Source of the DNA: Trichoplax adhaerens | Taxonomy: Eukaryota > Animalia > Placozoa | Length of the DNA stretch: 64,000 nt | Direction: 5' to 3' | Assembly (NCBI RefSeq): GCF_000150275.1 | Contig: NW_002060952.1 | Span: 456,482-520,481, forward strand | Part shown: positions 1 to 64,000 of the stretch, in pieces | How positions within the stretch are numbered: the first letter of the stretch is position 1 | Layout: each line of letters begins with the position of its first letter | The notes under the pieces: generated by a model | Told to the model about the DNA's origin: nothing | What the model saw: the letters and a program-made list of their open reading frames with translations, nothing else | The model's database searches: none | Translations under genes and position numbers: made by a program

Positions 1-39
1 CGAAGAGGATTGTAAAAATCTTAGAGTCGTTATTATTAC

Positions 40-3000
40 CTTAACACGTTCTTCTGGCGTTCGTATTTGCTTATCACTGATATTTTTCGTACTAATAAAA
101 CCAGTAATTCCACTATCTAATATAACTTTTACGCCGATAGCGATACCTTTACACTCGTTGTTGTCAATGTGTCTCCATACCTAGTAAAAGTATTTCGACC
201 GAAATAAATGATCAAAGGTGAGATAACAATTTAATGTTTATGGTGTACCATATCTGTTACTTGCTTACCTCGCTAAGTTCTTTAAAGGAGTCAAATAAAC
301 ATAACGGACAAGTCCAAGTGTTAGAAATTGGATCTCGTTCAGGATTAACTCGATCGATTTGATCTTTCGTTGGTCGTCGATGAACAATACCAATAACACG
401 ACAAGTTATTAATTGGCCATAGCATAACGATTCTGGCGTTTCATCTACCAATAAGTAGAATACTTCTCCCGGACTCAAGCTATCAAAAGGCTGACGACAC
501 TCTTTATACCTGTGTGTTAATTCTTCACGGATATCGTATAAAGTTACAGATTTATTTCCAAATCCCTGAAATAGTAGAAATTGTTTAGACTTGCCGATTA
601 AACTAAAACCAATAATGCCATGTTAAAGAATTGTACGTATGACTGTAATAGTATATATTCACCTGGCGCTTTAACTCTTCGGCAAATGCATCTAAATCAA
701 GATCCTTAAGTTTATCAGGTTGATCGATTATGTCATGTACGACTGTAGCTTGATTTATTTCTTCTGCAGACTAAAGAAAATAGCTAGATTATTCCATTGT
801 CATATTAAAGAGATCTAATACCATCCAAAGCTATATGACTCCTATGCATTTTATGACTTACTTCATCGTAATCTAAGGCATCAATTGCCATTTTACGCGC
901 CCAGTCATAAGCCTCAGGATGGATACGAGTGGTATCTAATATTTCAGCATAATCGCTGGAAAAAGCAGGATAAACTTTAAAGTCAGTATAATTAAGATTA
1001 CAGAAAGCGAAAGTCTAAAATTAATTATTATACTACAAGATACAGTTGATAACAACAACCTATTGCATAATAACCTGTCATCTACTTTATTTGTAGGAAT
1101 CTTGATAAAACCAGCACAATTTACAAATAAGTTCGGACCCATACCGCATTCTGTTACCAAAGACTTTCGATTTCTCAGACGGAGATTTCCTTTCTTTAAT
1201 AACTAGACCGTAGTTACAGAGAGCATTCTAATAGTTACATGTAATACAGAATAACAATCCAATAGTATTTAAACTGTTCAATAACATACCTTCAGCAATG
1301 CCGTTGCTTTACGAGGACCAAGACCACATACGAATGAAAGTAATGACGAGTAGCGTTCATTTGTTAAGCATAAGTTCAGATCAATTCCAATATCATTAAT
1401 GCAATTGATAAATTCGATGTATAACGCTTCCATAAGATCAGGTTTAGGAATTTCAGCCTAAAATATAATTTATCTTTTAACTATGACAAGCAGATATATC
1501 TTTATCGTGGCTGTTAATACCTGTAATATGTGGAGCCTAAGGCATAATATTTCTTCATCATCTGATGTTAGCAATTGAGATAACTCCAAAAGAGGTTCTT
1601 GCATATAACGAGCTAAAGAAATAGCGTGACAGAGTAATGGAGGATACTCCGGGAATTCGTTCTTAACAACGAAAAGTAAAGGGTGATCTGTTCAGTGACC
1701 TGTGCATAAGTTTTTTATCATAATCCATCACTTAATTTAATTTCCGAATACCTTAGCGCGTTTAGAAGATTCAAACAGACGTGGGATACAAGGATCTATC
1801 AGTTCAACACTTATAGGTGGCAAATCTTCTTCGGACTGTAATTCATTTACAATTCCTTCTAAGTCTTTCTTAACACCAGTTGCTTGCCTGTAGAGCATTA
1901 ATATTGTTAATTTCGGGATTTGCAATTATAAATATTTTTTACTGTCTGCATTTTTGAAACAGGAAAGAGTACCTGCATGAAGCTGATATTGCTATCGCTA
2001 CTGGTTGCTTGCTAACGATTAAGCCTTTAATTAATTTGATTTCTTTAATCTAAGAAATTATTACGAACGTTTTAAAATTACAAAAATTATTCGTAGTGGG
2101 CGCATATTAGGTAAATTAAGCAGTAGCACCAACTCTATTCGGATCTTCTTCTGTTTCATAATTTCTCGGACCTCTCAAAAGGTGGCTTAACTTCAAAAAG
2201 TCACTTACTTCTCCATGGCCGTCAATGACACATGCATAAGATGCGATATCTCTGCACAAATGAATGCAGTATAGCAAAAATGAACTTTGTGTAGAATAGA
2301 ATGAAATTTACGGATAAAACTTTCAAGAAAGTATATTGACTACCGGTCTGAAACAAATGCGAAACTCATAATCCGTTGATAAGGTTCCATTTCATCATCT
2401 TCATCATTTTCAGAGCCAATTTTAAAAGAAGCGACATTGATTCGTTTTCTGACATTACAACAACATTCCTAGAATAAGCGACACAAAATTACCATTTATT
2501 AATGAATACACACCTTCAGCGACAGCAACATTAGTTTTTTATTGCTGAAAGAAATCCTTAAATTATTATTCTAAATCAATGCTGCAAAACCTTGATGACA
2601 TATTCGTAAGACTCCCGTAGTAACTTCTCTTGTAATTCCTTTCGAAATTCTTCGAATAGAACGTCTTCGACGGCTTTCTGTACGGCACGCCCACGGAGCT
2701 CGTTCCATTCTTTGATCAAATCGCTAAAACCATCCTTCGAAGAATAATAATATATCTTGTAGCTTGTATAAGTTAAATTTGATCAGTTATAGAGGGTACT
2801 TACGACAAAATAATACTGCTTTAGCTCATCAGCGTATGAGCCCCAAGAACTACATTAAAATAGATTTTTGTTAGAGTATGAATAGCGCAAAATTGAATCT
2901 AAAATTCTTGGTTGTTATTAATTTCTATAAATATTACGGAAACGTATACGGTATATTATGTAAAGAATTACCTAGCTGAAGGTTCAACTGAAAATGTATG

Positions 3001-6000
3001 AGTTATGAATCCTTCCTTTTCAGCCTAATAGGATCAAGAAACGAGAGCATTATTGAAGTTGTTGATGTTTATTAAATTGACAGTAATAAAGAATTACAAA
3101 ATCCCCTATTGATCAACCTTAGATATTTGCAAGTATTGGTCATGGGTGAGATCACGAATAGGCTTATTAGAAATATATTTCAAAGGGCTGTACACATGAT
3201 TTTTATCAATATCCTACAGGTAGTACAAAAGAGTATGGTTAATATTCTTTCTTCCAAGCCAATTGAAAACTTTATGACATAAGTCAGGCTAGCCAATTTA
3301 ATGAGAACATTAGATTTATTTACCTTTTTACCCCTTTTAGTTGGACGACAAGAGATCTTAGCTCTTTCATAAAAGGCTAACCGAACCGCTCTACGTACTA
3401 AGGGATCTCTAGAAAGTTGTACGGCTACTGTGTAGACTGCCGCATCTAAAACGGCTTCAACAGTAGGAAAAGCTCTAGAATAGAATACATCACATCATTT
3501 ACAAAAATATCATAAGTATTAATAAAAGTAATTACAGTTACAATTTCGGTACGATACTTTGTGATATAGTCTCGAGCAGTGGTGTTTGGATCAATCTCAT
3601 ACTGAGTGGGTTCATTTATTTGATATGATTCGATCACATTTTTGCCAAATCTTTCTGGAGATAAACCAAATTTTAATGCTAAATGACTAATTTTATTATC
3701 TTCACATCGCGTATAGAAGTTGCGCCTTCTCAGCCTCCGTATACTCTCTCCGCTACGCTTTTCATTATTATCGCTTTGGTTTTTATCATCACTATTTGTT
3801 GTTTTCTTTGAGGCGTCATTACGAAGGTCTTCCAGTTCTTTATGGTGATATAACAAAAAGTGAGTGTAGACGTCTTGTAGTTCTTCATAAGTGTTGCATT
3901 CCTCAAGTCTAATACAAATCAACAATTTAGATTTATCGACTGAAATATTACCTGAAACTCATTGGTTTACTCTAAAGTTTAATATTATTAATTACCTAGC
4001 GGTATCTTCAGCATCGATAATTTTCGCATTAAATGTGGAAAAATCGTGGGTATTTTTAGCTTTATCATATTGATATTGTTGTACTTTGGCGAATAACTTT
4101 GCCATGTTTTGTTTTCTACGACTAAAATACATCCACTGAAAATGAATAGTATTAAAATTGTATTAAGCTAATGCGCATAACTTTCGAGAGTGGTAGTGAA
4201 ATTGTTGTTTTCCACATAAATCAAATTAAATAGAAAAAATAAAATCGAATACCTTTATATCCCAATTGTAAATACGCCATAAATCATCAACTTGTAGGGA
4301 ATGCCGATATATTTCTTTACGGTAGTGCGCTATAAATGGTATCTAAAGAGATATCGTGCAAAAATTTATAAACTATATATACACATAGTGGTATCTTTAA
4401 ACATAAACTAATAACGGTATCTCAATACTACATTTGAAAGAACATCTTTCATTAATGTGCTGATGCTTGGGAAGTACGCATTAGTTAAATTAAAGATTAC
4501 CTCAAGGCCTTCATTGCGAATTAGCGCCAAGATTTCTCGTACAGTGATCATTAATTGACTTCCTGATCCGTAGTTGATACCCTGATCGATTACAAGTGAT
4601 AGATAATTTTGGCTACAGAAAATCATGCGGTCATAAAATAGAGTCACTATTCTAGTATACCTGATTTGATATTGAAGGATTCATAAAAGCCTGAGAATAA
4701 ATCCATTGAGATTCGTTATCCAATTCAGTGTCATCGGCTTTAGTAACAGCAATTTTGCGCAACTTAGATACAAATAGGAGAGATTTACAATTGAAAATTT
4801 TAGAGACAGGTCATAGAATTGTTTGGTAGTTTGAAACACTACCTGTCAGCATCATACTGGTATTAAGTAATACTACCTGATGTCTTTCAGGCATGTCTGT
4901 AATCCGAATCTTTTCATCTCGCTTAGATAAATAACGTTTTTCCAAATCAGTTGGTTCATAAATTTCAAATAATGAGCGACCTTTTTTTGAGACTTTCTTC
5001 CTTGATCGCCGACGTGGTTCACTTTCATCCTATCAATAGAATGCAAATTATTTTATTGTAATCTTCTCAATTTTAGAAATAGGCAAGTCGCATAACATAG
5101 CTAGAGTTTTTTTTTATAAATGGTGAACATGTTACATCCATACGTTGTTGAAACTATATTAGCGACCTGTGAATCTATATCTTCATCAAGATAATCATCT
5201 TCTTCATATTCTTCAACTTCATCTGCGCCTTCATCAAGATAATCAAAATCTATGCGAAATATATCATTGGCATCATGCATCGCCCTAAAGAATAAAATAA
5301 GATAGTATTGTAATTAATGTATGATTTCAAATAATATCGCATTTTCAATCTGCAATATATGAATTACAGAGAATTGTATTTTCGACATTGTGATTGAAAA
5401 ATTAAAGTCAAGCCATTTGCTCTATTTAACACTCACTCATCGGCTTCATCATCTTCTTCATGTATCGGTCTGCCTTCTTCGTCGACGATAAAATCATCAT
5501 CTAATCGAAACAAAGATGATATCAGTAGAATTAAGAATCATTTTAAATAATTAATTCAACATTGGAGGGAAATGCGCCTATTGAGGTGTTAATTAGGGGA
5601 TAGTGTTAACTTGAATCGTTACTTTCACCTTCGTCTGAAGACATTTCCGCAAAGATATCATCGTGCGGTGCTGATGGCTTTTCAGATGTGCTAGGTTTCT
5701 ACATACCATAACAGAAAACAATTAATACACCATCAACAGCATGGATTGCTTATAAATATAAATATTCAAATGGATCATTGACTAAATATTCTACCTTCGC
5801 TACGACAGGATCAGCTTCTGGCGGCAACGCCATAATATCGTCTTCAGGCTCTTCATCGAAAGCCGACTCCAATGTTCGTACCCGTCGAAATCGTTTATTC
5901 TACACAAATTAATGAACTTTAATCAATTTCAATTCGGTCTTTAGTACTGTACAGATGATAGCATAGTATTAGTCGTAATAAAAGATGGTGGCATTCAATT

Positions 6001-6965
6001 CTCTTTAGTTTTTTGATGCAGTAAAAAATCTATCCATGGATCCAACCCTAGTCATTGGGATAATGACAGTCATCCATTTGTTGATGTTGTACAGTTACAA
6101 TTTTTCGCAGACATTACGCGTGATATTTTTATCCACTATCTCTAGTCAGTATGGCAATTGGCGTTTGAAAGCAATCGATCAGATTTTGATTCATTTAGTT
6201 CAATCTTGATGAGCATCGTTCTACTTTGAAAAGTTTACACTTTTACGATATTCAATCTCATCTAGCTTGTCCTCAAGTCTGCCTCTATTTACTCATACTG
6301 TATTGTAGGAAAGAAGAGAGTGATGGAAGATGTCGACTTGTACCCATGCATCCGTACAGTAAGACATCAAGGTGATACTACTTGTTCAATGGTTTACTGA
6401 CTTATACTTACGAATTGAAACTTTACTCATCTTTCATGATAGTACTAAACTAAAACTCTTGCAATACTAGGTCTTTCCAGTTGCATTTTTGTACTGATAT
6501 TTCAGCAAGAGTTTGAAAAGATGCTTTTATTTTATTCATCAACTGTTGCCTCTATCTTACCCTTTGTAAATCAATGCCAGTATTTTCGTTGATGAGATCA
6601 AAATCGTCTTCATCCAAATCATCATCAATATCATCCTCTACAATGAGACATACAATCAACAACATCAACCTTAATGAAGAATTATGGACATACAATAGTT
6701 GAATGAATTGGAAGATTTCCTTGGCCATGATTCCAAATATTATGGGAAAGTTGTATTTGCACCTACCATCGTGGTATCGTTTCTTGCCCGTGGTCCCACT
6801 GTCTGATTCGCTGTCATCATGGCTGGTTTCATCTTTATCAGTGACAAAACCGCTTAATTTATCATCCTCGGCGCCATCATCATCGTCGTCTTCGTCTTGG
6901 TTGGATCCAGCATATTCTTCCTCTGATTCTTCAGCTTCGTTGTCAATATAATCGTTGGACGACAT
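40..6965 (-). CDS. SUPT6H: Transcription elongation factor / histone chaperone SPT6 (multi-exon; 3' part lies beyond the window start)
   Basis: ATG at 6965 opens an acidic N-terminus ([17 protein letters not shown]...[16 protein letters not shown]). Spliced exons give SPT6 hallmarks [82 protein letters not shown] and the start of the S1 domain ([16 protein letters not shown]). Many short GT-AG introns. Confidence 0.96.
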
Positions 6966-7080
6966 GTTTGAAAAGCAACTTGATCAAGTCCGAAGATTTT
7001 TCCGTCTTTCCGAACTTGCCTCTGAATCTGCCTGAGGTTGAAGCCTTGAAGGATCGATCCACTTGACCGTTGACGCGTTT

Positions 7081-7330
7081 GACAGTGTACGTACTGTACC
7101 AGTCTACTGTCATTTATAGTACTACTACCTGTAATTGAGTATTGCATGGCGGTACTGTACAAGCAGCTATATAGGCAAATCGAATAAGAAGAGTACAGTA
7201 CAGTACTGCACATTCTACTGTAGCACCGTACTGTACTGTACACTGTACACTGTACGGTACAGTACCGTCCAGTCATGGACTACAGTACTACAGTACAGTA
7301 GATGTACTGTAGTTTACAGTACAGCGTTTT
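7081..7330 (-). promoter_or_regulatory. Putative SPT6 promoter region, dense in CAGTA/TACTG motifs
   Basis: Immediately upstream of the SPT6 ATG; runs such as agtacagtacagtactgc and gtactgtactgtacactgtacactgtac. Confidence 0.55.
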
Positions 7331-7524
7331 GAATTTCGTTTTCAATACTTTAACTGGGAAAAAATGGAACGAAATCGAACGTGCAAATACAGTAGTTTAT
7401 AGTTTGTACTACTGTGCTGTATATACCGATAGAGCAAAGAATTTTATTTCTACTGTACTTTTACTAAAATATCTGATACACAATAACATCGCTGTACTGT
7501 ACGCCTGGACTATAGCGACTACGG

Positions 7525-8200
7525 AATGGGCACAGTCACTGTACAGTTACTACAGTACAGTACTGTACACCAGAAATGTACAGTGTACAGTCCATAACGT
7601 AACAGTACGGATTGTACTGTAGTACTGTATGTACTGTACCAATGCTATGGAATGTAACGACTCTTAATCAGTATTTGCTTATTAACATCACTGGTTGATG
7701 TAACAACTCTTAATTAGTATTCGCTTATTAAGATCACTAGTAAAGTGACAGTACAGTACTGTACTGTACGTTACAATTTTGACTGAGGGACTGTAAAAAA
7801 AATGAGGGCGAAATTGTGAAAGTGACTTGGCAGTTGGCAGTGACTAAATATGGGTCCAGCAGTCCAGTCGTCTGGTACTGTCGTGGTGATCTGGTACAAA
7901 CATGACAAGATCAGTGTACTGTAGACACTACTAATGGGCACAGTAACAGTACTGTACAGTCCATAACGTAACAGTACGGATTGTACTGTAGTACTGTAAT
8001 TACAGTACTGTACAGTACTGTACAATTTTGACTGAGGGACTGTAAAAAACAAGAGGGTGAAAGTCAGGTCTACAGTAGGTGAAACTGTGAAAGTGACTTG
8101 GCAGTGACTGAATATGGGTCGAGTAGTCCAGTCGTCTGGTACTGCAGTGGTTATCTGGTATAAACAGGAACACATCAGTGGATCAGTACTGCACACTGTA
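7525..8200. repeat. Diverged two-copy tandem duplication, with an internal 47-bp dimer at about 7651-7740
   Basis: aatgggcacag...tccataacgtaacagtacggattgtactgtagtactgta at 7525 and 7933. tacaattttgactgagggactgtaaaaaa...agtccagtcgtctggtactg at about 7772 and 8021. Confidence 0.85.
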
Positions 8201-8546
8201 AAGTAACCCCATAGGTGATCATCTTGGTACTGAAGAATCTCTGTCAGAACAGACTTTACTTATACCAGAAGTTATATATATAGAATAGCTATATGAGGAC
8301 CATAGGGAAGAACCACCATGGATAGGACTTCCAAGTGTTAGCAAGGCTTTACTGTCGATTCTGCAGACACCCTAAGATAATCTGCCGTCAAGGGTAGAAA
8401 AACCGAAAGTTATTCTACAGTACTGTACTGTAGTAGAACCTACGGTACTGTACGCTCGTTCTGCTATACTGTACAGTACAGTACTGTACTGTACTGAGAC
8501 AGTGACATTCGACCTGGTTCAATTCAAAGCGACTTTGAAGTCGTCA

Positions 8547-8666
8547 TGTTTCACAATGGGAAGAAACGTTTGCTCATTGGCCTGATCCGCACCATTTTAC
8601 TAGTTATCCTTTGTTGGAGTATCAAGATCAGGCCAATCAGCAAACGTTTCGTCTCGTTCTGAAACA
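8547..8666. repeat. Inverted repeat (41-bp arms, 38-nt spacer), each arm carrying a CCAAT box
   Basis: 8547-8587 matches the reverse complement of 8626-8666 at 36 of 41 positions. Confidence 0.9.
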
Positions 8667-11600
8667 ATACCATTGCAAGCATACAGGCCATAGTCCGTGA
8701 TACTGTACTGTCGAACGCCATTCAGAGACAGTACTGTACACTGTACACTGTACAGTAGAGTGACCCTCATCAAACTCAACCTGAACTCAACTCAACTTCA
8801 ACTCGGCTGTATCGCCTTTACCTTTCGGGTTCGGGTTGGACCAACTTGTCAATCTCGTCCTTGTGCAGCTCTCTGATCTCGACTCTACACAGTATGTTCG
8901 AGATTTACCAGAGGACCTTTAACCCTTATAGAGAAAATTTCTCTCCTTCCTTGAGTAGTCACTGCTTCTAGCATGCTTTTCATCATCGAGTTTTATTTTT
9001 TCCTTGCTCAATACTTAATGTCAATAGTAGATTAGGATCTGCTGTAGACAGTAGTATAATTTGACATAGTCCATAACCAGGCGAATGGATAAAAACAGAA
9101 ATTGACGTACTACTACAGTGTAATGAAGTAAAGTAAATGAGTATTTAGTGTACAATAAGCAAGAAAAAGGGGAGCACCAAGCGCAATACTGTACTACCAC
9201 AGCAGTGCTACCCTAGAGGCATGATGCTATTGAAGTTCAATTTCAAGTTGTACAGCACTGCACTACCATTGGAAAAATGACGGTGCTGACTATTTACTGT
9301 ACAATAACATTTCATGTTTATCCTTTCACCGTACAGTAATCCGAATCGTGATGGATGCTATTTCTGCATCAACTATTTAGTCAAACAACCAACTTGCTAT
9401 GGAATAGCCGTTATTCAATTTTTTTGAATTTATAGAGCTATGCAACATCTACACCCGGCATAACTGGCGAGTACACAGTGCTTAGAATTGTACCTGTATC
9501 CGGATGCATGAGCCATATGGTAGGGAATAATAAGAAACGATAAACATATCAATTTTAAGACTATAAACTTCGAAATTATGGTTATAGAATGACTAGTTTG
9601 ATATTTAAGGTTTGCAGTCAAAGTAAATATCCAATAAAATAATATTTTATTTATCCACTAATTAGAACGAGGACAATGAATTAACATTTAATCTTTCATC
9701 ACTTAATAATGCAACTATACTCGCACGCCTTGCTAACTAATTATTAGCTCAGCTACAGCTCTAAAATTTACAACAAATTACGCTAATGCTACCCAAAAAA
9801 TGAAAGAAATGAATATCATTCCATTACATAGGCTACAAATAGTTTGCAATCATGCCCAATAAAAGATACGTTAATGTGCTAATTTTAATTTGTGAGTAAA
9901 ATTGCAATCATTCACTCGCGTACATGCAGTATTGGAAATTTGAGAAAAGATAGAGGATGCTGGTTATTAGTACACTTTGTATATTGGCAAAAGATATCTG
10001 AATGTCAATAATAACTAATGCAATGAACCATATGGATTATATCAAAATCAAGATTAGTCCACTATAACATCAATTTCAGTCAATTTGAATGCGCATGGTA
10101 ACTGCAAACATTTGTCTGATTTATTTAAATTTCAAGTATTACCCATAAGACTACTAAGATTTCTGATAAACCGATGGAAGTCATTCCATCAGAAGCAGCA
10201 GTGTGTTTATTATCAGTATTTACCGCCCGTAATAAGGCTATTATTATTATCTGGCAATTAGCGAGTTTATTTATTTAGTGCTTGTTATTTCTAAATTATA
10301 AAGCATACGTTATTATCATATATCAGTTTTTCTCCATTTTTTCAATCGGAATTTACGAGTACATTCGATGTATACATGTGCTATTACTGTAGAAATGTAT
10401 CATCTGTATTGAACAGTTTTAAGTTTCAAGTCGCTTCTTTCAAATGTTAGTAGCTAATTAATAGTTGAACTTTTCAGAATGAAAAATTTAAATACTTTTA
10501 ATATATGTATAGAATTATCTAAACATACCTTGTAATATAGACTCACCCTACGTGATCCTTCGTTTGTTATCATGTAATTGCATCAAAGACTCCCGGACTG
10601 GCGTCAACTCGACAGTAGGTTCAAAACTTTACATAAATATTTATAACTAGACGTAAATGTAATTACATATACAAGTATAATACCTTACGATAAGCAATGA
10701 TTCATAAAGTACACATCGAAAATTTTACCATAACAGGGAGCAACAAAATGTCGTCTATCTAAATAGTCAACAAGGTCAAAAAATTTCTCATATAGATTCC
10801 GTTCCTCCATCTTTAATAATGATAATTCCTGAAGTAGAATGAATCATGGTTTTACATAATAAAGTCAGGTCGCTTTGACGTGGCTGTAAACAACAACAAT
10901 ATAATCAATCCAATCGTAGCATATTTTATTTAATTTTGATGATTCATTAATCAATAGTGGATCCGGATTGCATTTACGATACGTATGTGTATACTTCTTG
11001 CGCACTCGTATTCAGCGTATATATTGCTATTTTTGCCAATTGATATACTCCTGTAATTTTGTTATTGATCAAATTTTATGAAAATATTTTTACCAATTGG
11101 TATAACATAAGTACAAGGACTGTCATAACCTAATTATTTTATCTGATAATTTATTAAGTAGTTATTTATAATCTACAAGTCAGACAATTATGCAGGACTG
11201 ATTATATAATATAAATCGATGCTTTGACTTGCATTGTCAAACGTCTGCGTTGGGCATGAAATTATAAATTATAACAGATTCTGAGCCTTAATACTATCAA
11301 CGCTGTCATGATATCAATACTTGTATTAATCATAGCAATATTGCGATAAAAATTTATAACTAGTTGCCAGTTCAACTATACTTCGATGCCAACACTTGGC
11401 TAATACAGTATCTTTAAAATGAATTGATTATTTAGAAAGCTTTCTATCTGCCGTAGGGTATTACAATTGGTATCTTTAACAAATTTTAAAGTGTTTATTA
11501 TGCACCGTTCGGATAATACCTAGATATTCTGAATTCTATGACTCAGTTATTGTTCGTTAGAAAATAAGTAGCTAGTATTAATTTATAGCATATACTATTG

Positions 11601-14600
11601 GTAACGGGATTAATACCGTAAATAGCGAATAAAGAGCAATTATTATTTAAGCCTGAGAGACACGTTCGATTGCTTGTGTGTGCAATGCTACACCATTCCA
11701 TCACCATAAAAGTATATTCTTATAAACAGCCAGCTCGTTTAGGCTTCAAATCAATAAAATTATCCAAAGCATAAACTTACTTATAAAAGAATAAATATTA
11801 TCGTTCTTATGTTTACTAGTTACTTATCTTGAATAAACAGAATTGATGTAAATTTTGTAGTAGCTCTGTAGATGATATCATATGGCTTTTATAATAGCTA
11901 CAACATTTTAATACATTTTAAAATATGAAGAACATGCATGTATAGTATGCGTGTACATTTCGAAAACACCTAATTATCGTTATAACAAGTTTACGCGTTT
12001 ACGAACAATAATACCTGATCAATTTTAATTGTCAGTTCGTTAAAAAAGAAAAAAGAAATTCGGTGAGTGAAACGGACTGTAGATTGTGATGTTTAAAATC
12101 GATCAGGGTTAAGTCAACATGATAAATATGAGTAAAATCCATCATATGCGCAGTCACTTTTAAGCATCACACGCACTTCTAGAAATTGTAGAGAGCCCAC
12201 GTTCTAGGAGGGCTTCTAAAGTCCGTGATCCAATTTATTATATGCGTGATCGGTGAAGTCGCTGAATAGCAATTATTTTGAAAATTTCAGGTTTTTAGCA
12301 CTGTACAATATAATTACGATTAAGAAATTGAACGACCTCATAGAGCAGTTCTATTGCAGTTATTACGGGACAGAATAGATCATGAAGTAAATATTTCAAT
12401 ACGAAAGTATAATGTTGCACGCATATAAACATGCGTTGCATTCGAGAGAATACGGTATTAGAAGCTGAACTATAATTATTGAACTGTAATGTACACGTAT
12501 TTATTGTTAATAGCGATTAGGACAATATATGAATGTTTAAAAAGTACACCTAATAATGTAAAAGCATAGTGCAATGTGCATAGATATCAGTACTTTGCAA
12601 AATAATTGTTTCTAAAACTCATCGAGGGTAACGCAATGTTTTTAAAGTATATATGCATAAAAAGGATTACAACGAAAGGTTAAATACGCTTGCTTATATA
12701 GTCATTCTATAAGCTGTGCAGTAGTATTCTACGTTATGCAATCAATCGGTCTGTACAAAGTTCTCGAATCTGCATTACTTCCGTGACCGTCCATGGTTTT
12801 GTAGCAACAATTAAGTATCGTATTGCATATTTGTATATACTGTACTGTACAGTATATATTGGCTGTCTATAAATAGAAATCTCCATATTGAATCGCTTGA
12901 GTTTTAGTTGGAAATTTACATGAACGGGAAAATTCCATGAGTTGAAGTTGTAACGAGATCAAGAATGTGAGATTTGAGCTTTCCTTTCCTTTAGTCTACT
13001 TTATTTGGAAGCCCATGCCAAGCGCGATATCATGCACAAGTTAACAAGACATATGAACTGTGACAATAAATCAGCTCTAGTACGAACATAACTTTAATAC
13101 CATATCCTAATGCTCGTGAACATTTGTAGCATGTGATCTTTTAATCTAGTACAGTAGATAAGGTGTAGACAAGCCGTAAATAGTATTGCACGATATCTAG
13201 GATTCCCCTCGTCCTATAGCGCGTACACTACAAGGTAACTAGCAGTAGTTTATAGGACAGGCGATGTTACGACAGAAGTAACAATTAACTCAGTGAGCGC
13301 GTCCATATTGTCCTGTGCTAGATTCTGCATTTTGAAGGAAGTAGTCCATTTGCTATTATCTTTCGAAAATCTGCTATGATTTAAAATTGAAGGATTTGAA
13401 TCTACTCCCTATAATTTATGCTATAATACGACGCTGCATTGTAATGCCTTTCGGAATTAGGGATTCAACTCGACCTGAATTCAATCAAATCGCGATCCAT
13501 GTAACCTCAACATACTGACTTGATATGTAATGTATTCCTGATTTCCTGTATTGAAGGTTGAACACGAGAAATTTTATTGTTCTATTTGTATTTACACATA
13601 TTGATTGACGAATAGGGTTCACTTTGACAAGGAAATCGGTCAAATGCAATGTAAATACGCGTATGTTTAATTTTCAGATATGAATCCTAATAACTACAGT
13701 ATTAATTAATTAATTAATAAAATATTTTCAATACAACATTGACAAATACTGTATTGTCTCTCCATTTAGGGGGGACTTTATCTTGCAATTGTATGTTCAG
13801 TTTGCATGTCGACTGACCAAAAAAAGATAAAATTCATGCACAGCTGCACGATTAACAACTAAACATTTTATCGATAACAAAAACACATCAACAAAACTAC
13901 ACAACGGTGACTGCAGAGATAGCACAAATTAAGATGGCAAATCTATTCATTTTCTCTATAAATTATTACTAGACGCGTTCCGCTAGTTGTACACCCATTG
14001 TAGTGGTGGATATTGTTGTTGATATTTTTATCAAAATAAAGTTATACTGTATACAGTAATCATGAAAAACAAAAAAATCTATTTTTGATCCGAATTGGGG
14101 TTGTTAGACTGTAATAAGCATCCAAAGCCATGCATGTCCTTCATGTGGCCTAGACCCAATTAATAAAAAAAAGGTATTGTTTTGTACAGTGTAGCCTAAC
14201 TACAGTAGTGTGCTTGTGTGTGGGTGAAGGCGGACTGTATCAAAATGGACGTAAGAATCCCAGCACGCCTTCAATCAATATTGAAGGGAAAAGCTCCGAG
14301 TTTCCTTTCTTATCGTCAATATTCACTATAGCTCGTATCACGAGATTTTCACGTGGAAAGCATCGGAGTGCAATTAATTCATCCATGCAATATTTCTATT
14401 TGATAAAAAGTACAATATTGTGTGCAGAATGTTCATCCAAATTAGATCTAATCAAAATTTCACAATTATGTGAAATCTGTAGGTGTTCCGAATGACCGTG
14501 ACTCTTGCTATAAAATACTGATCATAATCTACTGTACGATACTATAATTTACATGATGGCTTTGGGTAAGAATATTGTAGTGTTCAGTGTCCATTGCACA

Positions 14601-15555
14601 ATAATATAGCGCAGCTTGCAAATGTTTTTGGTATAACTGTACTGAACAATGCACGTCTCACAAAGGTAACGTACATAATACAGGCTAACATAAATAAATA
14701 GATCAATATTTTAGTTTGATTATACAGCGCAATTTCGCCCATTTTACGCTGATCGATGATGACCATCTATCGATAAATGGCTGACAAGTGCAGAAATTAG
14801 TCAACGTTTTCACTATACTGTACTGTAAATATTATTGACTGTTGGTAATGACACAGTGTATCCCATGGCTTCGGTCTGCTTCACTTTGACTGTACCGTTT
14901 GATCTTGAGTAGATCACACAATAATCTTAATAAAGATGAAGATTTTTTCGTATAGCTAATAAAACCTAGAAAAATTGACCATTATTGTCCGGTGTATGAC
15001 AGTGATGTATAGTATACTGTATTAGTATGCTGATTGATTGATTGATTGTAGTACCTATTGGATAATTAATGCCATCGGGGCTAATAATTATTATTTACTG
15101 TACAGTGTATAGTACTGTATATTAATTATCTTTCTACTATATTATATATATATACAGTACTTTGCTGTGTCAAAGGACAACAGTTGAATTTATAGCATCA
15201 TTTATTTGTTCATCGAATACGAAAAGATGTTCAAAATCGGCAGACATAAATTAATGATGGAATAAAATAATTTGGTTTAGAACTGTACGTGTATAGTTTC
15301 TATGGACTGGATAAAGCAATCGTAGATTAGAGAAAGAAGTATTGATTCCATCGATTCCTACAATATCATCGAGTTTAGCTTGTACTGTATCTCGGAGTCT
15401 TGATTCCTAACTTGGTAATGTTGTCGAATATTATTCATCTCTATTGGCCCCATAACGAGATTGAGAAGTGAAACATTAGTCAGATAACACTACTCGATGA
15501 TACTGTAAACTACTGTACAATAATAACAGTCTCAAATGTTAGCGATCAATGATTG

Positions 15556-15601
15556 ACGAATGGCGACGAATGACGATGAATGACGATGAATGACGATGAA
15601 T
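15556..15601. repeat. Short 10-bp minisatellite (gaatgacgat)n
   Basis: gacgaatggcgacgaatgacgatgaatgacgatgaatgacgatgaat. Confidence 0.8.
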
Positions 15602-17099
15602 AGTGATTGACTGCAGATAAACCCGGCGGGAGCTAATTTGCATGATTACAATATACAATACAAATGAGAAAACAAGTCAAACCAGTTTGTAGGACCAGTG
15701 TAGAGTTGTTATTTGATATACTTTCTTTTATGTAATATAAATATCTAGATTCAGTATTTAACCACCAGTTTCCCTTCTACATCGAGCATTGCATCTTGCT
15801 CTTGAAACTTTATTGCGGCTATCTGCTATTTTTGAGGAAGTTGGCATTGATTCTTAGGACCGATTACCATTTGCAAGATGTTATTCTGGTTGTTGTGGCA
15901 GCATCATTTTAATGAGGTAATTTATTGGCTAGCGTATGTTTCTGTAAATTTTACTTAGTCAATTGATTGGTCAGCTCATTCTTAAATGTTTCAATGCAAA
16001 ATTCTACTAGCCGATTTGGCTATACTCTTGACCAGATACTTGTAAAATAGTACTAGTGAATTGCCTAGCCTGCTGTATTTTACTCAATGTAGTTACGCTT
16101 CATATCTGACAAAAATTTGCAGCTTATGATAATGGAAGAGAATTGATTGAGTAGTAGCTAAAGATTGATCACTGCCTAAGAGTTTGATGTTCTATAGACG
16201 TTAGCCTTGATTGCCTTCTTAGATACGAGCCCATTTGTTCCCCGAGTCGGACCTTTAATGCTATTGGAGCATTTCTTCATTTTATCCATGATTCATTTTA
16301 GTGCCTCAATTTATACATTATTTCAAGGCTGGCTGTACGCTTACTAGTTACTACACAGTAGAATAGTTTAGTCCAATATAAAATGATTTCATCCGTTTCG
16401 TAAAATGTATACTTTATTATTTAATGATACCTATATCAATACAAATATCCAGTGACTTTAAGTCAATTAAATACCGTATGATACAACATGATTCGCTTAT
16501 TCTTCGTGTTGATTAGATCCTAACTCAGTAAATAGTTTCAGCTTTGCAAATAATCCCCAGTGCCGATATAATGTAAACTTTGACCACACACATAACATGA
16601 ATTTGCATTAAAAAAAAACCTATGATAGCTTTTCTGTCAACTCTGCTAGTACAGTGCGCATTTCCATTTCTTACTGCAGTAATTAGCAGCAGTGAGAAGA
16701 AAAATTAAAAATTTTTTGGTGAGCATTTTTTCTCCCATCCTGTAAGCTCTTACCAGACACAAATGTCTATATGGAGGTCATGCATGATTATACCCGTCTA
16801 CGGTTGATATGCTTATCCATTATTATCGACTTTTAAGTCAAAGTTTTTCGATTGCATTTAAAAGTCTCCTACTTTAAACAGAGAAGGCTGTATCGAGATT
16901 TTAAACTGATGAAATTCACAGAGATCGAATGATCACCGGCTTTCTTTACCGTGATGACGTATTGTGAAAATTTTTTTTTGAAACTCCATTGTTGGAAGAA
17001 ATCGTAGGGTTGTTTACGTCTGCGCAGTGTACCGTCTCGGAATTTCGCTATTGTCTTTTGCCAGACCATGAAATCGCAAGTCCCAACCAGTTTAAACTG

Positions 17100-17450
17100 A
17101 TCTACAGTACTATACATTGTACAATACGCTTAGCGTACAGTACTGTCCACTCCAGTCCAGTAGTAAAAGTGCACAGTTTGTACTGTAATGATTTCGTACA
17201 ATGTACTGTACAGTATTGTACTGGAATCTGACCGCGTGCTGGGCAAAGTCCAATTTCCTGTATTGTACTGTACTGTGAGTGTACTGGCATTTATTCTTGA
17301 AATCAATACAATACGCTACAGTATCACACTTTTGGTAAGACAGCGTAGGTAACCTCTGCCCAGTACGGATTGACAACATGGAGGATGCTACCGGTAGAAC
17401 GCCGGCTGGAAATTTCTACTCGCTATCCTACTGTACTGTACTGTATGAAA
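17100..17450 (+). promoter_or_regulatory. Putative promoter of SLC38A9 paralog 1, CAGTA/TACTG-rich
   Basis: Motif cluster and locally higher GC just upstream of the first exons. Confidence 0.45.
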
Positions 17451-17964
17451 TGGATCCTTATTAAACTTAAACTTAATACTAAAACCAATTTGCTTTTTAT
17501 TCAAGTAAAAATATGATGCAATATTTCAACAGTGCAGTAAATTCACGAGTCCGTTCTCTATGGCCACCAAACTAGTTTCTGAATGAATGAAACTTTGCTT
17601 GATAGTTTCCAATTTGTGCAACAATGATCTCTTAATGTTTATAGTACAGTATAGAATTATGAGTGAATTAATTAATTTATGGACGGCATAGGAGCGTAAA
17701 ACCGGCTCAAAGTGCACAGTCTGCAGTTTTCAATCATGACATCATTCCCTAAATTATTTCCTACAAAAAGGAAAATTCCTTGGAGACCACTTACTGAGTG
17801 GCGATCATAAGCATGAACGCGTGTCGATTGAGAAAAGGCTTTGATCAATCAACTACGGAATGCGAAAGGACATTGAAATAGTGACTTTAACCTATTGACT
17901 CGATAAATCAAGTCCATTACTCAACTACCTACAGTAGTACTGTACTATAGCTTGCTCAAATTGA

Positions 17965-20900
17965 ATGACATCTTTCCATCATGATGTCCATTGTTCAATG
18001 GTAATTTCAAAATTAAGTGAAGTTCCCATACTACTGTGCATACGTAGATCGTAGATCACTTAACCTCAATGAACGTGCCTTCGATCATAAATATGCTACT
18101 TACGTCCAAACGTTGGATTGATTGTCAATGACAATGTACCACTTGGACATACACAATTGTTAAGATTTAGTAATAGGTAAACAGAGACACTTTACCTATC
18201 CTAGCATTTTAGTGGCCTTATTACCCTAATAATAATTATATAGTGATGATTAATCTACAGTAGCAGTGCTTGTACGCGTATACTGTACTTCCTTCTTGGA
18301 GTACGCTTATCTTTACGCTTCTGTTATTATTACAGCGCGAATTGGCCAATTATGTTCACTATCCGACCAATATCTTTGAATTACGTTCTTCTGGAAAGCC
18401 GAAGCAAAGTAGCATCGTCACGATGTAAGCAGCAATATTCAATGTATATTGTAGCTACCGGTTCATACCGGATAGCCTACTAGATTAAATTGAAAATAAA
18501 ATGAAATTTATTTTCTACAGATTTTCAATATGGAATACGATGATGGGCACTTCGTTATTGGCTATGCCTTGGGCCTTAGGCCAAGTAAGTTGTATTTTGG
18601 ATGATAAGTTATTGTGTCGTTAGTCCTGTACTTAGATACACCAGTAGGGTGATTACTGGCTAAAATAATTGACTACTACTCTCAGTAAATTGTCGATGTA
18701 CTTTATGTAATAAGTAATAAAATTTATTTAAGAAGTAATTGATAAAGAGCTTGATGTATGCCTTTCTATCGTAATAACAACTTAAACCTGCTTTAATAAT
18801 AATCTTTCTAGGCCGGATTATTGCTTGGACTTGGTATCATTTTGATTATGGGTGGAATTTGCCTTTATACGTGTTATTTACTGGTGAAAAGTGAATCTCA
18901 CTATAGTACGTTCCAAGTTAAAAAGTCTCATAGAGATGACAAAGTAGCATATAAGGCTGAACTGAATTTAAAATAATCTAAATTTGATCCGACATATATC
19001 ATCATGTTCGAAAGATGGTGACATAATGCGATAGCCACTCTTTTGCTTTTATCGAAACACGTAATCCGATATTTATACATTTTTGAATCTTTTCAGAGCA
19101 ATTAACATCTAAAAAGAAGCTATTTGAAATTGTCAAAGACCCCGAAGCTGGTACAATTCGCAAAAAGCCAAGAAGTAAGTTAAGCGAATGGAAATACGTT
19201 TGTTTATTCATTTGAAGTATATTAATCTAGCGGATTATATTCGTACGTACCTTGTCACTAAGGATTGAATAAATAAAATATTTAAAAGTATATTAACAGA
19301 GATCGTATGTTATGTATTAGTAATAGAATATACAGATATAGCCAACAAATTTTTGGGCCGCTGGGGAAAATATTCAAGCCTCTTCTTCAGTATTTTAACC
19401 ATGTTTGGATCATTAATCGTATATTGGATCCTAATGTCCAGCTTTCTTTACAATATCGTCTTATATATAATCGGTACGAAGTCAAATCGATAATAAATAT
19501 TTCTTTTATATGTATAGACTTCTTTATAGATGATGTTATTATGCATATCTAGGTTTACAATACAACGATGGTGGTGTTACAACAAATTCTACTTCAAGCA
19601 AATATGATGTCATTTGTCCGTCTGCTAGCAATGCTACTACTTCCGAGCTAAACTTCTTGCAAACCGCCAATATGTCTGGATTTAATGTTGACTTATTTCT
19701 ACAATTGTGGGATAAGCAAAAGACCGTACCATTATTTCTTTTAGTCGTCATGTTTCCGATTTTAAATCTCAAGTCTCCAACGTTCTTCACAAAATTTAAT
19801 TCACTCGGTTTGTCTCGAATAATAATAATGACTCTTTAATATTTTTTCTATCTGTACAAAGTTTTTAACTGTATTCGTCCAATTATGTAGGAGCTATTTC
19901 AGTCTGCTATCTCATCTTCTTCGTGGTATTTAAATCTGTCCGGCTAGGGATAAACTTTGATTTAAGCGGATCGCATGGAATTAAACGTAAGCAGCTTACT
20001 CGTATTTCATGAAGCCTTAAAGGGTTCGATAAGAAAGGTGCTATTAGGCACCTATAACTTTTCACTAACAAATGTAATTTATTCTTCGTCTTCCCTACTT
20101 TCTTTAGTGGTCAATTGGAATTTTCCAGCATTGAGTGGTATCTTGGCAATGGGCTTCTTCATTCATAATTGTATCTTGGCAATTGTTAGAAATCAGGAAA
20201 ATCCTAAAAATAATGTAAGTATATTCAACTAATTGGAGTTTATTATTGATTCAATCTTATTAGATTAAATTATCCAATTTGCTTCAATCATTTAATCATT
20301 ATTCTCCTTACAGGGTCGTGATTTATCAATTGCGTATTTATTTGTCTTTGTTACGTATACGACGATATCGGTATGCTTTTACCTATCATTCCCTATGCAT
20401 CGATCATGCATTCAACCTGTAAGTTTGTATCATGTGTATAGTTAGATCTGATTCCTACTTTCAAACTGTTATTTTTTGTTTTAATATTAATACATTAATT
20501 ATGTGCTAGATCCTTTTGGATAACTTTCCGGTATCCGATATTATGGCATTTTTTGCTCGAATTGGTCTCTTTTTTCAACTGGTTACTGTTTATCCGTTAT
20601 TGAACTACATTGTTCGTATACAAATTTTACTTATAGTCTTCAAGAAAGCTTGGCCTAGGTAAGCTTCATTCAATTTTTATAATCGGTGTTCATTCATGTA
20701 ATGTACTATCATATTGAGATCTCCTTATTCTGCTTTGGTCTAATTCGGAAATTAAATTTTTTTCCATCATTTAGCATTCGGCATGTTTTGCTATTGAACA
20801 TCGGCTTTGTAACGTTTTGCGTCTTATTCGCTGTGTTTTATCCTCATATCGGAACGATTATAAGGTATTATTTTTCTTTCTTTAATGCATTGTAATTGTT

Positions 20901-21173
20901 GATATATATCATATAAAAGCATTTCATATTTGTCCGACTTTACTAGAAGCTAGAAAATCATGACTCAATATTCATCTCATAATGTATTTACTCTGCTTTA
21001 TTAGATTCGCAGGAGCATTTTGTGGCTTGGCATACATCTTCACATTTCCACCCGTCATTTACCTTGTCTATTGCAAACGAATAGGAACTTTAACGACAGC
21101 CAAAATTATAATCCATGGTTTTATTGTATTGATAGGCGTAACAAATGTTATTGGCCAATTTCTGATTTTGTAA
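17965..21173 (+). CDS. SLC38A9: SLC38A9-family lysosomal amino-acid transporter, paralog 1 (start exon tentative)
   Basis: Exons at about 17965-18000, 18336-18424, 18521-18584, 18812-18906, 19097-19174, 19321-19472, 19552-19807, 19891-19986, 20108-20214, 20314-20418, 20510-20658, 20775-20864 and 21005-21173 splice in frame. They give SSIVTIFSIWNTMMGTSLLAMPW, VYWILMS, VICPSA, WDKQKTVPLFL, LNLKSPTFFTKFNSLG, GFFIHNC, GRDLSIAY, LLDNFP, FYPHIGTIIRFAGAFCGL and NVIGQFLIL*. Confidence 0.93.
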
Positions 21174-24100
21174 AATGATATCGTTCGAATAGACTACTGT
21201 ATTACCCTATTAACGATGGTATCTCGTTTAAAAGATAAAAGACATGTATAAAAACGAAGACTGAACTAGTTATTATCATAATTTATTGGTATTGTCAACT
21301 TATTTCTGTAAAATTATTTTCCAGCTGGTTTAGGAGTAATCCTTAAAATTACTACTTTCATTGCTCTTCTATAGCGTAGTTCAATATTACTTAAGATGAA
21401 AGGTGGTCACTAGATAGCACCACGATACACATTTTTAATAATGTCTATTATAATAAATACAAATTAAATTTATTCTATAAAAATTAATTAAGACTAAATG
21501 ATTTTTACTTCCATAAAATTTTATATCCATAATTATATAATTGGGATATTTTGAAATGGTATAATCGATGTATATGGTTCGAATGCTTATATGTCCGATA
21601 TTATAATCAAACGTTTTTATCACTATTATTCGTATATGACTCATCTTATTGTTTATCACCGTATTATATCAGATTGCAAGATAATATAGATGTCGATCTG
21701 AGTTAAATCTATCTCATGTTAATGGATTATTTGTAAATTATTACATTATTGTTTTATAAAATATTGACGTTGAGCTGATTCCTTGTAAAGAGGCACGGTC
21801 CTACGTTTTGGCTCAAAATAAACGTATCGCGCAAATACATGTGACTAAATGTGAATTGAAGAGTTAGCTTCTAGCGATCATTGAATTGTGATATTTGCTA
21901 TGGTAGCAAATTAGTCCTTTAATTAACATGCATGATACATGCATAATTTGTGATGCTACATACTTATAGTGTTGCAAATAAGATTTGGCTCGAATAGAGT
22001 TCAAAATTTTTAGTATTTCTTAACATTTTGACATTACATATGACTCTTAATTATCGTCTAATACAAAGAGGTGTATAGTAATCTTTATCATCAAAATTTC
22101 GATTGCATAATAAGTAAAACTTGTTTTTTCATGTATGCTAACATTATTTTGCAAACCTTAGTATTTCTATCTTCATGCAATTAAATTCAGATCTCATCTG
22201 ATATTTGTTTGATATTTATATTAGCATATCCAGTAATTTAATGTTCTTTCACTTTATCTACCGGATAATTGGCTCAATTTATGATATTATTCATTAACTG
22301 ATTGATATTTCTATCATCGATCCTGGCTGCCCTTGACTTTAATCTTGTTTTTTCTTTGTCAATAGCTTTATAATCAATAGCTCGGCAAATAAATACGTGT
22401 TTATGTCATTGGAATATTAATGACTATTAAAATGAACTAGCAGAAAGCTGCAATATGCATACATATCAAATTAAATAAAAAACAATCTTTCAGTCAATTG
22501 AATATTCAGCTTGTCATCGATTCTGCCGTAATGAGTAAATATGAAACAAACAGCCAGTTTCTTTGTTCTGCTCCATGGCAATTTCTCCTGTATTTCTATT
22601 CAATTACAAATGTAGATATACTGTAAATAATTTTATTAAGTTGATATTGAACTACTTAGATTGATAATATATTATTCTTTCATGCAAGCGAGATACCTAT
22701 AGTTATGTATTTCATCAAGTAGGCCCCTCCATACTGTGGGCTAGAACTTGTCTGACAATACAGTAGGCGTATGTCAATCAAAAGGTTATAATCTGCACTG
22801 ATTGCTAATTATTTCAACAACAAGAACAATATCATATGTGTTCTCATGATAGATGTCAATTACGCCATCATCAGTTGAAAATTAAGTCTTGTCTCGGAGT
22901 CCAGCAGCTTTAGGCTACCTAGATATATTTCTTACTGCTACTCTCTAACAGTTGTAATCATGTGATAATTCCGTTAGATGATGTATTCCAATTAATAAAG
23001 CTTAAAGTACAGTAATTGAATTTATGAATTGTTGATGCAAGAGCTTATAAAAATTAGCTACCTCTGGCTTCCAGCGAATACAATTGCCACCTTGACCTTT
23101 ATTATGTTATTGTTAAGACGTTAAAGCCAATAATAATACCAATAAGAATGACTATTATATCGTAATCTGGCAATAGAATTAAAATTGAAATTTTTATTCT
23201 ACAGTTTGGATTTTTTGCTTTGCTATTTACTAACTATTCTAAAAGAAGTTGAAGGGAAACTGTAAAAATGCTTGACGACTTGCATTTAATGATGGTATAA
23301 TTATTTTTTCAGTTCAATTTGGATACCTTGCTCGAATTTGACACTGTTGTTATTGAGACTGTTACTACCTAAGACTAAACATTCAATTTTTTTCACCCAA
23401 TATTTGCTCATTAATTGGTTGAGTTATAATCATCCATGAAGGAAGTTCTGATACTGTAGCTCAGCTGTGTAACATTTATTTACCGAATGATTGAATAAAG
23501 TTATCTTTGACAATAGAGACCTTAATAAGTAATGATAAATCAACAGAAGAGCTGAATAAAGCGAACTGTTTTTGATACCTCGGGCAATTGATAGAATGGA
23601 ATAATTGTATTCAAGCAGGAGATTGTGCCTTTTGGCCTTATGATTAAAGTGATTAATGAAAGATAGATAAAATGTAGGAAGGGCAAGAGATTAAAAAAAA
23701 AATAATGCGCTTCTTAATCATATTAAGTCAATTGCATAAATCCAATGAATACTAGAAGCTCGTAATGTATATAATTCGATCTCTTGCCAAAACAAGCTAT
23801 CATATTTTGCGACTTTTCTACTTATACCATAGACGATATACCTTGTAAAGAAACGATTTGCAACGATAATGAAATAATGGCAATTTCCTTTTCTATTAAA
23901 TTCATTTTTTTTTATAATACTCAATTAGATCAGTTTGCCTCTTGTTCAGCGCGATGTTATTGTACTGTATTTTAATAGTTGCTAAGCCACATCTAGCTTT
24001 TCATAATTTTTTGTTATGTTATCTATAATTATTATCATTTATCTCGCCAAATGATTTTTAGTATCTATTATTTTTTCTCTAATATTAAATTCAAATTAAC

Positions 24101-27100
24101 AGTTAAAACGTACTTGTATTATTATTTTACGGACTGCCTACAAGATTTGTTTTGATGTATTTTGTTATAATTGTTCACCTTTGTTGATTTTAGTTCTAGG
24201 CTATTGAAATAGGGAGTCAATAAAAAATCAGGCATACGTTACATAATGGTCTAGCGATTAGCTGGAAATCAGTTTGTAAAGAAAGGTACAAACAACATCA
24301 TAGAAAATGATCACTGAATCAATATTATCGAGAGCGTGATTCAGGTTCTTTACACTCTATGACTAACTAAACAGTTTGATAACTAAACCCAATTATCTCG
24401 ATATTAGATGTAGTGCAGTAAGTTCTCAGCTCTCTTGAACAATATACACGAACGAAGTGAATAGACAAATTAAGTAAATTTCTATTACCTTTTCTGCTTA
24501 ATGGGAGAAAGAAAAATTGACTCGCTAACGCTAGTTATTAATAATACGCGTGTTGCTTTTCAACGCCAAGTTATTTTAGCTCTTTTCTCGTTTTTGCTGT
24601 ATGGACCTTCTTAGAAGTAAAATTAGATATTGTAAAGCCCAATTTTATCACTGTACCGAAGACATTAATGCCAATATTTTGCAACTAATTTTCTCGTCAC
24701 TTTGACCTAAGGTAATTGTTTTTCTGTTTGCTTAATGTCCATCTGTAAACATTTAATGTAAAGTTTTCTCCCTTCATTCGAATAAATCAATCAATGGCAT
24801 TGTCGTAATCATTAAAATTTGAACAAAAGCTTTTGGGCCCTATCGTATTAAAAGGAAGCATAATGAAATACGATGGCCAAGATTGGATTACGGTAATTTA
24901 GCACAATTAGATATTCTCTTGACTTCCACCATATGCTACATGTCTACAGGCCCATTAATAGGTAATGGCTTGTGAAAACGGCAAAATTTTTTTCATCTCA
25001 TAAGATTTAGTGGACTTGATGTTCTTTATTCCTATTTTAAAAATTTTTTTTATCTCTTTCCCTTTTTTGTCCTACTAATTAGCATTAGATACTGTTCACA
25101 CTGAGACTGTACGATAATTGATGGATTATTTATTTAATCAGCACCGTATAAAGTGTTATGCATAACATATACGGCATATTATACAGTAATCTACAGAATA
25201 ATAATTAAAATTATAATTACATTAAGCATCGCTCAAGTTTTCCTATATACTGTACAATAGCCCTTCCAGCAGTTGAATGCGGGGCTATAGCCCGATCCAC
25301 GTTTGTACAGAAATCATTTTTTAACAACTTTTAACTGTCATAGCTAAGCGAGCTGCTCAGCCATCACTTATGGCATCGCATGACAGCTGCGTGTATTTGA
25401 TTTATACTCCTGAGTTCACTTGGACAGTTTTTATTCCCTTTCATATTCACGCTACCAGAGGCCAACTAATGTTATTTCTATTTTAAGATGGCGGAGATAT
25501 GCAACGATAGTGTCACAAAACGGCTAATGGTCTGTTATATTGTATATGCTGTCTTGATAGAATACGTACACTGTCAATACTGCTGAGATTATTATTGCAG
25601 CTTCGATTATAGTACAACTAGCTACTAAAAGACAAGAAGTGACTGTCTCACAATTAATAACTCAAATTGTTGATTGCAATATGTGGAGTAAATGCGCTGT
25701 AAGTATCAATATCGCTGTTTGAAATATTGCATTCAATGGCGCAGTGATTGATGATCCAATATGGCACAACACTATTGTAAGAAATTACTGGAACTTTGCG
25801 TTGGATTATTAAATTATTTACAGTCCGTAATGAATTTACTATCGATATTGAGTTTGTTTGATATGGATTTCAGGAATCAGTGGATCTCAGTATCCAAAAG
25901 TACACAATCATTTATCGTAACTGTCTATATAAACGTATTGCACAGCACAGTATTTACTTATAATTAAATTGCCAAGACTAAAACGTACGTAACATAATTA
26001 GTGGGAAAATTTAAAGCTCTAAGGCGTTACTTAGTATAGTCTCATTGATTGAGTACCTTATGCAAATTATAATTTTTGATCAGCTCAAGCAAAGGCCATA
26101 TTGCTATAATGTGTCATAATCAACAGTGTAAGACTTTATATTTTAGGTAGGGAATGAACAGTGCACAAGACAATTTTTGATTTGAAGAGGTATAGCTGCT
26201 GCAATCGTGCACATATACGTATAAATGTAGGGATCTTGTAATGAATCATCGTTCATGGCAATTTTTTAAACTCTCCCTGGTTATAATAAACGCTTATTTA
26301 GGTAACCAATCCTAGGATAGATCATGATCAGAGATCAGGATTGGACTATTCAGTATTATTTATAATATGCGTATTGTATAATTCATGATGAATGATATTA
26401 TCATTATCGGAGCATACCAGCTTGAATCCGTTTCATGGTAAAGAAAAAAAATGTTATGTTGGCAAATGGACAGTCTACTCGTACGTATACAGTAAAAAAT
26501 AAATAAATAATCCTATGATGAGCAAGGGCCAAGTTCAGTTGGTTAGATTGAGATAAGATCGTACAGTATAATGTAATCATTCATAAAGCATCAAAATAAT
26601 TTATGATCAGGTAACACATGGTCGCATAAGTAAATAAATAGGGAAATGAATAGTAAATGGATTGTTCCGAAGAACACAAAATGTCCAATTAGATGGCGAA
26701 AATAAAGTGGTTTAGTATTTACAGACTAGCAAGATATGCTATAAGTTATAGCTTAGTAGAATAGGAGGGAATAGCTTTCAAGAACGAATTTCCAGTTTGA
26801 CAATATTGGCCAATGTGCAATGATGAACTACAAAGAGGTCGACTGGGCAGCTGATAGTTCATGTTGTGTTTTGTAGTTAGTTTAATACAGAAAAAAATAA
26901 AATAAAGCAGATTGGACTGTATGGCTATTCGGCTATTCCATTCCATGGAGTTCGCTTTTACTAGGTGGCAACTGAATACTTGAGCAAGCCAGTTCCAATA
27001 CTAGCGTAGGACATGGCAATGATTCTCGTGCTACTCAAAGTGAACTATTGTTCTCTGTAATCAATCATTCAAATGAACATAATTATCAATAATAGAAGCA

Positions 27101-30100
27101 AATGATATATAGGTTATTGTATAGTACAATATTGTTGCTCATCTTCACTAAAGGGTGGATAAAAGTGAGTAAAGACCGACAATATCTATCGCTATTCGCA
27201 AGAAGAAGCATTGTCCTCCATTCATCAATGCTGTCAATATTCCCTTCTTAAATCAATACAAATTTTCTTCAAAGGTGATATAAATTGTGGTTGAAATAAC
27301 GTGAGCAATATCAATAATATCCATGACAGCTCCACATCAACATTATAAACTATGCTATAATAATAATAATCAATAACAGAGGCAAAGTATATACAGAGGA
27401 GCAAGCAGAAGGGTAAAAAAAAATGGTTCTTTTATGGCATTGACCTAGGTTAAATCAGGTTGTCTACAAGCTATTTTCTCGTTCGGATCGTATAGTGTTG
27501 CCTATACTGTTTTGCCACGAATAGAGCATTATACTATCATTTCGTATGAGACAACCGTTGCTACCTGAAAATATTGCTCAAGGCTTTTTTCTTCTTCTAT
27601 TGTGGTGTAACGCTACTCTACTGTATCGTGTATGACTGTAATAATTATAGAATCGTATGGCAGGATAATCTCGCCCCTTGCAACTTGGCATCGATCTCAT
27701 CGGGCCCCGATGAATGGGGCTGGACATGATCGCCAACTCGAGTTATGATTGGCTAGAGATTTATTTCACCTAGTTACGTCATGGAAAAAAAAATAATTCA
27801 TCGGCGGCATCGATTGCATAATGATTTTTCCCTCCTGGTTTAGTAGGTTAAAAGTTTCATTTCAGCTAGGTTTTATGGGACGTCTTTGGTTATAAGTCAA
27901 GGTACACTAAATTAGCATATCATTTTATCAGTCATCCTATCTAGATTATATATATACTGTACTGTCGATAAAAAAGAGTACTGCTCGATATAGTTGTACT
28001 GTTGAAGGGACTTTTACATTTCGCCTTGATCAAGAAAAAAATTGCCGGCAAAGATGTTAATGTGGCTCATTTATCAGCATTTCCTGGATAAGGTGAGTAC
28101 AGTAGCGAGGATAAATGTAAAATATTTCCTGATATTCCACACCATGGAGGAATGGGGAAAAAGCGAACAAAGCTTTCCCAGTTTTATACACTTATAACTC
28201 GGTTTACATATCGGTATATCTCCCTTCGTCAACAAGGTGAATTCATTCATCGTTTTCAACATTTTTATACATTTTTTTCTTTTATCGCCCTTAAAATGAA
28301 CTTTTGGGTGTACTGTCATGTCAAGCGAAATAACGTTTTGGTCTTGTACGTAGAGCAAGACTCTGTATCAACTCGTCCATCGTAATAGCAATGATGATAG
28401 TTTATAGGAGACGATGGAAAGTATTCGCAAATCTGTCAATCTCTTATTGCAATCATCATCCGAGCATAAATGGACGGATAAATGTTGACCGGCATGATCT
28501 ACGAATTTAAAATTCTTGCTTGTCGATGCTGAAATTTGTCGACAATCAAGAAGTGAAGTGTTGACGCCATGTTGTTCTAACTGATGCATAGTCGTCAATC
28601 AGTTTTAACATCTTACCTTTCGTACGTAGTATAGATCATTTCCGATAGCAAGGCATTTGCAAATGAGTTATGTACTTTTAAAATGCGGCAATTTATTCAG
28701 GTCATTGTCAACGATCGCTGCTTACACACTATTCAAAATTCCAAATTCATATAATCGACTGTTAATTATGCCCGTTCATCGTATGGCTTCAAATAATAGC
28801 AATGTAGATGTACTCTTTTGAGGTTTGAATTGGTTTAAATATTCTATATCACTTCATGGTAGTACAATTGATATAGACTACTCGAGAAAATATTCTTTAT
28901 TGAATCTACAATGAACAAAGCTGATGATCGTGGGTAGACTAGACATGCTCGAGTAGCTTTACTGTTGATTACGAAATTAATTTCATACCACCGCTTGCGT
29001 TCGCTAAAGCGTTGACAGTAGGATACACTCACTAAATATGAATTCCATAAATAATCAACATTTCTTCATAAATGCAAGGCTAAATCACTAAGGATGCTTT
29101 CCGCGCTCAACATTCCTTACAGTACAGGATTTCATACGTCGTGTATTGTATCAACCATGTGCAGTACTGTATTCAAGATTTGATGATAAATTATACAAAA
29201 TAGCACGTTTGTTTATTTAATTAACTACCGAAATGGTGATCGTGATGCACAGCGTACAAGTTTACATACTCAGTCTACTATATCATTTTGAGGGAGATTT
29301 TGCCAACGGCGTTAAATTGGTCAGGCTTGCATTGATACATTCTTCTTAGTCGACGTTTTGCGAGGACTTCAAGCGAATTTTCCCTTATTTCCGAGTTTCC
29401 ACCGTTTGCTGTACACTAAAACCCGCTCATTGCTATCCATTTTTGGTTCTTTTGGAGGGATAAAGCAAATGAATTTAGCATGCTTTTAAGATAACTACCT
29501 TGTTTTTGTTTTTATTTAATCTAGTAAAAGCATTTTTTTAAGTGATAATAATTAAGAATAGACCTTGAGTATATTAATGCTGTATTCTAATTTGAATTCA
29601 TTATCAGTAATTTTTCAATTGACTTTGTGCATTATCGCACACAGTCCTCTACGTCAACTTGAATTCATTTCGGTTCAAAATTGCTACTGAGTTGATGCTC
29701 ATTGCACCATCACTTTGTGTAATCAGCCATTTTGGAGTCAAATAGGGATAGGATTACATCACCTTTGCGCTTTGACCATTAACCGTTGCCTCTTTGACTT
29801 TGGACTCGATACTAAATGTACCATTTAGACAGTTGATATGATATGAATATAGCGCTTAACAAGCAAACAAGCCACTACCCTCCTTTCATTGATCGCCACC
29901 ATCATGGACCTTGGTCCCGAATCATTTTCTTTTTTTCCCTTTACAAGGTCACTATGAATCATCCAGTGCTGAACTTTTACAATACTTTGTACTGTGCTTT
30001 GCACACTAGTGGACTGTACAGTGTAGTACTGTAGTATTGGTCTAGCTGGTAGACTCAAGTCACTGCGCATGGACGTGTTTTGATGAGGTGTTTTTCTGCT

Positions 30101-30324
30101 TGGCGGGTTGGAGGTGTTGAATGGAAAATGCTTTAGGCTGATATGCTGCAGCTGATTGCTGGCATGAGCTACTATGATACTAGAGAAGACTTTCGGTAGT
30201 CTACTGTATGTCGCAAGCATTTTCCATTGGAATTGATTTCAGAAAGGAGGAAAATGAATCAATATACGGTAATAATGCACGATGGCTCAATGCACATACA
30301 CCCAGGAAACCTGGGCCCCTACTT

Positions 30325-30540
30325 CGTATACTGCACAGTACAGTACTGTAAAGTTGATTTCTACTGTACAGTACACTGCACGGTATAGTAAAGTTCATTT
30401 CTAATGTACTGTAGAGTAAAGACTGTAAAGTTCATTTCTACTCTACAGTACACTGCACAGTACTGTACAGTACAGTATAGTACTGTAAAGTTCATTTCTA
30501 CTGTACAGTACAGTACACTGTAGAGTACAGTACGTACACT
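30325..30540. repeat. CAGTA-rich tandem repeat (about 4 copies of core aaagttcatttcta) in the putative promoter of SLC38A9 paralog 2
   Basis: Core at about 30350, 30390, 30427 and 30487, separated by variable numbers of tacag/ctgta pentamers. Confidence 0.8.
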
Positions 30541-30749
30541 GGATGATCTGTCGTGTTTGGTACACATGGTCGTGTGCACGCCATGCATGTAGCGCATGTG
30601 GGTTCACTCAACGTTCGGGTCAGCTTTCGCAAAGGTCAACCCACTGGCTTATTAACCGTGACACCATACCAGACCCTATCCCTCAATCACTGTTCAATAC
30701 ACAAGATAGCCAGCCATTGGTTATTGCTATAGTAACCACAGTTCATCTC

Positions 30750-31250
30750 AGTACCAAGATTGCAAGATGGTGCTACTACAGCTGTCTACAGCTGCAAAAA
30801 TAATGCTGTAAAACTAAATAAATACTTGTAATTCTACTACGCAAACTGATTTCAATTCTATCTGAAGACTCGGCAAAATCACGGGTATCGATTGTTCCCA
30901 ACGATAATAACATTGCAACATGCCGCTACTACAGCTGTCTGGAGTTGCAAAAATAGCCAAGGAAAGCTAAACAAAAAACCTAGACGCTAACCCTTTCCAA
31001 CTATATCATAATACTAAGATTACAACATGACGCTACTACAGCTGTCTATAGATGCAAAAATAGTGAAGTAAAGCTCAACCAATACTTGTATGCTAACCCT
31101 TTCCAACTGTATCAGAAGACTTGTCAAAATCCTAGGTGTTGATGAGTTCCAATAATACTAAGATTGCAACAATAATGCACTACGAGAAAACAAACTACCT
31201 GCCATTCCACAACACTAGTCCTTTCTAATGGTATCATAAGACTCGCCAAA
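30750..31250. repeat. Diverged ~105-155-bp tandem repeat, 3-4 copies
   Basis: Recurring att(g/a)caa(g/c)atg..gctactacagctgtct at about 30759, 30912 and 31019 (partial at 31163). gctaaccctttccaact occurs at about 30986 and 31092. Confidence 0.75.
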
Positions 31251-31782
31251 TTACGGCCTAGAATCATACGATACGATATTACTTTATTAGTTTATATCCA
31301 CAATCACTTCCATTATACAGTATAGTCGGATAAATCCATTGAAATGATGTTGAATAAATGGATAGCCTAATGCAATAACAGTGAGCGATTCCGGTAGACA
31401 ATTAATAAATTAATTGCGTTCAATTCAACAAAGTTCATCCACAACTACGAGGCGCTACTGCAATTTCAACCCTAACCCTAACCATGTGTATCAATGAAAG
31501 TCCATTTCTGTTGAAGGTCGAAGTTAACCTCGGTTACCTCGTAAAGCAGCATGGAAGCATGTTTAATAAACAACACTAGATAGCGCATACTGTACTAGTC
31601 ATGTACGCTGCTATTACACGATGAATACTTCAATTATCTCGTACTATATATCAATAAAGTTCTTAATAGAATGGAAGAACCAGCATATTTGTTATGATAC
31701 TAGAATTTGTTGCTGTTACTATAGCGCCAATATCTGATGTTGTCATGTATTTAACTATTATTTATATTAATAGCAAGATGAA

Positions 31783-34700
31783 ATGCAGGAAGACTTTGTA
31801 CCAACAAATTTGTTTATGTTGGTGAAACGTAAAGGAAAGCAAAGCAGTGCGGTGACAGTGTAAGTATGGACTAGCTAGTAATAATTACTGAATTATACGT
31901 TAATCATTTAGAGTTATTTTATACGCTTACCAATCTAATCATTTCCGTTATTTGTTTGCTTTTTCAAACAGTTTCTCATTATGGAATACTATGATGGGCA
32001 CGTCCCTTTTAGCTTTAGCTTGGGGTATAAGTCAGGTAAAATACTCTAAACATTCTCAGAAATCTGAGTTAAATCTGAAAGGAATGCATTTATAACCTCA
32101 ATTAGTAATTCCAATGTAATTTTGCAATATATTTGAATATAGTAATTTATGATTTACTGAATATCTATGGGATACTTTATAAGATGTTATTTTGGTTCAT
32201 TTTAGGCTGGTTTTGGGCTTGGTATTGCTTTAACCGTTTTTATGGCCATCCTATCATACTATACGTGTTCTCTTATACTCCAGGACGCAATATACTTAGG
32301 TACAGTATAGAGCTTCTATTTGCTCAAACAGTGTACAATATAATCGCATTTTGATAACCAGATATTGCTTTTATCAGAATTTATGCAATGATGAAATGAA
32401 GTCTTTTTTAATCTTTTAATATTAGAGCAAGAAAATAATATGAAAGAGTTAACTGCAATTGCCCGTGAATTAGAAGCCGGTATAAAACCAAAACGTAAGA
32501 TATAAAATTAGTAATTTTTTTATTCTATCGATTTTAGTGTACTAGTTGTTAATCTAGACTTAGTAAATTACAAGATATGCGTTTGAGTTCATACAGATAT
32601 ATTCTATTTTATGTATTAACTCATTGCGCTTGTATACCTATTAGGCCGCAAGAAGCAAAGTATAGAATTTATCGATATTTGCCATCAGCTATTAGGCCGA
32701 TGGGGCCAATTTACCGCTGCTTTCTTTTCTATTATTGTCCTTATTGGTGCATCTGTCGTATATTGGATATTCATGAGTAATTTCCTCTTTAATTTTGTCC
32801 ACTATATTTACAGTAAGTAATCTATCATTCTTATTCTGTATTTTTTTTTACTGGAATAAACAGCGAAGTAATCTCGCTCTTTCTAGTAACATATACCTAG
32901 TATACAGTATACCAAGATATATGTAATGATAAATACAACATTACCTAAATAAACTAATCCAGAAACTCTGCGTTGATAGCTGTAAAATTCTCTAATTCTG
33001 TTATTATAGTTGTTTATGTAATAGCAAATACTGAATAGATCTCTATCTGACGATTTCCTTTAAATTATATATTTATTTAGACGCCGCGTCGAAAATCGAA
33101 ATACCCGTCAATGCTAGTAGTAAGTTTCATAGATAGTAAATATGAAACATTTTATTTACTATTTAATCGCTATTCGAGGACATTTTAGAGACTTAACATG
33201 GAAAATAATTTCTTAACGAACTACAGTGAATTTTCTTATAGTTACGCGATATTATACACTAGGATAAGTGCTACTATTGTCTTTATAGCATCATTGATCG
33301 ATAAATAGGTAGACTATTGACGAAACCGTAGATTTGTAGTTGCTACACTGACGATTATGACCTATTTGTAGTTACGGTTGGTACGTTTTGTCCTGCATCT
33401 TTTGGCATGGACGATATGAACTATAGCAATTTCTCTGCCGAGAACACTTTATATTATCAACTATGGGATAGAACGAGAACAGTTCCGCTCTTTTTAGGGC
33501 TAATCCTATTTCCTCTATGCTGTATGAAGTCACCAACATTTTTTACCAAATTTACTTCTTTAGGTAAAATTAATAACTTTAGCATCTAATGATTGTAAAT
33601 TCTTGCATTATCTGGCGCCATTATTTTGCATTGTTCAACATATTCCATTTAATCAATTTAATTACTACAATTTGGAAAAAATACTCATAAATTGACACTA
33701 CATTCATGCTACTAAAAGTTATCATAATTTCTTCTTATTTCATAGGCACCGTTTCATGCCTCTACTTAATATTCTTTGTTTGTATTAAAGCCTACTTCCT
33801 CGGCTTTAATACGAATTTCCAAGATGAAAGTTCAATCCATTATGCTCCACGTTAGTTTATTAAACCATTTTGTTATTCATCTCGTACTAATGGATTGATA
33901 GATCTTTAATTGTTAAATTGCTTCTGCTTTACTTCTAACTAATTACTCTTGCAATTACTTCATCTCTAAATTTATTTAAATAGAAATCAACATTGATTTT
34001 CCTTCGCTAACGGGAATGTTAAACCTAGCCTTTTTCTTGCACAATATCCTTTTAACAATTCTAAGAAATCAAGAAAAACCGGAAAATAATGTAAGGCGTA
34101 AATATTTTCTTCTCCTTAATTATTTTATATTTGTTAATTCAATACCTTGAAGATCCACTCATATCAAAAATTATTTTGTATCGTTTTAATAAACTAGATG
34201 CGCGATCTTGGATTTGCTTACGTAGCTGCTTTATGCACGTACTTAATAATGGGAGTAACGTTCTATTTAACCTTTCCGTACGCTAAATCTTGCATAACTG
34301 CGGTAAGAAACTGAGAACTTTCGAATTGTCTTTGTATCATAGTTATAAATTTCATTCTAGATGCCTCTAATTGTATATTTATAAATGATAAAGTTGATAA
34401 ATACTACTTTATTACAAGATATTAGAATAAGACTTTGAACAATTTTACTCTTGCAGATCTTCTTGGATAATTTTATCTCAAATGATTCGACAGCCTTTAT
34501 TGCACGTGCGGCTTTGCTTTTTCAAATTATGGTTGTTTTTCCGTTGATTGCGTATCTTTTGCGGTCTCAAGTTTACTATCTTGTTTACAAGAGCGCTCAT
34601 CCTAGGTATATCTCAGGAATTTTACTCTTTATATTGCATAAAATAACACCAATCTGCTTATTGATTACAGTAAAAGTTATCTGCATCTCCATTATTACGC

Positions 34701-35137
34701 TATTTCGTATTAGTAACCTACAGTATAATCCTTTCCATTTTACCTGACTAGCTACAAGCACATATTGATCTTCAATGTATTCTTAATTGGATTATGCATT
34801 CTTGTCGCTATCTTCTATCCAAATGTTGGTGTCATTATTAGGTAAGAAATTCAGCAATTTAATCTTAAATGAACGGATATTAAAGCAATTGCTGAAGATT
34901 TTTCTCAATAATTTGTGAACAAATAGTCAATTTTTATCTAATGGATATCATTCTATATTGTTAATTTCTAGATTTGTCGGTGCTATATGTGGTATGGTCT
35001 ATGTCTTTACATTACCGTGTTTATGCCATATGATAAGATTGAAAAGGCAGAAAAAATTAACTTGGATTTCGGCTCTATTTCATAGCTTTATCATTGTTCT
35101 TGGTTCAGCCAATCTAATAGCACAATTCTTAATTTAA
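31783..35137 (+). CDS. SLC38A9: SLC38A9-family amino-acid transporter, paralog 2 (5' end uncertain)
   Basis: In-frame exons encode KQSSAVTVFSLWNTMMGTSLL, IEFIDICHQLLGRWG, VYWIFMSNFLFN, WDRTRTVPLFL, KSPTFFTKFTSLG, AFFLHNI..RNQEKPENN-MRDL, IFLDNF, FYPNVGVIIRFVGAICG and ANLIAQFLI* (TAA 35135-35137). Intron positions largely match paralog 1. Confidence 0.93.
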
Positions 35138-37202
35138 TGGCATGAATTTATTATTCACAATCACGACTATAAACAGTATCTGTTTTTTCAAGTGTTAATA
35201 TCCGTACGTACATCTTCTAATCTACACATATTAAAAAATGTCGTTAGCATGATATGCTTCACTTCTAATCGATTAATTATTGGTTTTTATTATGTATCTG
35301 AACAAGAATGGTAATGGTATAACTAGAACATTTGTTTTCTAGTTTATCCCATTCATGCAATGCGTTACAAGATTTTAATTTAACTTCTCATCCACAATGT
35401 AGCTCCTCCTTAATGGTGAATATTTTAACGCTCGAAATTCCTATAAAATCTGAGGCATATCTTGTGATTATTGTAATTATTTCTGTTTATAATACTTATA
35501 TATGCTAAGTACATATTCTTAATCCTCTTATAATGTTTATTATCATTCTATCTGAGTCGATTTAGTCGTTACTTGTAAAATTCATAAAATCAACAAGAAA
35601 AATTGTTTCTTATTCTAATCTGTAACATTAACTCAAATTGATAATTTCAATTTAGTGCACTACAAGGATTACAGATCAGTAGTGACGATGATTACTGCCT
35701 GTAACATACACTTATCTCGCTATCTGGAGTGCAGCTGTATGTTTATTGTTATTTATGCTTTTATTTTGATATTCCTATACAAAGTAAGGGGAATTGGTAA
35801 GGAAAATTCATATACACTCTTGATAATATATTTCATGGCATTATATTGTTTTATACTACTGTCACCACTATTGATCATATTAATACAAAAGTTAAAATCA
35901 TACGTTTTATTACCTAGATATAAAATATTGTACTCAACATATCGGTCGGAGGAGTTATACCAAAATTTCGATAAAATAGAAGATAAAATAAAGATTACAT
36001 ACTTCTATATAATGCGTTGATAAAATTAATTTGTGCTTGATGACGAATGGAATGGAGTTGCAATATCTGAAGCATGGTAGTTGTATGTTAGGTAAATATT
36101 TAGATTAGTGATTTTAGTTATTTTGGGCTACTACAGAACGAGGAGAAGAAAATATTTAACACTATTCAATTTCTCTACGTCCTACAATTACCATTATCTG
36201 CATTAGAAGGGACTGCAATAGATAGAAAATTTCGTATCAATTTGTCGCATTTAACAGTGGCATTCTTAACTTAATATTTTGGGATTTAATCAGCTGCCAA
36301 AAGTGTGCGTCTATAAGGAGGATGTTGATTGTAATTTGCTGCTATTTACATTATAAATTATAGGACAGATTCTTGAGAAGTGATACGAATAACTGCTATT
36401 TTTGGTGTAACAGTTTTAAACGATAAATAATTATAATAATTAACTAATTATAGTCTAAGAGGCAGTACAATCGATTTTAAGCCTTACTTTGGAGGTTTGT
36501 CTAATAAGTAAGCAAATTAGATAATTTATTGAGGTACAAAATCGATAGTGAGGGTGTGCTACAAGAACGACTTAATTAAGAGTCATTTATATAGTAATAC
36601 CATGTATAAAATAGTACGGTAAACTTTACTATCGATTTTGCACATCAGTGACATATAATCATATTTATTATAATTAATTAATATAATACTTAGTCAGTTG
36701 ACGTGTAGGTTGAGTTCGGATATCGTTGGCAAGAAACAATATAATTAAACCTTGAAGAAAATATTTCACAAATATTCTTTATTTATTATACAATTATCTT
36801 TCATTCTTGAACTTATATTTTAGTATCGTCGAGAAGTATTTACATGATACATGTTGTAAAAATAAGCTGCTACCTTTGAGCTCTCTATCTTGTTTACATT
36901 ATTTATGAGAATATTACGCAATAGCTTTCTATGTAGATTTGCTGATATCATAGCTAATGACGACAGCACTTTCAACATGACGGCAATAGATAAATGAAGT
37001 AAAAATAGGATGAGCAAGTATTTGCATGTACTAATTAAAAAGAAATGATAACTTTCAATGATTTTTTGTCGGCATGAACTGTAATTCGAATATAAAAAAT
37101 TAACTGAAAATATGCAATAATAATCATTGATTTTGCCATTTATCTTGAGGCATCGAGGCGTGAAGCATATCGAAAAAATTTCAAATTCTTAGCTGGTCTT
37201 CC

Positions 37203-40200
37203 TTATTTTTTCTTTCCTTTCTTGTTGCTAATTTTCTGTATGAGTTTCTTACCAGAAAATTTCCCAGATAATGGACTCTTTTTCTTTTTACGATTATTTC
37301 CATTATCAATAAATTCTTGATCATCTTCAGACTGGCTGTCTTGTGATGGCATTCGGTAACGACTCTCTTTAGCAGGTTGTCCACCTTCGTCATCCTGATT
37401 CCAAATACAACACATAAAGAATGAATTGGAAAACGTCATATACGCAATCACATACGTACCAAGGTACAAACGGGTAGAACTATTAACAGTTGTTTTACTA
37501 TGAGAAAAGATACTTAAATACGTCAATTTTGGTACTATGATTTAATCATTACGATAAGATCAATGCAAACATGTCGTTCATGTCGTAAAGAACTTACTTT
37601 AGCTGGATATTCTGATTTATCGTTTTCTTTTCCTTCATCAGCGGAATTTTCGATTAATTTAACAAAATTAGATGGAACTAAGCCGCGTTTATCATTTAAT
37701 TCGCCCTATAAGTAAGAGTAAACAATACATCTTACTAACCTCTCATAATGATTATAAATATGTTATGGAAATAAATTACACAGAAGGACTCTTTCGGCTA
37801 AGTGTAATCAGAGTATAACAATTTTTGAGATAAAAATGTCAATGCTATATCTTTCTTAAAAGAAGATAGCTATTAATTTACCATAAAATAGCCATCTTCG
37901 TCCATATTTCCTAGGATACGAATAGTATCGCCAGCATGGAATGTAAGTTCCATCTAAAATCAAGAAAATTGCAGATTTTTTGAGTTACGCGTAGTTATTA
38001 CCTAACTAAACAGTATTAAGATTTTTAAATGAAAATTATAAAAAATTAATTCATTTATAAATTATTATTCAATGATTTAGCATTCGTATCCGGAAATTGA
38101 TGTAAAATTTAATATTTTTACCTCGGAGTCCGCATTCGGTGACGAAACATACGGATCGTAATCATATAAAGCAACAGCGTAAGATTTTACTTCCTGCGTC
38201 CTCGCTGATGTAAACGAAACATTATCTTCATCGAATGATGATGATGAAGAATCATCGCTGGCGCTTTGATCGTTACCAGCACCCGCTGCTTGTTCTTCAT
38301 TTAATTGCACATCATTCGTCATCGTAACTGATATATTCGAAAGATAGTGAAATAAGTGTAATCCGTTACATTGCCAAACATTACTATATATTGCTACTCA
38401 CTTATATTAAACATGTAACACGCCCGTAACATATGCACGGAAACATGGTGTTTAAATAACGATCATGAAATATAAACTAATAGAAACACTCACATTCCAC
38501 ATCAACGGTTGGTATATCGCTATCTGCAATAAATTCTTGATCTTTGTCTTTAGACAAAGATTGACTCGGGTCAGGGTCTGTATTTTCTGTTCCGGTTACT
38601 TGTGTTTCAGGATACTGTATTTCGCACACCATGTTGCAAGGTACATAGCCAGTGCGATTGTTTAGTTCACCTTTATAAAAGCCATCGCCGTCTTTATCAC
38701 CATAAATCTATAAAGCAAACGAAAAAGCATGAAGTAATAATTTAAAGAGAATATTTAATAAATTGACAAACAGGGCGATACAGTGTGAGATTACACTACA
38801 TACGGGTATAGCACCATGTATAAAACGCATTCTTTGTTTATACTTTAATACCTTAATAATATCGCCTTGTTTAAACGGCAGTTCTTCCTCAGCAACATCT
38901 AAAGGATTAGGTGACATGACTTCAGGGTCGTAGTTATACAGTGCGACGAAAAGGCGGACTTTATTTTTAGCTTGGGCTTCTTCCATACTTTCTGATTCAT
39001 CTTCATTGCCCTCAGGTATATCTATCAGTGCTGTTGGTGTAAAAGGTTGTGTAGTTTCTTCAAAGTTGTCAAATTGCTCGTCGTCAAACGCAAACTCTGA
39101 TTCATCCGTTAAAGACACATCATTATCTTTTACATTTAAGTTTTCAAGAGTCTTACTAATAGAATCTTCACTATTTGTAGCACTTAAGGGTTTATGTTTG
39201 GCAATATGAACTGATTTAGAAGACACATTGGTGTCATGTATTTTATTGTTACTTAGACTTTCGGCATCAGTAGGTGTAACAATAGTTTTCTTCTGATCAT
39301 TGTTTTTATTTGCATCTTTCTGAAGATCATTTCTAATTACTGCTACAGCTTCAGTTGTGGAAGGCACTTTTGAAGTTGTTTTATTATCGTCGATCTGGCG
39401 TACATTGGTTTTCTCTGTATCAATTTGTTGTGAGGTCACTTCTTGATAATTTCTCGTAGAAGCGTTGACCAATTTCGATTGGATATCAGTATCTATAGAT
39501 TTGTTATATTCAATGAGGTTCCGCTTACTTTGCTGATCCTTCTGAGTAGAAAGATTTGATTGTGCCACTTTAACCTCATTGGTTTCATTTTCACTATTAT
39601 TATTACTACTATCGCTACTACTACTACTACTACTGCTAGTGCTATTTCTATTGATACTATTTTTCAGATAAGTGACTACATTTTTTGCTTTGATCTTAGA
39701 ATCATCACTCTTTGTATCAGAGATAACAGTTTTAGCTACTACCGGAGAACTGTCTTCACTATTGACGCGAATAGAGTTAATAGCGATCGTATCTTCGATA
39801 TCATTACTTTGAAATTTTTTACTATCGCTGTTGATATCTTTTGCTTTGCTTTTAGTATTGTCTAAATGAGGTTTTCTAGCGCTAGAAAATGCACTCTTCT
39901 TGCTATTACCATCCAGCTTATCAACTTTAATTTTCGGAATCTTTTCTTCTAAACCTTCGGCACCTAACTCTTTTACCTTACTAGTAGACGACGCTTTTCG
40001 AGTATGCCTTGGTTTAGGTTCATCACTGTCACTGTCTGAGCTTGATAAGTAAAGCTCGCTTGGTTTATGTTTAGTTAAATGTTTATCCTTTTTAGGTCTA
40101 GTAGTTTTAAGAGAATTTGTAGGTGTAGATATTGGTGAAGATGTAACTCCGTCAGAATTTTTGTCTAGTTTCTTTATTTTGCCTAATACCAACTCCATAG

Positions 40201-43200
40201 ATGTTTCTTTTCCTTTAACAACTTTCGAACCTGTTATATTAATAGCTTCACGGTTTGCTAACCCAAGCTGGCTTTCATGTGTTGATGATTCATCATCGTT
40301 CTCACTTTGAATAATTGGTGTCACGCAAGGTGTTGGTTTAACGGGCTTTGGCGCCACTAGATTGCTAGAATTACCAGGTGGTGCTTCGATAGGCTTAAAT
40401 AGTTCGACATGACGTTCATCAGATTCACTTTGAGATTCAAGATCTGAATCTGAACCACCTTGCATATTGCCAGTGACTGTTTTGGTCTTTTTTGACCGGC
40501 TAGGGCCAGTGTTGGCGACCAGATAGGAACTGGTATCTCCTTCCGTACTATTCTCTAGTGGTATTTCCGTTGTAGGTGATTTCTTTTGATATTCATGATT
40601 TTGCTTTTTCAGATATTTCATAGCCATGCCTAATGATGATTTACCCGCATCAATTGATTGGTCAGTATTTTCCGTCGTTCCTGCGGAAAAACGACGATTA
40701 TAATGGGCCTTACGTATCTCCATGGTATTATTAAGCCCATTAGTATCGATATACGATGAATGACGACGAGAATCACTATTCTTTACTGGCAACAAATCGC
40801 TAATACCATGGTGATCGTCAGCATTAATGTCTTGTCTATCTTTGCCTTCGTTAAATTTTGACTTTGTACGACCATCTTGAAATATTTTTACTTGATAAAT
40901 TTTCTCACGAATATCATTAAATTTATTATTAGGTGTAGTCTTAAACTTGGACATCGACTTGTCATCTTTTCCTGAGTGGGTGCTAGTATTCACCCATAGC
41001 GGCGAAGATGATTCATTCTTTTTTGCTGCTGCTCGCTTTTGCCAAATTTTAGCTAGTACCGATGCAGTAACATTAGCTGAGGCAATCGATCTCCTCCTAT
41101 TGACGTCATCCTCTAATTTCGTCTTTCTTAAATCCGAGATATCATCGCTGTATTTACGTTCAGTTTTATTATGACTCAATAATTTTAACACTCGTGCAGT
41201 TGTTTCTTTCCATTTTGCATTTGTGATAGAATCCATAGATGCACGAGGGCTCCTATCACCTTTTCCACTGATACTAGTTGATGATCTATCTGGACGATTA
41301 TTCAATTGTTGAAAACCTATTTCACCTTTTTCGTTAGAACGCGACCTACTTTTATCAGACAACGGTGACAGAAGTTCTTTTTCACCATTGTAGCGAACTT
41401 TTAAATCAGACATTAAAGTATTGATTAACTCATTACTTATGATAGTTTCAGCTGACGATCGCGACTCTCCCCGAATCGATTGTGTACGTACTGTGACTGA
41501 GTATGGTGAAGACCCATGTAGTATCGATTCGACGACTTTTGGACTAATCTCTAAATAATCAGCAGTAGGATCCGGCGTAGTTAAAATCTTTCTGCCATTA
41601 ATGTAAATAGTGTAACCGGTAACCAATGTACCGTTCGATTTTCCATTAGCACTTATTGTCACGGGTAACCATGTAATATATAATGATCCTTTTTCGCTTC
41701 CAGTATCCAATCTGACGCTAGCTGGGCTATCCGGAATGCCTGAAGGTAATAAATTTACAATATAAAACTACATTGTAGGATGTCAATGTTAACTGTATGT
41801 ATCGTACTGGAACAATAGCTAGCATCAGGACTAAATAACTTAAACATTTATTGACTACCTTGTTGATCAGTTTGAAATTGAATTTCAGAATATGTAATTT
41901 TATCCAAGTTATACATTTTGGCGTGCTCATCTGGTAATTGGCCAGTTGCCATTATCTTAACAGTAACAGTACTAGTAGGTTCCAAGCCGGTCAGATTGCA
42001 TTGATTAGTACCAGGCGGCACTTGTTGAAATTTATCATTGTTGACAAAGATTGTATGTGAAAAGTTACTATCACTTGGCATCCAAGCAATTACTGCGGTT
42101 GTGGCCGAGTACGATAAAACTTTTATTTGCGAAGGAGCGATCGACAAATCTATAGATATGCATAATGTAATAATAGGAAGTCCCAAAATACAATTAAGAA
42201 TAACACATAAGTGATAATAATAGTTAAAGATTTACGCGTATAAAATATTCACCCTTACCTTTTCCTATTAATACCGTAGCCTGAGCGTCTGAAGAATGAC
42301 CAATAGGGGTTATTGTTCGGACTGATAACCTTGTAACCTAATTAAGAGTTAATACAAAATAATAGTTAAATATTATCGTTACAATTGTGGTGCTACTTTA
42401 AAATGTAATATCAACAAACGATTATTTAATCGAATTATGAACATAAAATTTGAAGAATTAATAATATAATGAGCAATAGTGCGGTACATCAGTCAACACT
42501 AGCCAAAAAATCATTCGTCATAATTCAAATAAGACTATTGCATACAGTAATATCTGCCGCCAAAATGCTAAATAGTGTAGATAAATGTATCCCTCTTATG
42601 AATTACGAATAATACACTAGCCTATTAAGTTTATTGCTGTACGATCGGAACTACTCCTACATAGGATATTGTATCTGGCTGAAAACTATTAGTATGTCTT
42701 AGATAAATAAGAGAAAATTTTATAAGAATGGTAAAAGGATGTACATGATTATTATCGAGTCCTCCAACTAGGGCCTTCATTTTCTCATTTTTGTTGATTT
42801 CTGATCGTAACGACCCATTAACATAAACCGCATATGCAGTAACTTTATCTGGTGGCAAATCAGCAGCTTGCCATCGAAGAAGTACACTATCTATAAAATG
42901 GCGCTCAATCCTAACGTTTATTGGAGAAGCTGAAACGAAAGTACGTAATATAAATGTCATTATACTTATCACTTAGGCATACGCTGACGCTTAAATTTTT
43001 TGCACCTTTTTACTTAAAGAAATATTTCTATCTAACTACATCACAAACCTATAGCTGGATCACCAGTTTGTAATTGGTCTAACTTATTTTCAGGATTGTT
43101 TATTGATACAAGCGATGAATTAGTTTCACTGAGTGCTTCAAGCCCAGTACCATATGTTGATCCCGCTGTGATATAGGTTATATAAGCGCAAGTAGGGCAT

Positions 43201-46200
43201 AGAGATTAAGAAATAAATAGTTAACAGCAATATCATATAATATATATATATATAATATGTAATACATCAAACAATATTAAGTGGTTTTGAAATGTAAGCA
43301 AAGAATACCTGTTATGAGCCTGCGACTGATATCAATATCTGGAACATCCAAATTATCAGTACGTAGTCTCTTTGTTTTTAAAATTCGGTTTATTTCATTC
43401 ATATCTGTCAGTTACACGTAATATATTTCATCATACATTCGGGAATATAATTCTATTCCAAAAATAAGTAAATTTGCTCATATCGAGTGTACGTATATTC
43501 AAGTCTAACCTGTGACTCTCCTTAGATAATTCGAAGGTGCTAAACCACGTCTACCACTTAGTAATTCAGCGTTATAATAACCGCTCTAAATATAGTATTG
43601 AAAAGATTGAAACTTTTTTAATGCCCTATTTTTAATGACGTAATAGTTCATAACTGTACTTACTATATTCGTGTTACCATAAGCAATTACATATTCATTA
43701 GCCTTAAACGGTAATTCAAACTCAGGTTGCTTATTTGGTGACGTCTCCATAGGATTATAATCGTATTTCGCCACGAAAACTGAAAGGTCCGCCATTGCAT
43801 AAGCGTCTGTCGAAATACATAACGTTTATAATTATTCGAACCCAATATTTAATTTAGATTTCTTCTATTAGAATAAATATACGTAAAATTAAAACTTAAT
43901 TACCTGAATCTTCAATTGCGGGAAGTTTGGGTAAGGTTTGTTGCCGTGGCCCGTTTTTCTGCCTAGACTTTCTTCGGCTACCGTAAGTTTCTAACCAAAC
44001 AGAAATTTTCTTGTCACCAAATTCAAAAAATTTATACGTGTAGTACAATTAAAGATGCATCTATTGTTTAATGGTTAAGGGCCTTTAATTACCGTCAGAT
44101 GAACTATCTGTTGCAAATATATCATTATAATAGTATGAACGTCTCCTTCGGTAATGGCGATCGAATAAATCATCGTCATCGCTACTTGCAGCTAAACCTT
44201 TAATCTGGTATTACAGTTAAACGTGTAAAAATTGCTTAGATCACCAAGTAATTCTATAAATATTTATGTAGATATACATATATACGTCTATATAGATACG
44301 TAGTTAGGAAGTTAGAATGATAATTATCATACGTACCTTGTCTTGAAGACTGACGTAGTCAGAATTTGCCCCGTTGAGTTGATTGCTATTTTCCATAATT
44401 AATCCATTCTTGTGATAATGTTGTAATTCCTTTGAAAGCCGTTTACATCGGCGTTCACTAAGCTCATTTTTATCTCGAAGACTTCTTAATTGATTCTAAA
44501 ATAAATACAAAATAAAATTTACCTAATGTAAGTAGGAAATGTACCCTTGTCCTATCACACTATTTCCTAAAGATTTATTGTACACAGGCAAATGCACCAT
44601 ACACATGTGTAATTTACATTAGAATACTTCCGTTATACCTCCAATTTGCTGATTTCTTCTCGATATCTATCTCTATCTTGCAGCTGGTTCTACAAAACAG
44701 GTAAAGAAATTTTAATTTCAGCAATTGCAAGCATTGATACCTCACTTTAGATTATGCTAAATCATGGAAACAATAATACCATGTGTAATTTTTGCATTTC
44801 TTGTTGTCTTTCATTTAATTTAAGTTTTGTAATATTGTAATCATTTTCTAGCTGCTTTTTCTGATTTGCCGTTAACGATAAGCCCTATCCAGATATAAAA
44901 CCCATTGTAGTCTAATAATTATGGTAATGTGTTACATACGCGTATGTAAAATTCACAAGACAAATTAAGGTATCTAATACCGCTATAGAAATCTCTAATT
45001 CTGAAATTCGTCGCTTTAAAGCAATACATTCACTTCTTGATTTATCACAATCATCCAAACTCTTTTTCAAGTCTTGCCGTAATTTCTCGCATCGCATTTC
45101 AACCTAATGAAATTTACATTACATGTTACTACTGTATACGCTTAGTTAAAAAAAATCTAAGACTTTGTTAAGATTTGACAACTTTCAAATATTACTATAC
45201 GTACTTTCTGTAATTCCGCTACATTTCGATTCAGTGAAGCATTTTCTAATTTGATCTGCTCACTTTCACTTTTTAACTGGACCATGTCATTCTCCTGTTT
45301 AGATTAAAAATTTTTGCTGTAATTAACTTCATGAAATTAATGCTCTGAATATTTTATTCATTTCAAATAGGCATACAGTATGCTATACTACAGTATAGTA
45401 ATCTATCATCCGATTCAAACACTACTACTCCATCATTGTACACTGCATACCAAAGCGGAATGTTTTCTTTCAAGCTCTTCATATGATTTTAATTTTTGTA
45501 AAAGTTGCTCATCCTATATCATGAAAGTTAAAGTGAGTCGTCAAAAAGAGACCGTGCAAGCAAGATTCAACGAGTTCTTTAACCAACCGTAGCTGGAGGC
45601 TTGGTTTCCTCAAGTCGCTTGATTTCTGATTTTAACATTTCATTTGTTAATAGGAGTGCTTCGTATTTGCTAGATTTCTCTTCTAATTCTGCGACGCGCG
45701 CTAAATTCTAGAAAACCAATAGGATATTATTTATTAAATAGAGTAAAGGTAATGAGTACGGTTATGTAACTTATAAATCAAGGGAAGATACGGTGTACTG
45801 TACTATCTACTTTTATTTCAAAATTATTTTTCAATAATTAGGAGAAATATAAATTCTTACTCCAGGAGATTCTGTCATATGTTTTTGTAATTGAAGTTTT
45901 TCTTTAGTGAGTTGACGTATAATCGTTTCAAGTTCCTCAATACTGCGACCAGACTGCTGCTATGTATGAAATTTAAGATATTCTTTTTGAATACTTTTAA
46001 TGAATTTGGTATGCGATATTGCACCCCATCTGCAATATACATGTAAGGTATGCAGGCAAATTATTTTAGCACTTACTGTTACGTATCTATATTATTATTT
46101 TAAACATTAGTTACTCCGAGAGTGGCTTACAAATTGGTTCGTTTTATTACGCAACTTGTACTTATATACTTCCACTAACAATAATACAATATGCTATCGT

Positions 46201-48386
46201 GATATACAAATTTTACTAGATATATTTAGGGCTATGATCTAGGACTATGGTATTTCAGATAGTAAATTCTTACGCAACTACATCGATAATTATTTTTGCC
46301 TTACAATTATAAATATTAATTTTTTCAATACTGTACATATCACTTACTATATTTTTACTCCCTTGGTGAATATTGCTAGAACCTACTTCTGGTCCATTAG
46401 CAGGTTGATTAACCCTTAATTTGTTTATCTCATCGTCTTTCTTCTTTAGTTCTTCTTTCAGTTGCATGCATTGCTGAAAGTAGCCGTCATCTCCATTTTT
46501 AGAAATTGTTTCTTGTAAATCATTCGCAATTTGAACCAGTTTTGAGTTACGTATTTTTAGCCTAGCTAGTTTGTCTTCCAAGTAATTTTGACGATTGTGA
46601 TTTGATGATCCAAGCTGTCGCTTCTGTAAGAAGAGATAAGATCATCGAGATTTACTTTATTAATTAATCAATCTTGTGTACATTGTCCGGTTGTTCCATA
46701 GCATACGTATAACATTTCAATCTATCCTAAATTGGAATAACAAGCTGCTGTAAGGTGTATTTACTTGATTACAACTTACCAAGGATGACATTTCTTTGGC
46801 TAAATATTCACATCGACTTTCTAAATGGCTTACATTAGAATTTAATTCAGTATTCTTCTGGAGCAATAACCTCTCACGGTCATCAAATAATCGTTTACTC
46901 TGTAGAGAAACAACAATCAATGCTTATTAACTACAAATAGTGCAAGCTACGTACTGTAGATGTTGATCAAAGCGAGAAGGGCTTCCTTTAAAAATAAAGG
47001 ATACGAACAAAAGTTGTTTAAAATTTTTTTTAGAATACTTGTATGTAACAATTACACGCTTATTTCACTTTATTCAACCCCAAAATACTCTTTTTTATGA
47101 ATGCAATATTGTGCGTATCACGTATCAGCAAAAAATGAGAGAAGGCATGCAAGAAAATCTTATTTTAACGTCATTACTGAATTTGGTAAAGTCAGGAATG
47201 AGTCCGCTTTATCGAAACCTATGACTCTGATTGACATGAGGCTTATAAGAGTATAAAACCACTCGATGGAATAACTTGTTGACATACGAAAAAGTTGGAT
47301 AATATTTTCACTTCGAGTTACAGTGGTTGACAATGTGGCTGGTAAATATTCGATAAAATTTTGAACATTTAAAGACTGTGAAAGATAATGCATATCCACA
47401 ATAAGCATGCATTCAATAGAGAACGTCAAGATATAGCAAGAAAAGAAATAAAAGTCATTTAACTAGCAGCACTGGATATAACTTACAATAAATAAATGTA
47501 CCAATTTGACTACTCTTATGTACGAGTATTTAAGCAATGATACAAGGTCGACTGTCTTAAAATAACGAATAATACTCGGTATTCTGTTATAGCAACTTAC
47601 AGTCCATGCTACTACTGATGATGAATCATGTGAATTTGGACTTGTTAATGTATCTATCGATGTCCTTGTATCAATAGGATGAAGCTTGATCGTCGAATGT
47701 ACGGCTTGATACTGCAATGTTTCCAACTCTAATTTAAAATTGATCAGTTCGTCACCTAATTTGCTTTTTTTATCATCGTCATCATTATTATCTCGATTCC
47801 TTTCATAATTATGTGAATGGGGATAAGGAAATGGCCGCATAGTATGATCGCTACCTTTTTCATGACTAAAATAGGATAAATAATCAAACTGATCATCATT
47901 TGTTGTACTACGCAATGCCAGTTGATCTCCCTGGATATTATCCATGCAATCTTTGTTGAGGTGATGATGATTAATGTTACTGTTGATTTGAAAACGTTGG
48001 TTTGATAATGGATGGATTATAACATGGTCATGTAATAACTGTTTACTATTTGTTGTACTCCATTGACTACGATGACAGTTACTATGATAATGAAGATTTT
48101 TTCCAACCCTGCCTTCAGTACAACTAAGTTGTGGAGTAACCATGTTCTGATTCTTATCGGTGATTTTTTGGTTACTTTCACTTTGTTGCAAAGCTAATGA
48201 TGGTAATACAAGTATTGAATTGAGTTGATTATCGTAGTTCATTAATCTGATATCAGCAATCGATGCTGATATCCTCGTATCATTGGCAAATACTGTTGTC
48301 GTCGTAGAACAAGTGGTGGAATTTACTGTCACCAAGGTATAGTATCCATTTGTTGGAACATCATTGAACCACTGGGTTTGTGACAT
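37203..48386 (-). CDS. RIMBP2: RIM-binding protein (RIMBP/TSPOAP1 family): N-terminal coiled coil, SH3, 3x FN3, long disordered linker, 2x SH3
   Basis: Family-diagnostic SH3 domains: FVAKYDYNPMETSPNKQPEFELPF; RLFVALYNYDPEVMSPNPLDVAEEELPFKQGDIIK-IYGDKDGDGFY; AVALYDYDPYVSSPNADSE-MELTF..GNMDEDGYFMGELNDKRGLVPSNF. FN3 repeats include AVIAWMPSDSNFSH and LYITWLPVTISANGKSNGTLVTGY. Coiled-coil exons include LARLKIRNSKLVQIANDLQE and ELETIIRQLTKEKLQL. The first coding exon (47600-48386) and the exact start are less certain. Confidence 0.93.
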
Positions 48387-48948
48387 TTTTCAATTAGTAC
48401 CAAGGGTAATGCACATCAGTTGATACTAGTATTCAATTTTAATTATTATCATCTTGATCATTCGGTAGATAACAATTGTGACTGAGGTCGATAATATCAT
48501 ATTGAGAATGTCTTTGAATAATGACTTTGACGGAAATAACGATAGGACTTATGCCCAAGTTAATGGTCGATGATATATTCCTTTTAAATCTCTATCAAGG
48601 TAGAAAAAAATTTTCTATACTGTCTCCTCACGAACGATTGAATCCAATACGACGGTAATGGTTAGAATATGGCAATACTGATAGTTTACAATGATTATTC
48701 CATCGATAGTAATCAAGTAGAAGGATAGAACAAAGGATAAATGAAAATATATCGATAATAATTGCCAGTAATTATCACCGATGTTAATTGTAATTATTAT
48801 CAGGTCAGGGAGATGGATCCTTTTTATAGCTTTTGGATTCTTTGTGTCGGGTCTATATTGTTACCTCGAGGCAGTTGTTGATTACTGACTGAATGTACAG
48901 TATTACCAAATGATCAATCGATTAAAATAGACCCGGTGATGATAGGTA

Positions 48949-48972
48949 TTTCTTCTTCTTCTTCTTCTTCTT
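48949..48972. repeat. (TTC)n microsatellite in the RIM-BP 5' region
   Basis: ttcttcttcttcttcttcttc. Confidence 0.85.
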
Positions 48973-49480
48973 TGAAATGTGTTGCTAATATTGAATCAGT
49001 CAATTTGGGTAAGACCATCGACATTGGAAGAAAACTACAATCTTACTCTTTCTAGCCGCTACTTTGTCATGACCCATGTTCAAAGTATTTCCGATCAACA
49101 TTCATTTGCCTTCTACGTCCGTCAATACCGGAGAAAAGATTCTTACACAGCTTCAACTCAGTACAATTTAAAATGTTGGGGAAGAAAATGATAGGATACA
49201 ATTCAATTTTTTTCCTCTCCTTTTTCTTAATGAAGTTGCAGGCGTTTCTTAGGTTACCGAAATGACGAATGAACAGTCATCTTGGCACATGTGTCATGCA
49301 GTCGCGCGTCAATCTTGGACAGTACACCGTACAGTCGAGCGTCAACGTGACTGAGATGACCCGTCCAAAGTTTCAAACGATATGTAGTGTGACATCGTGG
49401 GCGTTTCGGAAGAGTCAACCTGAAGACTACAATACGCTTAGAATACCTTGCCTAAACGATTGAAAGGCTCCTAGTAAGTT

Positions 49481-50110
49481 CTCTCGGTTACTGAGGCAAT
49501 GGGTTAGCAGTTGGGTAGCAATTTCTCTCGGTTACTAAGGCAATGGGTTAGCAGTTAGGTAGCAATTTCTCTCGGTTACCGAGGCAATTGGTTAGCAGTT
49601 GGATAGCAATTTCACTCGGATACCGAGGCAATGGGTTAGCAGTTAGGTAGCAATTTCACTCGGTTAGCAGTTGGGTAGCAATTTCAATATAATGCAATCG
49701 GTTAGCAGTTGGATAGCAATTTCTCTCGGTTACTAAGGCAATTGGCTAGCAATTTCTCTCGGTTACCGAGGCAATGGGTTAGCAGTTAGGTAGCAATTTC
49801 TCTCGGTTACCGAGGCAATTGGTTAGCAGTTGGATAGCAATTTCACTCGGATACCGAGGCAATGGGTTAGCAGTTAGGTAGCAATTTCACTCGGTTAGCA
49901 GTTGGGTAGCAATTTCAATATAATGCAATCGGTTAGCAGTTGGATAGCAATTTCTCTCGGTTACCGAGGCAATGGGTTAGCAGTTAGGTAGCAATTTCAC
50001 TCGGTTAGCAGTTGGGTAGCAATTTTACTCGGTTACTGAGGCAATCGGTTAGCAGTTGGATAGCAATTTCTCTCGGTTACTGAGGCAATGGGTTAGCAGT
50101 TGGGTAGCAA
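49481..50110. repeat. 44-bp minisatellite with a 231-bp higher-order duplication, upstream of RIM-BP
   Basis: Unit ctctcggttacYRaggcaatgggttagcagttRggtagcaattt. The rare variant caatataatgcaatc recurs at 49685 and 49916. Confidence 0.95.
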
Positions 50111-53100
50111 ATGGTATTCAATCAATTGTTGGAAGATTCTTCGTGAAGGGCAAGAGCTGTGTAGCTTGAAGAAAAATGGGAATACCATAAAGTCGTACAA
50201 ATGTTATCCCTCAACCCTCCTTCCCGTATCAAATCAAAACCAGGTCTTGACAACATGAATGGCTTCTTGTTTTAATCAAAATGATTCTTGTTATTGAGTG
50301 AAAAAAAATGTCAACCTCCACTCCCCTATTCAAATCAAAACCAGATCTTTGATCAACTTGTGTAGAAAGACTTCTATTTGAATACAATAACTATCACTGT
50401 TTACTGTAATAATATTTTTCAAAGGATCTTCCTGTGAAACCAAAGCGTCATCAATAGCCACAACTGCAAAATCCTACTACTCTACTACAGTATACTCGCA
50501 TTGATGATACACAGACTGGAGATACAAATCGATTCTAAATTTCAATTTGTTATACGGAATTTTTGGTGTGGAGTGGTCGCAAACTTTGACTAAAATGATA
50601 TTGACCAGCTTATACACAGTAGTAGTGAATTGTATCGGAGTAGTGATCGATCGGCGTATCACAGCTATTTTTTCATTTATTAAATTGTTCTTATTGTACA
50701 GTAGGTTGGGAGCAGTAATAATACATTTGGGAATGGACTGAAATACAAAAATTGGCCTATTCGATCTGGTATTAGCACCTGGCAGTCATAATAGCCCGAG
50801 AAATATCACAACTATCTTAGTATACGTACAGTAGTTAGTATCCTTTGCCATCAATAGAAAAAGAATTTTGCCAGAACAGCCATTCTCAATCATCTATGCA
50901 TAGGTGTTGTACGTTATATAATAATAAAGAATGAGAGAGTAAATAATTCTACCGTATCGACCATTATAATTGAACTCATTTATTCAAGCCAGTCGAATGG
51001 ATGTAAATTGCGTAAAGTGAATAAATCTTGCACATAATTTTAGTTTTAAAGAAAATTTCAAAAAATTGCACAAATTGGAGCAGAAGGCTATCAAAATTTT
51101 CCTGTACATAACTTGCGTTTTTCAACGGTACTTGTACTCATACTTCAGGTGTTTTTGTCGAATATTCTGAACTCGGTGTATCAATTAAGTCCACAGAATA
51201 AATAACGCAAAGTTGTTCTGTAAACTTTCAAAAGTCAAGTTGCTAATCTCTTAGCACAATGATTAAGGAGAAGTTCTCATAAACGATTATTCTATACGTA
51301 TGCGTATATTTTTAAAATTGTACTTGATCCTTTGAAGAAATATCAAATGATTTTTTTAGGCAAAAACTCTATTATCAACAACACAATACTGAATTTTAAT
51401 AGTTATTGGATATTTCTAAACCACATCAAAACAAAATTCCAATTACTGATGTCATCCATTAGTTAGGAAATTTTCATTAATTATCTTTACACTGTTGTCT
51501 CAACATACAGCACTCTACAGGAATGCCTGACAACTTTTATGCACTATCAGAGAAGTGAATTTTGGAACTTTTCCGAGCCTATTGGTTAATACAATACCCG
51601 GTTCCTGATTCTTTAGTAATCCAGAGTTATTTGAATTGAAAAATTCTTGCAGTACAACATGATTGTCATAATTGTTTACGTAAACATAGATCTTGCAACA
51701 GTACATGAAAGTAGCAGCAGAGTATAATAACCATGGACAATTTAAATGATTACTTTCTATTAGATAAGTGTCGATATTCCCCACTATTGCAGTATAGTTT
51801 CATGTAAAGTGCAGTAGCAGCGTCTTCGTATTATATGAAATACCCTGAGAATGGCTCAATTATCAGGAATTCACTCATAAAAAAGTAATCATTTTTTTTC
51901 AAGCTTCACTTTTCGCTTTCAAAAGCTAGTCTATAAAACTTGATTTTCATTTACACCATTCACTACTGCTTGAGTTTCTCTAGGATCTAATTCAAAATTG
52001 TCTTTTACGAGATTAAAGAATAAAATGACAATTGCGGCGAAATAATAACATCGAAGGCTACAAATCATTTATCAACTAAAGCCCATGTCAGTTTTATCTT
52101 TTCCAAGCGTAATTCTATTTGATAATACAACATTCTTGGTATTTTGTAAAGATTCTGCAATTAAATATGTACGTATAGTGTATCCTTTATACTTAGTTGG
52201 CCTTTCAATTTGTATAACAGTACATGTACTGAGAAGAACAACGTATGCGCGTAAACTTTCGGCATCTATGAAATGGTACTTTTGAGGTATCGGTATCATA
52301 AATGTAGAAATACATAAGTATATTCCTTGCTATGCAATTTACACTCGATAAAATGCGTCTAATGAAGAGATGGTATCGATTCATGACCATAAACAACTTT
52401 AAATTAATTAACGGAAGACAGATAAAAAAGAAAATTTGCAATGTGCTGGAGTATAGAAGACCAAATTGAAGATCGATAATACAATACGATTCCTTTCGTT
52501 TTTACGAAAAAAAGCAACTGTTCATTCGGTGAATATGGAAAATAACGTTGCCCAATTACATATGAGGTGATAGGGAAAAATCTCAACTTGCAGGTTAGAT
52601 TAACAAACTTATTTATAATTCGCTCAGAAATATATGCTATAGGCGTTCAGAGTAAAATCGTTTCGAAATTCCATTTCACTACTTAATACGATAGTATATT
52701 TTTCATATTTACTGTATGAGATTATTTATTTTCTACATTAAAATACCAAAAAAGAAATGAATCACGTTGTACAATAGAAAATTAAAAATCTATTTCATGG
52801 CGCAACGTTATATTGCTACGGTATTAAAGCAATTATTCAAATAAGTAATCATAAGAGTACGCTTAAAGTCGCTTGACTATTGTTTCCCAATAACGGTAGT
52901 AAAAATTTATGCTATCCTTACTTTATATATAATTTTTGTTGAATCTCTGATAATCATTATTCATAGAATAAAAACGAATCTTGATTGCATTTAAAATAGA
53001 CTTTCATGTATATACGGGTACACTGTACAGTAATTCATTTTCAATATATGTTTATGTTTTCCTACGAATAAAGTCATCTAACTTATTAATACAATTTGTT

Positions 53101-53531
53101 AATATTGGATTCGGGGATTCGGTTTTGTAATTGGATTCACATTAACAACACTTCAACCTGCAATTGTCTGTAAAAGTTTCTCGTTCCCGATTTTGACCCA
53201 CACTCATTAATTACTACCTTACTGCATTATTTTGATAAATTAAATTTAGATGTTTTCAAGTTGTCGACAATGAAAGATGGTAATTCCTGTATATTATTAT
53301 ATTATTAATGTATTCTTTTTATAAAGAACTCAAAAATTAAGATATCATCATAATACTTAGATACAATACGTACATACACTATTTCAATGTACTGTAATGT
53401 AAAACTCGTCGGATAATGATCACTAAATACTGTCTCGACCGGAGGTAAAAAAGAGATTAACTTGTTTAATATACCAGCATTGTACTTCATAGATATATAT
53501 CAATGAAAGCTATTTAGCGATCATGTTTAAT

Positions 53532-53581
53532 NNNNNNNNNNNNNNNNNNNNNNNNNNNNNNNNNNNNNNNNNNNNNNNNNN
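53532..53581. other. Assembly gap (50 N)
   Basis: Run of n characters. Confidence 1.
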
Positions 53582-54406
53582 AATCGACTGTCCATGCAGC
53601 TTATGACTGTATGACATGATGTTGGCTATATTAGTACGAATTTAATACAATAATCTAATATGTAATAAAATCCTGGCCTTGTAATAGCCTATCCGACTAT
53701 AGCTTGTCAGTCGTCAATGCATAATTCTTCAAATACAAGAAACGATCATAACTATACTTTATCGTTCTTTGAGCTTCTCTCATAGTACAAAGACATAACT
53801 CGTATATTTATGAATACTAGTTTTGGATAAGTTATTTCGATACAAAATAAGCTATGTGCGATAGACGCACATAGACGCTCACTTATGTCTCTAACCTGAA
53901 CTAACTGCCTAGCCATACCCGGTAAAGAATTTCCATAACTACTATCCAGAAATGATGACTGAATACATTCGGTGGCGTGCCAAAAGGAAGCAATTTCACT
54001 GTTGCCTGAATTATAACTATCTCCTGGAAATGACATTGTTTCGGCAGTTACCGTGGTTCACCTTCAACCAACGACGAAAATTTTCTGTTGGAAAGTTAGG
54101 AAATTTATCTTGATAGCCATTTGAATTCAGCGTCGCGATTTTAAGATATCTGTTCCAAATGAAGATTGATTGATAGAGGAATCATACAAGAAAAAGCAAC
54201 ATTAGTCAAAAATCAAGAATTTGCAATATACACAAATTAAATTGTTGTACTGTATATTCCCATTTGTAAAGCTCGTAGTACAGTCGGTCAATAATTAACA
54301 TTATTATTAACGTAGTGAAATTAATGTAAGCCATATTGAGCCTTGAAGTTTTATTCAATTTTCATGCTTTTTTCTAGGATTTTGCAATTTCACTTGTATA
54401 GAATAT

Positions 54407-54640
54407 CAAGCAATATACGACTATTAGCTCTTAAAAATATTTCAAAACCGCTATAATGGACAGTATTGAGTAGTCCCTGATACGTGTATACGCGTATAGC
54501 GGAATAAGAACCTTACTTATATATATACTTTGTCTAGCACATCAAGCAACGTACTATTAGCTTGTAAAAATATTTCAAAACGGTTGTAGTGGATAGCATG
54601 TAGTAGTCCCTGGTGTATATAGCAGAATGGGAGCCTTATT
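54407..54640. repeat. Diverged ~135-bp tandem duplication
   Basis: caagcaa...actattagct...taaaaatatttcaaaac...agtagtccctg occurs at about 54407 and 54543. Confidence 0.8.
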
Positions 54641-57600
54641 AATTTGTCTACATCTTGATAAAGTATCACTTTTTGCAAGTCCTACGGTATTCAACGGATA
54701 ACTCTGATCAATGTGGTATAACGAATGTACGAGCTACGGAAGAATTGGTATTAACGTTGTGATGCCTTTTACGCGCAATAGTACTCGCATACTATACCAA
54801 GAACTACTCAGAAAACTAGCGAAATTCAGAATGGAGAATATTAGTTGATACAAAATGCACAACAATGAATTATTGAACGAAAACAATTTACCTATAAAGT
54901 CCAAACTGGCCTACTATTCAAGTACAGTAGTTACTGTGTCAGCATCTAGCATACTGTATTATTAATAATAACAACTATAAAAGAAAAAAATTCAATCAAC
55001 GATCGGATAGTCTGGGTGCAAATATTAATATCCGGAAAAATTCAATTTGGATGATATCATGGTGTAAAATTTGACGTAGAAGAGTTGGATAGAGAGTCGA
55101 GAATTTATTTACTCTTGTGTACCAAATATTTCGTTGTCGGGAGATTATAATTAACGTCTTTTCACGTTGAAATAATAATGTAATAGGCGTACTGTTTTTA
55201 TTGGCTCTTTTGTTATTACTACAGTGGCGAAGTGATTCTTGCCAGTTGTGGGCAAACTTGATACTTGATGCTCAAAGTTTCTATTAAACTAAATAAGCTA
55301 ACGGGCGTCATAACTATAATCATCATCATAACACAATATACGTATGATTATCCAATTTACTTTTCACTCTAATCTCAGTCAAAAATCTCTACGTACAGTA
55401 GGTTCTGGAAATGTCTGCCTAAAAAGTCTTACTACTCAATCGTGTTGAGTATAGCAGCCTTAATGTGGTCACGCTCTGTTGGCAGTTGTAGATCTATCCA
55501 GCCTAAATGCAGTACCACGGGAATATTGGAGCAGTTTTGAAGAAAAATTTCTCCAAGCGACGGTAGGATATCCGCACTTTCTTTTAGTTCTACGAGTATA
55601 GCTTGATTTACGAACGATATTGAATTACGCTATTGGAGAATCTACATAGGCTAACTAACGACTGCCTATATTCACAGCGACTGGTACCTTTGTGCTTGTA
55701 CAATGTACAGTATAGTACTGTATTAATAATAGAAAGGAGAAAAAAGTTCGATTATAATTATAATTATTATTCAGTGATATAGTACAAGCTTGCGATTCTA
55801 TAAGCTGCATATTCGCACAGGCGATAAAGTACAGTATACGAGTATATCTATTTGAAAAGCATTCTTGTAGCTATCATTATAGTAAATTGAGATGATATTA
55901 ATTTAGGACATTGATGAAATCTCATTGCTATAACATAATGTCACTTTCACGGATTTCTACCGTTGGACATGGATGCGCGGATTTTTGAAGCAACAGCGGT
56001 GTATTACCGCAATCGCCCAATCAGAATCAATAATGAATATAGAAATGGACGCCAAGCTCAAGATACTCAACTATCTTTAGACAAGTCATGGTTAGAACTG
56101 CAGCGTTTCTACTCCATAACGGAAATAAGATCAACTGGTAAATAATAAGTGATTAATTAATTGTACAATCACTTAAAACGATGGGTATAATACAGTTATG
56201 ATACAGAAGTAGGCGTACTATGCTTGCGCTCGTTGACATAGTATGATCGAAAATGTAGGCGTCCATATCACAATCAAAATCTATTTAAAATTTTATCAAA
56301 TCAAATAGATCTTTAACGGCCTATTTCACACTCTTGACGAGACAATAAATTTATTTAGGCAGGCAAAACGCAAGTCAGTATGATATAATGGTTAAGGGAT
56401 AAAAAAATTGAATTGTATGATCACTGTTGCAACAAGTATCACGAAAGTATTGTTATACTACCGATTATCATCAGTCGTGATTGATTAAGTTTTACAGTAT
56501 TATTGCCTGAAGAGAAGGACGAACGAACATTGCACATTCCATGATAAAAGTAGAGCTCCTGATGAAAACGAGTACAAAGTTAAGTGCATAGGATGACTGC
56601 CTTGAACAGCACACGTACACAAGGATGCCACTGTGGTGGATGATTACATGAGAATGTTTCTAGTTTATGAATATCGATAAAATAGGCGAAGAAGAAACTG
56701 GAGTTTACCAATGACGTAAGCAGAAGGCCCCCCTGAAGGTCTCGAATAACATCCTTGACTGCAGTAGATGCTTGATTTAAATGTAGCAGTACTGTAGCGT
56801 AATGCAGGCTAGCATGATCATGTCGATGTACGCTGAGTTATGAAGGAAGGAATATTACCATCCGAGTAAGCCTGAATGGATGTATTGACGATGGGAACTT
56901 TTTCCCCCTCCAATTTAGCGGTATATTTCGCTTTCTATGTTCCCGAAAGCGTAGAATATTGTATGCAGTTTCTGGACCAACTTTTGAATAATACAAAAAG
57001 GAACGCAGAATTACTCCTTTGTAATGTAGCAGACGGCTAAGTTGCTACACCCTCTACGACTGTAAGTCCCGTATGCAAGAGCACACATAATAAGCATATA
57101 TTATTGTTGTTACTTGTGCATCGAGTTACGCTATTATGGCTACGATGCTGAAATAGGCAGAGAATCTTCTCTATTTTACCGTTAAAATGGGAGGAAAAAA
57201 AAAATCGGAAAAACATCCCTTGTACGATTGTACGCGTCCGGCTAAAACGTGCTTTATCAAACTGTGGGGTAGTATCCATGGTATCAGATTAGCACTCTAT
57301 CACGTTGGATTCTCATCCTCTTGGCGTAGCAATGACTGATTTTTGTACTGTGTGTAGACAGTTGTGATATACAAAGATTTGTGCCACGCTATTCACATTG
57401 GTATCCCATTTTACTACTGTGTATGTTAGGAAATAAAGATGATGTTGTGCATTATTTCGTCGTTATGCTGATGAATACAATTAGAATAGATAAGATTAGT
57501 GTAGTAGTCCGACTTACCGCTTGTTCTCGATTAGGATCGAATCGAGGTGATTATCAGGTGGAGTATTTCTTTTTAAAATGATCGATACAGCAAAATGGAT

Positions 57601-58359
57601 CTGTCCAAAACGTATGAACTCTTATTACTGTTATTTACGTAGGGGGATAATTAAGTTGATAACTAGCTAGTCGGTTTATAAAGCTTTGATACACTTGGTA
57701 TAATATCTAAATATCAATAACGCGTGTCCTCGGTATGCAAAGTTTAGGTGACCAGGTGACGCTTACGGGGATTATTCTATTTACCCGTTTATTGATACAT
57801 TTAAACGGTTTTTCGTCATGCTATTGTATCCGTCATAATAGTCATTATATTGTTATTGCTACAGTACTTAACGTCCATTGAAAGGATGGATGCATACCAA
57901 AGTGTATTACATTTAGCCTTCTTTTGAGTCATTGCAATACACCGGCGGCCATTACTGTTCAATTGCGGCCGCTTGTCCATTGCAGTCAGGCGTGTAACGC
58001 TGTTAGGTACGCTATCCAACGGCAAGGGAGATGTTGCCAGGAATTTCATCCATAATCAACTGTGTACAGTATAGGATACTCGATGACATATTACTGTATA
58101 CTTGGATTGTATTCCTCATTTAGCCTCGCAAATGATTTCCTCATTGGGTAGAAAATGGTTGTGTTTGACAGCCGCTACAACCACCCTCAACTGTTTACAG
58201 TTGAAATGACTGTCGTAGTATATTGGTTTGCACGTTAAAAAAGAAAATTACTCTCCTTGCAACTTGGATCATACTGGATCTGCTGTCACCATGAGTTACA
58301 AATGAGACTCATAAAGTCGCGATCCAGTGAATAAAATTACATGATTATCCTGGGCGTTA

Positions 58360-58820
58360 CCACAGTCTTGTAGTATTCTACAGTAGTTCACTATTGGAAT
58401 GAACAATAAAAACCCAATCAGCGCTGTTTTCATCTAGGAATGCGGCTGTGTCATGAGAGTACAGTGTACAGTGTACAGTATGGGGAAGGCCTACAGTAAA
58501 TGTACTGTGATCTGCTACTGTAGTACTCCGATTTTTCTTTTACGGAGACACAGGAATGCGGCTGCGTGATGGCAGTGCTGTACTGGACAGTTATGTGTCG
58601 CTTACAGTACTGTACAGTATCGTACTCTACTATGATCTTACACTACCCAGATTTTCTTTTACTGAGACGCTATTCAAACGCTCCGTTAAAACTGTTTCAA
58701 AAGCGGCGGCTGGCTATACTGTACGTACTGCGCAGTACGCGAAATCCTGGTGACGTACAGTACAGTATCAGGGACTACTGGAAAGAAGAGAAAAGGACAC
58801 GACACCTCCGAAAGCTGCAG
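58360..58820 (+). promoter_or_regulatory. Promoter-like block (CAGTA-rich, CCAAT box at about 58414, TGACGT at about 58751)
   Basis: Dense tacag/ctgta runs, aacccaatcagc, ggtgacgtac and locally higher CpG content. Confidence 0.45.
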
Positions 58821-58823
58821 AAA

Positions 58824-58881
58824 ATGTCTACATGTGTAGGCCGACTGTTTTTGCTGGTCATTTCAACTGCACTGACCATCG
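58824..58881 (+). CDS. Candidate alternative or orphan first coding exon, hydrophobic and signal-peptide-like (MSTCVGRLFLLVISTALTI-G)
   Basis: AAAATG start, 19 codons plus 1 nt, then donor G|GTAATC (phase 1). It lies downstream of a promoter-like CAGTA-rich block. Confidence 0.45.
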
Positions 58882-58916
58882 GTAATCGTATGCTATACTG
58901 TACTGTATCCTGCTCC

Positions 58917-59881
58917 AAATTCCCTGCCAGGTTGCTTTGCATACTGTAGTACAGATGATTGCATTGAGCTAACTTGCGATAGTTTTAGTATTGTTGTAGC
59001 TCAATCGCTGTCAAGTAAGGTTCCCATTGGAACCAATTTCAATAGCTCTTAGTATAGAGAAAATGGATAGGCAAATTCCCTGCTAGGTTGGTTTGCATAC
59101 TTTAGTCTGTAGTACAGATGATTGCATTGAGCTAACTGACGATAGTTTTAGTATTGTTGAAGCTCAATCGCCGTCAAGGAAGGTTCCCATTGGAACCAAT
59201 TTCAATAGCTCATAGTATAGAGAAAATGGATAGGCAAATTCCCTGCTAGGTTGGTTTGCATACTGTAGTACAGATGGTTGCATTGAGCTAACTGACGATA
59301 GTTTTAGTATTGTTGAAGGCTTGAAGCTCAATCGCCGTCAAGGAAGGTTCCCACTGGAACCAATTTCAATAGCTCATAGTATAGAGAAAATGGATAGGCA
59401 AATTCCCTGCCAGGTTGGTTTGCATACTGTAGTACAAATGATTGCATTGAGCTAACTGACGATAGTTTTAGTATTCTTGAAGCTCAATCGCCGTCAAGGA
59501 AGGTTCCCATTAGAACCAATTTCAATAGCTCTTAGTATAGAGAAAATGGATAGGCAAATTCCCTGCTAGGTTGGTTTGCATACTGTAGTACAGATGATTG
59601 CATTGAGCTAACTTACGATAGTTTTAGTATTGTTGAAGCTCAATCGCCGTCAAGGAAGGTTCCCATTAGAACCAATTTCAATAGCTCTTAGTATAGAGAA
59701 AATGGATAGGCAAATTCCCTGCCAGGTTGGTTTGCATACTGTACAGTGTACAGTAGTACAGATGATTGCATTGAGCTAACTTACAGTACGATAGTTTTAG
59801 TATTGTTGAAGCTCAATCGATGTCAAGGAAGGTTCCCATTAGAACCAATTTCAACAGCTCTTAGTATAGAGAAAATGGATG
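58917..59881. repeat. Six-copy ~156-bp tandem repeat upstream of CDIPT exon 1
   Basis: Units start with aaattccctgc at 58917, 59073, 59236, 59400, 59556 and 59712. They are near-identical apart from small insertions and substitutions. Confidence 0.97.
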
Positions 59882-59882
59882 G

Positions 59883-60068
59883 GACAGTACAGTACAGTAG
59901 TTTGACCCAAGTCTTACAGTATGAGACGGTTTGTACTGTACACTGTACACTGTACACAACAAAGTACAGTACCACGTACTGTAGACTACAGTACAGTACT
60001 GTAATAAAAGCGCTGGAGTGGATCCCAAGGTTGCAGTCCCTGAGCCTGTGTGTCCGCCGAAGATCGCT
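59883..60068 (+). promoter_or_regulatory. Putative CDIPT core promoter and 5' leader, CAGTA/TACTG-rich
   Basis: acagtacagtacagtag and tgtactgtacactgtacactgtacac lie directly upstream of the ATG at 60069. Confidence 0.55.
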
Positions 60069-63000
60069 ATGGGAGAAAATATATTTCTATTTCTGCCCAA
60101 TTTAATCGGTAAGTCAGCATCTCTTCCCAAAATTAGACACATTGAGACCTTTTACCTGTATTTTGATGTGTATTATAGGCTCACCATAGTTTGACCGTGA
60201 CTAGAAAACTCTTATATCACCAGATTAAAGTACTGGGTAGACTCCGCTATCAGATAGTTTATTGATGGAAGTGACTGTATAGTGTGTTACTTCCAGCACA
60301 GTACTGCACGTAGTCTGGTGCGCATCAACTTATCGTAGTATTAACTCACATTATAATTAATTGCAATTCAGCGTGATGTAAATTGAAATTTGGAGATTAA
60401 TAATCATCGCCTTTGATGATCTTATTTTCATTCCAATCATTATAATGAAATTTTTAACATGACCTCTAAATGCCTATCACTAGACTGATATTGCAAAGCG
60501 CTGCGATCATAATGATAATGAGATTATTTATTGAAAGGGGAGAACGACTTCGTCTTGGATTTGACTTGGCTGGAATTGGACAGTAAAGTGTCGGCATACA
60601 AGTTATTACGATACTAGCAAATTACACATACTAAAAAATGAGCAAATGTTACAATGGTAGATATTTGAACAAGTAAAAGTCGTACTACAGACTAGAGCCA
60701 GCTATATCATAGCTGGAGATGGGTATGATTGCACTGATACTAAATCATCATCGTTTCATTCATGGAGACCCATGTCTTGTACTGTAGACGACTCATATTG
60801 CATCTCGGTTGTCTATTAATTATACGAGAATAGAAATTGTTTCCCGATGGAAATGACGCAAGTACTTCCTGGTCTTATCATATTGCTAGGGAACAGATAG
60901 ATTATAATCAATGCTTAAGTAACATCTGATTAAGTAAGCGATCTATATTACTGGCGGACAGTTTCCTATTGCAATTGAAGGCTTCATATCAATCTCTGGC
61001 TATCCATACAGATACTAAGAGCTTTAGGATGGCTAAATTAACATTGCTATAAGCAAGGTTACATGATCATGCTTGTTACGATCGCTAGTTATCAAAAGAT
61101 GAGTCCGTCAAAGATTCATCATTGATGATACTCTTTAAATTGACAACACTACATTCGCATACAACTGAAGGCTTTATTGTCTTAGAGTCAAAACTCCTCT
61201 AACAAATCCATCCTTTGTTAAAAATTTCCCTAATTATACTGTACAGCACGTACTGTACCCTTTAGTCGAATGTTGTTCTATGCTAGACCATCAATTTATT
61301 AATTATAATTATCGTATTCATCTTCTTGATCATATAAGAAGCATCAAACCAATTTTCAACTCATGACAACTTGTACTCGTCGTAGCAAAGTAGGACATCG
61401 TTGCAGTACGCGCAATAAACAGCATTGATAGCAATTCTGCTTCCGCATAAGGTTGTATCTGTCAACAATATAAAGTCTTATCATGAATAAATAGATGTAG
61501 TTTCCAATCATCAACTCTTGCCTTTGAAATTCTAATTCGCTTATATTTTAAACCCATTACTTTACTTGATGATTTTTAGACCATGTTGAAGTTTATTGTC
61601 AAAGAGATAATCCTCATGTACACACGTACTATGCATAACGAATTCAATTTACTATGCAACTTATTCAATATAAAATTTAATTGTGGTATAGATTAATTTT
61701 ATTCTTTCTTGGTCGCTATTCTAGGGTACGCAAGGGTTATACTAGCTTGTGCGGCATTCTACTACATGCCTACAAACCATCTACTATGTGGTGGACTATA
61801 TATTCTCAGTCAATTATTGGATGCATTTGACGGTTATGCAGCACGATATCTGAATCAATGTAAGATGAACAGACGATAAAATGAAAATTTTTACAACAAT
61901 TAATTTTACATTTTCTCTCTACGCCTACAAGAGTCTGTTTGTGACAATACTTAATTTTGTAGCTTATTCATATATAGTTTAACCTTGATCGAAATCGTAT
62001 CTACTTTATATCACTCCTTTTCTATGAGCTTGTACCTTACTCCCAATAGTAACAATCTATTTATTATCGCCATTGCGTTCTAATGAAACATTGCCCACAG
62101 ATGAATTATCGACCGTAGTATGCATTTCAATCTTTACACTTAATGTCGCACGAATTAGGCTTGTATCATTGTTAAGTATTAATAATGTGCTATGCTGTGG
62201 CATATTAGTTAATCGGATTACTTAAAAGTTGTGATCATTCTTCACGTTTGTACATTACAGGTACCAAATTTGGCGCTGTACTTGATATGCTGACAGATAG
62301 GTACGCCCTACTACACAGTATACAGTATGCTATTATATAGAACGAATAGGATTACTACATAGAAACTACCCTATGTAAAGGATGATAATTATCACTGTAT
62401 TGCTTACTCATATACACGTATCTCTCAATGGGCCAATAAAGATATAGTAGATATTTCTTATGACAAGTTATTTTCTTTGTCAGATGTTGCACTGTTTGCT
62501 TAATGGTGGTATTGGCAAAATTTTACGAAGACTATTACTTGATGTTTCAATTCTTGATTGCCCTTGATATTACCAGTCATTGGTTTCATATGTACAGGTA
62601 ACATACGTAATGCAATATCCAATGTAGTTCTGTAGGAGGGACAACGATCGAATTCTTACTAAATGAACCTCCTATTATAATTATTTAATTGATCCCACAC
62701 TGCTGCATACATATTATTAAACACTACTAACTGTAATATGTTCTCTACTTACAGTTCCTTCCTTAAAGGCAGTAGCAGTCATAAACATATCGATTTATCT
62801 GGAAATCCTTTGTTGAGATTATATTATACATCCAGAGTAAGTAAATTTCTGTGTATTTAAAGCACTTTAATATTTGAATACATTGATTCTAATCTAATTT
62901 TTTTTCAATAGCCTGTTTTATTCTTTATGTGTGCTGGAAACGAGTTTTTCTTCGCGATGTTGTATCTACTCCACTTTGAAGAAGGGCCCGCAGGTAAAAG

Positions 63001-63392
63001 TCACCCAAGACCATAAAATACTTAATTATAAGCTTTCATTCCACACCAGTGGCATTATACGAATATTTTGAAATGTGTATTTCGTATACCTGCTCATGTC
63101 TGTAATCTTTTAGTTTATTTTTATTTCGCAATACGAATGTAATTAAAGGAGCTTAAAGAATTTCTTAGTATAGAAAATATATTCGATAATCTTATGTACG
63201 TATGATGTTGATCCATTTTAATTTTTAGTCAACTATGGCAGCACTTCAATCGGGTTATGGAAACTCATTGCTTGGATCTCCCTTCCAGTGTGTATTTTAA
63301 AGCAATTAATTAGTATTGTCCATCTCATCACTGCATCCCAGAATATTGCTAATGCCGATTTAGCGGAAAGGGAAACACCTAAAAAGCAGTAA
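60069..63392 (+). CDS. CDIPT: CDP-diacylglycerol--inositol 3-phosphatidyltransferase (phosphatidylinositol synthase), 7 exons
   Basis: Exons at about 60069-60108, 61725-61859, 62261-62300, 62484-62597, 62755-62836, 62912-62993 and 63229-63392 give MGENIFLFLPNLIGYARVIL, the CDP-alcohol phosphotransferase motif LDAFDGYAARYLNQCTKFGAVLDMLTDR, LDITSHW, SHKHIDLSGNPLLRLYYTSRPVLFFMCAGNE and ...ETPKKQ*. Confidence 0.97.
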
Positions 63393-64000
63393 TTGTTGAA
63401 AGCGGTGTAAAATATGTTGTTTAGCAAGATATTTTAGACATAAACGCAATTTATGAAAATTTTATAGCTAGATCTATTATTTGATCTTAAAGACTACAGA
63501 TATAAATTAATCTTTCTTAACTTAATTTAAAATCCAAAGTTTTATTACGTGCCTGCGGTAACGTTATTAGATCTAGACCCTTTCTTCTTATAATGATTGT
63601 AAATGGATAATAAATAATGGGCATTTTGTCGAGCTATAACGAGCCAAATAGTATTTAAGTCTAAATGGTTGGCACAAACACAAAGAGTGATGTACCTTTT
63701 TTTAATGACGCAATCGAACTTTTCTCTGTTAAGTTAAGATTCCTTAGTCTTATCACTGTCTTGTATTAAGAGTAAGAACTAATTATTTAATTATCTCTAA
63801 AGGTGTTCTGTAACATATATAATGTTATAAATTGAGTAATAAATATTCATTTCAGGACTTAGTCATCAAATGTATTTTTTATGATCAATTATTGGAGTTT
63901 AGTATTTTGAGGCTTCACGGTACAAGTTCCAAAATTTTAAATTTTCTGATCAATACGCGTATTGATCTTAGGAAATACAGTAGACAGAAAAAAATAATAT

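Follow-up and report, generated by a model that had tools for sequence, protein, structure and literature searches.

The last of six tandem 156-bp units upstream of a CDIPT-like gene of Trichoplax adhaerens carries two insertions, of 12 and 5 bp, that are TA-anchored, of fixed content and sequence-specific, and this unit may show how the promoter-linked ACAGT repeats of Trichoplax are born. The homology of the 156-bp unit to a dispersed repeat family indicates its origin from a miniature transposon that is present in few copies and duplicates a TA target, and the CAG...CTG termini of this family are the type of end that would leave a TACWGTA scar. What is new here is a candidate donor-type element family for such a scar.

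Organization of the array and its surroundings

The window, by which we mean the whole stretch of 64,000 nucleotides analysed, has a GC content of 34%, and its commonest 6- to 8-mers are ACAGT-type words. Heptamers reading TACAGTA or TACTGTA (together TACWGTA) form tracts of up to five units that cluster at 7-8.7, 17, 30.3 and 58.4-60 kb, and loci fetched from outside the window hold tracts of up to six units. The occurrence of abundant tandem ACAGT units upstream of a gene fits the (ACAGT)n microsatellite of Trichoplax. The array and its surroundings comprise the following features:

58600-58912, no strand assigned: upstream heptamer tracts, ending 4 bp before unit 1
58916-59883, plus strand: array of six 156-bp units (repeat and unit comparison)
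59711-59883, plus strand: unit 6, the last of the array, adjoining the promoter-proximal heptamer tract
59888-60003, no strand assigned: the promoter-proximal tract, immediately following unit 6 and made up of TACAGTA/TACTGTA words and 7-bp units of CACTGTA
60070-60110, plus strand: first coding exon of the CDIPT-like gene, MGENIFLFLPNLIG followed by a gt splice donor (read from the sequence)
61709-61876, plus strand: exon of the CDIPT-like gene with the CDP-alcohol phosphatidyltransferase motif (PF01066, 26.5 bits, cut-off 22)

The ATG at 60070 has the promoter-proximal tract 65-180 bp upstream of it, and the PF01066 match was obtained above the cut-off with a single exon as the query. The initial annotation had placed unit 6 nearest the CDIPT promoter, which is a fair description given this tract and this exon.

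The array at 58916-59883 contains 6.0 copies of the 156-bp unit, starting at positions 58916, 59072, 59235, 59399, 59555 and 59711, and three units depart from 156 bp, namely unit 2 (163 bp), unit 3 (164 bp) and unit 6 (173 bp). Substitution differences between units range from 1.3 to 7.4%. Units 1-5 diverge from one another by at most 6.4% and all are without both unit 6 insertions, while the closest relative of unit 6 is unit 5 (3.8% diverged), beside which it groups by common substitutions. At the first site, units 1, 3, 4 and 5 read catactgtagtaca and unit 6 reads catactgtagtaca with 12 additional bases; at the second site, unit 5 reads aacttacgatag and unit 6 reads aacttacgatag with 5 additional bases. 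The letters by which the initial annotation had assigned a +12 and a +5 to unit 6 alone proved exact. Since the second site reads aactGacgatag in units 2-4 and aacttGcgatag in unit 1, with TG or GA in units 1-4, its TA is restricted to the unit 5/6 lineage.

Two other private insertions in the array, absent from the initial annotation and creating no motif, were recorded:

59100-59106, plus strand: +7 of unit 2, an imperfect tandem duplication of ctgtagt
59312-59319 (about), plus strand: +8 of unit 3, an imperfect duplication of ttgaag(c), without motif

The +7 of unit 2 is located at the spot of the unit 6 +12, creates no heptamer and is ordinary slippage.

Anatomy and polarity of the two unit 6 insertions

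The two insertions of unit 6 are placed as follows:

59744-59755, plus strand: +12 insertion CAGTGTACAGTA at the TA after ..gcatactg; the placement may slide to 59741
59784-59788, plus strand: +5 insertion CAGTA, equally readable as TACAG at 59782-59786

The second site offers the simplest case. CAGTA stands there at a plain TA, between aactTA and cgatag, so that aactTAcgatag has become aactTACAGTAcgatag and the site now reads TACAGTA; the ancestral unit had no ACAGT within 20 bp, and the inserted bases at 59784-59788 are no duplication of the adjoining ones. The first site is compound, TA having become TA CAGTG TA CAGTA. Its 12 bases are exactly accounted for by a +5 CAGTA at TA and a later tandem duplication of 7 bp (TGTACAG) or, read from the sequence in another way, by a +7 CAGTGTA plus a +5 CAGTA; a +5 plus a 7-bp duplication is the better reading of this insertion, in preference to a single event. 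As both sites lie at a TA and both now yield TACAGTA, the statement that each insertion creates the promoter motif was borne out.

Diverged copies of the repeat family at C1413:4.79 Mb and C1409:2.26 Mb served as the outgroup and are without both insertions: both align across the second site without the 5 bases, and at the first site they show nothing resembling the 12 bases. Because these copies and five of the six units are without the extra bases, both changes are, by this comparison, derived insertions in unit 6 and not losses, as had been proposed. We give hardly any credence to the opposite order, in which unit 6 is ancestral and the other units stem from a copy that lost 12 and 5 bases, or to an assembly error. 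A 5-bp loss between the TAs of TACAGTA is conceivable as a microhomology deletion, and the terminal units of an array are the hardest to assemble, yet two outgroup copies and five units up to 6.4% apart all share the short form, unit 6 is nested beside unit 5, and two separate exact deletions before amplification would be the less parsimonious course.

Regarding the distribution of events within the array, two or three fell in unit 6, which has 15 TA sites in its 173 bp, versus none in units 1-5 with their 69 TA sites, although unit 1 also adjoins a tract. A preference for transcription start sites, put forward initially, is not supported as stated, since the array is a single one and its unit 1 adjoins a tract without having received an insertion.

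Pentamer insertions between other paralogous copies

Alignments of paralogous copies yielded 143 indels, with a clear peak at 5 bp (24, versus 4 of 4 bp and 5 of 6 bp) and additional classes of 10 and 15 bp, so that steps of 5 bp prevail among the larger indels. This set is BLAST-based and noisy inside motif tracts, and 16 of the 24 five-base gaps are without a clean classification; five of the eight clean +5 events are also exact tandem duplications inside tracts. Two further arrays in the window were considered:

30350-30545, plus strand: four short units differing by +15, +5 and +5, all at TA (unit alignment)
49472-50110, plus strand: control array with 56 TA sites and no heptamer

In the first of these, the +15 at 30463-30477 reads CTGTA CAGTA CAGTA and represents another birth at a plain TA, one +5 is found at about 30483-30487, and the other +5 lies in the unit starting at 30487. 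Paralogous differences had been described as consisting mainly of such pentamers, which holds for the 30.3-kb units and only loosely for the blocks at 7.5 and 7.9 kb, whose indels are mainly larger ones of complex structure, about 37 and 125 bp long. Further births at a plain TA were observed outside the window, namely a +15 inside ctaTAgag (locus L049), a +5 at gaatTAgatc with one later substitution (L048) and one at position 2321 of L029, and copies of the element have gained pentamers at their own internal TA sites. Events of this kind are thus also present among other paralogs, so that a process adding CAGTA or CTGTA, sequence-specific as the initial annotation had suspected, does exist and is able to start motif tracts. 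Among the units of the control array, with its 56 TA sites, no pentamer-type indels were found; together with the published upstream bias of ACAGT repeats, this would be in keeping with a process that may be limited to particular promoter regions.

The miniature transposon behind the 156-bp unit

The repeat family of the 156-bp unit has 76 matches at about 20 places in the genome, the assembly covered by the searches amounting to 105.6 Mb in 1414 pieces, and the unit is homologous to the family at 67-71% identity over about 130-270 bp. Its members are of low copy number, measure about 115-300 bp, with short copies at C1413:6.059 Mb and C1392:0.541 Mb, and have inverted repeats of about 60-70 bp that begin with CAGTG (in full, CAGTGGTGTGCATCGAATT), the ends reading TA/CAGTGGTG. 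A TA immediately precedes 11 of 17 family ends, and 9 of 17 read TA/CAG; L060 and L063 (two copies) end in TA/CGGTGG. The complete copies L016, L046, L049 and L053 are flanked by TA on both sides with no longer duplication. Family copies are 84-91% identical to one another, and at several loci half-elements or lone inverted repeats are arrayed in tandem. When considering the features of a miniature inverted-repeat element (MITE), terminal inverted repeats, a TA target-site duplication, dispersed copies and the absence of coding capacity were all found. The TA flanks and the ends of the family form the Tc1/mariner signature, by comparison with the ends of Tc1 and Tc3.

The surroundings of the family copies are rich in heptamers. 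In about 6 of 13 family ends, the TA beside the element also closes a heptamer, and heptamers reach 7.1 per kb at family loci versus 1.8 per kb in quasi-random loci (Mann-Whitney p = 1e-4). The latter are hits of a 15-mer pattern scan for family ends, reused as a genome sample; with 2 mismatches allowed, that scan returned mostly noise (131 hits versus 82 for the control).

Within the array itself, the junction of units 5 and 6 provides an example of the part shared with the element:

59650-59743, plus strand: unit 5/6 junction, the part homologous to the inverted-repeat end of the transposon (sequence homology)

The homology to the element end is clear through ..gagaaaatgga..aattc..tgc, firm up to about 25 bases from the terminus and plausible beyond. 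The stretch of the unit up to ..catactg/TA probably corresponds to the element terminus ..caccactg/TA, and the TA of the +12 is probably the junction of the element terminus and the target TA. Since family copies are 84-91% alike and unit 6 differs from unit 5 by 3.8%, the events in unit 6 postdate the most recent amplification visible in the family. The family may be the one mentioned by Wang et al. 2010 (PMC2871265), who report a single transposon family of about 20 copies.

Regarding the enzyme, an autonomous partner with the family's ends was not found by profile searches (PF13358, PF01498, PF01359 and PF10551), inverted-repeat scans or a fuzzy end search. DDE_3 (PF13358) gave one match, a single-copy 358-aa Tc1/IS630-like ORF without inverted repeats, for which no solved-structure match was obtained. 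PF01498 gave four Tc3-type HTH remnants, two of them HTH-only ORFs, and among the matched loci no Tc1-like remnant was flanked by the family's ends. The mariner profile PF01359 returned no match; as it was blank in the control genomes too, this is no proof that mariner elements are absent. In the genome searched, no transposase able to cut TA/CAGTG ends was found. T. adhaerens has been reported to contain 0.13% transposable elements, none of them active (Wang et al. 2010, Biol Direct 5:18, PMC2871265).

Word statistics and orientation of the heptamers

TA-CAG/CTG-TA occurs 187 times in the window versus about 14 expected (13x), and the same TA-CWG-TA enrichment amounts to 8x in the quasi-random loci and 33x in the transposon loci. 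Among TA-N3-TA words, TA-CWG-TA is the only one strongly enriched, the next being TACGGTA/TACCGTA at 2.9x. A second enriched word, TACAGTGTA, with 61 copies (20x in the window), includes the first five bases of the element. The excess of isolated ACAGT cores over a composition-matched control word falls on cores preceded by T and followed by A (122 of 399); otherwise, the flanks of isolated heptamers are much like generic TA flanks, with no extended motif. The central base of isolated heptamers is A in 60 cases and T in 53. Neighbouring units in tracts share their central base in 93 cases and differ in 60 (160 kb), the window alone giving 18 versus 17, and this excess of same-orientation neighbours shows that slippage also lengthens tracts. 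Extrapolation from a density of about 1.8-2.9 per kb gives roughly 2-3 x 10^5 heptamers.

These figures bear on the proposal that ordinary pentanucleotide microsatellite slippage, followed by later point mutations, explains everything, which we consider very improbable. (ACAGT)n is the published major microsatellite of T. adhaerens (Wang et al. 2010, Biol Direct 5:18, PMC2871265), and slippage is consistent with the five exact duplications among the eight clean +5 events, with the 93 versus 60 neighbours and with the slippage-like 7-bp duplications in units 2 and 6. Slippage alone, however, would make nearly all neighbouring units alike, whereas 39% of neighbours have the opposite central base, each of which would call for one more A/T transversion, placed precisely at the centre. 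The insertions at L048, at L049 and at the second site of unit 6 had no earlier repeat to grow from and are not copies of adjoining bases; in unit 6, the first site adds CAGTA beside CTGTA, with the opposite central base, and the second had no tract.

Likewise, selection for a transcription-factor or insulator site could retain heptamers near promoters once ordinary mutations had produced them, with no special insertion mechanism. ACAGT repeats are indeed concentrated upstream of genes, with 54% within 1 kb (Wang et al. 2010, PMC2871265), a sequence-to-contact-map model singled them out in T. adhaerens, and a 7-mer serving as the bound word would also give the TA anchoring of isolated cores. 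Selection nevertheless supplies no mutations: point changes from near-matches would be expected to be far commoner, yet the paralogs show insertions. The accumulation of heptamers inside and beside transposon copies and the flanks of isolated heptamers, devoid of any extended motif, likewise argue against this explanation, to which we assign a small chance, somewhat above that of slippage as the sole cause.

Possible origin of the five-base steps

The elementary event would be the conversion of TA to TA-C(A/T)G-TA, with a gain of 5 bp, after which short tracts would lengthen, partly through slippage. The most likely source of the 5 bp would be cut-and-paste transposition of Tc1/mariner-type elements. 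In such a sequence of events, an element with CAG...CTG ends would enter a TA and duplicate it, and its excision with 3-base staggered cuts, followed by end-joining, would leave TACAGTA or TACTGTA; it is from part of such an element, with ends TA/CAGTGGTG, that the array derives. That the +5 steps are Tc1/Sleeping Beauty excision scars plus slippage is a proposition on which we stand evenly divided, and one that we find more likely than template switching.

Sleeping Beauty provides the closest model, its canonical excision footprints being TACAGTA and TACTGTA, in which three terminal bases, the middle one being A or T, stand between the two copies of the duplicated TA (bioRxiv 10.1101/659086). 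At the unit 6 sites, the empty allele is TA and the scarred allele is TA plus three bases plus TA, with the sister units and outgroup copies representing the empty allele, and the three inserted bases match the CAG...CTG termini of an element present in this genome. We infer that an element may once have occupied, and then left, the two TAs of unit 6, that open promoter chromatin may be the preferred target, and that the scars may later have been used as promoter or insulator sequence. Several observations speak against excision scars. The searches yielded no autonomous partner and the transposons of the genome are reported to be inactive, the unit 6 events postdate the visible amplification of the family and fell in one unit of the array, candidate templates for both insertions lie nearby, and slippage contributes as well. 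In cell culture, more than half of Sleeping Beauty events leave non-canonical footprints (bioRxiv 10.1101/659086), and the enrichment expected of these was not found in the word counts: TACATA/TATGTA stood at 0.7x, TACTA/TAGTA at 1.1x and TACGTA at 1.9x, and TACAGCTGTA was absent. Moreover, the heptamers exceed the approximately 20 copies of the family by about four orders of magnitude. Nor are Tc1/mariner elements known to target promoters.

Templated repair, in the form of a switch of template or of templated addition, was the mechanism favoured in the initial annotation. Where DNA breaks or a fork stalls near a tract, polymerase theta-type end joining, template switching or short-patch gene conversion would copy neighbouring heptamer tracts through TA, TAC or GTA microhomology. 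Candidate templates for both insertions do exist within 200 bp: the reverse complement of the derived 15-mer spanning the +12 is found at 59935 and 59942, some 190 bp further downstream, cttacagta at 59913 matches the second site, and a tacag template is located 40 bp upstream of that site. Unit 6 also adjoins the densest tract, and no transposase would be needed, in agreement with the lack of active elements. The window has 8 copies of this 15-mer, however, and the 160 kb have 30; it is common throughout, so that a nearby match is not significant and proves neither reading. Templated repair also predicts variable length and arbitrary content, whereas 5-bp steps of CWGTA at TA with either central base were seen; births took place within transposon copies, where the surroundings held no motif and the copied word was distant; and the unit comparison revealed no co-converted flanking substitutions in unit 6. 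With TA-anchored +5 steps of fixed content and TA/CAGTG-ended elements in the genome, templated repair is neither required nor the best fit, and we regard it as unlikely, albeit less so than slippage alone or selection alone.

Returning to excision scars, a joint reading can be formulated for the genome as a whole, which we advance tentatively and with more doubt than confidence. The ACAGT/TACWGTA tracts of placozoan promoters would largely have been written by excision scars, later co-opted and extended by slippage. TA/CAG-ended elements would have visited open promoter DNA repeatedly, adding 5 bp per visit, and the lineage would since have been almost purged of transposons, with the scars remaining at the starts of housekeeping genes. 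The process would have been active after the 156-bp array had formed and, on this reading, may still run via an unrecognised transposase.

Three other candidates were rejected. Hairpin-type footprints with palindromic additions, as left by hAT, Mutator or Transib elements, do not apply, the second insertion being no inverted copy of its flank; nor does a retained 5-bp target duplication of Transib-like type, as the five inserted bases do not repeat the neighbouring five. The third, identity of the heptamer with the 'Mutator' loop-anchor motif of Kim et al. 2025, was ruled out because that motif has been named as ACGG repeats.

Relation to known systems and significance

When compared to published accounts, the tracts of the window are the (ACAGT)n microsatellite of Trichoplax: the pentamer, the poverty of the genome in transposable elements and the upstream-of-gene bias all agree. 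Wang et al. 2010 (PMC2871265) treat ACAGT as a microsatellite and a possible transcription-factor site and give no origin for it. In contrast to that account, the unit described here is TA-anchored, orientation-mixed and born by +5 at a plain TA. The Sleeping Beauty footprint agrees in its 7-bp word, its TA anchoring, the 5 bp added to the empty TA site and a central base of either A or T; it differs in that no element is seen at the sites here and no active transposase was found, in that the words pile up in tracts at the 5' ends of genes far beyond the element count, and in that the non-canonical footprints of cell culture are not enriched. Stowaway-like MITEs resemble the family in their TA duplication, inverted repeats, small size and low copy number, whereas no autonomous partner was found for the family and several of its loci are arrays of half-elements or single inverted repeats.

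Template-switch mutation and polymerase-theta insertion copy whatever lies nearby, in variable lengths. Their products are similar to the insertions described here in being small, near microhomology and with nearby templates in either orientation; the insertions here differ in their fixed content and length and in their invariable position at TA. Another parallel is offered by the internal eliminated sequences of Paramecium, which are bounded by TA, have an end consensus resembling Tc1/mariner termini and are excised precisely from the somatic nucleus by a domesticated piggyBac transposase that leaves a single TA. Both systems combine a TA plus a CAG-like end, very large numbers and a genome without matching active transposons, but a single TA is left there and a heptamer here.

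Within placozoans, Kim et al. 2025 (Nature, PMC12221973) described a loop-anchor motif in 'Mutator' inverted repeats, likewise a short promoter-associated motif tied to the inverted repeats of a DNA transposon. It is a different motif, and the element described here has TA duplications, not Mutator-type ones. A later paper gives the transposon-borne loop motif as ACGG repeats and lists ACAGT separately, and its model of chromatin contacts from sequence is the one that picks out ACAGT repeats in T. adhaerens. No published proposal of an excision-scar origin for the ACAGT repeat was found in the literature searched.

The ACAGT repeat, described in 2010, has had no origin assigned to it, and models of how placozoan chromatin folds now feature it as well. 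Should its unit be an excision scar, the traffic of transposons would have produced, as a by-product, a whole class of sequence close to promoters in an early-branching animal. This would be a rare case of microsatellite birth, from zero to one unit, with a defined enzymatic cause, and a genome nearly free of transposons would hold a dense fossil record of past transposon activity.

Variant ends, possible scars and repeat units

Among TA-N3-TA words, TACGGTA/TACCGTA ranked second in enrichment, with 55 occurrences vs 19 expected across 160 kb comprising the window and the fetched loci. In two copies of the miniature transposon (L060 and L063, ~locus position 1500, minus strand), the end reads TA|CGGTGG in place of TA|CAGTGG. 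This hints that scars of variant sequence could come from transposon ends of variant sequence. The same family also contributes a tandem array at another locus:

L025 (G000:C1412:703893-706957), locus positions ~1000-1640: tandem array of ~70-bp units

Each unit consists of just one of the miniature transposon's inverted repeats. Between units, the count of CTGTA pentamers lying between ..acacagta and catcgaatt differs by 0 to 3.

A 15-mer composed of two 7-bp TGTACAG units was found eight times in the window (7235, 7577, 8733, 8740, 58465, 59740, 59935, and 59942). TACAGTGTA was enriched 20-fold in the window, and the blunt-join product TACAGCTGTA was absent. This pattern may stem either from slippage by 7 bp where TGTACA forms a palindrome, or from another scar class retaining five terminal bases.

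Window 7520-8215: imperfect duplication of ~400 bp

Copy 1 of this duplication carries an additional stretch of ~125 bp (~7630-7745), which holds a tandem duplication of ~42 bp and is adjoined on either side by tracts of the TACAGTA/TACTGTA heptamer.

Regional specificity

Window 49472-50110: minisatellite upstream of the RIM-BP-like gene
Window 38708-41710, minus strand: 1000-aa open frame of the RIM-BP-like gene

The minisatellite, with 56 TA sites, contained no heptamer and no pentamer indel, and so serves well as a negative control when asking whether the process is region-specific. The start of the 1000-aa frame matched PF25523, the RIMBP2 immunoglobulin-like domain (83 bits), and the frame was therefore identified as the RIM-BP-like gene. 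A Pfam search with the 307-aa ORF at 47463-48386 (minus strand) returned no match.

Transposase-related reading frames

L009:1474-2019, minus strand: 181-aa ORF, paired-like HTH part of a Tc1/Tc3 transposase (HTH_32, HTH_Tnp_Tc3_2)
L011:1498-1893, minus strand: 131-aa ORF, same part and domains
L001:895-1971 (G000:C1409, ~3.5376-3.5387 Mb): intact, single-copy 358-aa ORF with HTH_28 and DDE_3 domains

The L009 and L011 frames keep the DNA-binding HTH portion alone, without the DDE domain, making their products candidate transposase-derived DNA-binding proteins. No inverted repeats were found flanking the L001 ORF, and a PDB sequence search with it gave no match against which its alignment could be checked. 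Read by eye, the first catalytic aspartate is apparently replaced (..IAEISF..), while the second aspartate and the NPAE glutamate are retained at a spacing of ~35 residues. The L001 ORF may encode a domesticated Tc1/IS630-like transposase.
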